Shown: positions 1-64,000 of the stretch, one piece after another
How the letters are laid out: the number at the start of each line of letters is the position of its first letter
How positions within the stretch are numbered: position 1 is the stretch's first letter
Assembly: GCA_963746175.1 (NCBI GenBank)
Contig: CAVVAH010000001.1
Location: forward strand, 1,158,062-1,222,061
Direction of reading: 5' to 3'
Origin: an uncultured Actinomycetota bacterium
GTDB lineage: Bacteria > Actinomycetota > Actinomycetes > JACCUZ01
Length of the DNA: 64,000 nt
Notes under the pieces: generated by a model
What the model was told of the DNA's origin: nothing
The model's input: the letters and a program-made list of their open reading frames with translations, nothing else
Databases searched by the model: none
Position numbers and translations under genes: made by a program

Positions 1-169
1 AGTCGAGGAAGGTCACGCCGCGCAGGTCGACGACCAGGCTGTCGACCCCACGGTTGAGCAGCCCCAGCAGGGAGTCGCGCAGCGCCGGAGCGGTCGCCGC
101 GTCGAGCTCGCCCGTGACGCCGACGACGGTGTGCGGTCCGGTCTGGTGCGGGTCGAGCAGACTGATCAT
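1..169 (-). CDS. STAS-domain anti-sigma factor antagonist (SpoIIAA-like). Only the N-terminal 56 aa fall inside the window; the gene continues past the window start.
   Basis: The reverse strand from the ATG at 169 translates to MISLLDPHQTGPHTVVGVTGELDAATAPALRDSLLGLLNRGVDSLVVDLRGVTFLD, a typical anti-anti-sigma STAS N-terminus. It is not in the ORF track because it is partial. Confidence 0.55.
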   Translation of the reverse strand, partial: MISLLDPHQTGPHTVVGVTGELDAATAPALRDSLLGLLNRGVDSLVVDLRGVTFLD

Positions 170-367
170 CCAAGCCCCCGAGGGTGGCTGAGCGCCGCTG
201 GCGCCAGGCTGCTTCGGCGCACCCCCGGGAGCGTAACCGCCCCGGCGCCGACGGGGAAGGTGTCGTGACGACGGATCCGGTAGACGCCGAGATCCTTTGC
301 CGTGCAACGGTATTCGGGCACGTGCTCGGGCAGCGCGCGGCAGCCGTACGACGGGCTCCGCAGCCGG

Positions 368-760
368 TCAGGCGCCGCGGCGCCGGCGGGCGGCCACCCG
401 CTCACCGAACGGGTCGTCGATGCTCTGGAACCCGGTGCCGATCTTGCCGCGCGGCCGCAGCTGGGAGCGGGACTGGGCATGACCCTCGTCGAGCCAGTCC
501 CCGAAGCTCTGCCCGGTGACCTCCTCCAGCAGCCGGACGTCGTCGGCGACCCGGGGCAGCAGCGCCTGCCGCTGCTCGGGCCGCAACGGAGCCCGCGGCT
601 TCTGCTCCCGCTGGAGGTGCCGGGACAGCCAGTCCGCGGTGGGGCGCCAGGCCGGCGCGAGGCCCCCGTGACCGACCCGGGAGCCCACCCGAAGCGCCAG
701 CGACAGGGCGCGGTTGCGTGGGTTGTCGGTCACCTGCGTGGTCACGTTCTCCGCGGGCAC
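368..760 (-). CDS. hypothetical protein (about 130 aa); GTG start at 760
   Basis: Six-frame ORF 368..760. Third-codon positions in this frame are >90% G/C over the sampled stretch, unlike the other frames. No recognisable family. The exact start is uncertain. Confidence 0.3.
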   Translation of the reverse strand: MPAENVTTQVTDNPRNRALSLALRVGSRVGHGGLAPAWRPTADWLSRHLQREQKPRAPLRPEQRQALLPRVADDVRLLEEVTGQSFGDWLDEGHAQSRSQLRPRGKIGTGFQSIDDPFGERVAARRRRGA

Positions 761-934
761 CTCGTCGACGAGCCCCGTCTCCAGCCCGAGGAAGCCGGCG
801 ATGACGTCGAGCGTCGCGACCGGCGCCTCGCCTCCCGCAGGTCGCGGTACCGCAGCAGGAGCACCTGCTCCCGGGTGACAAACACGTCAACCCGGCCGTC
901 CCGCGTGGTGGGCAGCCGGCGCTCGGCCCGTCCC

Positions 935-1351
935 TCAGTCCGCCGACCGCGCCTCGGCCTCGCGCACGTGCGCGCACAGGCCGAGCAGCAGCTCGTGCGC
1001 GAGCTTGGGGTGCTTCTCGAGCAACGGCTCGAAGTTCCAGGCGGCGAGGGACAAGGTGCGGACCGGTCCCTCGGGCCGGACGGTCGCCGACCGCGGCTTG
1101 CCGTCGATCATCGAGATCTCGCCGAAGTAGTCGCCCGGGCCGAGCGTGCGGCGGACCTGGCCGTGCTGCAGGACGGCCGCCGACCCCTCGAGGATCAGGT
1201 GGAAGCCGACCCCCTTCGCGCCCTCCTCGAGGATCTCCCCACCCGTGTGCTCGACCTCGCGGGTACGCCCGAGGATGTCCTTGAGCTCCCGGTCCTTGAG
1301 TCCCGCGAACAGCGGTACCGAGCGCAGCTGCTCGAGCCTGTCGTCCGACAT
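935..1351 (-). CDS. stand-alone cyclic-nucleotide-binding (cNMP/Crp-type) domain protein, 138 aa
   Basis: C-terminal part of ORF 935..1831 with ATG at 1351 (MSDDRLEQLRSVPLFAGL...). It has the LFAGL, GEILEEGAKG and GDYFGEISMIDG(K)PRSATV cNMP-binding signatures. The upstream part of the listed ORF is out-of-character read-through. Confidence 0.75.
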   Translation of the reverse strand: MSDDRLEQLRSVPLFAGLKDRELKDILGRTREVEHTGGEILEEGAKGVGFHLILEGSAAVLQHGQVRRTLGPGDYFGEISMIDGKPRSATVRPEGPVRTLSLAAWNFEPLLEKHPKLAHELLLGLCAHVREAEARSAD

Positions 1352-1501
1352 GTGGTGTCCCCTTGCTGACGTGTGCGGGCCCCGACCGATCGGGTGCTGA
1401 CGCTTCCATCCGGCCCGCCGGTGCGCAAGCGTTTCGGCGGGCCGCCGCAGCGCGTCGCCGGGAGGGGCGTGCCGAGCCGGCCACGGGGGAAGGCACGACG
1501 C

Positions 1502-1933
1502 GTGCTGCTCGCCGAAGACTCCTCGCCCACGGTCACCGCGGTCAAGGTCGTCCTGGCCACCGTGGTGCTCGGGCTGGCCGGCTACCAGGCCGTGCTGGCC
1601 GCGGTCGTCTACGGCCGGCTCAGGTCGCTCGGGCTCGCGCGGAGGGTGGCCGCCCGGGCCCACCGGCTGGTGGGGGCGACCACGACAGGCCTCATGGTCG
1701 CCGTCGGTGCCGTGTGCCTCTCGGCGTACGGCGTGGAGGACGCCCTGGCGGACGGCGGCAGCGCCGCGGTGCATGCCGTCGCCGGCAGCCTGCTGCTCGT
1801 CCTCACGGCCGTGAAGATCGTCGTCGTGCACCTCGGCCGTCGCGCCGGCCGGGCACTGCCGGCCCTGGGCGTCACCGTGCTCGGGCTGGTCGCGGTGACC
1901 TGGGCGACGTCGGCGCTGCCTGTCCTGACCTGA
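1502..1933 (+). CDS. hypothetical integral membrane protein (4 predicted TM helices)
   Basis: ORF 1373..1933. The Arg-rich N-terminal 43 codons are unlikely to be real, so the GTG at 1502 is preferred. The hydrophobic helices are VVLATVVLGLAGYQAVLAAVV, LMVAVGAVCLSAYG, LLLVLTAVKIVVV and LGVTVLGLVAVTWA. Confidence 0.4.
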   Translation: MLLAEDSSPTVTAVKVVLATVVLGLAGYQAVLAAVVYGRLRSLGLARRVAARAHRLVGATTTGLMVAVGAVCLSAYGVEDALADGGSAAVHAVAGSLLLVLTAVKIVVVHLGRRAGRALPALGVTVLGLVAVTWATSALPVLT

Positions 1934-1970
1934 TCAAGCCCGCCCCGATCCCGACGCACCGGAGGTCTCC

Positions 1971-2156
1971 GTGCCCGACGACCCGACACTCCCCCGCTAC
2001 GGCCTGCAGCTGATGCTCGCGCTGGTGGCCGCCGTGCTCGTGACCCTGGGCGCCATGGGCGCCGCCGTGGCAACGGTCGACACGTCGGCCCTCTGCTCCG
2101 ACGACTCCGGCGGGCACGGGGGCGACAGCTCCGGCCACGGCAGTGGCGGCGACTAG
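1971..2156 (+). CDS. small membrane protein (61 aa) with a C-terminal DDSGGHGGDSSGHGSGGD tail
   Basis: GTG start at 1971 preceded by GGAGG at 1961-1965. One TM helix (LMLALVAAVLVTLGAMGAAVA), then a Ser/Gly/His/Asp tail. Confidence 0.45.
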   Translation: MPDDPTLPRYGLQLMLALVAAVLVTLGAMGAAVATVDTSALCSDDSGGHGGDSSGHGSGGD

Positions 2157-2167
2157 GTCCGCGTGCC

Positions 2168-2932
2168 TCAGCGGCGGCTGGCGAGCTCCTCGGCCGACGT
2201 CCAGTCGGGCCGGCCCATGTCCGCCTGCTCGCCGGCGCTCGCCGGTGGCTGGTCGGCTGGTCCGGGCCGTACGCGCTGCGACAGCCGCCGGGTCCCGACC
2301 GCGCTGATGGCGACACCGGCGAGGAACGCGCCGGCCACCAGCAGCCACCAGGCCCCTCCGTTCGTGCCCGCCTCGCGTGGCACGTCGGCGGCCGCGGGGG
2401 TCGAGGCAGCTGGCGACGGGGCAGCGGCGGCCGGTTCCGGCTCCTGCTGCGGGTCGGCCGCCGCTCCGCCGGGGCCGGTGCCGACACCGAGCCGGTCGAG
2501 CAGAGCCACCAGCGCCTTCGGCTCGGCGGGCCGGTGCCAGGACACCGGGACCGTCAGGACGTCCGGCCCGAAGCTCACCTGCGTCCCGACCCAGGGGCCG
2601 CCGGGCGCTCCGACGTAGATCCGGTCGACCCGCCACACCATCACGTCGTGGATCAGCCAGGTCACGTTCACCTGGGACCCGCTCGCGTGGTCCTCCTCCG
2701 CGCGGCCGCCGGTCGCGCCGCCCGGGCTCCCGCCGTCGCCGAGCAGCCGGGTCAGCTCGTCGTACTCGGGGTCGTCGTAGTAGAGCGCGGCGGTGCCGCC
2801 CCCGCCGGGCGCCACCAGCAGGACGCTGGTCGGGCCGCCGGCCTGCGCCGGCCCGGCGGCGACCGACAGGGTGGCGAGGGTGGCGACAGCAAGTGTCACG
2901 AGTGCGGCACGGACGGGGCGAGCGGTGCGCAT
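2168..2932 (-). CDS. secreted, C-terminally membrane-anchored hypothetical protein
   Basis: ATG at 2932 (MRTARPVRAALVTLAVATLATLSVAAGPAQA, signal peptide). C-terminal TM helix AWWLLVAGAFLAGVAISAV, then a short cytoplasmic tail. It lies downstream of the anti-sigma gene on the same strand. Confidence 0.55.
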   Translation of the reverse strand: MRTARPVRAALVTLAVATLATLSVAAGPAQAGGPTSVLLVAPGGGGTAALYYDDPEYDELTRLLGDGGSPGGATGGRAEEDHASGSQVNVTWLIHDVMVWRVDRIYVGAPGGPWVGTQVSFGPDVLTVPVSWHRPAEPKALVALLDRLGVGTGPGGAAADPQQEPEPAAAAPSPAASTPAAADVPREAGTNGGAWWLLVAGAFLAGVAISAVGTRRLSQRVRPGPADQPPASAGEQADMGRPDWTSAEELASRR

Positions 2933-3002
2933 GTCGGCCTCCGGGCGGATCGGATCGACGGCGGGGCACGCCTGGTACACCGCTGCTGCGGCCGGAGTTC
3001 CG

Positions 3003-3788
3003 TCAGCGCGCCGACCCGGCGATCTCGCGAGCCCGCGACAGCGAGACGTCACCCTCCAGGCGCAGCGTGGTGCGCGCCCGGTGCTCCCAGATCAGGGTGT
3101 GGCCGGCCAGTCGCGCGGTGCCCGTGCGCGGGGTGCCGTCCCGGTCCAGCCACACCACCTCGTGCGGCGCGGCGAACCAGAGGGCGAAGTCGCCGCCGAC
3201 CTCGGTGAACTGCACCCCGGCGGCCGACTTCGCGAACGTGTAGTCCAGCCGACCGTCGAACTCGTCGAGCCGCAGCGCGCCGTCCGGGCCGGTCCAGGTC
3301 ATGGACAGCACGCGCCGGTCGTCCGAGACCTCCACGTCGTCCGGGTGCCCGAGCGCCCGGGGCACGACGGGCTCGAAGGCCACCAGCCGCCGTGCCTGTG
3401 CCAGGGTCGTCCCCCCGTCGGCCGGCGGCGGCGCGGGTGCCGTCGACGCGGCCGGGCCGGCGCCGCGGTGCACCAGCACACCGGCGAAGCCGAACCAGTC
3501 GGCCACGGCGGCACGCACCGGTGGCGCAGCGGCGAGCCCGACGAGAACGGCCAGACCGACGGCGGCCACCGCCCGGCGGCGACCGGCGAGGCGGTCGCGG
3601 AGCCCGCCGGTGGCGCGGGCCCGGCTCGGAGCTGCCCGGCCCGGAACCGGCATCAGCGCGACCTCGTCCCGGACCCGGGTCGCGAGGGCCGGTCCAGGCG
3701 CCGTCACGGGCACGGTCCGCCCCAGCGCCAGCAGGTCCTCCACCAGCGCGACGTACGGCGCCGGCGAGGATGCTCGGGTCTCAGGCAC
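3003..3788 (-). CDS. anti-sigma factor (single-pass membrane protein with a DUF4367-like extracytoplasmic domain)
   Basis: ORF 3003..3788, overlapping the sigma stop by 8 nt. It has an N-terminal cytoplasmic segment, a TM helix (AVAAVGLAVLVGLAAAPPV) and a C-terminal domain of the type paired with ECF sigmas. Confidence 0.7.
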   Translation of the reverse strand: MPETRASSPAPYVALVEDLLALGRTVPVTAPGPALATRVRDEVALMPVPGRAAPSRARATGGLRDRLAGRRRAVAAVGLAVLVGLAAAPPVRAAVADWFGFAGVLVHRGAGPAASTAPAPPPADGGTTLAQARRLVAFEPVVPRALGHPDDVEVSDDRRVLSMTWTGPDGALRLDEFDGRLDYTFAKSAAGVQFTEVGGDFALWFAAPHEVVWLDRDGTPRTGTARLAGHTLIWEHRARTTLRLEGDVSLSRAREIAGSAR

Positions 3789-4290
3789 GGCGCGCCTCCG
3801 TCCCGACGGGCGCCGCCCAGGGCTCGGCGGCCAGCCGGGCCAGCGCGCGGTGCAACCGGGACTTCACCGTGCCGCGCGGCCAGCCCAGCGCGGCCGCGGT
3901 CTCGGCCTCGTCGAGGTCCAGCAGGTAGCGGAAGGTCACGACCCGCCGCTGGTCGTCCGGCAGCCTGGACAGAGCACGAACCAGGTCGGCCGTGCGCTCG
4001 GCGGACAACGCGGCCGAGGCGGGGTCGTCGGTGGCCGCCGCGAGCAGCAACGGCTCCGCCAGCGCCCACGCGGAGCGCTCCCGAGCGCGCCGGCGACCGG
4101 CGGAACGGTGCAGGTTGCTGGTCTCGTTCGCGACGATGCGCAGCAGCCACGGGCGGAACGGGGCGCCGTCGCGGAACCGTCCGAGCGCGCCGTACGCCTT
4201 CACGAAAGCCTCCTGCACCACGTCCTCCGCGTCCGACCCGGCACCGAGAAGGGCCGCGGCCCGCACGGCCACGGGGGCGTGGCGACGCAC
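3781..4290 (-). CDS. ECF-type RNA polymerase sigma factor. Minimal coordinates are from the first canonical start (GTG 4290); the conserved N-terminal region continues upstream to 4431 with no ATG/GTG/TTG.
   Basis: Region 2 (DAEDVVQEAFVKAY...RPWLLRIVANE) and region 4 (DQRRVVTFRYLLDLDEAETAAALGWPRGTVKSRLHRALARL) motifs are present. Upstream in the same frame are 47 sense codons reading ...ISVEPEDSEVLARARGGDADAYAELV, which look like sigma region 1.2/2.1. They reach back to the TGA of the preceding kinase gene. Confidence 0.8.
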   Translation of the reverse strand: MRRHAPVAVRAAALLGAGSDAEDVVQEAFVKAYGALGRFRDGAPFRPWLLRIVANETSNLHRSAGRRRARERSAWALAEPLLLAAATDDPASAALSAERTADLVRALSRLPDDQRRVVTFRYLLDLDEAETAAALGWPRGTVKSRLHRALARLAAEPWAAPVGTEARRA

Positions 4291-4431
4291 CAGCTCGGCG
4301 TACGCGTCGGCATCGCCGCCGCGGGCGCGGGCCAGGACCTCGCTGTCCTCAGGCTCGACGCTGATGGGCTCCTCCGGGGGCTGCCCTACGTCTACACCGC
4401 GGACGACGGTGGCGTTCCCGGCTCCGGGAGA

Positions 4432-4854
4432 TCAGCCCGGCGCAGGGACCGGCTCCCCCGCCCGCACCGAGACGTCGGGTGCAGCCGCGGAGACGACGCA
4501 CCAGACCTCCTTGCCGCCGTCGGGGAGCCGGTCGACGCCCCACTCGGCGGCGAGCCGGTCGACCAGTGCGATACCGCGTCCGTCGGTGCGCTCGAGCCCG
4601 GCGTCGACCAGGGTGGGACCTCCCGGGCCGCGGTCGGCGACGGCGACACGTACACCGTCGGGGAGCAGTGCCAGCACCAGGGTGATCGTCCCCGCGCCGT
4701 GCCTGACCGCGTTGGCCACCAGCTCGCTCACGACGAGCTCGACGTCACCGACGACGTCGGCACCGCGGGAGCGGCACACGTCCCGGACCTGGCGACGCGC
4801 CGCAGCCGCCGCATCGGGACGTCGTCGCAGCGTGCGGACGACGGAGCTGGTCAC
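4432..4854 (-). CDS. HATPase_c anti-sigma regulatory factor / Ser-Thr protein kinase (RsbW-like), 140 aa
   Basis: ORF 4432..4854. Motifs ELVANAVRHG, DRGPGG and GRGIALVD match GHKL ATPase N-, G1- and G2-boxes typical of RsbW/SpoIIAB-type kinases. Confidence 0.75.
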   Translation of the reverse strand: MTSSVVRTLRRRPDAAAAARRQVRDVCRSRGADVVGDVELVVSELVANAVRHGAGTITLVLALLPDGVRVAVADRGPGGPTLVDAGLERTDGRGIALVDRLAAEWGVDRLPDGGKEVWCVVSAAAPDVSVRAGEPVPAPG

Positions 4855-4947
4855 GGATGCCTCACCTGGAGGAGCGAAGGGCGTCCACCGGGTCCGGGGC
4901 GAGACGAAGGTCAGCGGTCAGCGGCTCTGTGCCCGCTCCGGCGAAAA

Positions 4948-5694
4948 CTACTCCCCGCTTGGTCGACCGGGCACGCTGTCGAGGTCGAGGTCGCGGGCCA
5001 CGACCTGGCGGGCGACCTCGGAGAGCGGCAGCCCGTGGCTCCGGGCGAAGCCACGCAGCAGCTGGAAGGCGGCGTCGACGTGCACGCCGGCGCGCTCCGC
5101 GAGCACGCCCTTGGCCTGCTCGATGACGATGCGGCTGCTCAGCGCCTCCTGGAGCTGCCGGGCCAGCAGCTCGCGCCGGCTGCTGCCCCGTTCCTGGAGG
5201 ATGCCGATCGTCGCGACGTCGGCCAGGGCCTGCGCCAGCGACCGGTCCTCCTCGACCAACGCTCCCGGCTCGGCCCGGAACAGGTTCAGCGCGCCGATCG
5301 TCTCGCTCCGCAGCCTCAGCGGCAGTGCGACCACCGAGCGGAACCCCGCTGCCGTCGCCTCGGCCCCGAACCGCGGCCACGTCGGTGGCTGGTCGGCGGC
5401 CAGGTCGTCGACGACCACCGGCTCACCGCTGGCGTAGCAGTCGAGGCAGGGCCCCTCGTCGTTCTGCACCTCGAAGAGCTCGAGCAGCCGAACCTGCTCG
5501 GTCGAGCTCGCGGCGACGACCAGCCGTCCCGAGCCGTCGGCCAGCATCAGCCCGGCCTCGTCCACGTCGAGCAGGGCGATGCAGTGCGTCGCGAGCGAGT
5601 GCAGGAAGTCGAGGACGTCGAAGTCGTCGACGAGCGTGTCCGCCAGATCGACGAACGCTTCGGCGAGCCGCTCCTCGCGCAAGCCTCCCGACAT
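4948..5694 (-). CDS. GAF-ANTAR RNA-binding regulator, 248 aa
   Basis: C-terminal 248 codons of ORF 4948..6948 from the ATG at 5694, with a GGAGGA Shine-Dalgarno sequence upstream. A GAF domain (LALPLRLRSETIGALNLFR) precedes an ANTAR domain (LQEALSSRIVIEQAKGVLAERAGVHVDAAFQLLRGFARSHG). Confidence 0.8.
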   Translation of the reverse strand: MSGGLREERLAEAFVDLADTLVDDFDVLDFLHSLATHCIALLDVDEAGLMLADGSGRLVVAASSTEQVRLLELFEVQNDEGPCLDCYASGEPVVVDDLAADQPPTWPRFGAEATAAGFRSVVALPLRLRSETIGALNLFRAEPGALVEEDRSLAQALADVATIGILQERGSSRRELLARQLQEALSSRIVIEQAKGVLAERAGVHVDAAFQLLRGFARSHGLPLSEVARQVVARDLDLDSVPGRPSGE

Positions 5695-5723
5695 GCCACC
5701 ACGATAATCCTCCGCCACACCCT

Positions 5724-6431
5724 TCACACCTCCTCGCCGTCCAGCCTCGTCCGACGGGCCAGCACCTCGCGGGCGACCTCCTGCAGGGTGCGGCCCTCCT
5801 GGTAGGCGCGCCCGCGCAGCGCCGCGAAGGCCGCGGTCCCGTCCACTTCCAGCTGCACCATCACCATGCCGGTGGCCTGGTGCACGACGCTCGTCGCGGC
5901 CCAGCCCGGCTCGAGGATCTCGCGGACGGCCTCCGGGACGGCGTTCTGCAGCTGCAGCAGCACCTCGACGGCCGCCGTAGCGTAGTCCTCGGCCTCGGCG
6001 AGCTCGGCGTCCGTGAGGTCGCCGGGGTCGCGCCGGTAGAGGTCCATCGCGCCGAGCCTCAGCCGTCCGACCGTCAGCGGCAGGGCGAACGACGCCCGGA
6101 CGCCCAGCGTGGTGGCCTCGGGCACGAAGACGGGCCACCGGTCGGCGATTTCCGGGCCCGTGATGTCTGCGACGAGCACCGGCGCACCGGTGCTCACCGC
6201 GTCGACGCACGGACCCTGTCCGAGCAGCACCTGGAGGTCCTCGATCCGGCCGCTCACCACATCGGTCGCCGCCACCCGCGTGTGCCGCCCGGGGCCGGCC
6301 GTGACAGAGAGGCCTACGCCGTCGACCCGCAGGGAGCCGGCCGCCAGGGCGCACACGTGCGCGACGCGTGCGGTGCCCTCGGCTGCCAGCTCGGCCGAGC
6401 GGACGGTCTGGAGGACCCGCGTGCTCGACAT
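5724..6431 (-). CDS. GAF-ANTAR RNA-binding regulator (paralog), 235 aa
   Basis: ORF 5724..6458 with the start taken at ATG 6431 (MSSTRVLQTV...). It has the same GAF + ANTAR architecture (MVMVQLEVDGTAAFAALRGRAYQEGRTLQEVA). Confidence 0.75.
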   Translation of the reverse strand: MSSTRVLQTVRSAELAAEGTARVAHVCALAAGSLRVDGVGLSVTAGPGRHTRVAATDVVSGRIEDLQVLLGQGPCVDAVSTGAPVLVADITGPEIADRWPVFVPEATTLGVRASFALPLTVGRLRLGAMDLYRRDPGDLTDAELAEAEDYATAAVEVLLQLQNAVPEAVREILEPGWAATSVVHQATGMVMVQLEVDGTAAFAALRGRAYQEGRTLQEVAREVLARRTRLDGEEV

Positions 6432-6638
6432 CTGCGACCTCCGACCGGATAGACCCACCGGCTGATGGCGAGGTGCGCCGGAGCCGGCGCGACCGACCGC
6501 AGCACCCGCACCGTGCTGCGCGGGCCCGGCAACCTCTGCCGCTGGACCCGCTCGGCTGGTGCTCGCGGCCCGCCGGGGTCCGGGGCGTGCCCCCAGTCAA
6601 GCACCTTCGGCACACCCGCGCCGGAGCGCCGCGGCCCG

Positions 6639-7676
6639 TCAGCCGCCCGGGGCACGGACGGCGGGGGTGGGGGCGCGGACGGTCAGGCCGAACGCCGCCG
6701 CGAGCCCCGGCGCCGAGCGGGCCTGCTGCAGCCGCGGTACGCCCGCGACGTCCGAGAGGAAGCCCGAGAGGCTGACGTGCGTGAGCGCACCCGCCGCGAC
6801 GGTCCCGTGCAGCCCGGCCGCCGCGACCACCGTGAGCACGTGGTTCCCCGCGTGGCGGTCGTCCTCGTCGGCCGTCACGACCACCGCAAGGTGCCCCGAC
6901 CGGAAATCCGGGCCGTCGAGCACCTGCGGCAGCCAGGCATGCAGCCATCGGTCGGCCCGCCGCAGCGTGCAGCCGGGGTCATGGGCGTCGTTGCACGTGT
7001 CCGGCACCAGCAGGCCGACCGTCGGGAGCTGCCCGGTGCGGATGTCCGACACCAGCGGCCCGTGTCTCGCGGAGTCGACCCGGACGTCGAACCGTCGACA
7101 GGCAGTGTGCTCGCCGGGGAAGTAGGTCCAGGGGTTGTGCCGCACGGCGTACGTGTCCTGGTTGCTCAAGCCGCAGCGGGCCGGCATCTCGTCCAGATAG
7201 GCCTTGGCGCTGCGACCCGCCGACAACGCCTCGCCGAAGACGCTCGGCCCCGTGAGGGGATGCTGCGCCGGGCCCCGGTCGTCGCGGACGCCGAACGTCG
7301 ACCCACCGAGGATCGCGAGGTAGTTGGGCAGGGACGGGTGGCCCACCGCGGTGTAGTCGTCGGCATAGGCGTACTCGTGCGACAGGCGCCGCAGGTACGG
7401 CATCTGCCGTTCCATCTGCCGTTCGTTGTGGTTCTCGATCACGACGACGAGCGTCTTGGTGATGGTGGGCGACCCCGTGACGTGCGGCGCCGTGAACGAG
7501 TCCACGTCCCTCGGGCCGACCGTCACCTTCTCCTGCGGCTCGTCGCGGTCCGGCAGTGCGAGCCCGACCACGGTGCAGCCGGCGACGACGAGGACGACGA
7601 GCGCCAGCGCCAGCGCCAGAGCCAGCGCCAGTGCCGTCCGGGTCGAAGGCCGACCGGTCGGCAGCAACGCCCTCAC
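6639..7676 (-). CDS. phosphoesterase-family lipoprotein (acid phosphatase / phospholipase C family)
   Basis: C-terminal 345 codons of ORF 6639..9338 from the GTG at 7676. It has a lipoprotein signal with an (AL)n run and the lipobox VAGC. The domain carries ENHNER, SLPNYL and DTCNDAHD motifs typical of the PLC/AcpA phosphoesterase family. Confidence 0.65.
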   Translation of the reverse strand: MRALLPTGRPSTRTALALALALALALVVLVVAGCTVVGLALPDRDEPQEKVTVGPRDVDSFTAPHVTGSPTITKTLVVVIENHNERQMERQMPYLRRLSHEYAYADDYTAVGHPSLPNYLAILGGSTFGVRDDRGPAQHPLTGPSVFGEALSAGRSAKAYLDEMPARCGLSNQDTYAVRHNPWTYFPGEHTACRRFDVRVDSARHGPLVSDIRTGQLPTVGLLVPDTCNDAHDPGCTLRRADRWLHAWLPQVLDGPDFRSGHLAVVVTADEDDRHAGNHVLTVVAAAGLHGTVAAGALTHVSLSGFLSDVAGVPRLQQARSAPGLAAAFGLTVRAPTPAVRAPGG

Positions 7677-9037
7677 GGCACCGGGCTCGTCGCTCGGGTG
7701 TCCGCGCCGGTCGATCCGGCGACCACCAGCGGCCCGGTCGGCCGACCCGGCGCCGGCAACCGGAGCGGTGCCGTCCCGGCGGCGGACCAGGAGCCGGCCA
7801 CGGTGCGGCAGAGCAGGCAGTAGCCGAGGTTCATCCAGAAGAACTTGTACTCGAAGTTGGACAGGAAGAACGACGCCACCAGCGTGCCGATCAGGCCGGA
7901 CAGGGGCGGACCCCGGAGGGCTGCGGGCAACTGCCAGGCCTGCACCAGCGTGAGCAGCACCCCCACCAGCGCGAGGCCGATCCCGACGACGCCGGTCTCG
8001 ACGGCGAGCAGGAGCCAGATGTTGTGCGGCTCGTACGCCACGCCCTGGGTGAGGATCCTCGCGTCGGCGACCTTGGGCAGCTCCTGCGTGTAGACCCGCG
8101 AGAACGTGCCCCAGCCGGACCCCGCCCAGCAGTAGTGATGACAGGCGTGGATGCCGACCCGCCAGATGTCGCTCCGGCCGGACGAGCTGGTCTTGTCGGT
8201 GCGGGCCGCGATGCCGCCGGGGTGGGCGATCAGCAGCACGCACAGCGCCAGCACGACGGCACCGACCCGTCGCAGCACCGGCCCCCGGTGCCGGCGCGAC
8301 AGCGCCAGCGTCACCACGAGGGTCGCGCCGGTGGCCAGGATGCCGCCACGCGACCCGGTCAGCACGATCCCGAGCAGGAGCGCGCCACCGGCTGCCGCGT
8401 AGGCGAGCCGAGACGAGGGTCGCAGCCAGATGGAGCTGCGCCACACCGCGAGTGCCAGCGGAACGATCAGGGCGGCAGCCGTGTTGTTGGCGCCGAGCAG
8501 CTCGCGGCCGAAGCGGCCGGAGCCGCCCTCGACCTCCACCGGGAGGGTGCCGGTGAGGAACTGGGCGATGCCGTAGCAGGCCGCCGCCACCCCGCCGACC
8601 ACGAGAGCGGTCTCGACCCGGCGCAGCTGGCGCACGGTGACCGGCACGAGCGCGAGCAGCAGGTAGAGGAGGACGAGCAGCGCCAGCCTCTGGAACGCCG
8701 CCTGGGTCAGCTGCGGGGAGAGGCTCCAGACGGCAGACGCTCCCGACACCCCGAGGAAGGTCAGCCAGATGCCGACCGTCGCCGGGAACCGCAGGTGGAC
8801 GGTGCGCCCGGCGAGCACCTCCTTCAGCAGACCGGCGCACAAGAGCATGGCCAGCGGCGTCGAGAGAGAGTCGTAGGGCGGTGCGAGGCCGGTCGACAGC
8901 AGCGACCCGAACGGCACCGTGGCGGCGTACGCCGGCAGCACCACCGTGACCGGGAACCGGAACCCGATGACCGTGGCCGCCACCACCAACGGCGCGACTG
9001 TGACCATCGATGCAGTCACCGGCTCCTCCCCCCACAC
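7673..9037 (-). CDS. O-antigen ligase / polymerase family (Wzy_C domain) membrane protein
   Basis: ORF 7673..9037 with more than 10 TM segments and a GSRGG motif; its sequence resembles the O-antigen ligase family. Its TGA stop overlaps the GTG of the downstream phosphoesterase (GTGA overlap). The real start may be the M at about 9007. Confidence 0.7.
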   Translation of the reverse strand: MWGEEPVTASMVTVAPLVVAATVIGFRFPVTVVLPAYAATVPFGSLLSTGLAPPYDSLSTPLAMLLCAGLLKEVLAGRTVHLRFPATVGIWLTFLGVSGASAVWSLSPQLTQAAFQRLALLVLLYLLLALVPVTVRQLRRVETALVVGGVAAACYGIAQFLTGTLPVEVEGGSGRFGRELLGANNTAAALIVPLALAVWRSSIWLRPSSRLAYAAAGGALLLGIVLTGSRGGILATGATLVVTLALSRRHRGPVLRRVGAVVLALCVLLIAHPGGIAARTDKTSSSGRSDIWRVGIHACHHYCWAGSGWGTFSRVYTQELPKVADARILTQGVAYEPHNIWLLLAVETGVVGIGLALVGVLLTLVQAWQLPAALRGPPLSGLIGTLVASFFLSNFEYKFFWMNLGYCLLCRTVAGSWSAAGTAPLRLPAPGRPTGPLVVAGSTGADTRATSPVP

Positions 9038-9109
9038 CTGCCCCTGCGGCAGATTGCGGGGCGGAACCTGAACGGCTCCTGAACGGCGCGGTGAGCCGCG
9101 CCGCTGGGG

Positions 9110-9448
9110 TCAGCGACGCACCGGCCCTGGGGCCGGTCCGCCGGCCCGGTCCCGCCGGCCGACGGCCGCCACCCCGATGAGCACGACGGGCACGAGGTCG
9201 GCCAGCGTCACCCCGTGGCGGCGGGTCACGTGGAACACGGTCGGGCCCTCGACCGCCTTGTCGAAGGCCCACCACAGCACGACGGAGACGCCGAGCGTCA
9301 GCAGCACCCATGGCGCGGCCGGCCTGCGCCGCGTCCACAGGGCGACAGCCGCGAGGAGCAGGGCCAGCGTGAGCAGCGCGAGCTGCCAGCTGTCGCGCAG
9401 CTGGTGGAGCTGGCCGCGCGCCGAGCTCTCGACGACGAGCGCGATCAC
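9110..9448 (-). CDS. hypothetical small membrane protein (3 TM helices)
   Basis: ORF 9110..9448 with a GTG start, hydrophobic helices and an Arg-rich tail. There is no competing gene on either strand. Confidence 0.4.
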   Translation of the reverse strand: MIALVVESSARGQLHQLRDSWQLALLTLALLLAAVALWTRRRPAAPWVLLTLGVSVVLWWAFDKAVEGPTVFHVTRRHGVTLADLVPVVLIGVAAVGRRDRAGGPAPGPVRR

Positions 9449-9513
9449 CGCGGCCCCCGGATCATGCTGGAGAGGCTACGTCCCTCGACCGCGGGCCGCG
9501 GGCGGGAAGGCTG

Positions 9514-10626
9514 TCAGCCGGTCACCCGCGAGACCGCACCGGGCCCGAACACCGGTCCGGTCACGTAGATGGTGCCGTCGGCGCCGAGGTCCACACCTCC
9601 GGGCAGCACCAGCTGTCCGGCGGCGAGCTCCTGGACGCTGGTGTCCGGACGGATCCGGAACAGACCGCCGATCGGCGGGTCGACCAGGCCGAGCTCCCAC
9701 TGCAGCCAGCTCCGATGAACCAGCTCGACGACGTAGATGCTGCCGTCCGCGCCGGCCCCGAGGTCCACGATGGAGGTGAACCCGTCCTTGTAGACCCGGC
9801 ACGAGCCGGTGTCCGGGTGCTCGTGGTCGCAGAGCGCGTTCACCGAGCCCGGCGCGATGCGCCACACCGACGAGGTCCCCGGCGTCGCCGGGAACCCGCG
9901 CAGCTCGCCGACGTAGTAGTAGCCGTCAGCACCGACCGTGACGGAGGTCGCGACGTCCTCGGCCGGCAGCAGGGTGCCCGCCGGCGGGAGCGGCTCGTGG
10001 GTCTCGGGGTCCACGTCCGGGAGCTCAGCCGGGACGGCGACGACCCGCGGCTTGAGCCGGGCGACCGTGACGATCCGGCCGCTGCCCGGGGAGACCCGCA
10101 GGAGGTCGTTCGCCGCCGCGTCGGACACGAGCACGGTCCGGTCGGGGAGCACGGTGACGCCGAAGGGGTTCGACTCCCCCGGTGGGTCCGCCAGGTTGAA
10201 CGGGTCCGGGTCGGTGAGCTGGTAGGCGCCGATGTCGGCGACCACGAGCGCCTTCCCGTCCTTCAGCCGGTAGAGCGTGGCGGCTCCGGTACCCGGCGCG
10301 CCACCGGGCGTCAGCACGTAGATCCGACCACGCGGCCCGAACGCCACGGCAGCAGTGACGAAGCCGGCCGGGACCTGGCCGACCTTCCTGGTGGTGACGT
10401 GGTCGCCGACCTGCTTGGCGACCGTCACCGAGCCGTCGGCCTCGGCGTAGACGATCCGCCCGTCGGCCCCGACATCCAGGCCGCGCGGCCCATTTAGGCC
10501 GGAGACCACCGGGGTCACCACCCCTGGCGCGGCCTCGGCCGGCACCCCCGACATCGCCGCGGTGACTGCCGCCACCCCCAAAGCCACCAGAAGGATCCTC
10601 GGTACCCGCCTGCTCGTCAGAGCCAT
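9514..10626 (-). CDS. ScyD/ScyE-family secreted beta-propeller protein
   Basis: ORF 9514..10695 with the start taken at ATG 10626 (MALTSRRVPRILLVALGVAAVTAAMSGVPAEA, signal peptide). Repeated GADG/IYV blade motifs (DVGADGRIVY, VGADGYYYVG, GAGADGSIYVV, LGADGTIYVTG) match ScyD/ScyE-like proteins. Confidence 0.65.
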   Translation of the reverse strand: MALTSRRVPRILLVALGVAAVTAAMSGVPAEAAPGVVTPVVSGLNGPRGLDVGADGRIVYAEADGSVTVAKQVGDHVTTRKVGQVPAGFVTAAVAFGPRGRIYVLTPGGAPGTGAATLYRLKDGKALVVADIGAYQLTDPDPFNLADPPGESNPFGVTVLPDRTVLVSDAAANDLLRVSPGSGRIVTVARLKPRVVAVPAELPDVDPETHEPLPPAGTLLPAEDVATSVTVGADGYYYVGELRGFPATPGTSSVWRIAPGSVNALCDHEHPDTGSCRVYKDGFTSIVDLGAGADGSIYVVELVHRSWLQWELGLVDPPIGGLFRIRPDTSVQELAAGQLVLPGGVDLGADGTIYVTGPVFGPGAVSRVTG

Positions 10627-10724
10627 GCCGAACCTCCCCAGGCGCACGCCTCCCCTGCGAGGCGACCTCGCGGCGCGCGCTTGCCACTTGAGCACCGGGT
10701 GCCCGCACTGTCAACGGCTGTCGG

Positions 10725-10798
10725 TGGGGTGGCTGGGACTCGAACCCAGGACCCAGGGATTATGAGTCCCCTGCTCTGACCGGCTGAGCTACCACCCC
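10725..10798 (-). tRNA. tRNA-Met (anticodon CAU). The 3' CCA is not encoded.
   Basis: The reverse complement gives GGGGTGGTAGCTCAGCCGGTCAGAGCAGGGGACTCATAATCCCTGGGTCCTGGGTTCGAGTCCCAGCCACCCCA. It folds as a cloverleaf with a 7-bp acceptor stem, T-loop GGTTCGAGTCC and anticodon loop CTCATAA. Confidence 0.85.
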
Positions 10799-10821
10799 GG
10801 GAGGGGGACTGCGGGTGCGGG

Positions 10822-10894
10822 CTCCCGCACCTGGACTCGAACCAGGAACCTACCGGTTAACAGCCGGTTGCTCTGCCAATTGAGCTATGCGGGA
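10822..10894 (-). tRNA. tRNA-Asn (anticodon GUU)
   Basis: The reverse complement gives TCCCGCATAGCTCAATTGGCAGAGCAACCGGCTGTTAACCGGTAGGTTCCTGGTTCGAGTCCAGGTGCGGGAG. It has anticodon loop CTGTTAA, T-arm GGTTCGAGTCC and a UCC... 5' end as in other actinobacterial tRNA-Asn. Confidence 0.85.
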
Positions 10895-11011
10895 CCGCGT
10901 CCGAGCGGCGGTCTGGACCGCCCGACGAGCCCGGACAGGTTATCGCAAGGTTCCAGCCGGATGCGCCAGGGTAGGGGCGCCGGGACCGCCACGGAACCAC
11001 TCGGAGCAGCC

Positions 11012-11311
11012 ATGCGTACCAAGGCCACCTTCCTCGCCGGCTTCGCCGCCGGCTACGTGCTCGGCGCCCGCGCCGGCCGAGCCCGCTACGAGCAGATCCG
11101 CGAGGCCGCCCGGTCCTTCATGGCCAACCCCGCCGTGCAGTCGACGACCTCGTCGCTGCAGCACCAGGCCGGGGAAGCCCTCTCGACGGCCAAGGACAAG
11201 GCGGCCGGCAGGATCGGCGACCGGCTCGGCGACAAGGCGCCGGCGTGGCTCGGCTCGGGGCACGAGCACAGCACCGACGGGGCGGGTGGCCCCAACGGCC
11301 ACCAGGCCTGA
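11012..11311 (+). CDS. small conserved hypothetical protein (99 aa)
   Basis: ATG at 11012 inside ORF 10868..11311 (MRTKATFLAGFAAGYVLGARAGRARYEQIREAARSF...). The listed ORF start lies inside the tRNA-Asn gene and is therefore not real. Confidence 0.5.
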   Translation: MRTKATFLAGFAAGYVLGARAGRARYEQIREAARSFMANPAVQSTTSSLQHQAGEALSTAKDKAAGRIGDRLGDKAPAWLGSGHEHSTDGAGGPNGHQA

Positions 11312-11340
11312 CCGGGCTGACCGAGGGACGGGGGCCGCGG

Positions 11341-12420
11341 GTGGCCAGGTTGCGCCGCGTCGACTGCGCGGCGCCGGGCATCGCCCGGGTGAAGCGCGGC
11401 CGGGGCTTCTCCTACCGCAACGCTGACGGCAGCACCGTCACCGATCCCGTCGTCCTCGAGCGCATCGCCGGCCTGGTGCTCCCGCCCGCCTGGACCGACG
11501 TCTGGATCTGCACGCACCCTCGCGGGCACATCCAGGCTGTCGGCACCGACGCGGCCGGACGACGGCAGTACCGCTACCACGACGAGTGGCGGCTGCAGCG
11601 CGACGCCGAGAAGCATGAGCGGGTGCTGCTGTTCGCCCGGCGCCTCCCGGCCGCGCGGGAGCAGGTCGACGAGCACCTGGGCCAGCGAGGGCTCACGAAG
11701 CAGCGGGTGCTGGCCGCCGCCTTCCGGCTGCTCGACCTCGGCTTCTTCCGGATCGGCGGCGAGTCGTACGCCGAGGAGAACGGCTCGTTCGGGCTGGCCA
11801 CCATGCGTCGTCGGCACGTCACGGTCACCGGCGACCTGGTGGTCTTCGACTACACCGCCAAGAGCGGCAAGCAGCGGGTGCAGGGCGTCGTCGACGAGAG
11901 CGTGCGCAAGGTGGTGCGGTCCCTGCTCGAGAGGGACGACCCCAGCAAGGAGCTGCTCGCCTACAAGGACCGCACGGGCTGGCACGACGTCACGACCGCC
12001 GACATCAATGCCTACCTCCGGGAGGTCGTCGGCGACGAGGTGAGCGCGAAGGACTTCCGCACCTGGCACGCGACCGTGCTGATGGCGGTCGGGCTCGCCG
12101 TGTCGACGAACGCGCCGACGTCGGAGAGCGCGCGCAAGCGAGCCGTGAGCCGCGCGGTGACCGAGGTGTCGCACTACCTCGGCAACACCCCGGCCGTGTG
12201 CCGGTCGTCGTACATCGACCCGCGCATCATCGACCTCTACGACGACGGCACCACCATCGCGACGGCCTTGGAGCGGCTGGGGGCCGGGGCCGCCTTCGGG
12301 CAGCCGGCGACCCACGGGCAGATCGAGGCGGCCGTCCTGCGGCTGCTGCGCCGGCCTGCGACCGCGGCCCGCCGTCGTAGGCCGACCAGCCCGGCGTCCC
12401 CGAAGCAGAAGGCGGCCTAG
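11341..12420 (+). CDS. DNA topoisomerase IB (bacterial poxvirus-type topoisomerase I)
   Basis: ORF 11245..12420 with the start taken at GTG 11341 (VARLRRVDCAAPGIARVKRGRGFSYRN...). It has the TopIB signature, including the FRTWHATV region and the C-terminal catalytic block SRAVTEVSHYLGNTPAVCRSSYIDPR. Confidence 0.8.
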   Translation: MARLRRVDCAAPGIARVKRGRGFSYRNADGSTVTDPVVLERIAGLVLPPAWTDVWICTHPRGHIQAVGTDAAGRRQYRYHDEWRLQRDAEKHERVLLFARRLPAAREQVDEHLGQRGLTKQRVLAAAFRLLDLGFFRIGGESYAEENGSFGLATMRRRHVTVTGDLVVFDYTAKSGKQRVQGVVDESVRKVVRSLLERDDPSKELLAYKDRTGWHDVTTADINAYLREVVGDEVSAKDFRTWHATVLMAVGLAVSTNAPTSESARKRAVSRAVTEVSHYLGNTPAVCRSSYIDPRIIDLYDDGTTIATALERLGAGAAFGQPATHGQIEAAVLRLLRRPATAARRRRPTSPASPKQKAA

Positions 12421-12441
12421 CAGCCGGATCGGTCGGGAAGG

Positions 12442-12927
12442 TCAGGCCAGCTCGCTGCGCAGGCGGGTGAGGGCGTCGTCGACGGCTGACTGCACCCCAG
12501 GCGCCGTGAGGTCGGTGCCGGCGTCCGGGACGACCTGCCACACCAGGTCGGCACTGTCGCCGCGGCGGGCCACCAGGCGAGTTCCTCCCCCGCCGGGGAG
12601 CGCGACCCGCCGGCTCAGGACGATGCTCGCCATCACCCGCTCGTGAACGGTCTCGGGGACCCGGCCGGGCTCGGCCAGCCGGAGCCGCAGCGACGCACCG
12701 GCGCCGGGCACCGGGTCGACGACGAGCAGCTGCTCCTCGTCGAACCACTGGGCGTGCGCGACGTCGGTCCACGGCGTGCGGCCGCCAGGACCCACGAGGG
12801 CGGTGCCCGTGGCCACCAGCCAACCGCCGTCGGCGAGCTGCGCAGCCGCGATGGCCTTCTCCCCGCGGTCCAGCGGCAGCGCGGCGCGCGCGTCGTCGGG
12901 GAGCAGCGGACGGCGACGGAGCTTCAC
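12442..12927 (-). CDS. hypothetical protein (161 aa) downstream of sigA
   Basis: C-terminal 162 codons of ORF 12442..13407 from the GTG at 12927. The rest of that ORF overlaps sigA in another frame and is an artefact. Confidence 0.4.
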   Translation of the reverse strand: MKLRRRPLLPDDARAALPLDRGEKAIAAAQLADGGWLVATGTALVGPGGRTPWTDVAHAQWFDEEQLLVVDPVPGAGASLRLRLAEPGRVPETVHERVMASIVLSRRVALPGGGGTRLVARRGDSADLVWQVVPDAGTDLTAPGVQSAVDDALTRLRSELA

Positions 12928-12958
12928 ACCGACGAGGCTACGGACCCCGCGAGCCGGG

Positions 12959-14158
12959 TCAGGTGCCGAGGTAGTCGCGCAGCTGCGCGGACAGGTGCGG
13001 GTGCCGGAGCTTGGCCAGGCTCTTGGCCTCGATCTGCCGGACCCGCTCGCGGGTGACGCCGAACGCGCGCCCGACCTCCTCGAGGGTCCGTGGCTCGCCG
13101 TCGGTGAGGCCGTAGCGCATCCGGACGACCTCGCGCTCGCGGTCGCCGAGGTGCGTGAGCACCGCCTCGACGTGGCTGGCGAGCAGACCGGCCGACACCA
13201 GCTCGGCCGGCGGCACCGACTCAGAGTCCTCGATGAGGTCGCCGAGCTCGGAGCCCTCCTCCTCGCCGACCGGCGAGTGCAGCGACACGGGCTCCATGGC
13301 CAGCCGCTTGATCTCCTCGACCCGTTCGGCGGGCATGTCGACCTGGACGGCGATCTCGGCGGCGGTCGGGTCGCGGCCCAGGCTCTGCACCAGCAGCCGC
13401 TGCGCACGCAGGATGCGGTTGACGGTCTCGACCATGTGGACCGGGATACGGATCGTGCGGGCCTGGTCGGCGACCGCGCGGGACACCGCCTGCCTGATCC
13501 ACCACGAGGCGTACGTCGAGAACTTGAAGCCGCGGGTGTAGTCGAACTTCTCGACCGCCCGGATAAGGCCGAGGTTGCCCTCCTGGATCAGGTCCAGGAA
13601 AGGCAGTCCGCGGCCGGCGTAGCGCTTCGCGATCGACACGACCAGCCGCAGGTTGGACTCGATGAGCCGCTGCTTCGCCCGCTGGCCGTCACCCACCACG
13701 GCGAGCAGGTCGCGGCGCAGCTCGGCCGCCAGGGTGCCGGCGCGCTCCAGCTGCTCGAGACGCTCGGCAGCGAAGACCCCTGCCTCGACCCGCTTGGCGA
13801 GGTCGACCTCGTCGGCCGCGGTGAGCAGCGCGACGCGCCCGATCTCGCGCAGGTAGACGCGGACCAGGTCAGCCGACGCGGACGGGCCGGCGTCGTCGAG
13901 CGACGGGCCGGGGTCGTCGTCGGCCTCCTCGATCTCCTCGGCCTTGAGGTCCTCGACCGAGGGCTCCTCGGACACGACCTCGACGCCGGACTCCGCCAGA
14001 CCGCGGACGATGGCGTCGATGTTCTCCGGTGCTAGCCCGGACTCGGTGGCGGCGGCGGCGACGGTCTGGGCAGGAAGCAGTCCCGCTCCCACGCCCTGGG
14101 CGCTGAGGCGGGCAACGACATCACTCACGGAGTCCGGCAGGACGACGATCTCCCCCAC
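12959..14158 (-). CDS. sigA: principal RNA polymerase sigma factor (sigma-70 / HrdB / SigA)
   Basis: ORF 12959..14158 with complete regions 1.2 to 4.2 ([37 protein letters not shown]; [29 protein letters not shown]) and an acidic N-terminal spacer. Confidence 0.95.
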
Positions 14159-14281
14159 GGCACGAAGTCTGCCCCTCCCCGGTGCCCGGCGCAGCCGATT
14201 ACGGAGTCGATCTCCCGATCCGGCAGACCTGTCCAGATCATGGTCATCACGCAGTCGTGTGCACCGGTGGCCAAGCCCGCG

Positions 14282-16159
14282 TCAGAGGGTGCCGATTGCT
14301 TGGTCACGCAGCGCGCGACTGTGTGCCTCCAACGAGACGAGCTCGCCGAACAGCCGGTTGTACTCGGCAACCTCTTCGACGGGATTCATGCGTTGCAGCC
14401 GCGACTTCACCTCGGCGATGCGACGGTTCGCCGCCAGCTCTTGCAGCCGCGCCAGGACCTCGGTCGCGTACCGCGTGAGCGCGGCCTCGTCGGACGGCAA
14501 CGGCTCGACGGCCAGCTCGCGCACCAGACGGCGCACGGTGTCGTCGGCCGACGCGCCGTCCACCTTGGCGACCCACTCGGGCCCCCCGTCGCCCGCGGTC
14601 TCCAGGCCGCCGGCCGCGACGACGGCGGCGGCCAGGGCGGCGTACGCCGGCGCGGTGAACACCACCACGTCGAGCTCCTCGAAGCCGGTGGCCAGTCGGG
14701 GCGCCTGCAGCACGACTTTGAGGGAGTCGCGCTCGAACCGCAGGGCCGGGTCGCGCGGGTCCGGTCCCGGCGGCGGACCGGTGGGCGGGGGTGCCTCGCC
14801 ACGGGCGTTGCGCGTCGCCGCCGGCTGCCGGCGCGACACCTCGTCGACGCGCCGGAGGATGAAGCGCTCGTCCATCAGGCCGAGCCACTTGTCGAGACTG
14901 ATGGCATAGCGCCGTCGAAGGCCCTGGTCGCGGATCTTCGCCACGATGGGAGCCGCGGCGTCCAGTGCCCGCAGCCGACCTTCGTTCGTCTCGAGGTCGT
15001 GACCACGCATCGCGTCCTGGATGGCGAACTCGAACAGTGGCACCCGGCGAGCGACCAGGTCGCGCACCGCGGTGTCGCCATGAGCCTGCCGGAGCTCGCA
15101 CGGGTCCTTGCCGGACGGCTCGACGGCCACGAAGGTCTGGGTGACGAACTTCTGGTCGTCCTGGAACGCCTTGAGCGCGGCCTTCTGGCCCGCGGAGTCG
15201 CCGTCGAAGGTGAAGACCACCTCGCCCCGGAACTCGTTCTGGTCCATGAGCAACCGGCGCAGGATCTTGATGTGGTCGTCGCCGAAGGCCGTGCCGCAGG
15301 TGGCCACCGCCGTCTCGACGCCGGCCAGGTGGCAGGCCATCACGTCGGTGTAGCCCTCGACCACGACCGCCTGCATGCGGCGCGCGATCTCCTTCTTCGC
15401 GAGGTCGACGCCGTAGAGGACGCTGGACTTCTTGTAGAGCGTGGTCTCCGGCGTGTTGACGTACTTCGCCTCGATGCGGTCGTCGTCGAACAGCCGTCGT
15501 GCGCCGAAGCCGACGACGTCACCGCCGAGGTCGCGGATCGGCCACAGCAGCCGCGCCATGAACCGGTCGATCGGGCCGCGCTGACCCTCCCGTGCCAGCC
15601 CCGCGGCCACCAGCTCCTCGACGGAGTAGCCGCGACCGCGGAGGTGCTGCGTGAGCAGGTCCCAGTCGCGCGGCGCGAAGCCGACCCCGAAGTGCGCAGC
15701 GGCGTCCTGGTCGAAGCCGCGCTCGTCGAGGAACTGCCGGCCGGCCACCGCACCGGGTCCGGCCAGCTGCTCGGCGTAGAACTCGGCGGCCGCCTTGGTG
15801 GCCTCGACCAGCCGGGTGCGCTGACCCTGCTGCCGGCCGGGCGTGTGCCCGCCCTCCTCGTAGCGCAGCTGGATGCCGTAGCGGTCGGCCAGCCGCTCGA
15901 CGGTCTCGGCGAAGGTCAGGTGGTCGATCTTCATCATGAACGAGATGACGTCGCCCCCCTCCTGGCAGCCGAAGCAGTGGAATGACCCGACCGAAGGGCG
16001 CACCGAGAAGGACGGGGACTTCTCGTCGTGGAAGGGGCAGAGGCCCTTGAAGTTGCCGCCGCCGGCCGGCCGGAGGGTCACGACCTCGCCCACGACCTCG
16101 GCGATGTCGGCCCGCTCCTTGACGAGGACGACGTCCTCGTCCCGGATCCGGCCTGCCAC
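14282..16159 (-). CDS. dnaG: DNA primase
   Basis: ORF 14282..16159. It has an N-terminal CHC2 zinc finger (CPFHDEKSPSFSV...HCFGCQEGGDVISF) and a TOPRIM domain (VVVEGYTDVMACH). Confidence 0.95.
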   Translation of the reverse strand: MAGRIRDEDVVLVKERADIAEVVGEVVTLRPAGGGNFKGLCPFHDEKSPSFSVRPSVGSFHCFGCQEGGDVISFMMKIDHLTFAETVERLADRYGIQLRYEEGGHTPGRQQGQRTRLVEATKAAAEFYAEQLAGPGAVAGRQFLDERGFDQDAAAHFGVGFAPRDWDLLTQHLRGRGYSVEELVAAGLAREGQRGPIDRFMARLLWPIRDLGGDVVGFGARRLFDDDRIEAKYVNTPETTLYKKSSVLYGVDLAKKEIARRMQAVVVEGYTDVMACHLAGVETAVATCGTAFGDDHIKILRRLLMDQNEFRGEVVFTFDGDSAGQKAALKAFQDDQKFVTQTFVAVEPSGKDPCELRQAHGDTAVRDLVARRVPLFEFAIQDAMRGHDLETNEGRLRALDAAAPIVAKIRDQGLRRRYAISLDKWLGLMDERFILRRVDEVSRRQPAATRNARGEAPPPTGPPPGPDPRDPALRFERDSLKVVLQAPRLATGFEELDVVVFTAPAYAALAAAVVAAGGLETAGDGGPEWVAKVDGASADDTVRRLVRELAVEPLPSDEAALTRYATEVLARLQELAANRRIAEVKSRLQRMNPVEEVAEYNRLFGELVSLEAHSRALRDQAIGTL

Positions 16160-16221
16160 GGCCCCGAGTCTACGGTCGGCCTGGAGCCTCGTCCGTCCGG
16201 TCCACAGGAGCGGCGAAGCAG

Positions 16222-16297
16222 TGATCGTTTGCGACCTGGATCACCGACACGCCGGAGCCATCACCGGCGTGTCGGTGGCTGAGGTCGCAAACGATCA
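16222..16297 (-). terminator. nested perfect palindrome (15-bp outer stem + 12-bp inner stem), probably an intrinsic terminator or structured element between the oxidoreductase gene and dnaG
   Basis: TGATCGTTTGCGACC (16222-16236) pairs with GGTCGCAAACGATCA (16283-16297). Inside them, CCGACACGCCGG (16244-16255) pairs with CCGGCGTGTCGG (16264-16275). Confidence 0.55.
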
Positions 16298-16308
16298 ACG
16301 GGTGCCGG

Positions 16309-17550
16309 TCAGAGGTCCGCGAGGGGGACGTCGGGGTCGGCGAGGCCGGCCGGGTCGACGCGGGTGCGGGCCTTCGCCAGCTTCTTGATGCCGTCGGCGG
16401 CGTCCCAGTCGTTGACGTTCATCCCGGCCAGCACCCGGCCACCGCCCAGCCAGAAGGCGAGCCACTTCTCTCCCGCCGGGTCGCCCCGGAGGACGACCTG
16501 GTCGGCGACGTTCGGCGCCTCGCGGCCGGTGTAGCCGTGGTACTCCATCGAGAGGTCGTACTGGTCGGTGTAGAAGTACGGCAGCTTCGCGTACGGCTCC
16601 CCCGCGCCGGCCATCGAGCGACCGGCCGCCGCGCCCTGGTTCTGCGCGTTCGCCCAGTGCTCCAGCCGGACCCTTGCACCGAGCAGCGGGTTCACCGCGT
16701 TCGCGACGTCGCCCGCCGCGAAGACGTCCTCGTCCGACGTGCGCAGCAGCTCGTCGACCAGCACGCCGTTGTCGACCGCGAGACCTGAGTCGGAGGCCAG
16801 CCCGGTGTTGGGCGTGATGCCGACCCCGACGACGACGAGGTCGCCCTCGACGACACCGTCCGGCGTGCGGACGCCGAGACGGCCGCCGTCGAGCGCCTCG
16901 AAGCCCTCGACGCCGGTGCCGAGCCGCAGGTCGACGTCGTGGTCGCGGTGCAGCTGCGCGAACACGGCACCCACCTCCGGCCCGAGCACGCCGAGCAGGG
17001 GCTGCGCCTGCGGCTCGACCACGGAGACCGCGACGCCGTGGTGCCGTGCGGCGGCAGCGACCTCCAGCCCGATCCAGCCGGCGCCGACGACGACCAGCCG
17101 GCCGCCGGAGCCCAGCCCGGCGAGCGCGTCGCGCAAAGCCTCCGACTCCCCGACCCGGCGCAGGTAGCGGATGCCGTCGAGGTCCGCCCCGGGCACGTCG
17201 ATGCGGCGCGGCGACGACCCCGTGGTGAGCAGCAGCCGGTCGTACGGCAGGTGGTCGCCGTCGGACAGCGCGACGACCTTGCCGTCGCGGTCCACCGCCG
17301 TCGCCGAGATGCCGAGCCGCAGCTCGACGTCGTGCGCTGCGTACCAGCCCTCGTCGTGGACGTAGGTCTTCTCGCGCGGCTTCTCGCCCTTGAGCAGCTC
17401 CTTCGACAGGAGCGGCCGCTCGTAGGGCCGGTCGACCTCGTCGCCGACGAGCACCAGCGGGCCCTCGTACCCGGCGTCCCGCGCCGCCTCCACTGCCTTG
17501 GCCCCCGCGAGGCTCGCGCCGACCACGACGTACGCGCTGCTGCCTGCCAT
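16309..17550 (-). CDS. FAD-dependent pyridine-nucleotide-disulfide oxidoreductase (ferredoxin/putidaredoxin-reductase-like)
   Basis: ORF 16309..17550. It has an N-terminal GxGxxG (VVVGASLAGAKAV), a second NAD-binding motif (VVVGAGWIGLEVA) and a C-terminal reductase dimerisation domain. Confidence 0.85.
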   Translation of the reverse strand: MAGSSAYVVVGASLAGAKAVEAARDAGYEGPLVLVGDEVDRPYERPLLSKELLKGEKPREKTYVHDEGWYAAHDVELRLGISATAVDRDGKVVALSDGDHLPYDRLLLTTGSSPRRIDVPGADLDGIRYLRRVGESEALRDALAGLGSGGRLVVVGAGWIGLEVAAAARHHGVAVSVVEPQAQPLLGVLGPEVGAVFAQLHRDHDVDLRLGTGVEGFEALDGGRLGVRTPDGVVEGDLVVVGVGITPNTGLASDSGLAVDNGVLVDELLRTSDEDVFAAGDVANAVNPLLGARVRLEHWANAQNQGAAAGRSMAGAGEPYAKLPYFYTDQYDLSMEYHGYTGREAPNVADQVVLRGDPAGEKWLAFWLGGGRVLAGMNVNDWDAADGIKKLAKARTRVDPAGLADPDVPLADL

Positions 17551-17553
17551 CTC

Positions 17554-18780
17554 TCAGCCCTTCCTGCCGGTCAGCCGCGCGTGCAGCGCGGTCGCTGAGG
17601 TGTCCGTGAGCTGGGCCACCTGGTCGAGCAACGTCCGGAGCCGGGCCACGTCATCCGCAGCCGCGGCGAAGTCGTCGGCGAGCAGCGGGTCGAGGCCGAC
17701 CGGTGCGTCGCGCATCAGGGCGTCGACCAGCTCGTGCACGAGGCCACGCTGGTCCGCGTAGCGCCGGGTCGCGTCGTCGCGGGACATCACGTACTGGTCG
17801 GCGACCGCCTTCAGCACCTCGACCTCCAGCCGCGTCTCGCGCGGCACGACGAGATCGGCGTCGTAGCGGCGGGCGGCCACCGCGGGGAACCCCTCCCGGG
17901 TAGCTCCTTCTGCGGCCTGGCAGAACCGCCCGATCAGCTGGCTGGTGGTGTTCTTGAGCGCGGCCAAGGACCGATGGGTCCCGTCGTACGACGACGGCCA
18001 CCACGGGGTCGCGAGCAGCCGGTCGAGCGCTGCGACCACCTCCGCCTCGTCGGTACCGTCGACGGTCGTCCGGGCGCAGGTGAGCCGTGCCAGCTCCGAC
18101 CGCTCCGCGTCGTCGCGCAGCGCGTCCAGCCGCAGGTGCCCGGCGACGACGGCGTCCTCCAGGTCGTGCACCGAGTAGGCGATGTCGTCCGACCAGTCCA
18201 TGACCTGCGCCTCGAGGCAGCGCCGCCCGCCCGGCGCGCCACGCCGCAACCACCGGAAGACCTCGAGGTCGTCGTCGTACACGCCGTACTTGCGCGGGTT
18301 CTCCGCACGGGTCCACGGGTACTTGCAGGCCGCGTCCAGCGATGCCCGGGTCAGGTTGAGACCGACGCTGCGCCCGTCCGGCGAGAACGTCTTGGCCTCC
18401 AGCCGGGTGAGGATCCGCAGGCTCTGCGCGTTCCCCTCGAAGCCGCCGGCCGCGGCCGCCACCTCGTCCAGCGCCGCCTCCCCCGTGTGCCCGAACGGCG
18501 GATGGCCGAGGTCGTGCGCCAGGCAGGCGGTCTCGACGAGGTCGGGGTCGGCCCCGAGCGCGCGGCCGAGCCCGCGGCCGATCTGCGCGCACTCCAGCGA
18601 GTGGGTGAGCCGGGTGCGCGGGAAGTCGCTCTCCCCCGGCACCACGACCTGGGTCTTGGCCGCGAGCCGGCGCAGGGCAGACGAGTGCAGGACCCGCGCC
18701 CTGTCGCGCTCGTACGCCGAGCGGCCCGCGCGCTTCGCCGGCTCCTCGACCCACCGCTCCTCGGCGGCGCTGCCCGTCAT
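17554..18780 (-). CDS. dgt: dGTP triphosphohydrolase-like HD-domain protein
   Basis: C-terminal 408 codons of ORF 17554..19323 from ATG 18780. It has an HD motif ([13 protein letters not shown]) and an overall dGTPase architecture. Confidence 0.9.
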
Positions 18781-18788
18781 GGCGACCG

Positions 18789-19415
18789 TCAGACGGCGTT
18801 CGGGCCGGAGTCGGCGCTGCGCTTGAAGGCCTTGTAGTAGAGGTAGGCCAGCGTCTCGCGGGCGATGTAGCGGAACTCGGTCGAGCGCTGGCGTACCGCC
18901 GGCCCCTGCCGGGTCGGCGACATGACCGCGTCGATGCCCTGGTCGGTCGCCATCGACCGGGTGCGCAGCGCGTGCCACGGGTCGGTCACCACGACGGCGG
19001 TCGACCAGCCCTTCCGCTGCATCTTCTTCTGCACGGCATCGACGCTCTGCAGGGTGTCGTTGCCGGTGCCCACGGCAGTGATCCGTGCGGCCGGGACGCC
19101 GTGCTCGGTCAGCCACTGCTTGCCGGCCGCCGCCTCGGTGAAGCGGTCGCCCGCCCGGTTGCCGCCGACCGTGACGATGCGGGGCGCGACGTCGTCCTTC
19201 CAGAGGTCGCGGGCGTGCACCAGCCGGGCCGTGAAGACCGACGACGGACGACCGTCGAACTGGGCGGCCCCGAGCACGACGATCACGTCGGAGGTGCGCG
19301 TGTCGTCCTGACGCGCGAACCACCAGACGCGGCCGGCGGTGCCGGCCAGCACGAGGACGGCCAGCAGCACGACCGCCGCCACGGTCTTGACGGCGATGCG
19401 GACGAGCAGGATCAC
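18789..19415 (-). CDS. DUF218 / YdcF-like (SanA/ElyC family) membrane-anchored protein
   Basis: C-terminal 208 codons of ORF 18789..19643 from GTG 19415. It has an N-terminal TM helix and the DUF218 core ([16 protein letters not shown]...[10 protein letters not shown]). Confidence 0.7.
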
Positions 19416-19422
19416 CAGAAGG

Positions 19423-22116
19423 TCACCTGCTGTCGCTGCCTTCCGTGCTGAGCGCCGCGCGCCCGGCCTCGAGCCGCGCCACCGGCACGCGGAACGGCGA
19501 GCAGGACACGTAGTCGAGCCCGACGTCGTGGAAGAAGTGCACCGAGGCCGGATCGCCACCGTGCTCGCCGCAGACACCGAGCTTGAGGTCGGGCCGTGTC
19601 TTGCGGCCCTCCTCGGCGCCGATCCGCACCAGGGCGCCGACACCGTCCACGTCGATCGACTCGAACGGCGAGACGCCGAAGATGCCCTTCTCGAGGTACG
19701 CCGAGAAGAACGCGGCCTCGACGTCGTCGCGGGAGAACCCCCACGTCGTCTGGGTGAGGTCGTTGGTGCCGAAGGAGAAGAACTCGGCGGCCTCCGCGAT
19801 CTGCGCGGCGGTGATCGCGGCGCGCGGCAGCTCGATCATCGTGCCGATCATGTGCGCGACCTCGATGCCCTCCCGCTCGCACACCTCGTCGCAGATCCGC
19901 TCGGCCTCCTCGCGCACCAGCTCGAGCTCCTGCACGGCGTCGACCAGCGGGATCATGATCTCGACGTGCGGGTCACCGCCGGCCTTCTTGCGCTCGGCGG
20001 CGGCCTCGATGATCGCGCGGACCTGCATCGCGAACAACCCGGGGACGACGATGCCGAGCCGCACGCCCCGCAGGCCCAGCATCGGGTTCTGCTCGTGCAG
20101 CCGGTGCACGGCCTGGAGCAGCCGCAGCTCGTTCTCGTTGTCCTCGCCGCGCGACTCGGCCACGGCGACCCGGACCGAGAGCTCGGTGAAGTCGGGCAGG
20201 AACTCGTGCAGCGGCGGGTCGAGCAGGCGGACGGTGACAGGCAGGCCGTCCATCGCCTCGAAGATGCCCACGAAGTCCTCGCGCTGGAGAGGCAGCAGCG
20301 CTGCGAGCGCCGCCTCGCGCTCCTCGTCGCCGTCCGCCAGGATCAGCCGCTCGACGTGCTTGCGCCGGTCACCCAGGAACATGTGCTCGGTACGGCACAG
20401 GCCGATGCCCTCCGCACCGAAGCGGCGGGCCCGTTCGGAGTCCTCGGGGGTGTCGGAGTTGGCGCGCACCCGCAGCCGCCGGTTCTCGTCGGCGTGCGTC
20501 ATGAGGCGGTGCACTGCCTTGACGAGATCGTCGGCGTCGGCAGCCGCCGGGTCGAGGTTGCCCTCGAAGTACTCGACCACGGGCGAGGGGACGACCGGCA
20601 TCTCGCCGAGGTAGACCTTGCCGGAGGTGCCGTCGATGGAGATGACGTCACCCTCCTCGACCACCGTGCTGCCGGCGGTCATCCGCCGCTTCTTGGTGTC
20701 GACGTCGAGCGCCTCGGCACCGCAGACGCAGGTCTTGCCCATGCCGCGGGCGACGACGGCCGCGTGGCTCGTCTTCCCGCCCCGGCTGGTGAGGATGCCC
20801 TGCGCGGCGATCATGCCCTCGAGGTCGTCGGGATTGGTCTCGCGGCGGACGAGGATGACCTTCTCGCCGGAGCGCGACCACTTCACGGCGGTGTAGGAGT
20901 CGAAGACCGCCTTGCCGACCGCCGCGCCCGGCGAGGCGTTCATGCCCTTGGCGATCTGGTCCTTGGTGTCGCTCTCGTCGAACCGCGGGAACATCAGCTG
21001 GGCCAGCTGGTCGCCGGTGACCCGGTCCAGCGCCTCGTCCATGTCGATCAGGCCCTGGTCGACCAGCTGGGTCGCGATCCGGAAGGCCGCGCCCGCCGTC
21101 CGCTTGCCGACCCGGGTCTGCAGCATCCACAGCTTGTTGCGCTCGATGGTGAACTCGATGTCGCACAGGTCGCGGTAGTGGTTCTCCAGCGTCTCCATGA
21201 TCCCGAGCAGCTGGTCGTACGCCGGCTTGTCGATGCCCTCCAGGTCCTGCAGCGGCAGCGTGTTACGGATGCCTGCGACGACGTCCTCGCCCTGGGCGTT
21301 CTGCAGGTAGTCGCCGTAGATGCCCTGCTGCCCGGAACCCGGGTCGCGGGTGAATGCCACGCCGGTGCCGGAGTCCATCCCGAGGTTGCCGAACACCATC
21401 GACATGACGTTGACGGCGGTGCCGAGGTCGGCCGGGATGCGCTCCTGGCGGCGGTAGAGGATCGCGCGCGGCGCGTTCCACGAGTCGAAGACCGCGCGGA
21501 CCGCGAGGTCCATCTGCTCGCGCGGCTCGGTCGGGAACTCGCGGCCGGCGTGCTTGCGCACGATCTCCTTGAACGAGTCGACGACCCCGCGCAGGTCGGT
21601 CTCGTCGAGGTCGAGGTCGTTCTGCGTGCCGCGGGCCTTCTTCGCCTCGTCGAGGACGTCCTCGAAGTGCTCGCCGTCGATGTCGAGCACGGTCTTGCCG
21701 AACATCTGGATCAGCCGGCGGTAGGAGTCCCAGGCGAACCGCTCGCTGCCGGTCTGCTTGGCCAGCCCCTGCACCGACTCGTCGTTGAGCCCGATGTTGA
21801 GGACCGTCTCCATCATCCCGGGCATGGAGAACTTCGCACCGGACCGCACCGAGACGAGCAGCGGGTGGTCGGGCTGCCCGAGGCTGCGGCCCATCGTCTT
21901 CTCGAGCGCCGCGAGGTGGGTGCTGACCTCGTCGCGCAGCTCGGCCGGCTCGTCGCCGCTGTCGAGGTAGACCTTGCAGGCCTCGGTCGTGATCGTGAAG
22001 CCGGGCGGGACGGGGAGCCCGAGGTTGGTCATCTCGGCGAGGTTGGCGCCCTTGCCGCCCAGCAGGTCCTTCATGTCCCTGCTGCCCTCGGTGAAGTCGT
22101 ACACGTACTTGGTCAT
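19423..22116 (-). CDS. ppdK: pyruvate, phosphate dikinase
   Basis: ORF 19423..22116, 897 aa. It has the PPDK N-terminus (MTKYVYDFTEGSRDMKDLLGGKGANLAEM), the central phosphohistidine domain (TSRGGKTSHAAVVARGMG) and a PEP-utilising TIM barrel. Confidence 0.95.
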   Translation of the reverse strand: MTKYVYDFTEGSRDMKDLLGGKGANLAEMTNLGLPVPPGFTITTEACKVYLDSGDEPAELRDEVSTHLAALEKTMGRSLGQPDHPLLVSVRSGAKFSMPGMMETVLNIGLNDESVQGLAKQTGSERFAWDSYRRLIQMFGKTVLDIDGEHFEDVLDEAKKARGTQNDLDLDETDLRGVVDSFKEIVRKHAGREFPTEPREQMDLAVRAVFDSWNAPRAILYRRQERIPADLGTAVNVMSMVFGNLGMDSGTGVAFTRDPGSGQQGIYGDYLQNAQGEDVVAGIRNTLPLQDLEGIDKPAYDQLLGIMETLENHYRDLCDIEFTIERNKLWMLQTRVGKRTAGAAFRIATQLVDQGLIDMDEALDRVTGDQLAQLMFPRFDESDTKDQIAKGMNASPGAAVGKAVFDSYTAVKWSRSGEKVILVRRETNPDDLEGMIAAQGILTSRGGKTSHAAVVARGMGKTCVCGAEALDVDTKKRRMTAGSTVVEEGDVISIDGTSGKVYLGEMPVVPSPVVEYFEGNLDPAAADADDLVKAVHRLMTHADENRRLRVRANSDTPEDSERARRFGAEGIGLCRTEHMFLGDRRKHVERLILADGDEEREAALAALLPLQREDFVGIFEAMDGLPVTVRLLDPPLHEFLPDFTELSVRVAVAESRGEDNENELRLLQAVHRLHEQNPMLGLRGVRLGIVVPGLFAMQVRAIIEAAAERKKAGGDPHVEIMIPLVDAVQELELVREEAERICDEVCEREGIEVAHMIGTMIELPRAAITAAQIAEAAEFFSFGTNDLTQTTWGFSRDDVEAAFFSAYLEKGIFGVSPFESIDVDGVGALVRIGAEEGRKTRPDLKLGVCGEHGGDPASVHFFHDVGLDYVSCSPFRVPVARLEAGRAALSTEGSDSR

Positions 22117-22213
22117 GTGCGGACCCCTCGCGCGATCGTCGTCGACGGACTGTCGGCTGCAAGACCTCTGCGGCGGAGCCTACCCACGCCCCGCCGCGCC
22201 GCGTGGTGCGAGG

Positions 22214-22816
22214 ATGCCCGCCGTGCCGTGGTCGCGACGTACGCCGTGGTGGGGCCTGGTCTCGTCGCTGGCCGGCCCGGTGCTGCTCGTCGGCGGCTGG
22301 ACCTGGGCCGCGTCCCGGCAGCGCGGCGGCTTCGACCCGGTCGTGGAGACGATCAGCGCACTCGCTGCCCGCGACGCGGACGACCGGTGGCTCATGACGT
22401 CCGCGCTGCTGGGACTCGGCGCCTGCCACCTGACGACGTCGGCCGCGCTCCGCGGTGCCGCACGGCCCGGCCGTCTGGTGCTGGCCGTGGGCGGCGTCGC
22501 CACCGTCCTGGTCGGGGTCTTCCCGCTGCCCGGCGGGGACACCGGCTCGGCCGCCCACACCGCCGCCGCCGGGGTGTCGTTCGCCGCGCTCGGCGCCTGG
22601 CCGCTGCTGGCCGGCCGCCGGGACGGGGAGGGCGCGCTGGCGCGTCCGGTCTCGCAGACGGCGGGGGTCGTCCTGCTGGGGCTGGTGGGCTGGTTCGTCG
22701 TGGAGCTGTCGGCCGGCTCCGACCGGGTCGGCCTGGCCGAGCGGGTCGCCGCCGGCGCCCAGTCCGTCTGGCCGCTGGTCGCGGCGTGGAGCACCAGCCG
22801 GCTGGTCCGGCGCTGA
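22214..22816 (+). CDS. DUF998-family membrane protein
   Basis: ATG at 22214 inside ORF 21974..22816 (MPAVPWSRRTPWWGLVSSLAGPVLLVGGW...), with 5-6 TM helices. The listed ORF start (TTG 21974) lies inside ppdK on the other strand. Confidence 0.6.
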   Translation: MPAVPWSRRTPWWGLVSSLAGPVLLVGGWTWAASRQRGGFDPVVETISALAARDADDRWLMTSALLGLGACHLTTSAALRGAARPGRLVLAVGGVATVLVGVFPLPGGDTGSAAHTAAAGVSFAALGAWPLLAGRRDGEGALARPVSQTAGVVLLGLVGWFVVELSAGSDRVGLAERVAAGAQSVWPLVAAWSTSRLVRR

Positions 22817-22825
22817 GGAGGGTCG

Positions 22826-23869
22826 ATGGACACGGTCCGCTGGGGCATCGTCGGGACGGGCGGGATCGCCGCCGCCATGGTCGGGGACCTCCGGCTGCTG
22901 CCGGACGCCGAGGTCGTCGCCGTGGGGTCGCGGACTGCCGGCTCCGCCGCGGGGTTCGCCGCCGCGCACGGCGTCGGGCGGCACTACTCGTCGTACGACG
23001 AGGTGTGCCGTGACCCGGAGGTGGACGCGGTCTACGTCTCGACGGTCCACCCCGGCCACCGCGACGCCGCGCTGCTCGCGATCGACGCCGGCAAGGCGGT
23101 GCTGGTGGAGAAGCCGTTCACCATGGATGCGGCCGAGGCGCGGGTGGTGGTCGACGCGGCCCGGGCGAACGGCGTCTTCGTCATGGAGGCGATGTGGGCC
23201 CGCTTCACCCCGCACCTGGTCCGGGTGCGTGAGCTGCTCGCCGCGGGTGCACTGGGCGACGTCCGGCTGGTGACCGCCGACCACTGCCAGTGGTTCGCGG
23301 AGGACGCCTCGCACCGGCTCTTCGCCCCCGAGCTCGGCGGCGGGGCCCTGCTCGACCTCGGGATCTACCCGGTGTCGTTCGCCTCGATGGTGCTCGGCGC
23401 GCCCGCCACGGTCACCGCGGTGGGGACGCCGGCCTTCACCGGCGTCGACGCGACGACCTCGATCGTGCTGACCTACGGCTCGGGGGCGCAGTCGGTGCTC
23501 ACGACGACCTTGTCGGCGCTCGGACCCAACCGGGCGGCGATCGTCGGGACCGAGGCGCGGATCGAGGTCGACCCCGTGTTCTACACGCCCACCGGGTTCA
23601 CGCTGACCCGGCGCGACGGTTCGGTGGAGCGATTCGACGAGCCGCACGAGGGACAGGGGCTGCGGCACGAGGCGGCCGAGCTGATGCGCTGCCTGCGCGA
23701 GGGCCGGACCGAGAGCGACGTGATGCCGCTCGACGAGACGGTGTCGATCATGGAGACGATGGACGAGGTGCGGCGGCAGATCGGGCTGGACTACACCGCG
23801 CTCTACCCGCCGTCGCCGTACGCGGACAGCAGCGCGACGGTGTCGGCACCGAGGCGGTCGAGGGCGTAG
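22826..23869 (+). CDS. Gfo/Idh/MocA-family NAD(P)-dependent oxidoreductase
   Basis: ORF 22826..23869. It has the N-terminal Rossmann motif (WGIVGTGGIA) and the EKP motif (VLVEKPF). Confidence 0.85.
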   Translation: MDTVRWGIVGTGGIAAAMVGDLRLLPDAEVVAVGSRTAGSAAGFAAAHGVGRHYSSYDEVCRDPEVDAVYVSTVHPGHRDAALLAIDAGKAVLVEKPFTMDAAEARVVVDAARANGVFVMEAMWARFTPHLVRVRELLAAGALGDVRLVTADHCQWFAEDASHRLFAPELGGGALLDLGIYPVSFASMVLGAPATVTAVGTPAFTGVDATTSIVLTYGSGAQSVLTTTLSALGPNRAAIVGTEARIEVDPVFYTPTGFTLTRRDGSVERFDEPHEGQGLRHEAAELMRCLREGRTESDVMPLDETVSIMETMDEVRRQIGLDYTALYPPSPYADSSATVSAPRRSRA

Positions 23870-24882
23870 CCGCCCTCGTGCACCAGGACGGTCGGCCGGT
23901 CGACGGCGGCGAGCCGTTCGCCGGCGCGGCGGAAGCCGTCGGTGGTGACGTCGAGCGGGCTCTCCGGGTCGGCTCCGGCGGCGTCGACGCCCAGCGACAC
24001 CACGACGGCGTCGGGCGCGAACTCGTCGACCGCGCCGAGCAGCCGCTCCAGCGCCGCGAGCCAGCCCTCGTCGCCGGTCCCCGGGGCCAGCGGCTCGTTC
24101 ACGGTGGTCCCGGTGCCCTCCCCGGACCCGCGTTCATCGGCGTACCCCACGACGTGCGGGAACCAGCCGGCGCCGGGGTCGACGTGCAGCGAGGCGTACA
24201 GGACGTCGGGCCGCTCCCAGAACACCGCCTGGGTTCCGTTGCCGTGGTGCGCGTCGACGTCGACCACCGCCACCCGCAGCGAGCCGGCGGCACGCAGCCC
24301 CTCGGCGGCGACGGCGGCGTTGTTGAGGTAGCAGGACCCGCCGAACGCCCGCCCGGTGGCGTGGTGGCCGGGCGGCCGGGTGAGGGCGTACGCCGAGGAG
24401 GCACCGCCGACGACGAGGTCGACCGCGGTCAGCGTCACGTCGACGGCCGCGCGGGCGGCCTCCCAGGTGCCGGGCCCGACCAGCGTCATCGTGTCGTAGC
24501 ACCACACGCCGGCGCGCGCGTGCGGCGCCACCGGGTGGTGCGCCGGCAGCCCGTCGAGCATGCCCTCGGTCATGAAGACGTACGGCACGACGCGATCCTG
24601 GCCGACCAGCTCGACGTAGTCGCCAGCCGCCCAGTCGTCGGCGATCGTCGACAGGTACGCGAGCAGTGCGGGGTCGTGGACCGTGCGCAGGACCGCGTCG
24701 TCGTGCGTGGTGGCGTCGACGAGGACGCCGCCGGCGGCGAGGCACGCGTCCCGCAGGACGGTGGCGCGGCCCGGGACCTCGGTGCCCGGCGTCATGACGC
24801 CGACCCAGACCTCGCCCTTCGGCTCGTGGCACAGCACGACGTCGGACCAGACCACGGGCGGCAGCGGGGCCATGTGGTGCAT
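23803..24882 (-). CDS. histone-deacetylase-family amidohydrolase (acetoin-utilisation / acetylpolyamine-amidohydrolase-like)
   Basis: C-terminal 359 codons of ORF 23803..25908 from ATG 24882 (MHHMAPLPP...). HDAC motifs are present (RPPGHHA; DVDAHHGNGTQ; metal ligands D..H..D). Confidence 0.8.
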   Translation of the reverse strand: MHHMAPLPPVVWSDVVLCHEPKGEVWVGVMTPGTEVPGRATVLRDACLAAGGVLVDATTHDDAVLRTVHDPALLAYLSTIADDWAAGDYVELVGQDRVVPYVFMTEGMLDGLPAHHPVAPHARAGVWCYDTMTLVGPGTWEAARAAVDVTLTAVDLVVGGASSAYALTRPPGHHATGRAFGGSCYLNNAAVAAEGLRAAGSLRVAVVDVDAHHGNGTQAVFWERPDVLYASLHVDPGAGWFPHVVGYADERGSGEGTGTTVNEPLAPGTGDEGWLAALERLLGAVDEFAPDAVVVSLGVDAAGADPESPLDVTTDGFRRAGERLAAVDRPTVLVHEGGYALDRLGADTVALLSAYGDGG

Positions 24883-25975
24883 GCTGTCACGCGTGCCCCG
24901 CGCTGCTGATCTGCCGGTCAGGATCGGACTCCTCCCGTCGGGGCCGACGGCGTCCGTGCTCGACGTGCCGGGTGTGGGACTCGGGCACGCGACGGTGTGG
25001 CGCGACGAGGAGCCGCCGCCGTCCGGCCGCGGCATCGCGCGCACCGGCGTGACGATCATCGACCTCGGCGGCAACATGTTCCGCTCACCCGTGCCCGCCG
25101 GTGGTGCCGTGCTCAACGGGGCCGGCGAGTGCACCGGCTTCGTCTCGCTGCAGGAGTGGGGGCTCGCCGAGACCCCGGTCTTCCTGACCTCGACGATGCA
25201 GGTCGGCAGGGTGCTCGACGCCGCGTGCGAGCTGCTCGTCGAGGAGGACCCGACGATCGGCGTCGACGACGTCGTCCTCCCGCTCGTCGCCGAGTGCGAC
25301 GACTCGCACCTCAACGACAGCCGGCGCACCCAGGTGACCAAGGACGACGTACGGGCGGCTCTGGCCGCTGCCCGGGCGTCGGCCGGCAGCCTCACGCCGC
25401 CGCTCGAGGGCTCGGTCGGTGCCGGGACCGGGATGACCTGCCTCGGCCACAAGGGCGGCATCGGGACGGCGTCCCGGCTGCTGCCGTCCGGGCACACCCT
25501 GGGCGCGGTGGTGCTCACCAACTTCGGCGAGCAGGACCGGCTCACGGTCGGCGGCCTCCCGGTCGGGGCGGCGCTGCGACGGGCGGCGTCGAGCCGGCAG
25601 CGCGACGCCGGCTCGTGCATCGTCGTCCTGGTGACCGACGCACCGGTCGACGCAGCCGGCTGCACCCGGCTGGCCCGCCGGGCCGGGCTCGGGCTGGCCC
25701 GCACCGGCAGCGTCGCCACCCATGGCAGCGGCGAGATCTTCCTGGCGCTGGCCACCGGGTTGCGCGCGCCGCGCGACCAGCCGGCACCCGGCGTACCGCT
25801 CACCGGGCGCGAGCTCGACCCGTTCCTCGCAGCCGCCGTCGAGGCGACCGAGGAGGCGGTAGTCACCAGCCTGCTCACGGCGACCACCGTCGTCGGCCGC
25901 GACGGCAACCGGGCCGAGGCGCTGCCGTTCCACGACGTCGTGGCGCTGCTCCGCGAGGCCGGCCTCGGTGGATGA
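24881..25975 (+). CDS. P1-family (S58, DmpA/L-aminopeptidase-like) peptidase
   Basis: ORF 24683..25975 with the start taken at ATG 24881 (MLSRVPRAADLPVRIGLLPSGPTASVLDVPGVGLGHATV). The self-processing Gly-Ser/Thr region and C-terminal core are present. It is divergent from, and overlaps, the HDAC start. Confidence 0.75.
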   Translation: MLSRVPRAADLPVRIGLLPSGPTASVLDVPGVGLGHATVWRDEEPPPSGRGIARTGVTIIDLGGNMFRSPVPAGGAVLNGAGECTGFVSLQEWGLAETPVFLTSTMQVGRVLDAACELLVEEDPTIGVDDVVLPLVAECDDSHLNDSRRTQVTKDDVRAALAAARASAGSLTPPLEGSVGAGTGMTCLGHKGGIGTASRLLPSGHTLGAVVLTNFGEQDRLTVGGLPVGAALRRAASSRQRDAGSCIVVLVTDAPVDAAGCTRLARRAGLGLARTGSVATHGSGEIFLALATGLRAPRDQPAPGVPLTGRELDPFLAAAVEATEEAVVTSLLTATTVVGRDGNRAEALPFHDVVALLREAGLGG

Positions 25976-27905
25976 GGGGACCGCGGAGCGGACGTTCGTC
26001 ACGCTGTCCGACGGCACCCGGCTGGCCGTCACGCTCTACCTGCCGGCGACGCGCGAGCCGGTGCCGTGCCTGCTCGAGGCGCTGCCCTACCGCAAGGACG
26101 ACCTCACGGCCGGCTACCGCCCGGAGTACGTGCGCCTGCGCGACGAGCACGACTACGCCGTCTGCCGCGTCGACGTCCGCGGCACCGGCTCGTCCGACGG
26201 CCTGGCCACCGACGAGTACCCGGAGCAGGAGCAGCGCGACCTCGCCGAGCTGATCCAGTGGTTGGCGAACCAGGCCTGGTGCTCGGGTGCCGTCGGCATG
26301 TTCGGCACGTCGTACTCCGGCTTCAACGCGCTGCACCTCGCTGCCGAGCGGCCGCCGGCGCTGAAGGCCGTCTGCGCCATCTACTCCAGCGACGACCGCT
26401 ACACGGACGACGTGCACTTCATGGGTGGGTCGCTCCGGCTGCTCGACGTCGTCGACTACCCGACGTACATGGTGGCGATGAACGCGTTGCCGCCGGTGCC
26501 GTCGCTGGTGGGCGACTGGTGGGTCGACGACTGGCGACGGCGGGTCGAGGACCTCGAGCCGTGGCTGGTGCGCTGGGTCGAGGAGCAGCACGACTCGGCG
26601 TACTGGCGGCAGGGGTCGGTGCGCCCCGGCTACGACCGGATCGGCTGCCCGACGTTCATCGTGGCCGGCTGGGCCGACGGCTACCGCAACAACACGTTCC
26701 GGATGGTCGAACGGCTGCGTGCGCAGGGTGTGCCGCACCGGCTGCTCATCGGGCCGTGGAGCCACATGTCGACCGCGACCTCGCTGCCGGGCCCGCACCT
26801 CGACCTGGTGCCGGTGATGGCGCGCTGGTGGGACCGCTGGCTGCGTGGGGTCGACGACGGGTACGACGACGAGCCGGCGCTCACCTGGTTCGCGCAACGG
26901 TCGACCCGGCCGGGACCGGACCGGGCGCTCGTCGAGGGCGAGTGGCGTGCGGCACCGTCGTGGCCGCTCGACGGCGCCGCCGTGCGGACGCTCCCGCTGG
27001 GCTCCGAGGTGGTGGCGTACGACGTGCTCGCCGACGTGGGCACGGCGGCGTGGAACAGCTGCGCGGGATCGCTGCCGTGGGGACAGCCGACCGACCAGCG
27101 CTACGACGACGCAGCCTCGCTGACGTTCGACTGGCCGGCCGACGGGCTGTCGCTGCTCGGGAACCCGCAGCTGCGGCTGCGGCTGCGGTCCTCGCAGCCG
27201 GTCGCCTCGGTGTCGGCGAAGCTCTGCGACGTCTTCCCCGACGGGACCTCGTCCTTGGTCTGCCGAGGGTTCCTGAACCTCACCCACCGGACGTCGTCCA
27301 CGTCGCCGTCGCCGGTGCCGGTGGACGAGTGGCTCGACGTCGAGCTGGAGATGGAGGCGATGGCGTTCGACGCCGACCTCCCCGCGCACCGGCTGCGGCT
27401 CTCGCTGGCCGGCGTCGACTGGCCGAACACGGTCGCTCCCCCGGTGCCGCTGTCTCTCTCGCTCGACCTGGCCCACTGCGCGCTGGACCTGCCGCTGGCC
27501 GGGGCCTCGGTGCCCGCGCTGCCGCTGCCGTTCGTCGAGCCACCCGCAGGCGGTGACGACAGCGGTGCCGACGCCGTCGGCTGGCACGTCTCCCGTGACG
27601 TGCTGCGCCGGCGAACCAGCTGCTCGGACGACCACGGCGGCGAGTACGACGTCGAGGGCGGGTCGGTCGAGGAGCGCTACACCGGCCGCGTCGAGGTGGA
27701 CACGAGGACGTGGGAGCAGCGAGCCGAGTCGACCGCTGAGTTCACGCTGAGCTGGCCGGAGGCCACGGTGCAGGCCCGCGCCGAGGTGACACTGGTGGCC
27801 GACGACACGACCTTCGACCTGACGATCCACCTCGGCACCTGGCGCGACGGCGAGCCGTTCGTGAGCCGCGCCTGGGAGCGACGGATCCCGCGGGCACTCG
27901 GCTGA
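25968..27905 (+). CDS. CocE/NonD-family (S15, X-Pro dipeptidyl-peptidase-like) hydrolase
   Basis: ORF 25968..27905. It has an alpha/beta-hydrolase nucleophile elbow (GTSYSG) and a C-terminal beta-sandwich domain typical of CocE/NonD. Confidence 0.85.
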   Translation: MDEGTAERTFVTLSDGTRLAVTLYLPATREPVPCLLEALPYRKDDLTAGYRPEYVRLRDEHDYAVCRVDVRGTGSSDGLATDEYPEQEQRDLAELIQWLANQAWCSGAVGMFGTSYSGFNALHLAAERPPALKAVCAIYSSDDRYTDDVHFMGGSLRLLDVVDYPTYMVAMNALPPVPSLVGDWWVDDWRRRVEDLEPWLVRWVEEQHDSAYWRQGSVRPGYDRIGCPTFIVAGWADGYRNNTFRMVERLRAQGVPHRLLIGPWSHMSTATSLPGPHLDLVPVMARWWDRWLRGVDDGYDDEPALTWFAQRSTRPGPDRALVEGEWRAAPSWPLDGAAVRTLPLGSEVVAYDVLADVGTAAWNSCAGSLPWGQPTDQRYDDAASLTFDWPADGLSLLGNPQLRLRLRSSQPVASVSAKLCDVFPDGTSSLVCRGFLNLTHRTSSTSPSPVPVDEWLDVELEMEAMAFDADLPAHRLRLSLAGVDWPNTVAPPVPLSLSLDLAHCALDLPLAGASVPALPLPFVEPPAGGDDSGADAVGWHVSRDVLRRRTSCSDDHGGEYDVEGGSVEERYTGRVEVDTRTWEQRAESTAEFTLSWPEATVQARAEVTLVADDTTFDLTIHLGTWRDGEPFVSRAWERRIPRALG

Positions 27906-27927
27906 CCGCTCGCTAGGGTCGGACGCC

Positions 27928-28326
27928 ATGGACGCGCCCCGAGCTGTTGCCGTGGTCCAGCGCGACCGAGAGCTGCTCGTCATCAAGCGGCACTACCGCG
28001 GCCGCGACTACGCCGTCCTCCCCGGCGGGAGCGTCGAGCCGGGTGAGACCTTCGAGGACGCCGCCGTGCGCGAGCTGTGGGAGGAGAGCACGCTGCGCGC
28101 CCGGGTGGACCGCCAGCTGCTCGCCGGCGAGCACAACGGTCGCGAGGCCCGCTACTACGTGATGACGGACGTCGAGGGTTCGCCGACGCTCTCCGGCCCC
28201 GAGCTCGAGGCGCACACGCCGGACAACAGCTTCGAGCTGCTGTGGGCCGGCGCCGAGGACCTGTCCGCCCTCGGCCTGCACCCGGCCCACCTCTGCGACG
28301 ACCTGCCGCGACTGCTCTCGCTCTGA
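27928..28326 (+). CDS. NUDIX hydrolase
   Basis: ORF 27928..28326 with the Nudix box GGSVEPGETFEDAAVRELWEESTL. Confidence 0.8.
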   Translation: MDAPRAVAVVQRDRELLVIKRHYRGRDYAVLPGGSVEPGETFEDAAVRELWEESTLRARVDRQLLAGEHNGREARYYVMTDVEGSPTLSGPELEAHTPDNSFELLWAGAEDLSALGLHPAHLCDDLPRLLSL

Positions 28327-28358
28327 GCAGTCGCGGGCAGGTGGCCGCCGGCGACCGG

Positions 28359-28862
28359 TCAGTCGTCGCTGCCGTGACCACCGTGGCCGCTGCTGTCGTC
28401 GCCGCCACCGTGACCGCTGCTGTCGTCGCCGCCACCGTGACCGCTGCTGTCGTCGCCACCGCGGTCGCCGCCGTGGTCGTCACCGGGCTCGACCTCGCCA
28501 CGCCCGCCGCGGTCGTCGCCGGGCTCGGCGGTCCGGTTGCCACCGTGGTCGTCGCCGACCTCGGCGGTCCGGTCGCCACCGTGGTCGTCGCCGACCTCGG
28601 CCTCGCGGTGCGTGCCACGGTCGTCGCCGGCCTCAGGGGTGTGATGGCCGCCCCGGTGCCGGCGGTGGTGGTGCACGGCCTCGTCGCTGGCACTCGCGCT
28701 GGGGCTCGGTGTGGCGGTGACGGTCGTGGTGGCGGTCGACGTGACGGTCGCCCGGGGCGTCGCCGTGTCGTCGCCGGACGGGCCGTCGGCCGCGACGGCG
28801 ACGCCGGTCCCGCCGAGGAGCAGGACGGCTGCGGCGCTGAGGGCGATCGTGCTGCGGTTCAT
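28359..28862 (-). CDS. secreted low-complexity His/Asp/Gly-rich repeat protein
   Basis: ORF 28359..28913 with the start taken at ATG 28862 (MNRSTIALSAAAVLLLGGTGVAVA, signal peptide). Internal repeats GDDHGGDRTAEVGDDHGGNRTAE and (GGDDSSGHG)x3 come from 30- and 42-nt tandem DNA repeats. Confidence 0.55.
   Translation of the reverse strand: MNRSTIALSAAAVLLLGGTGVAVAADGPSGDDTATPRATVTSTATTTVTATPSPSASASDEAVHHHRRHRGGHHTPEAGDDRGTHREAEVGDDHGGDRTAEVGDDHGGNRTAEPGDDRGGRGEVEPGDDHGGDRGGDDSSGHGGGDDSSGHGGGDDSSGHGGHGSDD
28380..28620. repeat. tandem in-frame coding repeats (a 30-nt unit x3 and a 42-nt unit x2) inside the His-rich protein gene
   Basis: ccaccgtgaccgctgctgtcgtcgccgcca is repeated three times from about 28384, and ggtccggt(t/c)gccaccgtggtcgtcgccgacctcggc is repeated twice from about 28530. 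Confidence 0.7.
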
Positions 28863-28997
28863 GTCGGTCTCCGTTCGTGGTGGTCTGCTGACTCCCACGA
28901 CGGTGCCGCTCACCGCCTACGCGCCGCGCTGTCGGACTGCTAACGCGTCCCTAACCATCCACGGGCTCGGGCGTTCGTGCTCGCGGCCGGCGGTCAA

Positions 28998-29310
28998 TCA
29001 CGCTTCGCGTCGGGGAAAAACACCAGGAGCTGGCCCTCGAACCGGCGCGCCGACCGCTTCGTCTGGCGGGTAGCCCTCGACCGTGAAGATCGGTTCGCCG
29101 GCGTCGACGAAGCCCGCATCACCATTGCGGTCCTCGTAGGCGAACGGTGTCCTCGATCCGTCCAGCCGGCAGCGCACCACGCCGAGTCGTTCGCCCCGCG
29201 ACACCCGTCCTCGTCAGGTCGTCGGCCACATACACGCGACCACGCCAGCGGACGAAGTTCAGGTGGGCCGCGACGGCGGACGGTGACCTCGTGGAAATGG
29301 TTCGGGTCAC
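28998..29310 (-). pseudogene. remnant of a VOC/glyoxalase-family gene, split over two reading frames
   Basis: ORF 29119..29310(-) reads ...RVYVADDLTRTG.... ORF 28998..29204(-) reads ...RTPFAYEDRNGDAGFVDAGEPIFTVEGY.... Together they resemble a VOC C-terminus, but no intact ORF exists. Confidence 0.3.
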
Positions 29311-29439
29311 ACGAGGGCGAACCTGAGCGGGTCGACGTCCCGATCGATCGGATCCTCGGCCGCCCTGCCACCACCGGAATCACCCTCGCCGACGACCCGA
29401 CCAGCGAGCAGCCCACCGCTCGGGCCCGTAGGCCGTCAG

Positions 29440-29950
29440 GTCTCGCGCGGCTACCGCGGTGCACCTGCGGCGGCGCGCAGACCGCCGCCGTCGTGCTCGA
29501 CGTGCCCACCGCGCTCGGCCTGGCCGACAACCCCGGCTACCTGCCCGGCTACGGCGCCGTGCCCGCTGACCTTGCCCGGAGGATGGCCGCCGACCGCGAC
29601 TGGATCCGCTGGATCACCGACCCGCAGAACCGGGCAGCTGCTCGACCGCGGCACCGCCGCTACCGGCCCGGCGGCGCCCTGCACGCCTACGTCAACGCCC
29701 GCGACCGGGTCTGCGGCTTTCCCGGCTGCAACCAACCCGCACAAGCCTGCGACTGCGACCACGTCGTCGCCTTCCGCCACCATGGCCGGACCGTCCAGAT
29801 CAATCTCGGACCCCTGTGCCGCCAGCATCACACAACGCCAAGACTTGCGGCCACTGGCGACTGCACTATGACCCGAACACGGCCACCAAGACCTGGACCA
29901 GCCCCCTCGGCCTCACCCACACCAGAACCAGGCTGCCACTCCTCAGCTGA
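29440..29950 (+). pseudogene. truncated, frameshifted C-terminal fragment of a DUF222/HNH-endonuclease (REP13E12-like) gene
   Basis: Inside ORF 28977..30770 lie the motifs LARRMAADRDWIRWITDP, YRPGGALHAYVNARDRVCGFPGCNQPAQACDCDHVVAFRHHG and LCRQHH. After the HH, the authentic continuation (HHNAKTCGHWRLHYDPNTATKTWTSPLGLTHTRTRLPLLS*) is in the -1 frame, ending with TGA at 29948-29950. The N-terminal DUF222 domain is missing. Confidence 0.6.
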
Positions 29951-29969
29951 GGGAGCCCAGCAACGACTA

Positions 29970-30770
29970 ATGCGGGTGACGCGGCGCCCGACCGGTGACA
30001 GGCTCGACCGGATGCCATCTCCCCTGCACCACCGTGTCGAAGGTTCCGGACCGACCGTCGTGCTGCTGCACGCCGCGGTCGCCGACCTGCGGATGTGGGA
30101 CCACCAGGCTGCCGCGCTGGCCGCCGACCACACTGTCGTCCGGTGCGACTTCCGCGGCTTCGGGCAGTCTCCGCTCGCCGCGGACGACTCGTACTCCGAC
30201 GCCGAGGACGTCCTCGCGCTGCTCGACGACCTGGGCGTCGGCGACTTCGCCCTCGTCGGCGCGTCGCACGGCGGCGGTGTCGCCCTGCAGGTCGCCTCGG
30301 CGGTCCCGGGCCGCGTCACGAGGCTGGTGCTGCTCGACGCTGCCGCCGTGGTCGCCGAGAAGACGGCGGCGATCCGGGCCGTCTGGGCGGAGGAGGAGCG
30401 GCTGCTCAATGCCGGCGACGTGGACGGGGCGACCGAGCTCATGGTGCGGACCTGGCTCGGGCCGGACGCCGACGAGCCGGCACGCGCGCTGGTCCGCGAC
30501 ATGCAGCGGCGCGCGTACGAGGTGCAGCTGGCTGCGGGCGACGACGTCGACGACCGCGAGCTCGACGTCGACCTCGCGCGGCTGACGATGCCCACCACGG
30601 TGGCCTTCGGCGGCCACGACGTCGACTGGTTCGCCGACATCGCCAGGGAGCTCGCCCGGCAGCTGCCGGACGCCCGGCTGGTCGAGCTGCAGTGGGCCGG
30701 CCACCTGCCGTCCCTGGAACGGCCCGAGGTCACCAGCGCCCTCGTCCGCGACGCGGTGGACGCTCCGTAG
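29970..30770 (+). CDS. alpha/beta-fold hydrolase
   Basis: The distal part of ORF 28977..30770 from ATG 29970 (MRVTRRPTGDRLDRMPSPLHHRVEGSGPTVVLLHAAVADLRMWD...). It has the nucleophile elbow GASHGG and a C-terminal His motif (WAGHLPSLERP). Confidence 0.8.
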   Translation: MRVTRRPTGDRLDRMPSPLHHRVEGSGPTVVLLHAAVADLRMWDHQAAALAADHTVVRCDFRGFGQSPLAADDSYSDAEDVLALLDDLGVGDFALVGASHGGGVALQVASAVPGRVTRLVLLDAAAVVAEKTAAIRAVWAEEERLLNAGDVDGATELMVRTWLGPDADEPARALVRDMQRRAYEVQLAAGDDVDDRELDVDLARLTMPTTVAFGGHDVDWFADIARELARQLPDARLVELQWAGHLPSLERPEVTSALVRDAVDAP

Positions 30771-30781
30771 ACTCGGTCGTC

Positions 30782-32023
30782 GTGACCGTCGAGAGCCGCA
30801 CCGATGTCCTGGCCCGCGCCCGGGAGATCGGGCCCGACCTCGTGGCGCTGCGCCGCGAGCTGCACCGCATCCCGGAGATCGGCAACCACCTGCCGCTGAC
30901 CCAGCAGGTGCTGCTCCGCGAGCTGACCGCTCTCGACGACGGCAGCAAGGTCGTCGAGATCAGCACCGGTGAGGCGCTGTCCTCGATCACCGTCGTGATC
31001 CGTGGCGGTGCCCCCGGCGCAGACAAGGGCCCGGTGGTCCTGCTGCGCGGCGACATGGACGCCCTGCCGGTGACCGAGGAGGTCGCGGTCGACTACGTCT
31101 CGGAGCACGTCGGGGTCATGCATGCCTGTGGCCACGACCTGCACATGGCCGGCCTGGTCGGCGCGGCCCGGCTGCTGCTGGCCCGTCGCGACGAGCTGGC
31201 CGGCGACGTGGTGCTGATGTTCCAGCCCGGCGAGGAGGGCCCCGGCGGGGCCGAGCCGATGATCGCCGAAGGGCTGCTGACGGCAGCCGGGCGTCCGGTC
31301 GACGCGGCGTACGCGTTGCACGTCGCGTCGTCGGAGCACCCGCTCGGGCAGTGGTACGGCAGGCCGGGCCCGGTCTACGCCGCCGCCGACGAGGCCCGGG
31401 TCCGCGTGGTCGGGGTCGGCGGCCACGGCTCGAGCCCGCACCGCGCCAAGGACCCGGTGCCGGCCGCCTGCGAGATGGTCCTCGCGCTGCAGACGATGAC
31501 GACCCGTGGCTTCGACGTGTTCGACCCGGTGGTGGTGACCGTGGGCCGGCTCGCGGCGGGCACCAAGGACAACATCATCCCGGACGGCGCCGAGTTCGAC
31601 GCGACCGTCCGCAGCCTCTCGGCAGCGGCGCGGGAGAAGGTGCAGCACGACATCGAGCGACTGGTCCACGGCATCGCCGAGGCACACGGGCTCACCGCCG
31701 AGGTCGACTACCGGCTCGGGTACCCGGTGACCGTGAACGACGCGACGGAGCACGCACTCGCGCTGGAGGTGGTCACGGACCTCTTCGGTGCCGACCGCTT
31801 CACGCTGATGGCCGAGCCGGAGCTGGGTTCCGAGGACATGTCCTTCGTGCTCGACCGGGTCCCCGGCGCGTACCTCAATCTCGGCGCCTCCACGGTCGAC
31901 GACTACGACTCCGCGCCCGACAACCACTCGCCACGCGCCGCCTTCGACGACTCGGTCCTGCCCGACGCCGCGGCCTGGCTCGCCGAGGTCGGCGTGCGGC
32001 GGTTGCGGCTCGGCAGCCGCTAG
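30782..32023 (+). CDS. M20-family amidohydrolase (aminoacylase / hippurate-hydrolase-like)
   Basis: The distal part of ORF 30095..32023 from GTG 30782. It has metal-binding motifs (MHACGHDLH; GEEGPGGAEPM) and an overall M20D architecture. Confidence 0.85.
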   Translation: MTVESRTDVLARAREIGPDLVALRRELHRIPEIGNHLPLTQQVLLRELTALDDGSKVVEISTGEALSSITVVIRGGAPGADKGPVVLLRGDMDALPVTEEVAVDYVSEHVGVMHACGHDLHMAGLVGAARLLLARRDELAGDVVLMFQPGEEGPGGAEPMIAEGLLTAAGRPVDAAYALHVASSEHPLGQWYGRPGPVYAAADEARVRVVGVGGHGSSPHRAKDPVPAACEMVLALQTMTTRGFDVFDPVVVTVGRLAAGTKDNIIPDGAEFDATVRSLSAAAREKVQHDIERLVHGIAEAHGLTAEVDYRLGYPVTVNDATEHALALEVVTDLFGADRFTLMAEPELGSEDMSFVLDRVPGAYLNLGASTVDDYDSAPDNHSPRAAFDDSVLPDAAAWLAEVGVRRLRLGSR

Positions 32024-32134
32024 ACGGGAAGGGCGCGCCCGTCGCGGTAGTCGAACGGCAGCAGCGCCGAGTCGAGCCCCGCGACACCACCGGAGCCGGT
32101 GTCATGTCGTGCTCCTTCCCCATAGAGTCCCGCC

Positions 32135-32740
32135 ATGAGTCGCCGGAAGGTCGAGGTGCGGCGCGAGGAGATCCTGCGCGCGACCGTCGACGAGGTCACC
32201 GAGCGCGGCTTCGCCAGCACCCGGGTGGCCGACGTGGCGAGCCGGCTCGGCATCAGCACCGGGCTGGTCTTCTACCACTTCGAGTCGAAGGAGGCGCTGC
32301 TCTCGCAGGCCTTCGCGTACGCCGCCGAGCGCGACCTCGAGCGGCTGGACGCAGCCGCACAGGGCAGCGGGAGCGCGGTCCGCCGGCTGGCGAAGATCCT
32401 CGCCTACTACGGCCCTGAGGAGTCGGCGGCCGGCTGGCCGCTGTGGATCGACGCGTGGGCGACGGCCCTGCGCATCCCCGAGCTGGCAGAGGTGTCGCAA
32501 CAGCTCGACGTGCGGTGGAAGGACGCGGTGGCCACGGTGATCGCCGACGGCGTCGCGCGCGGCGAGATGACCTGCGCGGACCCGACCGCCGCGGCGTGGC
32601 GGATCACCGCGCTGCTCGACGGGCTCGCCGTGCAGGCAACGGTGCACAGTGGCGTGCTCACCCGCCGGCAGGTGACGTCCTGGGTCCGCAGCGCGGCGGC
32701 GGCCGAGCTGGGCCTCGACCCGGCCACGCTGCGCCGATAG
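32135..32740 (+). CDS. TetR-family transcriptional regulator
   Basis: ORF 32135..32740 with an N-terminal HTH (ILRATVDEVTERGFASTRVADVASRLGISTGLVFYHF). Confidence 0.85.
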   Translation: MSRRKVEVRREEILRATVDEVTERGFASTRVADVASRLGISTGLVFYHFESKEALLSQAFAYAAERDLERLDAAAQGSGSAVRRLAKILAYYGPEESAAGWPLWIDAWATALRIPELAEVSQQLDVRWKDAVATVIADGVARGEMTCADPTAAAWRITALLDGLAVQATVHSGVLTRRQVTSWVRSAAAAELGLDPATLRR

Positions 32741-32749
32741 CCCGCCTCG

Positions 32750-33940
32750 TCAGACCAGCCAGCTCGTGGCGTGGCCAGGTTCGACCAGCGCCGGCCGGTC
32801 CGGTGCGAACGCGCCGATGTCGGAGGTTGTCGTCCCGTCGGTGACCAGGTCGGCGAGCAGCCGGCCGAACGTCGGCACGAACTTGAAGCCGTGCCCGGCG
32901 CCGAGACCGACGAGCACCGACTCGTGCTTGGGCACCGGGCCGACGACGAAGTCGCGGTCGGGCGTGAGCGTGTAGAGGCAGGTCACGGTGCTCGTCGGTG
33001 AGCCGACTCCCGGCAGCAGGCTGTGCACGAACCGGGTGAGCCGGTGCTCGGCCTCGAGGTCGGGCGCGAAGGTCCTCGACTCGGCGGTGGTCACCGCTCC
33101 ACCGACGTCCTGGCCGGCCTTCACCAGAGCACCGGTGCCGGCCTCGTCGTAGGTCGGGAAGCCGTAGAACGACGGGTCGTCCATCCAGATCCACACCGGG
33201 ACCGATGCCGGCGAGTAGCGACCGGGCCTCGACGGCGCGAAGTAGGTCACCTGCTCGCGGGTCACCGTCAGGGGCATCGACGTGTCGAGGTGGGCGAGCA
33301 GCTGGTTGGTCCACGCGTCCGCGGTGAGCACCACGTGCCGGGCCCGGTAGGTGCGGGCGGCCGCGCCACCGGACGTGACGCTGACCGTCCCGTCGTCGTG
33401 CGAGCGAAGGGCCGTCACCGGCGACTCGGCGTGCAGCCGTGCACCGGCGAGCGCAGCGAGCCGCTGCAGCACCCGGGTCGACCGGCCGGCCGGGACGATC
33501 GACGTGTCCTCCTGCACGAGTGCGACGGTGCCCTCCGGGACCGTCAGCGACGGCCACCGGGCGGTGACCTCGTCGGCGCCGAGCGTCGTGAACGGCACGT
33601 CCTCGGCGATCATGCTGCTCGTGTAGTCCTCGGCCGGGATGGCCGGGCCCGGCGGGAAGAGGTCGACGCCGCCGGTGCGCGTGACCAGCTGCTCGCCGGA
33701 CTCGCGCTCCAGGTCGGCCCAGTCGTCGTACGCCTCACCGGCCAGCCGCACGTACGCCGGGGTGTGGTAGCTGCGGCGCAGGATCCGCGACGTGTCGTGC
33801 GAGGCACCGCGGACGTGACCCAGCTCGAACTGCTCGAGCCCGACCACCGACGCACCGCGCCGCGCGAGCTGCCAGGCGGTGGCCGAGCCGAGTCCGCCGA
33901 GCCCGACGACGACGACGTCGACGCCCGGCTGGGCCGTCAT
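32750..33940 (-). CDS. monomeric sarcosine oxidase / N-methyl-L-tryptophan-oxidase-like FAD oxidoreductase
   Basis: ORF 32750..33973 with the start taken at ATG 33940 (MTAQPGVDVVVVGLGGLGSATAW, a GxGxxG FAD motif). The start overlaps the Rieske gene stop by 4 nt. Confidence 0.8.
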   Translation of the reverse strand: MTAQPGVDVVVVGLGGLGSATAWQLARRGASVVGLEQFELGHVRGASHDTSRILRRSYHTPAYVRLAGEAYDDWADLERESGEQLVTRTGGVDLFPPGPAIPAEDYTSSMIAEDVPFTTLGADEVTARWPSLTVPEGTVALVQEDTSIVPAGRSTRVLQRLAALAGARLHAESPVTALRSHDDGTVSVTSGGAAARTYRARHVVLTADAWTNQLLAHLDTSMPLTVTREQVTYFAPSRPGRYSPASVPVWIWMDDPSFYGFPTYDEAGTGALVKAGQDVGGAVTTAESRTFAPDLEAEHRLTRFVHSLLPGVGSPTSTVTCLYTLTPDRDFVVGPVPKHESVLVGLGAGHGFKFVPTFGRLLADLVTDGTTTSDIGAFAPDRPALVEPGHATSWLV

Positions 33941-35049
33941 GGGGCTTCCTCCCCCAGCCGGGGCAGGAGCCATCGCCGGATGTCGAGGCTGGCGTCCTCC
34001 ATCGGCGCGAACCAGCCCTGCGTGTACGCCCGGGACGACATGCCGCGCTGCACCGACTCGCAGACCGCCCAGTCCTGGCGGTTGACGACGTCCCAGAAGT
34101 CCATCGCGTCCGACGGGTCGAAGCCCGGCCGCGCCGCCTCATCCGGCGCGAACAACAGGTCGCACACGATCCGGGTCCGGTGGGCGCCTGCGGGCCAGAG
34201 CGTGAACGCCGCCACGTGGTCGGCGGACAGGCTGAGCATGAGGTTCGGGTAGAGCAGCTCGCCCTTGTGCCGCACCTTCTCGGCGTCGTCCAGCCCGGGG
34301 AACGGCGCCCGGTCGGAGGTGCCCGACGCTGTGAAGGTCCAGGCACCGTCCCGGTGCGGGATGCCGTCCTCCCAGTCGAGGTCGGCACCGCCGCGGCCGA
34401 ACGCCGGCACCAGCCGCACCAGCTCCGGGTGCACACCGGCGCAGTGGTAGCACTCGTTGTAGTTCTCCAGCACGACCTTGTAGTTGGCCCGGACGTCGTA
34501 CTCCCGACTGTCGCCGACGACGAGGCGCTCGAGCGGGTAGCGCGCCACTCGCTCGACGGCCGCGCCGAGCGAATCGCGCAACGCAGGCGGGCCGGCCTGC
34601 GGTGTGAGGTGCAGGAAGAGGAAGCCGCCCCATGTGTCGACGCCGACCGGGTGCAGGCCGAACCCGTCGGGGTCGAAGTCGTCGACGTCCTCGGTGTGCG
34701 GCGCGCGCAGCAGCCGGCCGCCGAGGTCGTAGGTCCACGAGTGGTACGGGCAGCGAAGCGACTGCGCCCGGAACGGTGCGGGCAGCTCGACGTCGGGGTC
34801 GACCGGGACGACCTGTGACCCGCGGTGCCGGCAGACGTTGTAGAAGGCGCGGAAGCCGCCCTCACCGTCGCGGGTGACGAGGATGCTCTCGCCGGCCACG
34901 TCGAGCGCGGCGACGCCGGGGCCGTCGCCGAGGTCGGGCACGCGGCCGGCGCAGAACCACTCCCGGTGCAGCACCTGCTCGCGCTCGCGCGCCCAGTGCG
35001 TCGCGTCGACGTAGTACGGCGCCGGCAACGCCGCCTGCAGCGAGGTCAC
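33937..35049 (-). CDS. Rieske [2Fe-2S] aromatic-ring-hydroxylating / N-demethylating oxygenase alpha subunit (GbcA/Stc2/CntA-like)
   Basis: ORF 33937..35049. It has the Rieske motif CRHRG...CPYHSW and a mononuclear-iron motif (NYNECYHC) in the C-terminal catalytic domain. Confidence 0.85.
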   Translation of the reverse strand: MTSLQAALPAPYYVDATHWAREREQVLHREWFCAGRVPDLGDGPGVAALDVAGESILVTRDGEGGFRAFYNVCRHRGSQVVPVDPDVELPAPFRAQSLRCPYHSWTYDLGGRLLRAPHTEDVDDFDPDGFGLHPVGVDTWGGFLFLHLTPQAGPPALRDSLGAAVERVARYPLERLVVGDSREYDVRANYKVVLENYNECYHCAGVHPELVRLVPAFGRGGADLDWEDGIPHRDGAWTFTASGTSDRAPFPGLDDAEKVRHKGELLYPNLMLSLSADHVAAFTLWPAGAHRTRIVCDLLFAPDEAARPGFDPSDAMDFWDVVNRQDWAVCESVQRGMSSRAYTQGWFAPMEDASLDIRRWLLPRLGEEAP

Positions 35050-35093
35050 CGCCCGAGCACCTCCCCTCTACTGATCCGCGAGTCAGTAACGCC

Positions 35094-36086
35094 TCAGTCC
35101 AGTGTGCCCTGCCGGAGTCCGGAGAGGAAGCAGGAGGCGACGTGGGTCTCCGTCGCGGTGAGCACCGGAAGGTGGGTTCGTCGGCAGTCGCCGTCGACCC
35201 CGGCCTCCTCGGCCGCACCCGAGGCGAGCGCCGGGCAGCGCGGGTGGAACCGGCAGCCGTCCGGCACCCGGGTCGGGTCCGGCGGCTCGCCGGCCAGCAC
35301 GGTGGGCTCGAGGTGCTTGGTCTCCGGCACCACCGACAGCAGCGCCCGCGTGTACGGGTGCTGCGGGTCGTCGAGCACCTGCTCGGTCGGACCGCTCTCG
35401 ACGACCCGGCCGAGGTACATCACGGCGATCCGGTCGGCGATGTTCCACGCCAGCCCCAGGTCGTGCGTGACGACGAGCACGGACAGGCCCAGCTCCCGGC
35501 GCAGGCCGAGCAGCAGCTCGAGGATCTCACCGCGCACCGAGGCGTCCAGCGACGACACCGGCTCGTCGGCGACGAGCACCTCGGGGTCGAGGACGAGCGC
35601 GCCGGCGATCACGACGCGCTGCCGCTGGCCGCCGGACAGCTCGTGCGGGTAGCGCAGGAAGTAGCGTTCGGCGGGCCGCAGCCCGACCCGTGACAGGGCG
35701 TCCGCGACCCGGGTCTGCTCGTCACCGCCGATCCGGTGGACCCGCAGCCCCTCGGCGACGGCTTCGTAGACGGTGTGCCGCGGGTTGAGCGACCCGGTGG
35801 GGTCCTGCAGCACCAGCTGCACCTGGCGGCGGTACGCCTTGAGCGCTCGCGCGTCGTAGCGCAGCGGTCGACCGCCGAAGAGCACCTGGCCGGCCGACGG
35901 GCGCTCCAGCCCGAGCAGGGTCCGCGCGAGCGTGGTCTTTCCGCAACCGGACTCACCGACCAGCGCCACGACCTCGCCGCGGCCGACGGCGAGGTCGACG
36001 CCGTCGACGGCCCTGGCGAGCAGACCGCCGCGGGTCCGGAAGGTCGTCGACAGACCCACCGCCTCCAGCGCCGACGCCCTGCTCAC
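35094..36086 (-). CDS. peptide ABC transporter ATP-binding protein (OppF/DppF-like)
   Basis: C-terminal 330 codons of ORF 35094..37142 from GTG 36086. It has Walker A GESGCGKTT, the signature LSGGQRQRV, Walker B LVADEP and a C-terminal oligopeptide-ABC extension. Its start overlaps the upstream gene's stop (GTGA). Confidence 0.9.
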   Translation of the reverse strand: MSRASALEAVGLSTTFRTRGGLLARAVDGVDLAVGRGEVVALVGESGCGKTTLARTLLGLERPSAGQVLFGGRPLRYDARALKAYRRQVQLVLQDPTGSLNPRHTVYEAVAEGLRVHRIGGDEQTRVADALSRVGLRPAERYFLRYPHELSGGQRQRVVIAGALVLDPEVLVADEPVSSLDASVRGEILELLLGLRRELGLSVLVVTHDLGLAWNIADRIAVMYLGRVVESGPTEQVLDDPQHPYTRALLSVVPETKHLEPTVLAGEPPDPTRVPDGCRFHPRCPALASGAAEEAGVDGDCRRTHLPVLTATETHVASCFLSGLRQGTLD

Positions 36087-37063
36087 GGCGACACCGCGGG
36101 GCCGACGTGCACGCAGGCGGCCTGCTGCTCCGGCCCGGCCGGCCGCAGCCGCACGTCGACGGTCCGGCACTCCTCGACGGTCTCCGGGCACCGCGGATGG
36201 AACGGGCAGCCACCGGGGAGGTCGCCCGGCCACGGCGGGTCCCCCGGCAGCCCGCGAGGGGCGAACCGCGCCGCCGGGTCGCCGATCGTGGGGAACGCCG
36301 CCGACAGAGCGCGCGTGTACGGGTGCCGCGCGCGGACGAGCACGTCGGCGGACCGGCCCTGCTCGACGACGCGGCCGGCGTACATCACAGCGACCCGGTC
36401 GCAGGTGCTGGCGAGCACGGACAGGTCGTGGCTGATGACGACGAGCCCGAGGCCGCGGTCGTGCACGAGCGAGGTGAGCAGGTCCAGCACCTGCGCCTGC
36501 ACCATCACGTCCAGTGCCGTCGTCGGCTCGTCGGCGACGATCAGGCGCGGCTCGCAGGCCAGCGCCATCGCGATCATCACCCGCTGCTTCTGGCCACCGG
36601 AGAGCTGGTGCGGGTACGACGAGGCGAGCCGCGCCGGCAGCCCGACGTCGGACAGCAGCCGGGCGACCGTCTTCTCCGCCGCGCGCCGGGTGGAGGAACG
36701 GTCGTGCAGCTGGACCGGCTCGGCCACCTGCCGCCCGACGCGGTGCAACGGGTTCAGGGAGTGCAGCGCGCCCTGGAACACGATCGACGCCTCGGACCAG
36801 CGCACCGCGCGCAGCCGGCCGAACGACATCGACAGCACGTCCTCGTCGTCGAGCAGCACGCGGCCGGAGACCTTCGCGGACCGCGGGGTGAGGCGCAGCA
36901 CGGTGGCCGCCAGCGTCGACTTGCCCGACCCGGACTCCCCCGCCACTCCGAGGCTGGTGCCCGCCTCGACGTCCAGCGTGACGCCGCGGACGGCGGGCAC
37001 GTCGCCCTCCGAGGTGCGGTAGGTGACCTCGAGGTCCTCGAGGCGCAGCAGCGGCACGGTCAC
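36083..37063 (-). CDS. peptide ABC transporter ATP-binding protein (OppD/DppD-like)
   Basis: C-terminal 326 codons of ORF 36083..37681 from GTG 37063. It has Walker A GESGSGKST, the signature LSGGQKQRV and Walker B IVADEP. Confidence 0.9.
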   Translation of the reverse strand: MTVPLLRLEDLEVTYRTSEGDVPAVRGVTLDVEAGTSLGVAGESGSGKSTLAATVLRLTPRSAKVSGRVLLDDEDVLSMSFGRLRAVRWSEASIVFQGALHSLNPLHRVGRQVAEPVQLHDRSSTRRAAEKTVARLLSDVGLPARLASSYPHQLSGGQKQRVMIAMALACEPRLIVADEPTTALDVMVQAQVLDLLTSLVHDRGLGLVVISHDLSVLASTCDRVAVMYAGRVVEQGRSADVLVRARHPYTRALSAAFPTIGDPAARFAPRGLPGDPPWPGDLPGGCPFHPRCPETVEECRTVDVRLRPAGPEQQAACVHVGPAVSP

Positions 37064-37971
37064 CGGCTCCCCGGGTCGAGGACGTTCTCCAGCGCCCGGC
37101 CGACCAGCGTGAAGGCCAGCACCACGACCACCACGCAGACACCCGGCGGCAGCAGGTACCACCAGGCGCCGGCGCTGATCGCGCCGGCGGAGAACGCGTT
37201 GTCCAGCATCGAGCCCCAGGAGATCCGGAACGGGTCGCCGAGCCCGAGGAACGACAGCGTCGTCTCGGACAGGATCGCGATCGCCACGGTCAGGGTCGTG
37301 TTGGCCAGCACCAGGGGCATGACGTTGGGCAGCACGTGCCGCGACATCTGGTGCCAGTGCCCGCCCCCGAGCACGCGGGCGCGCTCGAGGTACGGCCGGG
37401 CCTCGACGGCCAGCGTCTGGGCCCGCACCAGCCGGGCCGTCCCCGGCCACGACGTGACGCCGATGACGACGATGACGTTGAGCAGCGACGAGCCGAGGAC
37501 CGTTGCGAGGGCGATGGCGAGCGGCAGGAAGGGGATGACGAGGAACCAGTCGGTGAGCCGCTCGAGGATGCCGCCCAGCCAGCCGCCGAAGTGGCCGGAC
37601 GCGATGCCCACCAGCGTGCCGATCGCCATCGAGATCACCGTGGCGGAGATGCCGACGAGCAGCGAGACCCGGGCGCCCCACACGACGAGGGCGAGCACCG
37701 ATCGGCCGGACTCGTCGGTGCCCAGTGGGAAGCCGCCGGTCGGTTCGGACAGGACGTCACCGGTCGCCTTCGTCACCTCGAGCTCGTCCGAGGAGAACAG
37801 CAGCGGTGCGGCCAGTGCGAGGACGACGAACACCGCCAGGATCGCCAGCCCGGCGAGTCCGGCCCGCTGTCCCCGGAACGCTGTCGCGAACCGGCGCAGG
37901 GAGGTACGCCGCCGGGCCCGTCGGACGGCCCGTGCCGACAGGACGGCACCGCTCACGCGGGTGCTGCTCAC
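37060..37971 (-). CDS. peptide ABC transporter permease (OppC/DppC-like)
   Basis: The distal part of ORF 37060..39801 from GTG 37971, overlapping the OppB stop (GTGA). It has the binding-protein-dependent transporter EAA-type loop (ARLVRAQTLAVEARPYLERARVLG) and 6 TM helices. Confidence 0.85.
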   Translation of the reverse strand: MSSTRVSGAVLSARAVRRARRRTSLRRFATAFRGQRAGLAGLAILAVFVVLALAAPLLFSSDELEVTKATGDVLSEPTGGFPLGTDESGRSVLALVVWGARVSLLVGISATVISMAIGTLVGIASGHFGGWLGGILERLTDWFLVIPFLPLAIALATVLGSSLLNVIVVIGVTSWPGTARLVRAQTLAVEARPYLERARVLGGGHWHQMSRHVLPNVMPLVLANTTLTVAIAILSETTLSFLGLGDPFRISWGSMLDNAFSAGAISAGAWWYLLPPGVCVVVVVLAFTLVGRALENVLDPGSR

Positions 37972-39011
37972 GTGCGGAGCCGGGGGTCGACGGCGGCGAC
38001 CACGATGTCCGCCACCAGGTTGGCGACGACGACCGACAGCGAGAAGAGCAGGAAGATCGCCTGCAGCAGCGGTACGTCCGGCCCACGGATCGCCTGGTAC
38101 GACAGCAGCCCGAGGCCGGGCCACGAGAAGACCGTCTCGACCGTGATCGCGCCGGACACGACGAAGCCGATGTTGAGGAAGACCAGGGTGATCGTCGGCA
38201 GCAGGGCGTTGGGGACGGCGTGCCGGCGGCGCACCATCTTCTCCATCATCCCCTTGGCGCGTGCGGTGGTCAGGTAGTCCTGGCGCAGCTCGTCGACCAG
38301 CGAGGAGCGCATGACGAGGGCGTACTCCGCGAGATATGCCAGCGTCAGGGTGAGGGCGGGCAGGAAGAGGTGCCACGCCTGGTCGCGGACCCCGTCGACC
38401 GACCACCGCTCCAGACCCGGGGTGATGACTCCCCCGCTCGGGAAGATGCCGGGCAGGAAGCCGACGCCGGTGCTGAGCAGGATGAGCAGGACCATGCCGA
38501 GCCAGAACTCCGGCATCGCGTACAGCGTCAGGCTGATGCCGGTGCTGGCCCGGTCGAACGTGCTGCCCCTCGACCAGCCGCCGCGGATCCCGATGGCGAT
38601 GCCGATGACCGCGGACAGGACGGTCGCGGTGGTGAGCAGCACGAGGGTCGGCCACACGTAGTCGCCGATGACTTCCCACACAGGTCGCGAGAACTGCGTC
38701 GAGTCGACGCCGGAGGAGAACGGGTTCTTGAGGTAGTCGAGGAACTGCTGCGCCACCGGCTTGTTCAGGCTGCGACGCAGCTCCCGCAGCTGCTCCTGGT
38801 CCATGTTGCGACCCTTGGTGTACAGCGAGATCGGGTCGCCCGGCAGCAGCCGGAACAGGAAGAAGTTGAAGACCAGGACGAACGCGATCGTCGCCAGCCC
38901 GGACAGCGAGCGCCGGCCGGCGTAGCCCCAGAGCCCGGAGCCCCGGCCGCCCCCGGAGCGTTCGTGCGCCGACTCCGCCGCGACGGCGGAGTCGGCCGCT
39001 GCGAACGTCAC
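37968..39011 (-). CDS. peptide ABC transporter permease (OppB/DppB-like)
   Basis: ORF 37968..39011 with 6 TM helices and an EAA motif (TARAKGMMEKMVRRRHAVPNAL). Confidence 0.9.
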   Translation of the reverse strand: MTFAAADSAVAAESAHERSGGGRGSGLWGYAGRRSLSGLATIAFVLVFNFFLFRLLPGDPISLYTKGRNMDQEQLRELRRSLNKPVAQQFLDYLKNPFSSGVDSTQFSRPVWEVIGDYVWPTLVLLTTATVLSAVIGIAIGIRGGWSRGSTFDRASTGISLTLYAMPEFWLGMVLLILLSTGVGFLPGIFPSGGVITPGLERWSVDGVRDQAWHLFLPALTLTLAYLAEYALVMRSSLVDELRQDYLTTARAKGMMEKMVRRRHAVPNALLPTITLVFLNIGFVVSGAITVETVFSWPGLGLLSYQAIRGPDVPLLQAIFLLFSLSVVVANLVADIVVAAVDPRLRT

Positions 39012-39170
39012 CGGCGGATTCCTGGTGGGGCCGCCCCTGGAGCGGTCCGCTCGGCGGCCCGCGGTCGCTCGCCGCCGTCCAGAGCTCGGTCAGAGCGGCT
39101 GAGGACAGGACGCAGCGCAGTCGTCGGCCGAGCGCCATCGGTCGCGTTCCGCATCGTGGACTTGACCGGT

Positions 39171-39238
39171 CCACAACAGGCAGATGACACCCGCAACAGG
39201 TCGGTACGCCTGTTGCGGGACCCACACGCCTGTTGTGG
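39171..39238 (-). terminator. nested inverted repeat in the 246-bp gap between the binding-protein gene and the permease genes. It is an intercistronic stem-loop, either a partial terminator/stabiliser or an operator.
   Basis: CCACAACAGG (39171-39180) pairs with CCTGTTGTGG (39229-39238). Inside them, CGCAACAGG (39192-39200) pairs with CCTGTTGCG (39209-39217). Confidence 0.5.
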
Positions 39239-39257
39239 AGCGGTACAGCCGCCGGCG

Positions 39258-41138
39258 CTACTCGACATCGCTGTCCGGGCGCCGCCGCGACAGGGCGAAG
39301 CCGATGCCGCCGAGCAGCAGCACGGCGACCACGATGCCCCCGACGATCAGACCGGTGCTGCTGCCGTCGTCGTCGGGCGCCGCCGCGCCGGTGCTCTCGC
39401 CCGTGCCGGTGGTGTCGTCCTGGCTGTCCTTCGCGGTGACCGGCCGGATGTTCTTGTAGCTGTGGGTGCCGTACTGGAACAGCAGCGACCCGTCCGGGTC
39501 GGGCTGCGGCAGGAAGCCGGTGAAGCGGTCCGACCGGTAGGCCTGCGGGTCGTTGTAGTAGACGGTGATGATGTAGGCCGCCGAGTCGTAGACGAGCTTC
39601 TGCATCTGCTTCACCGTGGCCGCCCGCTCGGCCGGGTCGATCTGTGCAGCCTGCACGCCGTTGAGGCGGTCGTACTCCGGGCTGCAGTAGAACGAGTCGG
39701 ACAGGTTCGCGTAGACCTCGCCGCCGTCCTTGTACGACCGGTTGGCGCAGGTGAAGGTCGACAGCTGGTAGTTGGGATCCGGCTCGACGACCCACCCCCA
39801 CTCGAACAGGTCGAAGTTGCCCTGGCCGATGATCTCGGTGAGCGCGTCCTCGCTGACGATCTTGGGCTTCACCTCGATGCCGACATCGCGGAACCAGCCG
39901 GCGACGAACTGCACCGTCTGCTGGCTCTCCGGGGAGTTGCTGCGGCCGTAGAGCCGGAACGACAGCTTGCGCCCGCCGTTCGGCATCGTCCGGATCCCGT
40001 CCGACCCCTTGGTGTAGCCGGCCTCGTCGAGCAGCTGCTCGGCCTTCTGCGGGTCGAAGGTGTACGCCGTGTCGCCCGGGTCGTAGTGCAGCGACTGGTA
40101 GAGCGACGGGATGAAGCTGTCGCCGGCCGTCGCGTGCCCGCCGTAGACGCGTTCGACCAGCGCGTCCTTGTCGACGGCGTAGGACAGGGCGACCCGCAGC
40201 TTGGCGTCCTTGAGCGCCGGGTGCCCGTCACCGATCGCTGTGCCGTCGTCGAGCGCGGCACCGGTGTTGAACGCGATCTCGTTGAAGCCGGAGTAGGCCG
40301 CGTCCCGGGTCGTGACGCCGTCGACTCCCTCGAGGCTCTTGAAGACGTTGGCGCCGAGGTCGTCGGCGAAGTCGATCTCGCCACGCTTGAGCGCCTGGGC
40401 GAGCGAGTCGTCGTTCTGGAACACCCGGAAGACGACCTCGTCGACCTTCGGCTTGCCCCCGTAGTAGTTGGGGTTGGCCTTGAACCGGAGGAACTGGCCC
40501 TTCTGGTGCTCGGTGACGACGTACGGCCCGGAGCCGACCACGCCGTCGGGGCCGGGCTCGTTGGCGAACTTCCGCACCTCCTTCTCGTCGATGTCCTTCC
40601 AGATGTGCTCCGGGAGGATGTAGACGTAGAGGTGCAGCATGACCGGGGTCGGCTTCTTCACCGTGAAGACGATGGTGGTGGGGTCGGGCGCCTTCACCGA
40701 CGTGATGGCCGCGACGTAGTTGCCGAAGTTGGTCGACTCGTACTTGCCGTTGATCACCCGGTTGAACGTGTAGACCACGTCCGCCGAGGTGAGCGGCTGG
40801 CCGTCCGACCACTTCAGGTCCGGCCGGAGGTGGTAGGTCCAGGTGAGGCCGTCCTCGGACGTGTCCCAGCTCTGGGCCAGCGCCGGCTGCGCCGAGAAGT
40901 CCTCCTGGCCGTAGTCGGTCAGCGTCTCGTAGTTCATCTGGTACATCTCGTAGGCCGACGCCACGATCCCCGTGAACGGGTTGAGCGAGTCGATGTCCTG
41001 CTTGATCCCGACCGTGAACGTCGTCGGGTCGCCGGAGGCCCCCGAGGCGGGCATCGTCCCACCGACGAGCGACGTGGCCGCCGCGATGAGTGCCACGGCG
41101 GCGAGCGCGACCAGCCGTGGTGCGCGTCGAGCCTGCAT
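39258..41138 (-). CDS. ABC transporter substrate-binding protein, family 5 (peptide/nickel), with a predicted C-terminal transmembrane anchor
   Basis: ORF 39258..41138. It has a signal peptide (MQARRAPRLVALAAVALIAAATSLVGG) with no lipobox Cys and an SBP_bac_5 core. After a low-complexity linker it ends with the TM helix GLIVGGIVVAVLLLGGIGFAL followed by SRRRPDSDVE. Confidence 0.9.
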   Translation of the reverse strand: MQARRAPRLVALAAVALIAAATSLVGGTMPASGASGDPTTFTVGIKQDIDSLNPFTGIVASAYEMYQMNYETLTDYGQEDFSAQPALAQSWDTSEDGLTWTYHLRPDLKWSDGQPLTSADVVYTFNRVINGKYESTNFGNYVAAITSVKAPDPTTIVFTVKKPTPVMLHLYVYILPEHIWKDIDEKEVRKFANEPGPDGVVGSGPYVVTEHQKGQFLRFKANPNYYGGKPKVDEVVFRVFQNDDSLAQALKRGEIDFADDLGANVFKSLEGVDGVTTRDAAYSGFNEIAFNTGAALDDGTAIGDGHPALKDAKLRVALSYAVDKDALVERVYGGHATAGDSFIPSLYQSLHYDPGDTAYTFDPQKAEQLLDEAGYTKGSDGIRTMPNGGRKLSFRLYGRSNSPESQQTVQFVAGWFRDVGIEVKPKIVSEDALTEIIGQGNFDLFEWGWVVEPDPNYQLSTFTCANRSYKDGGEVYANLSDSFYCSPEYDRLNGVQAAQIDPAERAATVKQMQKLVYDSAAYIITVYYNDPQAYRSDRFTGFLPQPDPDGSLLFQYGTHSYKNIRPVTAKDSQDDTTGTGESTGAAAPDDDGSSTGLIVGGIVVAVLLLGGIGFALSRRRPDSDVE

Positions 41139-41257
41139 GAGACCTCCACCGACGTCGGACCCCCGTCGTGCCCAGGATCATCGTGGGTGGCGATGCGTTT
41201 GTCACGCTTCTCCTGAGTCACGAGTCAGTGACGGTGCGGAGGGGTTACCGTGCGCCG

Positions 41258-43372
41258 GTGATCCCCGCCGCCCACCCGCCGGCCGCGCCGCGCCGGCCCT
41301 CCCGCCTGGTCCTGCACGGCGACGAGCGGTCCGACGACTACGCCTGGATGCGGCAGACCGACGACCCCGAGCTGCTCGGCTACCTGACCGCCGAGAACGC
41401 GTGGTGCGACGCGCAGACGGCACACCTCGCGGCTCTCCGGACAGCCGTCGAGGCCGAGCTCGCCGCCGCGCTGCCCGACGAGGACGTGTCGGCGCCCCGA
41501 ACGCGCAACGGCTGGGAGTACCGGGTCCGCCGCCCCGCCGGGGCGCAGTACCCCGTGCACGTCCGCCGCCGCCCGGGCACCGGCCCCGACGACGACGAGG
41601 TGGTCCTGGACGAGAACGTGCTCGCGGCCGGGCACGACTTCCTCGAGCTCGGCGTCTGGGAACCGAGCCCGGACGGCCGGCTGCTGGCCTACTCCGTCGA
41701 CCACGACGGAGACGAGGTCTACGAGCTGCGGGTGCGCGACCTCTGCACCGGCACCGACCTGCCCGACGTCCTGACCGAGACGTACTACGGGCTGGCCTGG
41801 TCGGCCGACGGCACCGGACTGCTCTACACGACGCTGGACGAGGCGTACCGGCCGGACACGGTGCGGCACCACGTCCTCGGCACGCCGCAGGACGACGACA
41901 CGGAGGTCTGGCAGGAGAAGGACAGGCGGTTCGAGCTGGAGGTCGAGACCACCCGCAGCGGTACGTACGCCGTGCTGCTCGCCCGCAGCCGCGACACGAC
42001 CGAGGTACGCCTCGTCCCCACCGACTCCCTGTCGACCGAGCCGCGTCGGGTGGCCGAGCGGGTCGCGGTCCGCGAGTACTTCGTCGACCACCAGCCCGGG
42101 CCGGACGGCGGCCGGCTGGTCATCGTGACCGACCTCGACGCGCCCGAGTACCGCGTGATGACCGCTCCGGTCGGGTCGACGGACGCCGCCGACTGGGTCG
42201 AGCTGCTCCCGCACGACCCGGCCGTCCGGGTCGAGAGCGCCGACGTCGTCGGCGGTCACGTCGTGATCGGCGAGCGCACCGCCGGCCGCCTCCGGGTGCG
42301 ACTCCTCGACAGCGCGGGGACCACGGTGCGTCTCGTCGAGCCGGACGCGACCGGCGAGGTCGTGCGGCTGGGCGACAACGACGACGTCGAGGCCGCGTCG
42401 GTGCGGTTGGTCCGCGAGGGCTGGGTGCGCCCGCCGAGCGAGGTCGAGCACGACCTCGCCACCGGCACCGAGACGCTCGTCCACGAGCAGGAGGTACGGC
42501 GACCGCTGGACGACTACCGGTGCGACCTCGTGCACGCGGTCGCCGACGACGGCACCGCCGTGCCGGTGTCCCTCGTGCACCGGGCCGACGCCGCAGCCAT
42601 CCCGGGCGGCGCGCCCTGCCTGCTCTACGGCTACGGCGCCTACGAGTCGAGCGTCGATCCCGAGTTCTGGCCGGAGGTGCTGCCGCTGGTCGACCGCGGC
42701 ATCACGTTCGCGGTGGCGCACGTGCGCGGCGGCGGCGAGCTGGGCCGGCAGTGGTGGCAGCAGGGGCGGCTGCTCCGCAAGCGCACGACGTTCACCGACT
42801 TCGTCGCTGCCGCACGACACCTCGTCGACACCGGCGTCACGACCGGGGACCGGCTGGTGGCACGGGGGCTCTCCGCCGGTGGCCTGCTCATGGGCGCCGT
42901 CGCGCACCTGGCTCCCGAGCAGTTCGCCGCCGTCGTGGCCGAGGTGCCGTTCGTCGACGTCGTGGGCACGATGCTCGACGACACCCTCCCGCTGACCGTC
43001 GCCGAGTGGGACGAGTGGGGCGACCCGCGGCGGCCCGAGGACTACGCCTACCTCGCCGGCTACTCGCCGTACGACAACCTGCCCGGCCCGGACCGCGCCG
43101 CGCTGCTGGTCACCGCGAGCCGGCACGACCCGCGGGTGTCCGTGCACGAGCCGGCCAAGTGGGTCGCACGGATGCGCGCTGTCGAGGCGGCGGAACCGGC
43201 ACGCCGCCGCGGACCGCTGCTGCTGCGCACGGCGCTGGGCGGCGCCGCGCACACGGGACCGGCCGGCCGCTACGACGCGTGGCGGCACGAGGCGTTCCTG
43301 CACGCCTTCGTGCTCGACCAGGTGGGACTGGGCTCCGTCAGTCCCGCGGCGCCCACACCCGGCGGGCGTTGA
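41258..43372 (+). CDS. ptrB: oligopeptidase B / S9-family prolyl-oligopeptidase-type serine protease
   Basis: ORF 41168..43372. The GTG at 41258 (VIPAAHPPAAPRRPSR...) is preferred because a GGAGG lies 12 nt upstream. It has an N-terminal beta-propeller and a C-terminal catalytic domain with the nucleophile motif GLSAGGLLMG. Confidence 0.85.
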   Translation: MIPAAHPPAAPRRPSRLVLHGDERSDDYAWMRQTDDPELLGYLTAENAWCDAQTAHLAALRTAVEAELAAALPDEDVSAPRTRNGWEYRVRRPAGAQYPVHVRRRPGTGPDDDEVVLDENVLAAGHDFLELGVWEPSPDGRLLAYSVDHDGDEVYELRVRDLCTGTDLPDVLTETYYGLAWSADGTGLLYTTLDEAYRPDTVRHHVLGTPQDDDTEVWQEKDRRFELEVETTRSGTYAVLLARSRDTTEVRLVPTDSLSTEPRRVAERVAVREYFVDHQPGPDGGRLVIVTDLDAPEYRVMTAPVGSTDAADWVELLPHDPAVRVESADVVGGHVVIGERTAGRLRVRLLDSAGTTVRLVEPDATGEVVRLGDNDDVEAASVRLVREGWVRPPSEVEHDLATGTETLVHEQEVRRPLDDYRCDLVHAVADDGTAVPVSLVHRADAAAIPGGAPCLLYGYGAYESSVDPEFWPEVLPLVDRGITFAVAHVRGGGELGRQWWQQGRLLRKRTTFTDFVAAARHLVDTGVTTGDRLVARGLSAGGLLMGAVAHLAPEQFAAVVAEVPFVDVVGTMLDDTLPLTVAEWDEWGDPRRPEDYAYLAGYSPYDNLPGPDRAALLVTASRHDPRVSVHEPAKWVARMRAVEAAEPARRRGPLLLRTALGGAAHTGPAGRYDAWRHEAFLHAFVLDQVGLGSVSPAAPTPGGR

Positions 43373-43787
43373 CGGCGCCCTCCATCTCGCCGTACGCGAG
43401 CTCCCCCTGCGGACCGCGCGTGTAGGGCACGAGCAGCACCAGGGACGTGCCCTCGTGGTGCTCGAGCTCGACCCGGACACCGGTGCGGTCCTCGCCGGTC
43501 ACCGCGTCGGTGACGTCGGCGGCCAGCGCGACCGAGCGGTACTCGTCCCGGCGCTGCTCGGTGCCCACATGTAGCGAGTGCAGGACGTCGTCGGTGCTCG
43601 GTTGGTCGCCCAGGTCGGGGTCGCCGTCGAGCAGGACCAGGTCGCCAGCTGTCGTGTACGCCGCACCGAACGGGTAGAACCCGCCGTTGCTCACCAGCCG
43701 CTGCCCGGCCACCTCGAGCACGGTGCTGAGGAGCGTGTCGGCGTCCTGCTGGGCCTGCGGCGAGGCGTCGTCGCGCCAGGAGACCAT
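43338..43787 (-). CDS. hypothetical protein (149 aa)
   Basis: C-terminal 150 codons of ORF 43338..44606 from ATG 43787 (MVSWRDDASPQAQQDADTLL...). The remainder of the listed ORF overlaps dus and is an artefact. Confidence 0.45.
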   Translation of the reverse strand: MVSWRDDASPQAQQDADTLLSTVLEVAGQRLVSNGGFYPFGAAYTTAGDLVLLDGDPDLGDQPSTDDVLHSLHVGTEQRRDEYRSVALAADVTDAVTGEDRTGVRVELEHHEGTSLVLLVPYTRGPQGELAYGEMEGAVNARRVWAPRD

Positions 43788-43843
43788 CTGCTGCACCTTC
43801 CGTCGGGCCGTCGGACCGGACGTCAAGCCTACGTGGCGGCCGG

Positions 43844-44995
43844 TCAGCCGCCGGAGACCGCGAGCTCGGCGTCGAGGTCGACGACACCGCCGGTGGGGGC
43901 GTCCAGCCACCCCTCCGGCAGTGCGACGCGGCGCGGCGAACCGGCCCGGCCGCGCGGTGTGCCGACCGCCACCGGCGGGAACGGCTCGTCGGCGTCGAGC
44001 CCGGCGAGCAGGCCGTCGAGCTCGGCCAGCGTCGAGACCAGGGCGAGCCGGTGTCGGGTCTCGCCACCCACGCCGAAGCCCTTGAGGTACCAGGACACGT
44101 GCTTGCGGAACTCCCGGCAGCCCTTGTCCTCCCCCAGCCAGTCCGCCATCAGCCCCGCGTGCCGTCGCATGACCCGCGCGACCTCGCCCAGGGTCGGGTG
44201 CTCGTCGTCCGGGAGGCCGGCGAACGCGCGGTCGAGGGAGCGGAACAGCCACGGGCGGCCGAGGCAGCCGCGGCCGACGACGACGCCGTCGCAGCCGGTC
44301 TCGCGCATCATCCGCAGGGCGTCGTCGGCCTCCCAGACGTCGCCGTTGCCGAGCACCGGCACGGAGGTGACGTGCTCCTTGAGCCGGGCCACGGCCTCCC
44401 AGTCGGCCTGCCCGGAGTACGCCTGGGCGGCGGTCCGGCCGTGCAGCGCCACCGCGGTCACGCCCTCGTCCTCGGCGATCCGGCCGGCCTCGAGGTAGGT
44501 CAGGTGCTCGTCGTCGATGCCCTTGCGCATCTTCATCGTCACCGGGAGCGGCCCGGCCGCCCGGACGGCTGCCCGAAGGACGGCCTTGAGCAGGTCGCGC
44601 TTCCACGGCAGCGCCGCGCCGCCGCCGCGGCGGGTCACCTTGGGCACCGGGCAGCCGAAGTTGAGGTCGAGGTGATCGGCGCGGTCCTCGGCCACGATCA
44701 TCGTGACGGCCTCACCGACCACGCGGGGGTCGACGCCGTACAGCTGCAGGCTGCGCGGGTGCTCGTCGGGGCCGAACTCGATCAGGCGCATGGTCTCCGG
44801 GTCGCGCTCGACCAGCGCCCGGGTCGTGATCATCTCGCTGACGTACAGCCCACCGCCGTACTCCCGGCAGAGCGAGCGGAACGGCTGGTTGGTGATGCCG
44901 GCCATCGGCGCCAGCACGACCGGAGGCCACACCGGGTACGGCCCGATCCGCAGCCCGCCCTCGGCGGGCGCGTCGGAGGTCGGCTGCACGGTCAC
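43844..44995 (-). CDS. dus: tRNA-dihydrouridine synthase
   Basis: ORF 43844..45052 with the start taken at GTG 44995; the alternative is ATG 45052. It has the Dus signature (LAPMAGITNQPFR; FGCP; NGD catalytic region). Confidence 0.85.
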   Translation of the reverse strand: MTVQPTSDAPAEGGLRIGPYPVWPPVVLAPMAGITNQPFRSLCREYGGGLYVSEMITTRALVERDPETMRLIEFGPDEHPRSLQLYGVDPRVVGEAVTMIVAEDRADHLDLNFGCPVPKVTRRGGGAALPWKRDLLKAVLRAAVRAAGPLPVTMKMRKGIDDEHLTYLEAGRIAEDEGVTAVALHGRTAAQAYSGQADWEAVARLKEHVTSVPVLGNGDVWEADDALRMMRETGCDGVVVGRGCLGRPWLFRSLDRAFAGLPDDEHPTLGEVARVMRRHAGLMADWLGEDKGCREFRKHVSWYLKGFGVGGETRHRLALVSTLAELDGLLAGLDADEPFPPVAVGTPRGRAGSPRRVALPEGWLDAPTGGVVDLDAELAVSGG

Positions 44996-45057
44996 CCCGT
45001 GATTCTCCCAGCCTGGCTGACCTGCTCTTACCTCGCCCGGGCGGTCGCGCACGTCGG

Positions 45058-45152
45058 CCGCCGTCGTGGCACTTCGGACGTCTCCCGCCGTCGTGGCACT
45101 TCGGACGTCTCCCGCCGTCGTGGCACCTTTCCACGTGTCGCGCCGTCGTGGC
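45058..45152. repeat. tandem direct repeat array of a 27-bp unit CCGCCGTCGTGGCACTTCGGACGTCTC (two full and two partial copies), upstream of dus
   Basis: Copies are at 45058-45084, 45085-45111, 45112-45126 (partial) and 45141-45152 (partial). It is non-coding in any sensible frame. Confidence 0.7.
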
Positions 45153-45239
45153 CGAGGTCAGAGCGGCGTTGGACGGACGGAGCGCGTGCCCTCTCGGCTG
45201 CCGTTGCCGGCTGGCTCGCCGTCCACGGTTTCTGGTGAA

Positions 45240-45284
45240 GTGGCCCCGCCAAGGGGGCGCTTTCCGGGGCTCCAGCGGGGCCAC
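45240..45284. other. GC-rich hairpin (10-bp perfect stem GTGGCCCCGC / GCGGGGCCAC, 25-nt loop) in the dus / PQQ-dehydrogenase intergenic region
   Basis: Seen directly at 45240-45249 and 45275-45284. It may be the terminator for the upstream minus-strand operon. Confidence 0.35.
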
Positions 45285-45507
45285 TTCGCTCGGATCACCA
45301 CTCGGACGGGATCCGATCAGACGGTGGGACATCCGCGGCTCTACCCCAGGTTCGAGCCGGCTTGCCAACATCGGAGGTCACGCCACGCGTGCGACTTGCC
45401 CCAACTGACTCCGATGTCGCGAAAGCCACGAGATCGGGAGAGCGACGGACGGCGGGCAGGCGTCTCCTCCTCCGAAGCCGCTCTGACGATCACCCGGCCC
45501 CGAGAGA

Positions 45508-46584
45508 TCAGGGCAGGGCGACCCGGATCACCTTGTCGTCGCCCGGCCCGGGGTTCGCCCGGCCGTCGCGGTTGGAGGTGGTGATCCAGAGCGAGCCGTC
45601 CGGCGCGGCCATCACCTGGCGGATCCGGCCGAAGCGGCCCGCGAGGTGCTTGCGCTTCTTCCCGGAGTCCGGGCCACGCAGCCGCACCGAGAACAGGCAC
45701 TCGCCCTGCAGCGCACCGAGCCAGGCGCGTCCGTTGGCGACCGCGACACCGGCCGGCGAGCAGGTCGAGGTCGGCGACCACTGGGCCAGCGGGTCGCGGT
45801 AGCCGCCGGCGCCGTCGGCCCCCTCGACGTACGGCCAGCCGTAGTTCGCGCCGCGCACGATCATGTTGAGCTCGTCGCTCTCCTTCTCGCCGAACTCGCT
45901 GGCCCACAGCTGTCCGCGCCGGTCGAAGGTGATGCCCTCGACGTTGCGGTGGCCCATCGACCAGGTGTGGTTGCCGAACGGGTTGTCCGACGGCACTCCG
46001 CCGGCCGGTGTGAGGCGCAGGATCTTGCCGCCGAGCGAGCTCCTGCTCTGCGCCCGCGAGCTCACCTCCCCGTCGCCGGTGCTGGCGTAGAGGAGACCGT
46101 CCGGCCCGAACACGAGCCCGCCGCCGTTGTGGTGCAGGTTCATCGGGATCCCGGCCAGCACGACCGTCCGCGTGCCCAGCGCGCCACCCGCGTAGGTGAA
46201 CCGCACGATCCGGTTGTCGCTGCGGGTCGAGAGATAGGCGTAGACCAGCCGGTTGGACGCGAAGTCGGGGTGCAGAGCCAGCCCGAGCAGACCGCTCTCG
46301 CCCGCGTTGCCCACCTGGCTGTGCGCCTCGAGGTGACCCACCCGGTGCCGGCCGCCGCCGCGCTTGACCACGTGGACGTCACCGCTGTCCCGCTCACCGA
46401 CGAGAGCGTTGCCGCTGGGCAGGAAGGCCATCCCCCACGGGACACCGAGACCGTGGGCGAGCGTCCGGTCGACCCGCGGCGCCGCCTGGGCCGGCCCGGT
46501 GCCGGCGACGCCCGTGCCGAGGGCGGCACCACCCGCTGTGGCGAGCCCGGCCTTGAGCAGCGTGCGACGGTCGAAGCGGGTCAT
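45508..46584 (-). CDS. PQQ-dependent soluble sugar / aldose dehydrogenase (sorbosone-dehydrogenase family) with a Tat signal
   Basis: C-terminal 359 codons of ORF 45508..47553 from ATG 46584 (MTRFDRRTLLKAGLATAGGAALG, twin-arginine signal). It has beta-propeller sugar-dehydrogenase motifs (HNGGGLVFGPDGLLY; NYGWP). Confidence 0.85.
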   Translation of the reverse strand: MTRFDRRTLLKAGLATAGGAALGTGVAGTGPAQAAPRVDRTLAHGLGVPWGMAFLPSGNALVGERDSGDVHVVKRGGGRHRVGHLEAHSQVGNAGESGLLGLALHPDFASNRLVYAYLSTRSDNRIVRFTYAGGALGTRTVVLAGIPMNLHHNGGGLVFGPDGLLYASTGDGEVSSRAQSRSSLGGKILRLTPAGGVPSDNPFGNHTWSMGHRNVEGITFDRRGQLWASEFGEKESDELNMIVRGANYGWPYVEGADGAGGYRDPLAQWSPTSTCSPAGVAVANGRAWLGALQGECLFSVRLRGPDSGKKRKHLAGRFGRIRQVMAAPDGSLWITTSNRDGRANPGPGDDKVIRVALP

Positions 46585-46595
46585 GTCTGGTCCTC

Positions 46596-47546
46596 TCAGC
46601 GGCAGAGCGCGGTGGGGCGCTCGACGACCTTGGTGCGGTGGATCCGGAGCGCGCGCACCGACGAGTTGTTGTCGTTGTCGGACTCGACGAGCTGGTCGAT
46701 CGGGTCGACGACCGTCTCCAGGCAGTACAGACCGTCCGGCAGGTCGTCGGGCAGCCGCAGCGCCTGACCGGCGAGGAAGCTCTGGTAGATGTCCATCCAG
46801 CCGACCGAGATCCCCTGCGGGCTCCGCTTGGTGCACGAGCCGTACGCGAGGTCGAAGCCGAACTCGCCGTACCGCGCAGGGACGCGGGCGGTGTCCCGGA
46901 GGCAGAAGCTCACCTTGCGCCGCGCCGACACGACGACGCCCTCGGTCTGGCCCTCCGCCACCGGCGTCCGCAGCGTGTAGCGCGCCGAGGCCTTGAAGTG
47001 CCAGTGGTGGTGCAGCGGGTGGTAGACCATGCAGCCGGCCCGGTGCCGGACGAGTCGGGTGTCCTTCTTCAGGTTGTAGCGGCCGTTGGCATTGCGGTCG
47101 ACGTAGATGATCTGCGTCGAGTTGTGCTGGCCCTCGGGGCACGGCTGAAGGTTGTTGGGCCGCACCTCGATCGGCCCGGCCCCGATGTTGCCGAGCGACG
47201 ACGAGAAGCGCAGCCGGCGGCCGTCCTTGCGCTCCTGGAGCGACAGCTGGTTGGCGGGCAGCGCGATCAGGTCCGGCAGCAGCCCGGGGACCGGCGGTGT
47301 CGTCGTCGTCGGGGTGGGCGTCGGCGTCGGTGTCGGCGTCGGTGTCGGAGTCGGAGTCGGAGTCGGAGTCTCTGTCGGAGTCTCCGTCGGAGTCTCGGTC
47401 GGAGTCACCGTCGGCGAGGAGGTCACACCCGCCGGACGGGTCGGGCCGTTGCCCGCGCCCTGGGCCGGGATCGCCCCGACCAGCACGGCCACCACCAGGG
47501 CACCGGCGGCCGCCAGCCCGCCTCGTGCGACGTTCGCCCCGAGCAT
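46596..47546 (-). CDS. secreted lysyl-oxidase-like (LOX-family copper amine oxidase) protein with a Pro/Thr-rich linker
   Basis: ORF 46596..47546. It has a signal peptide, then a (TPTE)n(TP)n linker. The C-terminal domain matches the animal LOX catalytic core: copper site HPLHHHWH; RRKVSFCLRDT versus GHKASFCLEDT, which carries the LTQ lysine; GWMDIYQSF versus CQWIDITD, which carries the LTQ tyrosine; and ESDNDNNSSVRAL versus ESDYTNNVVRC. Confidence 0.7.
   Translation of the reverse strand: MLGANVARGGLAAAGALVVAVLVGAIPAQGAGNGPTRPAGVTSSPTVTPTETPTETPTETPTPTPTPTPTPTPTPTPTPTTTTPPVPGLLPDLIALPANQLSLQERKDGRRLRFSSSLGNIGAGPIEVRPNNLQPCPEGQHNSTQIIYVDRNANGRYNLKKDTRLVRHRAGCMVYHPLHHHWHFKASARYTLRTPVAEGQTEGVVVSARRKVSFCLRDTARVPARYGEFGFDLAYGSCTKRSPQGISVGWMDIYQSFLAGQALRLPDDLPDGLYCLETVVDPIDQLVESDNDNNSSVRALRIHRTKVVERPTALCR
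47290..47400. repeat. hexanucleotide microsatellite-like run (GTCGGN)n that encodes the (TPTE)n/(TP)n linker of the LOX-like protein
   Basis: ggcgtcggcgtcggtgtcggcgtcggtgtcggagtcggagtcggagtcggagtc... is seen directly in the sequence. Confidence 0.6.
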
Positions 47547-47773
47547 CCGTCAACTCACCCGCTTTGCCTGATCTGCGGCTTCTGGTGCGCGGACCCTAAC
47601 GAACGAACCTGGCAGGAACGCCGGGGCACGCCGGGCGGGCCACGACGTGGAACCGGACCGTGACCTCGCGAGTGCCCGGCCGGCTGACCCGCCGCTGGGC
47701 AACCTGTGAGCGGCGTAAGAGGTAGGCACCGGTACCCGTGCGTGGGCGGCTCTCCTGCCGGGCCCGTCGTCGA

Positions 47774-47788
47774 CCGACCGGCGGTCGG
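47774..47788. promoter_or_regulatory. 15-bp palindrome CCGACCG-G-CGGTCGG between the response-regulator gene and the LOX operon. It is either a terminator stem or an operator.
   Basis: Seen directly, 19 nt after the response-regulator stop codon. Confidence 0.3.
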
Positions 47789-47806
47789 CGGGTGGGCGGT
47801 GGACAG

Positions 47807-48412
47807 TCAGAGCCAGCCGCGCTCCTCGGCGATGAGCACCGCCTCGGCCCGGGTCCGGGCACCCGTCTTGCCCATCGCCGACGACAGGTAGTTGCGCACG
47901 GTGCCGTCACTGAGGACGAGCAGCCGGGCGATGTCGGCGACGGTGCCGCCGGAGCGGGCGGCGACGAGCACGTCGCGCTCCCGGCCGGTCAGCGGCGACT
48001 CCCCGCTGGCCAGCGTCTCGGCGGCGAGAGCGGGATCGACGACACGCAGCCCCTGGTGCACCCGGCGGATCGCGTCCGCGAGCTGCGCGGCCGGCGCGTC
48101 CTTGACCAGGAAGCCGGACGCGCCGGCCTCCATCGCCCGCCGGAGGTAGCCCGGCCGTCCGAACGTCGTGACGACGAGCACCCGGCAGCCGGGGAGCGCC
48201 TGGCGCAGCGCGCCGGTCGCGGCGATGCCGTCCAGCCCCGGCATCTCGATGTCCAGCACGGCGACGTCGGGACGCACGTCGCACGCCGTCGGGACCACGA
48301 GGTCGCCGCGCTCGACCTCGGCCACCACGTCGAGGTCGCTCTCCAGGGAGAGCAGCGCGGCCAGGGCGCCGCGGACCAGCGCCTGGTCGTCGGCCAGCAG
48401 GAGACGGATCAT
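47807..48412 (-). CDS. NarL/LuxR-family two-component response regulator
   Basis: ORF 47807..48412. It has a REC domain (LLADDQALVRGAL...VLDIEMPGLDG) and a C-terminal LuxR HTH (LTGRERDVLVAARSGGTVADIARLLVLSDGTVRNYLSSAMGKTG). Confidence 0.9.
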   Translation of the reverse strand: MIRLLLADDQALVRGALAALLSLESDLDVVAEVERGDLVVPTACDVRPDVAVLDIEMPGLDGIAATGALRQALPGCRVLVVTTFGRPGYLRRAMEAGASGFLVKDAPAAQLADAIRRVHQGLRVVDPALAAETLASGESPLTGRERDVLVAARSGGTVADIARLLVLSDGTVRNYLSSAMGKTGARTRAEAVLIAEERGWL

Positions 48413-48419
48413 CGGCCGG

Positions 48420-49619
48420 TCACGCCGGCACCTCGGCGTACAGCCGGAAGCCGCCGTCCTCGACCGGCCCCGCGTCCAGCCGGCCGCCGACCTGGTCCAG
48501 CCGCTCGCGGAGGCCGGTGAGGCCCGAGCCCTCGTGCCCGTTCGGCCCCGGATGGCCGTCGTCGACGATCTCGACGCTGCGCGCGGAGACCGCCACCCGG
48601 ACCCGCTGCGCGTCCGAGTGGCGGATGACGTTCGTGACGCCCTCGCGCAGCACCCAGCCGAACAGCTCGCGCCGCTCCCCGGGCACGTCGTCGACGGCGC
48701 CGGGCAGGTCGGCGACGACGCCGGCTGCGTCCAGGGCCGCTCGCGCCGAGGAGATCTCCGCGGCCAGCGTCACGCCGCGGTAGCCGGCCACGGTCGCGCG
48801 CACGTCGGCCAGCGCCTCCCGCGAGAGCCGCTCGATGTCGGCCACCTCCGCCGCCGCCCGCTGCGGGTCGGCGTCCATGACCCGGCGGGCCAGCTCGGAC
48901 TTGACGGCGATGACCGTGAGGCTGTGGCCCAGCAGGTCGTGCAGGTCGCGGGCGAAGCGGGCCCGCTCCTGCTCGACGGCCAGCGACTTGAGCTCGAGGT
49001 GCGCTTCCGCGAGCGACCGGTTGCGCTTGATGACGCTCGCGAGCCCGAAGACGGCCGCCGACGCGGTGGCGATCGGGAGGTCGATCCAGACCGAGTTCGG
49101 CCACGAGTCGACGAGCAGCTGCAGCACCGGAGCGAGCACCAGCAGGAAGGCGACGACCGCGAGAGCCTCCCGTGTCTCCAGGAGCATGATCGCGATGACG
49201 GCGACGAACACGAAGACGCTGAGCCCGTGCTGCCCGGTGACGGGCAGGATGCTGCACGCGACGCCGAAGGCCCAGAGCACGAACAGGCGACGGCTGCGCG
49301 CGCTGACCCGCGGCGCCATCATCACGGGGACGATGAAGACGTACGCGACGCAGAAGGCGAGCAGGCCGCCGAGAGCGAGGCTGCGCAGCTGCCACGACTG
49401 GTCGGCCTGGACCACGCTGACGAACGAGTCGGCGAGGAACACCAGCCAGATGCCGCTGCCCAGGCGCCAGCGGGCGCTGCGGGGCTGGAAGAAGACGCGC
49501 TCGGCCTCGGACAGGCCGCTGCCGTCGTCGCACTCCTCCGCGCAGTCGGCAGGCCTGGTCAGCAGCCTCGGGAGTCGCACGCCCCGGACGCTAGCCGCCC
49601 TCACGTCAGGCCGCCGCAC
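48420..49619 (-). CDS. sensor histidine kinase (HisKA_3 / NarL-partner type). The N-terminus may be shorter than the listed ORF.
   Basis: ORF 48420..49619. It has TM helices, an H-box (ARDLHDLLGHSLTVIAVKSELA) and a HATPase domain (REGVTNVIRHS...DDGHPGP...GSGLTGLRERL). Confidence 0.85.
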   Translation of the reverse strand: MRRPDVRAASVRGVRLPRLLTRPADCAEECDDGSGLSEAERVFFQPRSARWRLGSGIWLVFLADSFVSVVQADQSWQLRSLALGGLLAFCVAYVFIVPVMMAPRVSARSRRLFVLWAFGVACSILPVTGQHGLSVFVFVAVIAIMLLETREALAVVAFLLVLAPVLQLLVDSWPNSVWIDLPIATASAAVFGLASVIKRNRSLAEAHLELKSLAVEQERARFARDLHDLLGHSLTVIAVKSELARRVMDADPQRAAAEVADIERLSREALADVRATVAGYRGVTLAAEISSARAALDAAGVVADLPGAVDDVPGERRELFGWVLREGVTNVIRHSDAQRVRVAVSARSVEIVDDGHPGPNGHEGSGLTGLRERLDQVGGRLDAGPVEDGGFRLYAEVPA

Positions 49620-49762
49620 GCCGGTGGCGGGACAGCGCCGCGGCCGCGGAGCAGATCATCACGTCTGTCGTCATGACCACGACTCTGCCGTCGTACGCCG
49701 ATGCGTCGGAGTGCGCGACGTCAGGACCTGCCCGTGACAGGTGTCATGGCAGGGTGACCCCC

Positions 49763-50569
49763 ATGAGCGGGACCATCGCGGTGTGCGTCGCCGGGGCGAC
49801 GGGCTGGACCGGACGAGCCGTCGCCGAGGCGGTGCTCGCCGAGGCGGACCTGGACCTGCGCTCGGCCGTGGCTCGCTCGTCAGCGGGTGCCGACCTGGGC
49901 ACCGCCTGGGGTCTCGAGGCCAACGGCGTCCCGGTGGTGGCCGATGCCGGCGACGCGCTCGACGGTGTCGACGTGCTCGTCGACTACACCTCCCACGACG
50001 CCGCGAAGCGGCACGCGCTGACTGCTGTGTCCCACGGGGTGCACGTCGTCATCGGCTCCTCCGGCCTGACGGCCGACGACTTCGCCGAGATCGACAGCGC
50101 TGCCCGCGCCGCCGGCGTCGGTGTCGTCGCCGCCGGCAACTTCTCGCTCACCGCGGCGATGGCGCAGGCCGCGGCGCTGCTGGTGGCGCCGTACCTGCCG
50201 GACCGCGAGGTCCTCGACTACGCGTCGGCCGGCAAGCCGGACGCACCGAGCGGCACCGCCCGTGAGCTGGCCGAGCGGCTCGGCGAGGTGTCGCGGCCGT
50301 CCCTGGTGGTCGCGGTCGCCGACACCGGCGGGCACCCCGAGGCGCGCGGCGCGACCATCGCCGGCACCCAGGTGCACTCGGTGCGCCTGCCGGGATTCGT
50401 GGTCTCCACCGAGGTCGTCTTCGCGCTCCCCGACGAGCGGCTGGTGATCCGGCACGACGCCGGCGGCACACCCGCGCCGTACGTCGCCGGCACGCTGCTC
50501 GCGATCCGGGCTGCGCCGCAGCGCGTCGGCCTCGTCCGCGGCCTCGACTCCCTGCTGCTCGGGGGCTAG
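49763..50569 (+). CDS. dihydrodipicolinate-reductase (DapB) family protein
   Basis: ORF 49673..50569 with the start taken at ATG 49763 (MSGTIAVCVAGATGWTGRAV, Rossmann fold). It has a DapB-like C-terminal domain (HSVRLPGFVVSTEVVF). It may be a paralog rather than the housekeeping dapB. Confidence 0.7.
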   Translation: MSGTIAVCVAGATGWTGRAVAEAVLAEADLDLRSAVARSSAGADLGTAWGLEANGVPVVADAGDALDGVDVLVDYTSHDAAKRHALTAVSHGVHVVIGSSGLTADDFAEIDSAARAAGVGVVAAGNFSLTAAMAQAAALLVAPYLPDREVLDYASAGKPDAPSGTARELAERLGEVSRPSLVVAVADTGGHPEARGATIAGTQVHSVRLPGFVVSTEVVFALPDERLVIRHDAGGTPAPYVAGTLLAIRAAPQRVGLVRGLDSLLLGG

Positions 50570-51783
50570 GGCAGCGCCGCCGCCTTGCGCAGCCAGTGCG
50601 CCGGGTCGCCGGAGTGGTAGACGCGCTCGTCGGGCTCGATGCCGTCCAGGAAGACCTGGTAGATCAACGCTTGCCGCAGCGCTCGGACCGGGCCGAGCAG
50701 CTCGGCGGCCCGGTCCGGGTCGCAGCCCGGGACCGCGTCCCGCCACAGCCCGGCCCAGTGCGCGCGCAGCGGGTCGCGCTGCTCGTCGCGGATGCTGGCC
50801 AGCGTCGCCGCCTGGTCGAGCAAGGGGTTCCCGATGCCGCAGTCGCCCCAGTCCAGGAGCACGCTGCGGCCGTCCGGCGCGTCCGACCCCCGGGTGTTGC
50901 CGGGATGGAAGTCGCCGTGCACGAACGTGTCCGGGACACCGCACTCGGCGACGGCCGCGAACCGATGCGGCAGGCCGTCGACGATGGCGTGCAGCCGGCT
51001 CACGTCGTCCGCACCGAGGTCGCCGCCGGCCACCGACAGCAGCTGCTCGGCTGCCGGCACGAACGCCTCGGCCCGCCAGTCCGGCGCGCCGACCTCCACG
51101 AGCTCCGGCACCCGGTCGACCCACTCGACCTGCAGTCCGACCAGCATCGCGACGACCCGCTGGAGCACCGGCAGCTCGGCACCCCAGTGGTCCTCGCCGG
51201 GCACGTCGTCGAGCAGGACGCGCCGGCCTTCCGCGGCGAGGAGCGGCGGCACGACCTCGGTGTGGAGGCGGCGCAGCATGTCGCCCTCGTGCGCGAAGAA
51301 CGGTGGCACCACTTTGAGCCAGGCCGGCCCCTCCGCCGTCGGGAGCCGCCAGATGCTCGACAGGTTCCAGGTCTTGATCTGCGCGGCGGGCCCGGTGCTG
51401 GGCCGTCCCGCGGCCGCCAGCTGTCCCTCCGCCCACGCGACATCGGCGGCGGGCCCACCGGGCCTGGCGTACGGCAGCCGCAACGGGTGGTCCACCGTCG
51501 GGTCCGGACCGGCCCACGGTGCCAGGTCGCGGTCGGGAGCCGGGTCGACCTCGGCGAGATAGGTCGCCGGACCGCCGGCGGTGCCCCAGCCGGTCTCGGC
51601 GTGCAGCAGCCGCAGCACGGTCACGTCGACGCCGAACCGGTCCTTGGCGCCCGCGACGACGCCCTCCACCTCCTGCCACCACGGGACCGCCACCTCGAAC
51701 GGTGGCAGGCTGCCCAGGACGGTGCCCGCGCCGTCGCAAAGGAGCAGGGTGGCCACCTTCGGCGGGAAGTCGGGGGACGGCAC
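50566..51783 (-). CDS. phosphotransferase-enzyme-family (APH/choline-kinase-like) protein
   Basis: ORF 50566..51783. It has a Brenner motif (FVHGDFHPGN) and a DxxxxN / DWGDCG catalytic region. Confidence 0.75.
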   Translation of the reverse strand: MPSPDFPPKVATLLLCDGAGTVLGSLPPFEVAVPWWQEVEGVVAGAKDRFGVDVTVLRLLHAETGWGTAGGPATYLAEVDPAPDRDLAPWAGPDPTVDHPLRLPYARPGGPAADVAWAEGQLAAAGRPSTGPAAQIKTWNLSSIWRLPTAEGPAWLKVVPPFFAHEGDMLRRLHTEVVPPLLAAEGRRVLLDDVPGEDHWGAELPVLQRVVAMLVGLQVEWVDRVPELVEVGAPDWRAEAFVPAAEQLLSVAGGDLGADDVSRLHAIVDGLPHRFAAVAECGVPDTFVHGDFHPGNTRGSDAPDGRSVLLDWGDCGIGNPLLDQAATLASIRDEQRDPLRAHWAGLWRDAVPGCDPDRAAELLGPVRALRQALIYQVFLDGIEPDERVYHSGDPAHWLRKAAALP

Positions 51784-51928
51784 CGGGTGACCCTAACGAC
51801 CGGTTGGGTAAAGCCTTGCTCCCAGGGCCCCGCCCGAGCACGTTCGGGCGTACGGTCAGGAGGACGCCCTCGTTTCGCCCCGGACCCGGTTCCGCGATGG
51901 GATCACGGGAGATCCGAAGGGGCCCCTG

Positions 51929-52279
51929 ATGGCCGAGCACGTTCCCACTCAAGCCGCTCGCGCGATCGAGCTGCCGGCCACCCCGGCCGAGACGCCGAGC
52001 CTGCACATCGCCTCCGGTGCGGATGCGATCGAGGAGGCGTCTCGTGACGATCGCCTCGACGCGATCCTCACCCGCGGAGACATCCGCGACCAGGCGGCCG
52101 AACGGCGCGACCGACGCGCTGACAGCCGTCCTGTGACCGGTGATGGTCAGGCCGGGCTGGACCGAGACTGGGCCGGACGGGATCGCGACTCGGCGGCCAT
52201 GGATCGTGCGGACCTCGTCGGCCTGCTGCACGCGCAGGAGCACGACCCGCGGCGGCCAGTCTTCGTGGAGGAGGTCTGA
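51929..52279 (+). CDS. hypothetical acidic protein (116 aa)
   Basis: ORF 51929..52279 with reasonable codon bias (GC3 about 80%). It is preceded by a structured GC-rich leader. No family is recognised. Confidence 0.3.
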   Translation: MAEHVPTQAARAIELPATPAETPSLHIASGADAIEEASRDDRLDAILTRGDIRDQAAERRDRRADSRPVTGDGQAGLDRDWAGRDRDSAAMDRADLVGLLHAQEHDPRRPVFVEEV

Positions 52280-52368
52280 GACCTCGGCCCGCCAGACCGC
52301 CCGCGTCGCCAGCCGACCCCCCCGCTCGGCGACGCGGGCCCTGGGCGTCTCGTGGCCCGTGAACGCCC

Positions 52369-53775
52369 TCAGCAGCCGAGGAGGCGCTGGGCCAGCCAGC
52401 CTGGCACGGCATCGAGACCGACCCGCTCCTGCTGCATCGTGTCGCGCTCGCGGATGGTGACCGCGTTGTCGTCGAGGGTGTCGAAGTCGACGGTGATGCA
52501 GAACGGCGTGCCGATCTCGTCCTGCCGGCGGTACCGGCGCCCGATGGCCCCGGCGTCGTCGAACTCCACGTTCCAGCTCTGCCGCAGCTGAGTGGCCAGG
52601 TCCTTCGCCTTGGGCGACAGGTCGGCGTTGCGTGACAGCGGGAGCACCGCCGCCTTCACCGGCGAGAGCCGCGGGTCGAGGCGCATGACGGTGCGCTTCT
52701 CCATGGTGCCCTTGGCGTTCGGCGCCTCGTCCTCGCTGTAGGCGTCGAGCATGAAGGCGAGCGTGGCGCGGGTCAGGCCGAGCGCCGGCTCGACGACGTA
52801 CGGCGTCCAGCGCTCGCCCTTCTCCTGGTCGAAGTAGGTGAGGTCGACACCGGAGTGCTTGGAGTGCGCAGTGAGGTCGAAGTCGGTGCGGTTGGCCACG
52901 CCCTCGAGCTCGTCGAACTCCTTGCCGCCGAAGTTGAAGCGGTACTCGATGTCGACCGTGCGCTTGGAGTAGTGCGAGAGCTTCTCCCGGGGGTGCTCGT
53001 AGGTCCGCAGGTTGTCCTCGCGCACGCCGAGGCCGGTGAACCAGCTCCAGCGCTGCTGGAGCCAGTAGTCGAACCACTCCTCGTCCGTGCCCGGCTCGAC
53101 GAAGTACTCCATCTCCATCTGCTCGAACTCGCGGGTCCGGAAGATGAAGTTGCCCGGCGTGATCTCGTTGCGGAACGACTTGCCGGTCTGCGCGATGCCG
53201 AACGGCGGCTTCTTGCGCGCCGAGGTCATGACGTTGAGGAAGTTGACGAAGATGCCCTGCGCGGTCTCGGGGCGCAGGTAGTGCAGCCCCTCCTCGCTCT
53301 CGACCGGCCCGAGATAGGTCTTCAGCAGGCCGGAGAACTGCCGCGGCTCGGTGAAGGCGCCCTTGGTGCCGCAGTTGGGGCAGTTGACGTCCTTGAGGCC
53401 GTGCGCCGGCGGCGAGCCCTTCTTGGCCTCGTACGCCTCCTCGAGATGGTCGGCCCGGAACCGCTTGTGGCAGGACTGGCACTCGACCAGCGGGTCGCTG
53501 AACGTGTCGACGTGGCCGGAGGCCACCCAGACGTCCCGGGCGAGGATCACCGCGGAGTCGAGACCGACGACGTCCTCGCGGGTCTGGACCATCGCCTTCC
53601 ACCACTGGCGGCGGACGTTCTCCTTGAGCTCCACGCCGAGGGGGCCGTAGTCCCAGGCCGAGCGGGTGCCGCCGTAGATCTCGCTGCTGGGGTAGACGAA
53701 CCCCCGGCGCTTGCTGAGGCTGACGATCGCGTCGTTGCGCGCGGCTTCACTGCTCTTGGCCACGGTGGCCTCCAT
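52369..53775 (-). CDS. glyS: glycine--tRNA ligase (class II, homodimeric alpha2 type)
   Basis: C-terminal 468 codons of ORF 52369..53949 from ATG 53775. The N-terminus MEATVAKSS...[20 protein letters not shown]...[14 protein letters not shown] is characteristic of GlyRS, with class II motifs and an anticodon-binding domain. Confidence 0.95.
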
Positions 53776-53807
53776 CCGGCTGGTTGTCGGCGGTCGAGCC
53801 CTCGACA

Positions 53808-54110
53808 CTAGCGCTCGGTCGGGCGCCGCTTCGCACCGAGGACCTCGAAGGCGCTGGGCTCGGTCACCGCGTAGGCCATCACCGCGGGAGCCGTCATCTT
53901 CACGTCGTACGACGAGAGCGCCCGCCGGTAGGCACCGACGCCCTCCCACTCGCTGGCGACGACCCAGAGCTCCTGGTCGTCGGCGGCCCGGCCGAGATGC
54001 CCGCGGACGAAACCAGGCAGCCCGGCGAGCAGCGCAAGCAGGTCGTCGGCGGCAGTCCGGAAGGAGTCGGCGGCGTCGGCGGGGACGCGGGCCCGGGTCA
54101 GCACCAGCAC
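53808..54110 (-). CDS. antibiotic-biosynthesis-monooxygenase (ABM / Dabb) domain protein
   Basis: ORF 53808..54110, 100 aa, with the ferredoxin-like ABM fold signature ([27 protein letters not shown]). Confidence 0.65.
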
Positions 54111-54136
54111 GGCGTCAGCCTAGTCGTATCGGCGAA

Positions 54137-54156
54137 TGAAAACCGTTGTCGTTTCC
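54137..54156. promoter_or_regulatory. candidate Zur box: an AT-rich near-palindrome TGAAAACCGTTGTCGTTTCC just upstream of the ZIP transporter gene
   Basis: It is the only AT-rich island in the 62-bp upstream region. The left half-site TGAAAA matches the actinobacterial Zur consensus TGAAAATGATTTTCA. The right half is degenerate, for about 10/15 matches. Confidence 0.3.
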
Positions 54157-54172
54157 GTGCTACCGTCTCGAC

Positions 54173-54901
54173 ATGCCCGTCCTGCTCGCCGTCCTCACCG
54201 TCGTCTCGACGGCGGTCGGCGGCGTCGTCGCGCTGCGCAGCCGCGACCGGCTGCACCTCGTCCTCGGCTTCGCGGCCGGCGTGATGCTCGGTCTGGTCGC
54301 CTTCGACCTGCTCCCCGAGCTCTTCGAGCTCTCGGGGGCGACGTTCGGCGGCGTGCCCGCGGTGATGGTCGCCTTCGCGGCCGGCTTCCTCCTGCTGCAC
54401 GTCGTCGAGCGCTCGGTGGCGATGCACGGCGCCCACGAGGGCGAGTACGGCGCGCACAGCCACCACGACCCGCACGTCGGGCTGGCGTCCGCCTCCGCGC
54501 TGGTCGCGCACTCGTTCCTCGACGGCGTCGGCATCGGCCTGGCGTTCCAGGTCAGCGACACCGTCGGCTACGCCGTGGCGCTGGCCGTCATAGCGCACGA
54601 CTTCGCCGACGGGCTCAACACGGTGACGGTGATGCGGACCCACGGCAACTCGCACCGGCGTCAGGTGGTGATGCTGGTGATGGATGCGCTCGCACCGGTG
54701 CTGGGTGCCCTGTCGACGCTGTTCTTCAGCGTCGGTGACGACGTGCTGGCGCTGTACCTCGGCGGCTTCGCCGGCTTCCTGCTGTACCTCGCGACCGCCG
54801 ACATCCTTCCCGAGGCGCATGCCCGGCACCCGTCCCGCCTCACGCTGCTCAGCACCCTCGGCGGCGTCGGGCTCATGTGGATCGTGGTGGCCGCGTCATG
54901 A
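54173..54901 (+). CDS. ZIP-family zinc / divalent-metal transporter (ZupT-like)
   Basis: ORF 54146..54901 with the start taken at ATG 54173 (MPVLLAVLTVV...). It has 8 TM helices and the His-rich loop HGAHEGEYGAHSHHDPH, with HSFLDG and HDFADG metal-binding motifs. Confidence 0.85.
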   Translation: MPVLLAVLTVVSTAVGGVVALRSRDRLHLVLGFAAGVMLGLVAFDLLPELFELSGATFGGVPAVMVAFAAGFLLLHVVERSVAMHGAHEGEYGAHSHHDPHVGLASASALVAHSFLDGVGIGLAFQVSDTVGYAVALAVIAHDFADGLNTVTVMRTHGNSHRRQVVMLVMDALAPVLGALSTLFFSVGDDVLALYLGGFAGFLLYLATADILPEAHARHPSRLTLLSTLGGVGLMWIVVAAS

Positions 54902-54918
54902 CCACCCCACCGAATCGC

Positions 54919-55002
54919 TCGCTGCGCTCACGAACACCCCACGAGATCACCCGCTGCGCTCGCGATCACGCGGGGACCCCGGAAAAGCGGGGGGACCCCG
55001 GA
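54919..55002. repeat. two pairs of direct repeats immediately upstream of zur
   Basis: TCGCTGCGCTCACGAACA (54919-54936) matches CCGCTGCGCTCGCGATCA (54951-54968). GCGGGGACCCCGGA appears at 54970 and again, as GCGGGGGGACCCCGGA, at 54988, abutting the zur ATG. These were seen directly. Confidence 0.5.
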
Positions 55003-55373
55003 TGAGCCGGCAGCGCAGCGCCGTGCGCGACGAGCTGTCCCGCGACCCCGCGTTCCGCAGCGCGCAGGAGATCCACGCCAGCCTGCGTGACTCCGGCCAC
55101 CGGATCGGGCTCACCACGGTCTACCGCGCGCTCCAGTCGCTCGCGGACGCGGACGATGTCGACGTCCTGCGCAACGACGACGGCGAGTCGACGTACCGCG
55201 CCTGCTCCGCCGGCCACCACCACCATGTCGTCTGCCGCAGCTGCGGCACCACGGTCGAGGTCGAGGGCCGGGCCGTCGAGACGTGGGCGGAGCGGGTCGC
55301 GCGAGACCACGGGTTCGTCGACGTCGAGCACACGGTCGAGGTCTTCGGCACCTGCTCGAGCTGCGCGGTCTAG
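55002..55373 (+). CDS. zur: Fur-family metalloregulator, most likely the zinc uptake regulator
   Basis: ATG 55002 inside ORF 54684..55373 (MSRQRSAVRDELSRDPAFRSAQEIHASLRDSGHRIGLTTVYRALQ...). It has the HHHH and CxxC...CxxC metal sites and sits next to a ZIP transporter. Confidence 0.8.
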   Translation: MSRQRSAVRDELSRDPAFRSAQEIHASLRDSGHRIGLTTVYRALQSLADADDVDVLRNDDGESTYRACSAGHHHHVVCRSCGTTVEVEGRAVETWAERVARDHGFVDVEHTVEVFGTCSSCAV

Positions 55374-55386
55374 CGCCGCGACAGCC

Positions 55387-56208
55387 TCAGGACGGCGGCT
55401 CGACCGCGTTCGGTACGGCTCCGCCGTACCTCCGGTCGCGGCTGGCGTAGGTCTCGATCGCCTGCCACAGGTGCCGGCGGTCGAAGTCCGGCCACAGGGT
55501 GTCGAGGAAGACCATCTCGGCGTACGCCGACTGCCAGAGCAGGAAGTTGGAGAACCGCTGCTCCCCCGACGACCGCACGAAGAGGTCGACGTCGGGGATG
55601 CCCGGCTCGTCGAGGTGGCGGGCGATCGCGCGCTCGTCGACCTTCGCCGGGTCGAGCCGGCCGGCGGCCACCTCGCGGGCGAGCGCCTGGGCCGCATCGG
55701 CGATCTCGGCGCGGCCGCCGTAGTTCACGCAGAACTGCAAGGTGAGCACGTCGTTGTGCCGGGTGCGTTCCTCGGCCTCCTCGAGCTCGTCGATGACCGA
55801 GCGCCAGAGCCGCTTGTGTCGTCCGGCCCACCGCACCCGCACGCCGATCGCGTCCAGCTCGTCCCGGCGCCGCCGGATCACCTCGCGGTTGAAGCCCATG
55901 AGGAAGCGCACCTCGTCGGGTGACCGCTTCCAGTTCTCGGTCGAGAAGGCGTACGCCGACAGGTGCTTCACGCCGATCTCGACGGCGCCGTGCACGACGT
56001 CGAGCAGGGCAGCCTCGCCCGCCTCGTGGCCCTGGGTCCGCGGCAGGCCACGGGCCTTGGCCCACCGGCCGTTGCCGTCCATGACGATGGCGACGTGCGC
56101 CGGCACGAGCTCGGCGGGCAGGTCGGGCGGCCGTACGCCGGACGCGTGCGGCCGCGGCGGGACCGGTTCGTGCCGTTCCGCGCGCCGTGCACGAGCCGCC
56201 TTCCTCAC
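55387..56208 (-). CDS. uppS: isoprenyl transferase (undecaprenyl-diphosphate synthase family)
   Basis: The distal part of ORF 55387..56409 from GTG 56208, which overlaps the recO stop (GTGA). Motifs [13 protein letters not shown] and FSTENWKRS...LWQSAYAE are present. Confidence 0.9.
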
Positions 56209-56936
56209 GTGCGCTCCACCAGCGGCAGCGAGCGCAGCCCGCGCTCGAGGTGCCACTGGAGGTACGCCGCGACCAGCCCGTTGCCCTCGCGGCGGTACCG
56301 CGGGTCGCTGGCGTCGGCCGTGACCCAGTCGCCGGTGAGCAGGGCGGCGAGCAGGTCGAGGGTGGGGCGGGCCGGGCTGACCGAGCCCGGCGGCCGGCAG
56401 GAACCGCACACGGCGCCACCGGCCTCGACGTTGAAGAACGGGTGCGGGCCGGGCCGGGTGCAGCGCGCGCAGTCCTCGAACGACGGCGCGTAGCCCGCGA
56501 CCGCCAGCGACCGCAGCAGGAACGCGTCGAGCACCAGCCCCGGCGCGTGCGACGCGTCGGCGAGCGTGCGCAGCCCTCCCACGAGCAGCAGGAACTGCTG
56601 GGTCTGCGGCTCCTTCTCCTCGGCGGTGAGCCGCTCGGCCGTCTCGAGCATCGCGCTGCCGGCGGTGTAGCGCGGGTAGTCGTCGACGATCCGGTCGCCG
56701 TACGGCGCCAGCGTCTCGGCCTGCTGCACCACGTCCAGCGACCGGCCCTCGTAGAGCTGGAGGTCGACGTGGGTGAACGGCTCCAGCCGGGAGCCGAACT
56801 TCGACCGGGTGCGCCGGACACCCTTGCCGACCGCACGGACCCGGCCGTGGCTGCGGGTCAGCAGGGTGATGATGCGGTCGGCCTCACCGAGCTTCTGGGT
56901 GCGCAGCACGACACCCTCGTCCCGGTAGAGGCCCAT
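56205..56936 (-). CDS. recO: DNA repair protein RecO
   Basis: C-terminal 244 codons of ORF 56205..57980 from ATG 56936 ([42 protein letters not shown]). It has the C-terminal zinc motif CARC...CGSC. Confidence 0.9.
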
Positions 56937-56972
56937 CACGCCATCATCCGTCATCGATGGTCTGATGGCCGC

Positions 56973-58214
56973 ATGGCGCGACTGCTGATATCGGACGTCT
57001 CGCTGGCCGACGGCAGCGGCGCCGACGTCCTCGTCGAGGACGACCGCGTGGTGGAGGTGCTCCCGTCCGGCTGGGGGGCCGGCTCCGGCGACCTCGTCGT
57101 CGAGGGCGGCGGCGGTCTGCTGCTGCCGGCGTACGTCGACACCCATGTGCACCTCGACAAGGTGCTGATCCGCGACCAGCTGGCGGAGCACGACGGCACC
57201 CTCCGCGGAGCGATCGAGGCGATCCATGCCGCCAAGCGCGGCTACGACGTCGAGGACGTACGTCGCCGGGCCCGCGCCGTGATCGAGTCGTCGGTCCTGA
57301 CCGGCACCACCCGGCTGCGCAGCCACGTCGACGTCGACACGATCGGCGGGCTCGTGCCGCTCGAGGGCGTGCTGGCCGCCGCCAGGGACTGCGCGGACCT
57401 CGCGGAGGTGCAGGTCATCGCGTTCCCGCAGGAGGGGATCCTGCGCGATCCCGGGGCGGCGGACCTCATGTCCGAGGCGATGGACGCCGGCGCGACCGTC
57501 GTCGGCGGGATGCCGCACTGGGAGCAGGGCGAGGACGACCAGCGCGAGCACGTGCGGTTCTGCTTCGACCTGGCGCAGCGCCACGACGTGGATGTCGACA
57601 TGCACGTCGACGAGACCGACGACGGGTCGGTGCGCACGCTCGCGATGGTCGTCGAGGAGACGGAGCGCCGCGGGTGGCAGGGCCGGGTCACGGTCGGTCA
57701 CGTGTGCGCCCTCGCGGCGGCCGACGACGGGTACGCCGACGACGTGATCGCCGGCTGCGCCCGGGCCGGCATCACCGTGGTGTCGAACCCGGTCACCAAC
57801 CTCGTGCTCCAGGGCCGCGGCGACCGCGGGCTGGTGCGCCGCGGCACCACCCGGATCCGCGAGCTGCTGGCCGCCGGAGTGCCTGTGGCGTTCGGGCAGG
57901 ACTGCGTGCACGACGGCTTCTACCCGTTCGGCCGGGGCGACCTGCTGGAGGTGGCACTGGTGTCGGCGCACGCCGCGCACCTCGCCACGGTCGAGGAGCA
58001 GCAGCTCGCGCTCGCGGCGGTCACGACAGTGCCCGCCGGCGCGTGGCGGCTCGGAGCGGCGTACGGCGTGACGCCCGGCGCGCGGGCAGACCTGCAGCTC
58101 TACGCCGCGTCGAGCTGGCCCGAGGTGCTGCGGCTGCAGGACCCGCCGCGGCAGGTCTGGTTCCGCGGTCGCGAGGTCGCCCGGACCACCGTGACTCGCG
58201 AGCTGCTGCGCTGA
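56973..58214 (+). CDS. metal-dependent amidohydrolase (cytosine-deaminase / AtzC-like)
   Basis: ATG 56973 inside ORF 56187..58214 ([29 protein letters not shown]...). It has the HVHLD metal motif and the C-terminal DCVHDGF motif. It is divergent from recO. Confidence 0.8.
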
Positions 58215-58233
58215 CGGCTGCCAGGATGCTGCG

Positions 58234-59043
58234 ATGACCGACGACCTGCTCCGGCGTCTCGAGGCCTACTACGACGGCGTGCCGCGCCGGTTCGCGCGCA
58301 CCGAGGAGTGCGGGCCGTTCACGCTGTTCCTCGGTGAGCCCGGCGGCTGGACCTACTACGCCCGCCCGCGGCTCGGGGGTGACGGCCTGTTCACCCCGGA
58401 CGACGTGACGGCGGCGGTGGCCCGGCTCGCCGAGCTCGGTCTGCCGCAGAACGTCGAGTGGGTGCACGAGACGACACCGGCGCTGCTGGACGCCGTCCGG
58501 GCCACCGGGGTGTTCGAGCTCGAGGAGCTGCCGCTGCTCGCCCTCGAGGGGGACCTGACGGTGACGACTCCTCCGTTGCCGGACGACGTGACCGTGCGCC
58601 TGCTCGGCCCCGACGACGCCGACGCGGTCGCCGCATCGCGCGCGGTGAGCGAGGTGGGCTTCGCGGCCGAGGGCACCGCGCGCGGCGGGGCGGGCCCGGC
58701 GGAACGGGATGCTGTGCTGAAGCCTGCCCAGCAGAGGGTGCTCGACCTCCTCGACGAGGGCACCGTCCGGGTGGCCGTCGCCGAGCACGCCGAGCTCGGC
58801 CAGCTGGCCACCGGTCGCACTCTGCCGCTGGCCGGCGTGACGGAGGTGATGGGCGTCGCCACCCTGCCGTCCGCGCGACGGCAGGGTCTCGGCGCCGCTG
58901 TGACCGCCGCCCTCGTCGAGGACGCCCGCCACCTCGGCCTCACCACGGTGTTCCTCACCGCGTCCTCGCCGGAGGTCGCGCGGATCTACGCCGGCATCGG
59001 CTTCCGCCCACTCGGCACCGGGTGGGTGGCGGAGCGCCGTTGA
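58234..59043 (+). CDS. GNAT-family N-acetyltransferase
   Basis: ORF 58234..59043 with an acetyl-CoA-binding motif ([25 protein letters not shown]) in the C-terminal half. Confidence 0.7.
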
Positions 59044-59207
59044 ATCCCCTTCCTACGTGTCCCGCCGTCGTGGGTGCGGCCTAGAGCGGCTTTGGAAGGA
59101 ACGAGGCTGGTCGATGCACCCCGCCGTCGGCTCCTGTCCCGCCGTCCCTGCGCTGTCCCCGTGAGCCCTTCGGTGATCATGCAGTTCTGACTGCTGTGGA
59201 CAGGCGA

Positions 59208-59230
59208 AAACCCTTGTGCACAAAGGGTTT
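59208..59230 (+). terminator. hairpin AAACCCTT-gtgcaca-AAGGGTTT followed by TCCGGGGTTCC. It is the likely terminator of the GNAT gene, 24 nt upstream of the HNH gene start.
   Basis: Seen directly: an 8-bp perfect stem with a 7-nt loop. Confidence 0.4.
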
Positions 59231-59253
59231 CCGGGGTTCCCAATGTCCACGCC

Positions 59254-60568
59254 GTGCGCTATGATTCGAACATGTGTTCGACAGGGAGAAGTGCGGGAGT
59301 CGAGGCCGGCGTCGCCGCCGCCGACCGCGCGCTGACCGCCGCCCTGCGCGACGGGGTCGAGCACCTGAGCCACGACCAGTCCACCGCCCTGCTCGCCCAG
59401 CTGCGGGCCCTGGCCGCGAAGACCGACGCGCTGACGCTGGCCGTGGTGGGCAAGGTCGACGCCGACGGCACCCACGCCTACGACGGCTGCCTGTCGACCG
59501 GAGCGTGGGTGCGGGCCCTCGGCCACCAGACGATGGCCGAGGCGGCGCGCACCGTGCGCACCGCCCGGACGCTGCGGTCGGGGGTGCTGCCGAACACGTC
59601 CGCCGCGCTCGCGGCGGGGGCGATCACCGGCCGGCACGCGGCGGTGATCGCCGACGCCGTCAAGGACGCCCCGGCCGGCGCCATCGCCCTCATCGAGCCC
59701 GAAGCCGTGTCGGTCGCCTGCGAGGGCGACCTGGCGGCGACCGCGAACGTGATGCGCGCCTTCACCCACGCCCTGGACCCCGACACGGCCGACGAGCGCG
59801 CTCTCCAGCGTTACGAGCGGGCCGGCATCACGATCTCCCCGCTGCTCGACGGCGGGTTCGCCATCACCGGCACCGCCGACGAGACCACCGGCGCCGCCAT
59901 CGTCGCCGCCGTCGACGCCGCCTCCCCGCTGGTGACCGGCGACACCCGCACCGCCGCCCGCCGGCGCCTCGACGGGCTGCACCAGATCTGCCGGCACTGG
60001 CTCGACACCAGCACCCCCGAGGGTGACACCGCCGACCCCACCGCGAAGCGGCACCAGCAAGTCCAAGGCGCGGCTGGTCGTCACCATCGACCACGCCGGG
60101 CTCGCCGGGCACACCTCACCCGGCGGCACCCTGACCTGGGCCGGACCCATCACCGCCAGCACCGCGCAGCGGCTCGGCTGCAACGCCACCGCCACCTTCG
60201 TCACCCTCGACGAGCACGGCAACGTCGTCGAGGCCGGCACCAGCCGCCGGTTCTTCACCCGAAGCCAGATCCTCGCGATGATCGCCCGCGACGGCGACAC
60301 CTGCGCCGCACCGTTCTGCGACCGGCCCGCCGCCTGGTCCGACGGACACCACCTCACCCCCGTCTCCCAAGGCGGCACCACCACCATCGCCAACGGCGCC
60401 CTCCCGTGCGAAGGCCACCACGTCCAGCTCCACGAAGGCCACTGGACACTCGAACGCCTCCCCGACGGCCGCTACCTCCTACGCCACCGCGACGGCCGCA
60501 CCCTCGGACCCGAACCACCCCGACCCGGCCACAACCGACCACCACCACCCGAACCACCCGACGAGTAG
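59254..60568 (+). pseudogene. DUF222 + HNH endonuclease (REP13E12 family), full length but interrupted by a frameshift near 60040-60060
   Basis: ORF 59254..60699 carries the DUF222 N-terminal domain and then decays into Arg-rich nonsense. The HNH domain (ARDGDTCAAPFCDRPAAWSDGHHLTPVSQGG...EGHHVQLHEG) continues in the +1 frame as ORF 60023..60568. Both frames are open across ...TAKRHQQ / SKSKARLVVTIDHAGLAG. Confidence 0.7.
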
Positions 60569-60723
60569 CCGTTCAGGCTCCGAGGAGCAGTCGCTGCAGT
60601 GCGCGTCGCGCGTCGCGCGCGGCGCGCGGACCGTCGCTGGAGTACCAGAGCGCCGATCGCCAGGCGGCGGCGATGAGCGAGGGCATCGGTGCCTGCTGAC
60701 CACCCAGCACACGGTCGATCAGC

Positions 60724-60909
60724 ATGGTGTCGACGACCCCGCAGCCGCCGGGCCCCATGTACCTCGTCGACAGCGTCGACGAGTGGCTCGGCGACCACCC
60801 GGACGTGGCCATGGCGGTCGACAAGTTCGAAATACCGGGCGGTGCGGTCGTCGGGTTGGCCGCCACCGGCGGAAACACGTTCTACGTGTTCGACCAACCC
60901 GACGCCTGA
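60724..60909 (+). CDS. hypothetical small protein (61 aa)
   Basis: ORF 60724..60909 with good GC3 codon bias (MVSTTPQPPGPMYLVDSVDEWLGDHPDVAMAVDKFEIPGGAVVGLAATGGNTFYVFDQPDA). It is convergent with leuA. Confidence 0.3.
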   Translation: MVSTTPQPPGPMYLVDSVDEWLGDHPDVAMAVDKFEIPGGAVVGLAATGGNTFYVFDQPDA

Positions 60910-60914
60910 GCCCG

Positions 60915-63998
<3,084 letters not shown>

Positions 63999-64000
63999 CG

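Follow-up and report, generated by a model that had tools for sequence, protein, structure and literature searches.

An ECF sigma factor gene from an uncultured actinomycetote most likely starts at an AUC codon, in a column of near-cognate codons among its orthologs

The closest precedent for the locus described here is the SigR–RsrA system (ECF12) of Streptomyces, in which sigR starts with GTC, carries an extended ribosome-binding site and is repressed by IF3, RsrA has a ribosome-binding site of its own, and a canonical sigR start codon leads to a constitutive regulon (Feeney et al. 2017, mBio, PMC5472188). The gene for IF3, infC, is autoregulated through an AUU start codon (PMC5472188). AUC and CUG initiate in Escherichia coli at ~1–2% of the level of AUG, with Met at the N-terminus of the product (bioRxiv 10.1101/063800), and a general remark in the ECF re-classification paper states that non-canonical starts cause N-terminal extensions to be missed.

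The window, by which the whole 64-kb stretch of DNA analysed is meant, contains an ECF sigma factor gene whose translation, judged from sequence, most likely starts at AUC 4365 behind a strong Shine–Dalgarno sequence; all features below lie on the minus strand. As in sigR, the proposed start is something other than ATG, GTG or TTG and stands behind an unusually strong Shine–Dalgarno sequence, both points being drawn here from sequence comparison. The two loci also share a downstream partner gene that overlaps the sigma gene and has a separate ribosome-binding site and canonical start, an autoregulatory promoter (presumed to be so here), and the tendency of gene callers to shift the start onto nearby canonical codons. 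They differ in family, with the SigH_actino model giving 69.9 bits against a cutoff of 251.55, and in start codon, which is GTC in sigR, AUC here and CUG, AUA or ACG in relatives, with GTC appearing only in some Streptomyces orthologs. RsrA is a cytoplasmic zinc anti-sigma factor, whereas the partner here sits in the membrane and has an RseB-like domain. The sigR GTC has been reported only in Streptomyces, whereas the start feature described here spans, by sequence comparison, several actinobacterial orders. Assignment as a SigR/SigH ortholog (ECF12, zinc anti-sigma) was considered and rejected on the low SigH_actino score and on a partner that lacks HxxxCxxC and has a transmembrane helix. Compared with E. 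coli RpoE–RseA–RseB, one polypeptide here joins the membrane anchor and the RseB-like domain, an RseA-like anti-sigma domain was not detected in it, and rpoE, unlike the sigma gene here, has a canonical start codon. The sigma gene resembles infC in its conserved near-cognate AUN start codon, initiation at which should likewise be subject to discrimination by IF3; infC, however, encodes the discriminator itself, giving a direct feedback loop, whereas the gene here encodes a sigma factor and any dependence on IF3 is inferred. A literature search for an ATC start codon in a sigma factor returned no match.

Upstream of the sigma gene lies an ORF (4432–4854) for a small HATPase_c_2 (RsbW-like) kinase or anti-sigma-type protein of 140 aa, with a GTG start, a TGA stop at 4434–4432 and a Pfam match to PF13581 (E = 7.7e-15). 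As the preliminary description had it, the sigma ORF is in the same frame, and the 47 sense codons from the TGA to GTG 4290, SPGAGNATVVRGVDVGQPPEEPISVEPEDSEVLARARGGDADAYAELV, hold no ATG, GTG or TTG; the sequence likewise bears out its statement that ATC 4365 and CTG 4335 are the only in-frame near-cognate candidates. Neither the shared frame nor the long open stretch goes beyond chance, since the window is 73% G+C, 21% of all runs that follow a stop codon in it extend for 47 codons or more before another stop or a canonical start is reached, and same-frame phasing is a 1-in-3 event. The kinase gene was a neighbour of the sigma gene in 0 of 163 related loci and, from the gene table, a 95%-identical relative has no such gene between its ANTAR and sigma genes. 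In one assembly of the organism (ERZ25039511), a 1-nt indel variant, an apparent insertion, leaves the kinase ORF ending in a different frame. The kinase is a lineage-specific neighbour outside the conserved sigma module, and the shared reading frame is coincidental, so the picture of a single sigma/anti-sigma/kinase module drawn in the preliminary description is unsupported. The upstream gene does resemble RsbW/SpoIIAB-type anti-sigma serine kinases in being small and consisting of the HATPase_c_2 domain alone. However, those kinases regulate SigB/SigF-type sigmas and not ECF sigmas such as the one adjoining it, its scores against the RsbW and SpoIIAB models are weak and far under the family cutoffs (16–18 bits against 135–155), and its adjacency to the sigma gene is not conserved.

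The kinase TGA and the ATC are separated by 67 nt, without overlap, and the promoter of the sigma gene lies inside this gap. Its −35 element, GGAAC (4414–4418), begins 13 nt past the kinase stop codon and forms an exact GGAAC-N16-GTGTA motif at 4393–4418, and the −10 element, GTGTAG (4392–4397), is conserved in orthologs. The exact motif was found in 77 of 81 loci, and GGAAC-N15–17-GTGTA in 134 of 160. The promoter is presumably ECF-type and autoregulated: its −35 element contains the AAC of autoregulated ECF genes, a likeness at the level of the motif, and the same motif stands again upstream of the third gene of the module. Transcription would start ~7 nt past the −10 element, near 4384, to give a 5′ UTR of ~19 nt, the distance being taken from orthologous target genes in which an ATG follows GTGTAN after 6–7 nt. 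An Rfam scan of 3600–5100 with E values up to 1 gave zero matches and thus no known leader or riboswitch, and the 5′ UTR with the start region was predicted to fold no more stably than shuffled controls (z = 0.57), so there is no sign of a structure that assists initiation.

The 22 codons between the TGA and the ATC are accordingly sigma gene promoter and 5′ UTR, in which nucleotide motifs are conserved and amino acids are not, and which fall in differing frames among orthologs. This bears directly on programmed read-through of TGA 4434–4432, the idea that two ORFs in one frame with a single stop codon between them yield a kinase–sigma fusion. Orthologs have in-frame stops in the intervening 22 codons, none has an upstream kinase, open runs are common at this G+C content, and the indel in one assembly breaks the phasing; the fusion is considered extremely improbable. 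Termination–reinitiation, in which ribosomes ending at the kinase TGA restart downstream and so couple the sigma factor to the kinase, gains a little from the 13 nt between the stop codon and the −35 element, which leave no room for a terminator, so that kinase transcripts probably extend into the sigma gene. Set against it are the 67 nt from stop to ATC, the conserved promoter and Shine–Dalgarno sequence that the sigma gene has of its own, the different frame in which the kinase ORF ends in one assembly, and the persistence of the near-cognate start even though the kinase is absent from the 163 loci and the 95%-identical relative. Coupling of this kind is judged very unlikely, and both it and read-through are rejected, the kinase being adjacent in none of the related loci.

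The case for initiation at AUC 4365 comes from comparison with orthologs. The Shine–Dalgarno sequence GGAGGAG (4369–4375) places its GGAGG core 5 nt from the proposed start codon (4363–4365), and orthologs retain a GGAG/GGAGG core 4–7 nt ahead of the ATC. Across 134 promoter-bearing orthologous loci, the in-frame codon linked to this core was ATC in 56, CTG in 16, ATA in 2–3 and ACG in ~5, with a canonical codon at the start column in none. In 57 loci the stretch from the −10 element to the conserved LARVR lacked any in-frame ATG, GTG or TTG, and 31 of these were also closed by an in-frame stop codon, as in L015, where a TGA stands one codon ahead of the ATC. ATC was in frame in 60 of its 63 occurrences while its distance to the GD motif took nine different codon values. 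Variability falls and a 3-base periodicity appears exactly at the start column: entropy at the three codon positions was 1.5/1.5/1.4 upstream, 0.70/0.79/1.04 between the start and L, and 0.28/0.25/0.87 beyond, the coding periodicity of the nine codons following the ATC being modest. The NCBI annotation already uses an ATC start in one locus (L083) and a CTG start in another (L082), both at the start column. The near-cognate start, promoter and Shine–Dalgarno sequence are conserved in Nocardioides, Kribbella, Pseudonocardiales and many metagenome-assembled genomes. ATC itself is kept in at least 56 orthologs from several genera, down to ~55% protein identity; among cultured relatives it is carried by Kribbella spp. 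and Nocardioides sp. BE266, whereas Nocardioides sp. SR21 has CTG.

These counts also tell against the suggestion that the ATC, which differs from ATG at a single base, arose through a sequencing error or through recent mutation of an ATG, perhaps in a decaying gene. The ATC, Shine–Dalgarno sequence and promoter are identical in three assemblies of the organism (two further, independent ones), the orthologs just counted share the ATC with none showing ATG at that column, and the sigma ORF is unbroken and evolves under purifying selection; error, recent mutation and decay can hardly be entertained. Among the explanations offered in the preliminary description, the evidence now favours non-canonical initiation at ATC 4365 by a wide margin, and read-through, reinitiation and mutation or error have fallen away.

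The other in-frame near-cognate codon, CTG 4335 (L11; 4333–4335), might be a minor or alternative start, used instead of or besides AUC 4365 to give a product beginning M-ARARGGDADAY. Orthologs have CTG in this column or, in some cases, GTG or TTG, but others have GTC or ATC there, and the codon lacks a well-spaced Shine–Dalgarno sequence, the nearest candidates being GAGG 2 nt and GAGGA 10 nt upstream, both within acidic codons. Those E-D-x-E codons ahead of the CTG show amino-acid constraint and indels in multiples of three, and the strong, conserved Shine–Dalgarno sequence is spaced for ATC 4365 and not for CTG 4335. A start at the CTG is therefore regarded as unlikely, though less so than any other alternative to AUC 4365. 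Canonical GTG codons lie slightly downstream in some orthologs, at −3, −6/−7 or −11 from the GD motif, and could be used as starts there too.

With AUC 4365 as its first codon, the re-defined sigma CDS (3781–4365) encodes 194 aa and ends at TGA 3783–3781. Both Pfam domains fall within the product (Sigma70_r2, E = 4e-15; Sigma70_r4_2, E = 5e-17), the NCBIfam TIGR02937 sigma70-ECF superfamily model scores 89.9 bits against a cutoff of 42.9, and the combination of sigma-2 and sigma-4 domains only, at a length within about 170–220 aa, is that of an ECF (group 4) sigma factor. Homologs number in the thousands. The gene model most readily produced for this ORF begins instead at GTG 4290 (4288–4290), which is the first canonical codon, the choice of an ORF finder and the one expected of gene callers, and gives an N-terminally truncated sigma factor of 169 aa. 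Such a start would remove 25 conserved residues that correspond to the first helix of RpoE sigma-2 and the start of the second, ISVEPEDSEVLARARGGDADAYAEL being the sigma sequence missing from the product. The LAR[VA]R.GD..AYAELV motif is conserved across orthologs. NCBIfam sigma profile alignments begin at residue 25–42 of the read-through translation, and with ATC as codon 1 the alignment to E. coli RpoE starts at D7 and the N-terminal lengths are equal. The GTG itself has no evident Shine–Dalgarno sequence and is an internal Val, conserved as the V of ELV in orthologs. Because of the conserved residues that would be deleted, GTG 4290 is not taken to be the real start, and the probability left to the 169-aa product is very small. 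The view of the preliminary description that the residues upstream of GTG 4290 are genuine sigma sequence, and that the true start lies before them, is upheld by profiles, alignment with RpoE and ortholog conservation alike. Annotated N-termini of the 120 closest sigma cluster representatives are scattered over ~40 positions, with 38 truncated, which indicates that the family is mis-annotated on a large scale.

The sigma gene is followed, with an overlap of 8 nt at its stop, by a conserved partner gene (3003–3788, 261 aa), whose start, GTG 3788, is preceded at 6 nt by its own Shine–Dalgarno sequence, GGAGG (3795–3799). At the sequence level, the partner gene has the ribosome-binding site and canonical start of an independently translated gene. 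Overlap of the partner with the sigma 3′ end was seen in 118 of 119 loci; the partner start codons in the 119 were GTG (72), ATG (42) and TTG (5), all canonical, with a Shine–Dalgarno-like core ahead of them in 83. The partner spans the membrane once, with a short N-terminus on the cytoplasmic side and an RseB/MucB-like domain outside the cytoplasm, the RseB-like fold matches having a low sequence identity of 8–11%. It is a probable anti-sigma factor or sensor, although Pfam, NCBIfam and PDB sequence searches detected no anti-sigma domain in it and the HxxxCxxC zinc anti-sigma motif is absent.

Directly after the partner stop lies a second, exact copy of the promoter, GGAAC-N16-GTGTA (2976–3001). 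The motif has two exact matches in the 64 kb, both at the sigma locus, and 80 of 105 orthologous loci likewise carry the second copy. It precedes the third module gene (2168–2932), which has a gene call in one locus (L168), encodes 254 aa with a signal-peptide-like N-terminus and gave no Pfam match. Its start was determined by direct reading, as an automatic start finder gave spurious high-GC ORFs in some loci, the window included. The gene has GGAGG at 2942–2938 and, 5 nt on, a canonical ATG at 2932, and its orthologs have either a Shine–Dalgarno sequence with ATG or GTG or a leaderless ATG. Since the same promoter serves the third gene with the same core, the same spacing and ATG, the non-canonical codon is specific to the sigma gene.

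Taken together, the sigma gene is likely to be self-contained, with its own promoter, a strong Shine–Dalgarno sequence and a start at AUC 4365 whose weakness is proposed to limit the sigma factor relative to its partner. The promoter (GGAAC 4418–4414, N16, GTGTAG 4397–4392) would drive a transcript whose ~19-nt 5′ UTR carries GGAGGAG (4375–4369), and initiation 5 nt further on, at AUC 4365, would yield the 194-aa protein with a complete sigma-2 N-terminus. The weak start would keep the output of sigma factor below that of the membrane partner, which is encoded by the overlapping, co-transcribed gene and is proposed to stay in excess owing to its own Shine–Dalgarno sequence and canonical GTG. 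An excess of this presumed anti-sigma partner would then keep the positive-feedback promoter from running away. This role in stoichiometry is suggested by analogy, as no anti-sigma domain is recognisable in the partner. The start codons AUC, CUG, AUA and ACG are each one step from AUG, which is never retained; selection across the family for a start that must be weak and sensitive to IF3, tying sigma output to IF3 activity or translational status, is offered as a tentative, rather doubtful extension, in which the codon has turned over among these four.

The immediate consequence is a corrected gene model, with a sigma factor of 194 aa from ATC 4365 and not of 169 aa from GTG 4290, and a kinase shown to be unrelated to the sigma module. 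To our knowledge, limitation of an ECF sigma factor through a non-canonical start codon has so far been demonstrated only for Streptomyces sigR; if the proposal is true, it extends to a second, widespread actinobacterial ECF family with different codons. The locus carries a built-in contrast, in that the neighbouring target gene combines the same promoter and a similar Shine–Dalgarno sequence with a canonical ATG, and is a tractable system in which to ask whether weak start codons generally set the ratio of sigma to anti-sigma factor.

The Streptomyces orthologs have an in-frame GTG ~7 nt past the −10 element, which suggests a different, leaderless start in that genus. By analogy with SigR/SigR′, a leaderless GUG and a Shine–Dalgarno-driven AUC or GUC in one frame may give rise to two isoforms there.

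In the window, the kinase ORF (4854..4432, minus strand) encodes a 140-aa protein made up of a HATPase_c_2 domain (Pfam E = 7.7e-15) and ends with TGA at 4434–4432. Past this codon, another 47 in-frame codons contain no stop before GTG 4290, where the ECF sigma ORF (ending at 3781 on the same strand) has its first canonical start codon. The sequence confirmed the preliminary description of kinase and sigma factor in one frame across a single TGA, with no canonical start before GTG 4290; the 47-codon stretch lacks ATG, GTG and TTG, and its only in-frame near-cognates are ATC 4365 and CTG 4335. Neither the common frame nor the length of the open run is remarkable in itself, because the window has a G+C content of 73%, 21% of its post-stop runs go on for 47 codons or more with no stop or canonical start, and two ORFs are phased alike with a chance of 1 in 3.

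The proposal that genuine sigma sequence extends upstream of GTG 4290 was upheld by agreement between model, structural-homologue and ortholog comparisons. In the read-through translation, where ATC is numbered 23 and GTG 4290 is numbered 48, NCBIfam sigma models align from residue 25–42. With ATC taken as codon 1, the alignment to Escherichia coli RpoE (1or7) begins at query D7, so that the ATC-started sigma would match RpoE in N-terminal length, and the pattern [ED][ED].E[VI]LAR[VA]R.GD..AYAELV is conserved across the orthologs. By domain content the protein is an ECF sigma factor, and it reaches the cutoff of no named equivalog model, SigH_actino included.

Upstream regions were compared in 80 genomic and 80 metagenomic loci with sigma relatives, plus a few individual look-ups. 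The exact motif GGAAC-N16-GTGTA precedes the sigma gene in 77 of the first 81 loci, and GGAAC-GTGTA with a spacer of 15–17 nt does so in 134 of 160. In the window, these conserved motifs correspond to a −35 element GGAAC (4418–4414), beginning 13 nt past the kinase stop, and a −10 element GTGTAG (4397–4392), followed by a Shine–Dalgarno sequence GGAGGAG (4375–4369) and, 5 nt past its GGAGG core, the proposed start ATC (4365–4363), all on the minus strand. The frame of the promoter relative to the sigma ORF differs from locus to locus, and neither amino acid conservation nor codon periodicity was found among orthologs upstream of the ATC column. Because these elements occupy it, the 47-codon bridge is read as a predicted ECF-type promoter and short 5′ UTR, not a protein linker. 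By analogy with orthologs of the third gene of the module, which place transcription start ~7 nt past the −10 element, this 5′ UTR would be ~19 nt long.

Orthologs not of the Streptomyces type carry a GGAG/GGAGG core followed 4–10 nt on by an in-frame near-cognate codon (ATC in 56 loci, CTG in 16, ATA in 2–3, and ACG in about 5), with two more ATC loci, L015 and L099, having a weaker Shine–Dalgarno sequence; in no such locus was the best Shine–Dalgarno-linked codon canonical. The ACG codon, a fourth near-cognate at the same column, marks a small clade (L076, L109, L111, L148, and L155) with GAGGAG, 6 nt, and then ACG in frame. In 57 loci, the interval from the −10 element to the conserved L-A-R-V-R holds no ATG, GTG, or TTG in frame, and 31 of these loci are also closed upstream by an in-frame stop, often one that the −10 element supplies as its TAG; in L015 and L099 the closing stop is a TGA one codon before ATC. 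Of 63 ATC trinucleotides in the start interval, 60 are in frame, despite nine different whole-codon distances to the GD motif. Before the start column, column entropy at codon positions 1/2/3 is 1.5/1.5/1.4; it falls to 0.70/0.79/1.04 from there to L and to 0.28/0.25/0.87 beyond L. The GTG inside ARVR is the annotated start (V/M-R-x-G-D) of 38 of the 120 closest database entries, but the A-R-V-R codons vary synonymously among orthologs, and such starts would therefore truncate translated sequence. NCBI annotation sets the start at the near-cognate column in two genomes, at ATC (L083) and CTG (L082). Two more assemblies of the window's organism carry the identical ATC, Shine–Dalgarno sequence, and promoter, on which ground a sequencing error was rejected. 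Of the explanations offered previously, non-canonical AUC initiation thus stands, and ATC 4365 is most likely the main sigma start.

The shared frame had also suggested TGA read-through to a kinase–sigma fusion, or termination–reinitiation coupling from kinase to sigma. Both were rejected, as adjacency to the kinase is not conserved: tblastn with the kinase protein found a homologue in 0 of 163 loci. In L167, an assembly of the same organism (98.3% identity, 20 gaps over 4.8 kb), a 1-nt insertion (GGGCTCGA; L167 1320–1540 versus window 4260–4470) abolishes the kinase TGA, and the kinase ORF, now 168 aa, reads on for another 28 codons in a different frame before it stops, which argues further against a fusion; the insertion could reflect strain variation or faulty assembly. 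Upstream of the kinase lie two tandem, slightly overlapping GAF-ANTAR genes (about 4948–5748 and 5724–6458, minus strand). In the closest relative (sigma 95% identical), this pair sits directly before the sigma gene, the annotated start of which follows after only 183 nt, too close for a kinase gene to fit in between. The kinase therefore looks to have been inserted here or deleted in that relative, and from this comparison of loci it is judged not to be part of the sigma module.

The module comprises three genes. Sigma is followed by a partner gene (3788..3003, minus strand; 261 aa) that occurs in 138 of 163 loci. In 118 of 119 loci the partner gene shares 4–38 nt with the 3′ end of sigma, and its start is always canonical (GTG 72, ATG 42, and TTG 5 in 119 loci), in the window a GTG 6 nt after its own GGAGG. 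Directly after its stop, at 3001–2976 (minus strand), lies a second exact GGAAC-N16-GTGTA; the two copies are the only exact matches in the 64-kb window. The third gene (2168–2932, minus strand) begins with GGAGG, 5 nt, and ATG 2932 and encodes 254 aa with a signal peptide-like N terminus and no Pfam match. The second promoter is kept in 80 of 105 orthologous loci, in which the third gene has either a Shine–Dalgarno sequence with an ATG/GTG start or an ATG 6–7 nt after GTGTAN, the latter implying a leaderless transcript. The third gene is probably a direct regulon member. One locus therefore combines the same promoter and the same kind of Shine–Dalgarno sequence with a near-cognate ATC for sigma and with a canonical ATG for the target gene.

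In the Streptomyces loci, a GTG 7 nt after the −10 element (GTGTAN) shares the sigma frame in 47 of 48, with eleven ORF lengths represented, which suggests a leaderless long form of sigma. The codon linked to the internal Shine–Dalgarno sequence (GGAGGGGGG) in these loci (L020–L080) is ATC in 19, GTC in 16, and GCC in 4, and sigma may have two isoforms there, recalling SigR and SigR′.

The comparisons show a sigma gene with its own predicted promoter, a strong Shine–Dalgarno sequence, a conserved near-cognate start, and a partner gene able to start on its own. In E. coli, initiation at AUC, AUA, AUU, and CUG reaches ~1–2% of the AUG level, and the protein still carries an N-terminal Met (bioRxiv 10.1101/063800). 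An AUC start would limit sigma synthesis relative to the partner, and this would hold a positively autoregulated system off until a signal arrives; the start might also depend on IF3. Streptomyces sigR is translated from GTC, which an extended AGGAGGTG ribosome-binding site precedes, and this start is repressed by IF3; a separate ribosome-binding site yields RsrA in excess, and changing GTC to a canonical codon makes the regulon constitutive (PMC5472188). The window's sigma would work alike, but it is not a SigR ortholog, its partner is a single-pass membrane protein and not a zinc anti-sigma, and it belongs to another family with other codons, spread over several actinobacterial orders. Stoichiometry and IF3 taken jointly are a rationale that we consider evenly poised between right and wrong.

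A literature search found no description of this start for the sigma family; the NCBI annotation pipeline already calls ATC/CTG-type starts in some genomes. The start of the family is systematically mis-annotated, with annotated N termini of the closest homolog clusters (P0001–P0120) scattered over about 40 positions as measured from the GD motif and only two NCBI entries among them beginning at the ATC/CTG column. In the clade of P0008 and P0016 (L164 350–420), gene callers pick a GTG 5 codons downstream of a retained GGAGG-N4-ATC, and ATC, the downstream GTG, or both may be used there.

Follow-up and report, generated by a model that had tools for sequence, protein, structure and literature searches.

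Four genes lie on the minus strand at positions 45508–49619 of the window, by which we mean the whole 64-kb stretch of DNA that was analysed. A histidine kinase and a response regulator directly precede a gene of the lysyl oxidase (LOX) family, which is followed by a gene for a PQQ-dependent dehydrogenase of the glucose-sorbosone dehydrogenase (GSDH) family; the original prediction had placed all four as we find them.

The LOX-family gene (46596–47546, minus strand, 316 aa) matches the Pfam Lysyl_oxidase model (PF01186) with 42.2 bits (E 9e-11), the cut-off being 20.4 bits, and matches human LOXL2 (5ZE3) in a profile comparison at 1e-7. The catalytic domain (residues 89–316, 46599–47282) has a pLDDT of about 90 in the AF2 model, and the sole significant Foldseek match of this model is again LOXL2 5ZE3 (E 1e-8). 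Domain search and structure prediction thus bear out the family assignment originally made, and all four motifs quoted with it are present: HHHWH (residues 179–183), RRKVSFCLRDT (with K211), GWMDIYQSF (with Y254) and SDNDNN (289–294). The copper ligands H179/H181/H183 (46998–47012), Lys211 (46914–46916) and Tyr254 (46785–46787), the last two forming the LTQ pair, align with the copper histidines and LTQ Lys/Tyr of human LOXL2, which are H626/H628/H630, K653 and Y689 in the numbering of the literature. Together with six cysteines they are invariant across the 46 homologues of alignment A1; alignments A2 and A3 likewise show no change at the histidines, lysine and tyrosine, and keep four and six of the cysteines, respectively. 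Judged by its sequence, the protein is a member of the lysyl oxidase family with intact catalytic residues, and is predicted to be a secreted Cu/LTQ amine oxidase.

By inspection, its N-terminus has the basic n-region, hydrophobic core and A-x-[GSA] site of a signal peptide (residues 1–30, 47457–47546) with predicted cleavage after AQG, and a P-A-x-x-[AS] cleavage site is kept across alignment A1. There follows a Pro/Thr-rich low-complexity linker (residues 31–88, 47283–47456), for which pLDDT is below 50. The (TPTE)n(TP)n character ascribed to it earlier is evident in the translation and also in the DNA, as a 6/18/24-bp periodic repeat at 47301–47416; its length and sequence differ among homologues. 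Contrary to the earlier supposition, bacterial LOX proteins are not rare: homologues form 3414 sequence clusters at 50% identity, and they have been called frequent in actinomycetes (PMC6452851, PMC4448552).

The GSDH gene (45508–46584, minus strand, 358 aa) matches PF07995 over its full length (235.7 bits, E 1e-69), and its best solved relative is PDB 3DAS (7e-84), with 2ISM and 3A9G also matched. The catalytic histidine motif HHNGGG (46117–46134), GHRN (45943–45954) and NYGWP (45832–45846) align with these three Asd structures, and a Tat signal, DRRTLLK, is encoded at 46552–46572, all in keeping with the Tat-exported PQQ dehydrogenase first proposed. Against NCBIfam TIGR03606 the score of 134.8 bits lies under the cut-off of 434.55 bits, so we assign the protein to the short Asd type and not to the Acinetobacter sGDH type. 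No pqq biosynthesis genes were found within the 64-kb window. The GSDH gene does lie directly downstream of LOX, although at a spacing of 11 nt (46585–46595) rather than the 12 originally given, and this junction contains a GAGGA ribosome-binding site. Among relatives the gap ranges from -4 to about +35 nt, and no terminator-like site was found at the junction. The 11-nt gap, and tight spacing in 20 of 21 loci of the clade described below, make it very likely that the pair is an operon, as the suggested co-transcription had implied.

In one monophyletic clade of LOX genes (59–87% identity), 20 of the 21 loci that are informative have a GSDH gene, its Tat motif kept, directly downstream of LOX; once near-identical loci are collapsed, the count is 15 of 16. 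None of 57 LOX loci outside this operon clade (54 informative loci of other clades and three on Streptomyces plasmids) has a GSDH gene nearby. The coupling is not obligate within the operon clade, as locus L043 has LOX but no GSDH, while L114 has an orthologous GSDH (80–82% identical to those of a second genomic context, context 2) but no LOX. The adjacency spans two or three genomic contexts, with varying genes upstream (two-component system, ABC transporter, dapB-like gene, hydrolase, peroxidase) and downstream (Dus, SnoaL, nitroreductase, unrelated genes). At context 2 the neighbours of the GSDH gene are a multicopper oxidase and a haem peroxidase of animal type, and at L027/L042 an animal-type peroxidase adjoins the pair.

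Such a distribution raises the question of whether the two genes are functionally coupled at all, or whether their order was inherited in one shallow lineage and the fusions described next are an unrelated curiosity. The context-1 loci are all from close relatives (neighbouring GlyRS 87–93% identical), and because the operon clade is shallow the adjacency is partly inherited rather than independently selected. Either gene can stand without its partner, as L043 and L114 illustrate, and the majority of both LOX and GSDH genes are stand-alone, among them close GSDH relatives (63–69% identical) situated beside purL. However, the junction has stayed intact while both flanks were repeatedly rearranged, in two to three contexts.

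Natural LOX-GSDH fusions back the originally proposed functional link more strongly than before. Twelve clusters of 589–690-aa proteins carry PF01186 and PF07995 on a single chain; these are 35–87% identical to the query fusion P0208 and come from several sources, one cluster having 60 members. The fusions fall into two divergent subfamilies, and both active sites are invariant, for which chance is a poor explanation; we regard an absence of coupling as distinctly unlikely. The GSDH of the window is 63–76% identical to stand-alone GSDHs as against 35–41% to the fusion halves, the GSDH half of one fusion subfamily is 57–66% identical to a stand-alone Thermoleophilaceae GSDH, and the fusions' LOX halves fall outside the operon clade. 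Since the fusion halves are thus nearest to different stand-alone relatives, the association arose more than once. The genomic context of one fusion gene (L115) revealed no informative partner. Being adjacent in one clade and fused in other bacteria, LOX and GSDH very probably work together.

Upstream of LOX, a promoter-like region (47593–47632, minus strand) comprises GGCGTGCC (47625–47632), a 26-nt spacer and TAGGGT (47593–47598), a -10-like hexamer of the form TAnnnT located 52 nt before the LOX ATG. The pattern GGCGYGCC-N26-TAnnnT recurs at ten related loci with 34–35-nt spacing, with or without the two-component system, and an eleventh (L038) has the hexamer only; this conservation points to a promoter role. 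Beyond it lie the NarL/LuxR-type response regulator (47807–48412, minus strand, 201 aa; Response_reg and GerE), which carries the name DesR in one source, and the membrane histidine kinase (48420–49619, minus strand, 399 aa; HisKA_3 and a weak HATPase_c match). Neither reaches the cut-off of an equivalog model.

The original prediction, taken to its full form, would put the LOX-GSDH pair under two-component control, the system sensing the substrate and driving transcription through a 15-bp palindrome. In the window and five relatives (L020, L021, L031, L033 and L035; regulator orthologues 89–96% identical), the kinase and regulator are indeed encoded immediately 5' of LOX and on its strand, but about half of the otherwise syntenic loci lack the system, namely L001, L018/L019, L022, L034 and L036, and these six retain both LOX-GSDH and the promoter-like motif. 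At L020 the kinase/regulator pair follows ABC_tran and ABC2_membrane genes, and an ABC transporter is the usual partner of a HisKA_3-type kinase. DesKR / YvfTU-type modules have the same domain composition, and L020 shows their ABC_tran-ABC2-kinase-regulator order, whereas the pair in the window has no adjacent transporter genes. The palindrome, CCGACCG-C-CGGTCGG, is present (47774–47788, strand not applicable) but does not stand as a meaningful element: an equally good one occurs in 17–36% of shuffled copies of its intergenic region, and the distal 138 nt that hold it are without a counterpart even in L031, the closest relative. It is probably without meaning. Regulation in this manner seems to us very improbable, and the two-component system, to judge from gene order, is no conserved partner but adjoins the pair by accident, or at most plays an accessory part.

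In the reading that we favour, this uncultured soil actinobacterium carries LOX and GSDH on its core chromosome as a probable two-gene operon, which would have its own promoter, and the two enzymes would be coupled outside the cytoplasm, most likely in sequence. The LOX product would be Sec-secreted, with a disordered Pro/Thr tail between signal peptide and catalytic domain; with its three-His copper site and a Lys/Tyr pair that would self-process into the LTQ quinone, it would oxidise a primary amine (R-CH2-NH2), yielding an aldehyde together with NH3 and H2O2. The GSDH product, of the Asd / soluble glucose-sorbosone dehydrogenase family, would be a six-bladed beta-propeller exported by the Tat route. 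With PQQ and Ca2+ it would oxidise the carbon of a hemiacetal or of a hydrated aldehyde, and it could take the LOX-made aldehyde (or the cyclic hemiacetal or hemiaminal form of that aldehyde) onward, the end product being an acid, lactone or lactam. In this way the cell would gain nitrogen, or detoxify an amine without escape of a reactive aldehyde. Among the GSDH matches, 7CDY, labelled 'glucose dehydrogenase', is one we take to be a sorbosone dehydrogenase that converts a sugar aldehyde to an acid. Characterised GSDH-family enzymes have sugar substrates, and we know of none acting on aldehydes of the allysine or simple aliphatic type. Among LOX enzymes, an archaeal one is active on many primary amines, aminoglycosides included (PMC6452851). 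The putative amine-to-aldehyde-to-acid relay is plausible, and the reading as a whole, from operon to sequential aldehyde oxidation, is offered tentatively, as not far short of probable.

Electrons rather than an aldehyde might pass between the partners, GSDH oxidising a sugar and LOX, with copper and quinone, reoxidising PQQH2 and delivering electrons to O2, so that the pair would be a sugar:O2 oxidoreductase. To our knowledge no physiological electron acceptor is established for Asd/YliI-type enzymes, which leaves room for such a role, and a single-polypeptide fusion fits inter-domain electron flow as well as it fits a substrate relay. At context 2, moreover, GSDH lies beside enzymes of O2/H2O2 redox chemistry. 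However, we know of no LOX-family enzyme that accepts electrons from another cofactor, and the LTQ Lys/Tyr, which serves amine chemistry and would be needless in a simple electron sink, is invariant even in the fusions. Fungal fusions of a PQQ domain to an electron-transfer domain have been described (PMC6881789, PMC4133262). Fungal PQQ (AA12) domains that are joined to a cytochrome domain and feed copper enzymes would be comparable to the pair. We find such electron transfer quite improbable.

The partners could also share a polymer target, LOX making cross-linking aldehydes on Lys or diaminopimelate side chains of surface proteins or peptidoglycan, as in the animal matrix, and the propeller binding or oxidising glycan ends. 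A Pro/Thr tail on a secreted enzyme would be typical of wall-associated actinobacterial proteins, and other bacterial LOX proteins bear polymer-targeting domains (Ig-like, lectin, CBM4_9, CBM96, dockerin), but the LOX of the window has no binding module. The peroxidase at L027/L042 would fit, as animal relatives of this enzyme also cross-link matrix, yet no candidate substrate protein is conserved near LOX-GSDH. Cross-linking of bacterial collagen-like proteins was itself judged unlikely by Grau-Bove et al. (PMC4448552), and we consider a shared polymer target unlikely too.

The sequential relay resembles known systems in part only. With animal LOX and LOXL1–4 the LOX of the window shares the catalytic fold, the His-x-His-x-His copper site, the LTQ Lys/Tyr, secretion and, with LOXL2 5ZE3, a C-terminal ESD..NN motif. 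It is, however, about 22% identical, matches the Pfam model at profile positions 79–195 only, has a signal peptide and Pro/Thr tail instead of propeptide or SRCR domains, and has no collagen or elastin to act on but a dehydrogenase encoded alongside. Prokaryotic LOX proteins with signal peptide and LOX domain, in actinobacteria as here, have been described (Grau-Bove et al. 2015, PMC4448552; PMC6452851), and HTU-LOX of Haloterrigena turkmenica is a proven BAPN-sensitive amine oxidase of broad specificity (Pestov et al. 2019, PMC6452851). An equivalent of human H289, reported absent in bacteria, is invariant here as H176. The papers of 2015 and 2019 are both silent on a PQQ or GSDH partner; while bacterial LOX homologues were already described in 2015, the pairing appears new to the literature and offers a first concrete lead to the role of bacterial lysyl oxidases. 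The Streptomyces plasmid LOX proteins differ in being about 590 aa long, 27–30% identical and without a GSDH neighbour.

The dehydrogenase has the full-length PF07995 domain and conserved motifs of the Asd / soluble PQQ GSDH family (3DAS, 2ISM, 3A9G, 2G8S, 1C9U, 7CDY), and differs in its Tat signal and in being encoded with LOX, or elsewhere fused to a LOX domain. E. coli encodes close together TynA, a periplasmic copper amine oxidase, and FeaB, a phenylacetaldehyde dehydrogenase. By analogy, the LOX-GSDH pair would likewise use an exported copper-quinone amine oxidase to supply an aldehyde to a dedicated dehydrogenase encoded nearby. However, TynA has TPQ and an unrelated fold, and FeaB is a cytoplasmic NAD+ enzyme, whereas LOX and GSDH are both predicted to be extracytoplasmic and GSDH would use PQQ.

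The two genes at the centre of this analysis lie on the - strand of the window, where a lysyl-oxidase-family gene (LOX; 316 aa, 46596-47546) is followed after 11 nt by the gene for a GSDH-family dehydrogenase (GSDH; 358 aa, 45508-46584). The gap carries a GAGGA motif, there is no terminator-like site between the genes, and the open frame of GSDH continues through LOX. Shared strand, short gap and lack of a terminator are the features of a predicted operon; scans for sigma-70 promoters and terminators found nothing, as is to be expected in DNA of 73% G+C.

Related loci were taken from long MAG contigs, one genome match, 80 metagenome contigs and Streptomyces plasmids, their neighbouring genes were scored by tblastn, and a neighbour-joining tree was built from the LOX domains. 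A search of genome contigs with the single LOX protein returned unrelated PT-rich proteins at 16 of 17 loci, because the search patterns derived from the Pro/Thr linker, and only L001 was a true relative. The very diverse 64-sequence alignment A2 had no conserved stretch, and the narrower alignment A3 was used for the metagenome search. GSDH was called present or absent by tblastn, since frameshifted MAG contigs give mis-called genes. These frameshifts (L021, 7640-8100; L022, 7790-8300; L027, 6735-10040) occur in the DNA of the Pro/Thr linker or in adjacent genes, where they split or shorten the called LOX, GSDH and peroxidase genes, and probably stem from misassembly of repetitive, G+C-rich DNA.

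Within one monophyletic LOX clade (59–87% identical to the window LOX), GSDH lies directly 3' of LOX in 20 of 21 informative loci, or 15 of 16 when near-identical loci are collapsed, with -4 to about +35 nt between the LOX stop and the start codon of the Tat protein. The genomic setting of the pair is of at least two kinds (two to three contexts). The first, which includes the window, has the order GlyRS-APH-[variable]-LOX-GSDH-[SnoaL]-Dus, with other downstream genes in the variant L034. In the second, the upstream genes are ABC/ABC2/unknown genes or a divergent animal-type haem peroxidase, and nitroreductase, GH15 and multicopper oxidase genes follow downstream. The LOX-GSDH junction thus stays constant while its flanks change repeatedly, which points to co-conservation beyond shared ancestry, although the pairing is not universal. 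No GSDH adjoins LOX in 54 informative loci of other LOX clades (identity ≤57%), nor in three Streptomyces loci, so that the predicted co-conservation holds within one clade (20/21) and fails elsewhere (0/57). The link is not obligate, as LOX is followed by a GNAT gene in L043, while L114, which is close to the context-2 loci (GSDH 80–82% and GH15 82–83% identical), has peroxidase and GSDH genes without LOX; GSDHs 63–69% identical to that of the window are stand-alone genes adjoining purL.

The neighbours of LOX in the other clades are mutually unrelated (a pyridoxal-kinase-like gene, a coiled-coil protein, GNATs, an MFS transporter), and the sole recurrent one is a 210-aa membrane protein of one sister clade (50–56% identity). 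This multi-pass protein, which has no Pfam match, is encoded 3' of LOX on the same strand after a gap of 8–105 nt (L026, 2208-2840; L028, 4600-5232; L030, L048, L051, L055 and L057); L026 and L028 also have CsbD and MerR genes upstream. In L104 (1-2062), from a genome related to that of the window (Dus 77%, APH 73% identical), the slot between APH and Dus is occupied by a LOX from another clade (45% identity), encoded on the opposite strand without GSDH, so that two LOX lineages share one chromosomal slot. An animal-type haem peroxidase gene (PF03098, E 2e-17) divergently adjoins GSDH in L114 (5240-10088), and LOX-GSDH in L027 (6735-7778 and 13197-13421) and L042; with the nearby multicopper oxidase and GH15 genes it makes up a cluster of extracytoplasmic oxidative enzymes. 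In animals, LOX and peroxidasin both cross-link matrix.

The two families are also found joined in a single chain. When long LOX-domain proteins from an exhaustive HMMER search were scanned for additional domains, one of 589 aa (P0208) proved to consist of Lysyl_oxidase followed by GSDH, and a search with this protein gave 12 clusters with both Pfam domains (589–690 aa, 35–87% identical to P0208), whose sources are JGI, ENA and Logan. A single cluster comprises 60 members on 8 contigs, and contigs of 81 and 158 kb carry two clusters. In the alignment of the fusions the halves are separated by a short linker and the second signal peptide is absent; H-x-H-W-H and the Lys and Tyr of the Lys/Tyr-derived quinone cofactor (LTQ) are invariant in the LOX half, as are the catalytic His, the Arg of GHRN and the N..WP motif in the GSDH half. 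Judged by this conservation, the fusions are real and selected proteins in which both predicted active sites are retained.

We considered whether the fusions are simply the operon joined up and rejected this, as their halves are closer to other stand-alone relatives than to the window pair. The LOX halves share 33–38% identity with the window LOX and in the tree fall outside every stand-alone actinobacterial clade sampled, and in one subfamily the GSDH half is 57–66% identical to a stand-alone Thermoleophilaceae GSDH and about 41% to the window GSDH, which itself shares 63–76% identity with stand-alone GSDHs from its lineage. The fusions span two subfamilies. Read most simply, LOX came to be associated with the local Asd-type dehydrogenase on at least two occasions. 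Such repeated association, as operon and as fusion, is classical evidence for joint action of two proteins. A rival explanation, that there is no real coupling between LOX and GSDH, would find support in the loci where either gene occurs without the other; the conserved operon and the independent fusions of both families argue instead that the two work together.

Other bacterial LOX domains are joined to Big_7 (Ig-like), Laminin_G_3, CBM4_9, CBM96 and HYR domains, and further partners are proprotein-convertase P, dockerin, TSP_3 and CARDB (multidomain proteins P0181, P0202, P0237, P0249, P0254, P0268, P0272 and P0281), which suggests polymer- or surface-targeted variants. For the LOX-GSDH pair, too, there is a rival view in which both proteins would act jointly on an envelope polymer.

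The assignment of LOX, originally made from its motifs, proved correct when profile, alignment and structure model were compared. The Pfam Lysyl_oxidase profile (PF01186) matches residues 174–303 with 42.2 bits (cut-off 20.4; E 9e-11), and it matches all but one of the 120 homologues listed. Residues 1–30 resemble a cleavable signal peptide, whose site P-A-x-x-[A/S] is kept among homologues, residues 31–88 are a Pro/Thr tail, disordered in the AF2 model and of variable length among relatives, and residues 89–316 make up the catalytic domain. H176, H179, H181, H183, K211, Y254 and six cysteines are invariant across the 46 homologues of alignment A1 (46–88% identity), and in the wider alignments A2 and A3, down to 32% identity, the histidines, K211, Y254 and at least four of the cysteines are invariant as well. 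H179, H181 and H183 align with the HxHxH copper ligands of human LOXL2, and K211 and Y254 with its LTQ Lys and Tyr. Human LOXL2 (5ZE3) was the sole PDB match of the family profile and also the only significant structural neighbour of the AF2 model, whose catalytic domain has a pLDDT of about 90 (E 1e-8, probability 1.0, 253 columns; next match E 0.06). The protein is thus assigned to the lysyl oxidase family, with a predicted LTQ/copper active site and, in the model, the LOX catalytic fold. The His equivalent to human LOX H289 has been reported as absent from bacterial sequences (PMC4448552); in the window LOX it is present as H176 (47019-47021), and it is invariant in all three alignments, including clades free of fusions.

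GSDH matches PF07995 over its full length (profile positions 3–329 of 332) with 235.7 bits against a cut-off of 25. It is about 50% identical to PDB entry 3DAS (7e-84), titled only 'putative oxidoreductase' in the search output, which we take to be the PQQ-bound aldose sugar dehydrogenase of Streptomyces coelicolor, and 2ISM and 3A9G, too, align with it from end to end. Its motifs HHNGGG (with the catalytic His in HNGG), GHRN and NYGWP each have their counterpart at the aligned position in all three structures, which indicates a putative catalytic His and a PQQ/substrate-binding Arg-Asn; the corresponding residues of Acinetobacter sGDH are His144, Arg228 and Asn229. With 134.8 bits GSDH stays far under the cut-off (434.55) of NCBIfam TIGR03606, the Acinetobacter-type sGDH subfamily, so that it is classified by sequence as the shorter Asd/YliI type. 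The N-terminus (MTRFDRRTLLKAG..AQAAP) is a textbook twin-arginine signal by the motif S/T-R-R-x-F-L-K; the predicted Tat signal, MTRFDRRTLLKAGLATAGGAALGTGVAGTGPAQAAP, has the twin-arginine motif, then a hydrophobic stretch and an A-x-A site, and DRRT[LV]LK is retained in 18 related loci. We know of no established physiological substrate or electron acceptor for the Asd/YliI family. A rival explanation of the pair starts here: the electrons of PQQH2 would pass to the Cu/LTQ site, and LOX-GSDH would be a sugar oxidase.

Upstream of LOX in the window are a response regulator (201 aa, 47807-48412, - strand) and a histidine kinase (399 aa, 48420-49619, - strand) with the expected domains (Response_reg and GerE; HisKA_3), for which an NCBIfam equivalog search gave no match at cut-off. 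The original prediction tied this two-component system to LOX-GSDH. Orthologues (regulator 89–96% identical) precede LOX in the window, L020, L021, L031, L033 and L035, and are missing from L001, L018/L019, L022, L034 and L036, all of which keep LOX-GSDH and the upstream motif. In L020 the kinase and regulator genes come after ABC_tran and ABC2_membrane genes, with which HisKA_3 membrane kinases are usually associated. The motif consists of a TAnnnT hexamer, conserved 28–57 nt before the LOX start codon in aligned upstream regions, and in context 1 of a GGCGYGCC octamer 34–35 nt upstream of it, with or without the two-component system (window, L001, L018, L020–L022, L031, L033–L036); in the window these are TAGGGT (47593-47598, - strand) and GGCGTGCC (47625-47632, - strand). 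As the motif pair is kept in both situations, LOX-GSDH most likely has its own promoter, and octamer and hexamer are possibly this promoter plus a candidate operator for some other regulator. The 15-bp palindrome (47774-47788), taken originally as an element of this spacer, is probably not meaningful. Its arms of only 7 nt kept it out of the results of a repeat search; inspected by eye and by shuffling, it is matched by one as good in 17–36% of shuffles, and it sits in the distal 138 nt of the 260-nt regulator-LOX spacer, for which not even the closest relative (L031) has an equivalent, although the proximal 122 nt are 89% identical there. Since the two-component system is absent from about half of the loci, the motif is kept and the palindrome is at chance level, we conclude from these comparisons that it is a variable neighbour rather than an established regulator of LOX-GSDH, and it should not be presumed to regulate the window pair.

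The window is core chromosome, with dnaG, a principal-type sigma factor, pyruvate phosphate dikinase, glycyl-tRNA synthetase, undecaprenyl-diphosphate synthase, leuA and a peptide ABC transporter, and a G+C content of about 72–76% throughout; the pair in it is an ordinary member of its clade. The annotated genes of the 64-kb window include no pqq genes, copper chaperones or mobile-element genes, and Rfam gave zero matches over 45000-50000, hence no known riboswitch or leader 5' of LOX. The spacer between GSDH and Dus is 455 nt (45053-45507), about 400 nt more than in L020, L021 and L022, where the distance is about 12 nt. It is empty in Rfam, L032 shares part of it at 67% conservation, 66 nt of it are similar to window 59035-59100, and a 27-bp tandem repeat (45051-45152, 3.7 copies, 89% match, unit ACGTCTCCCGCCGTCGTGGCACTTCGG) lies just 5' of the Dus start or overlaps it. 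Elsewhere in the window, a bacterial type IB topoisomerase gene (11245-12420, + strand) combines the eukaryotic Topoisom_I catalytic core with Top1B_N_bact; such genes are uncommon among bacteria. Predicted genes of 834, 393 and 270 aa (3301-5805, +; 9514-10695, -; 2168-2980, -) had no Pfam match at E≤1e-5.

Bacterial LOX homologues were originally called rare, a view that the 3414 clusters at 50% identity from the exhaustive HMMER search (1339 at E≤1e-10) contradict. LOX proteins of bacteria and archaea have been in the literature since 2015 (PMC4448552), LOX has been called frequent in actinomycetes, and an archaeal enzyme, HTU-LOX, has a broad amine specificity that includes aminoglycosides (PMC6452851). 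'Lysyl oxidase family protein' is an NCBI name already in use, and the window gene is a new member of a known family, whose function in prokaryotes is still described as enigmatic. A literature search for LOX together with PQQ or sorbosone dehydrogenase found no mention of the pairing, and the module, an operon here and a fusion elsewhere, appears to be undescribed. The observation itself is confirmed and its original interpretation partly supported; two orphan enzymes become one testable system, for which the fusions offer a ready-made single-chain form for biochemistry, with possible use in amine biosensing or protein cross-linking.

Two enzymes with predicted export and intact active-site residues, tight conserved adjacency and independent fusions make functional coupling of some kind rather probable in our view. 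The complete scheme, which we rate slightly below an even chance, is that LOX would convert an extracellular primary amine to an aldehyde, NH3 and H2O2, and that the PQQ propeller would oxidise this aldehyde further, as such or after cyclisation, to give an acid, lactone or lactam. The chemistry typical of the PQQ propeller family is that a hemiacetal or hydrated aldehyde carbon is oxidised; 7CDY, one of its PDB matches, is presumably a sorbosone dehydrogenase, although the search output labels it only as 'glucose dehydrogenase'. Antibiotic inactivation, suggested by the adjacent APH-family kinase and the aminoglycoside activity of HTU-LOX, was not adopted, because APH belongs to a conserved housekeeping synteny, has no NCBIfam assignment and is absent from context 2.

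More tentatively, and with some doubt, we propose that LOX and the PQQ propeller form an unrecognised extracytoplasmic module with two quinone cofactors, assembled more than once by actinobacteria and catalysing a reaction new to both families. One possibility is full oxidation of amines to carboxylates or lactams outside the cell, with polyamines, lysine or aminoglycoside-type amino sugars as examples of candidate substrates; the other is O2-linked turnover of the PQQ dehydrogenase by electron transfer between the two quinone cofactors. If true, either would for the first time give bacterial lysyl oxidases a physiological role, and the orphan Asd/YliI dehydrogenases would gain a natural partner. 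The logic of an amine oxidase followed by an aldehyde-oxidising enzyme would be like that of TynA/FeaB in E. coli, but here both steps would take place outside the cytoplasm and would employ two different quinone cofactors.
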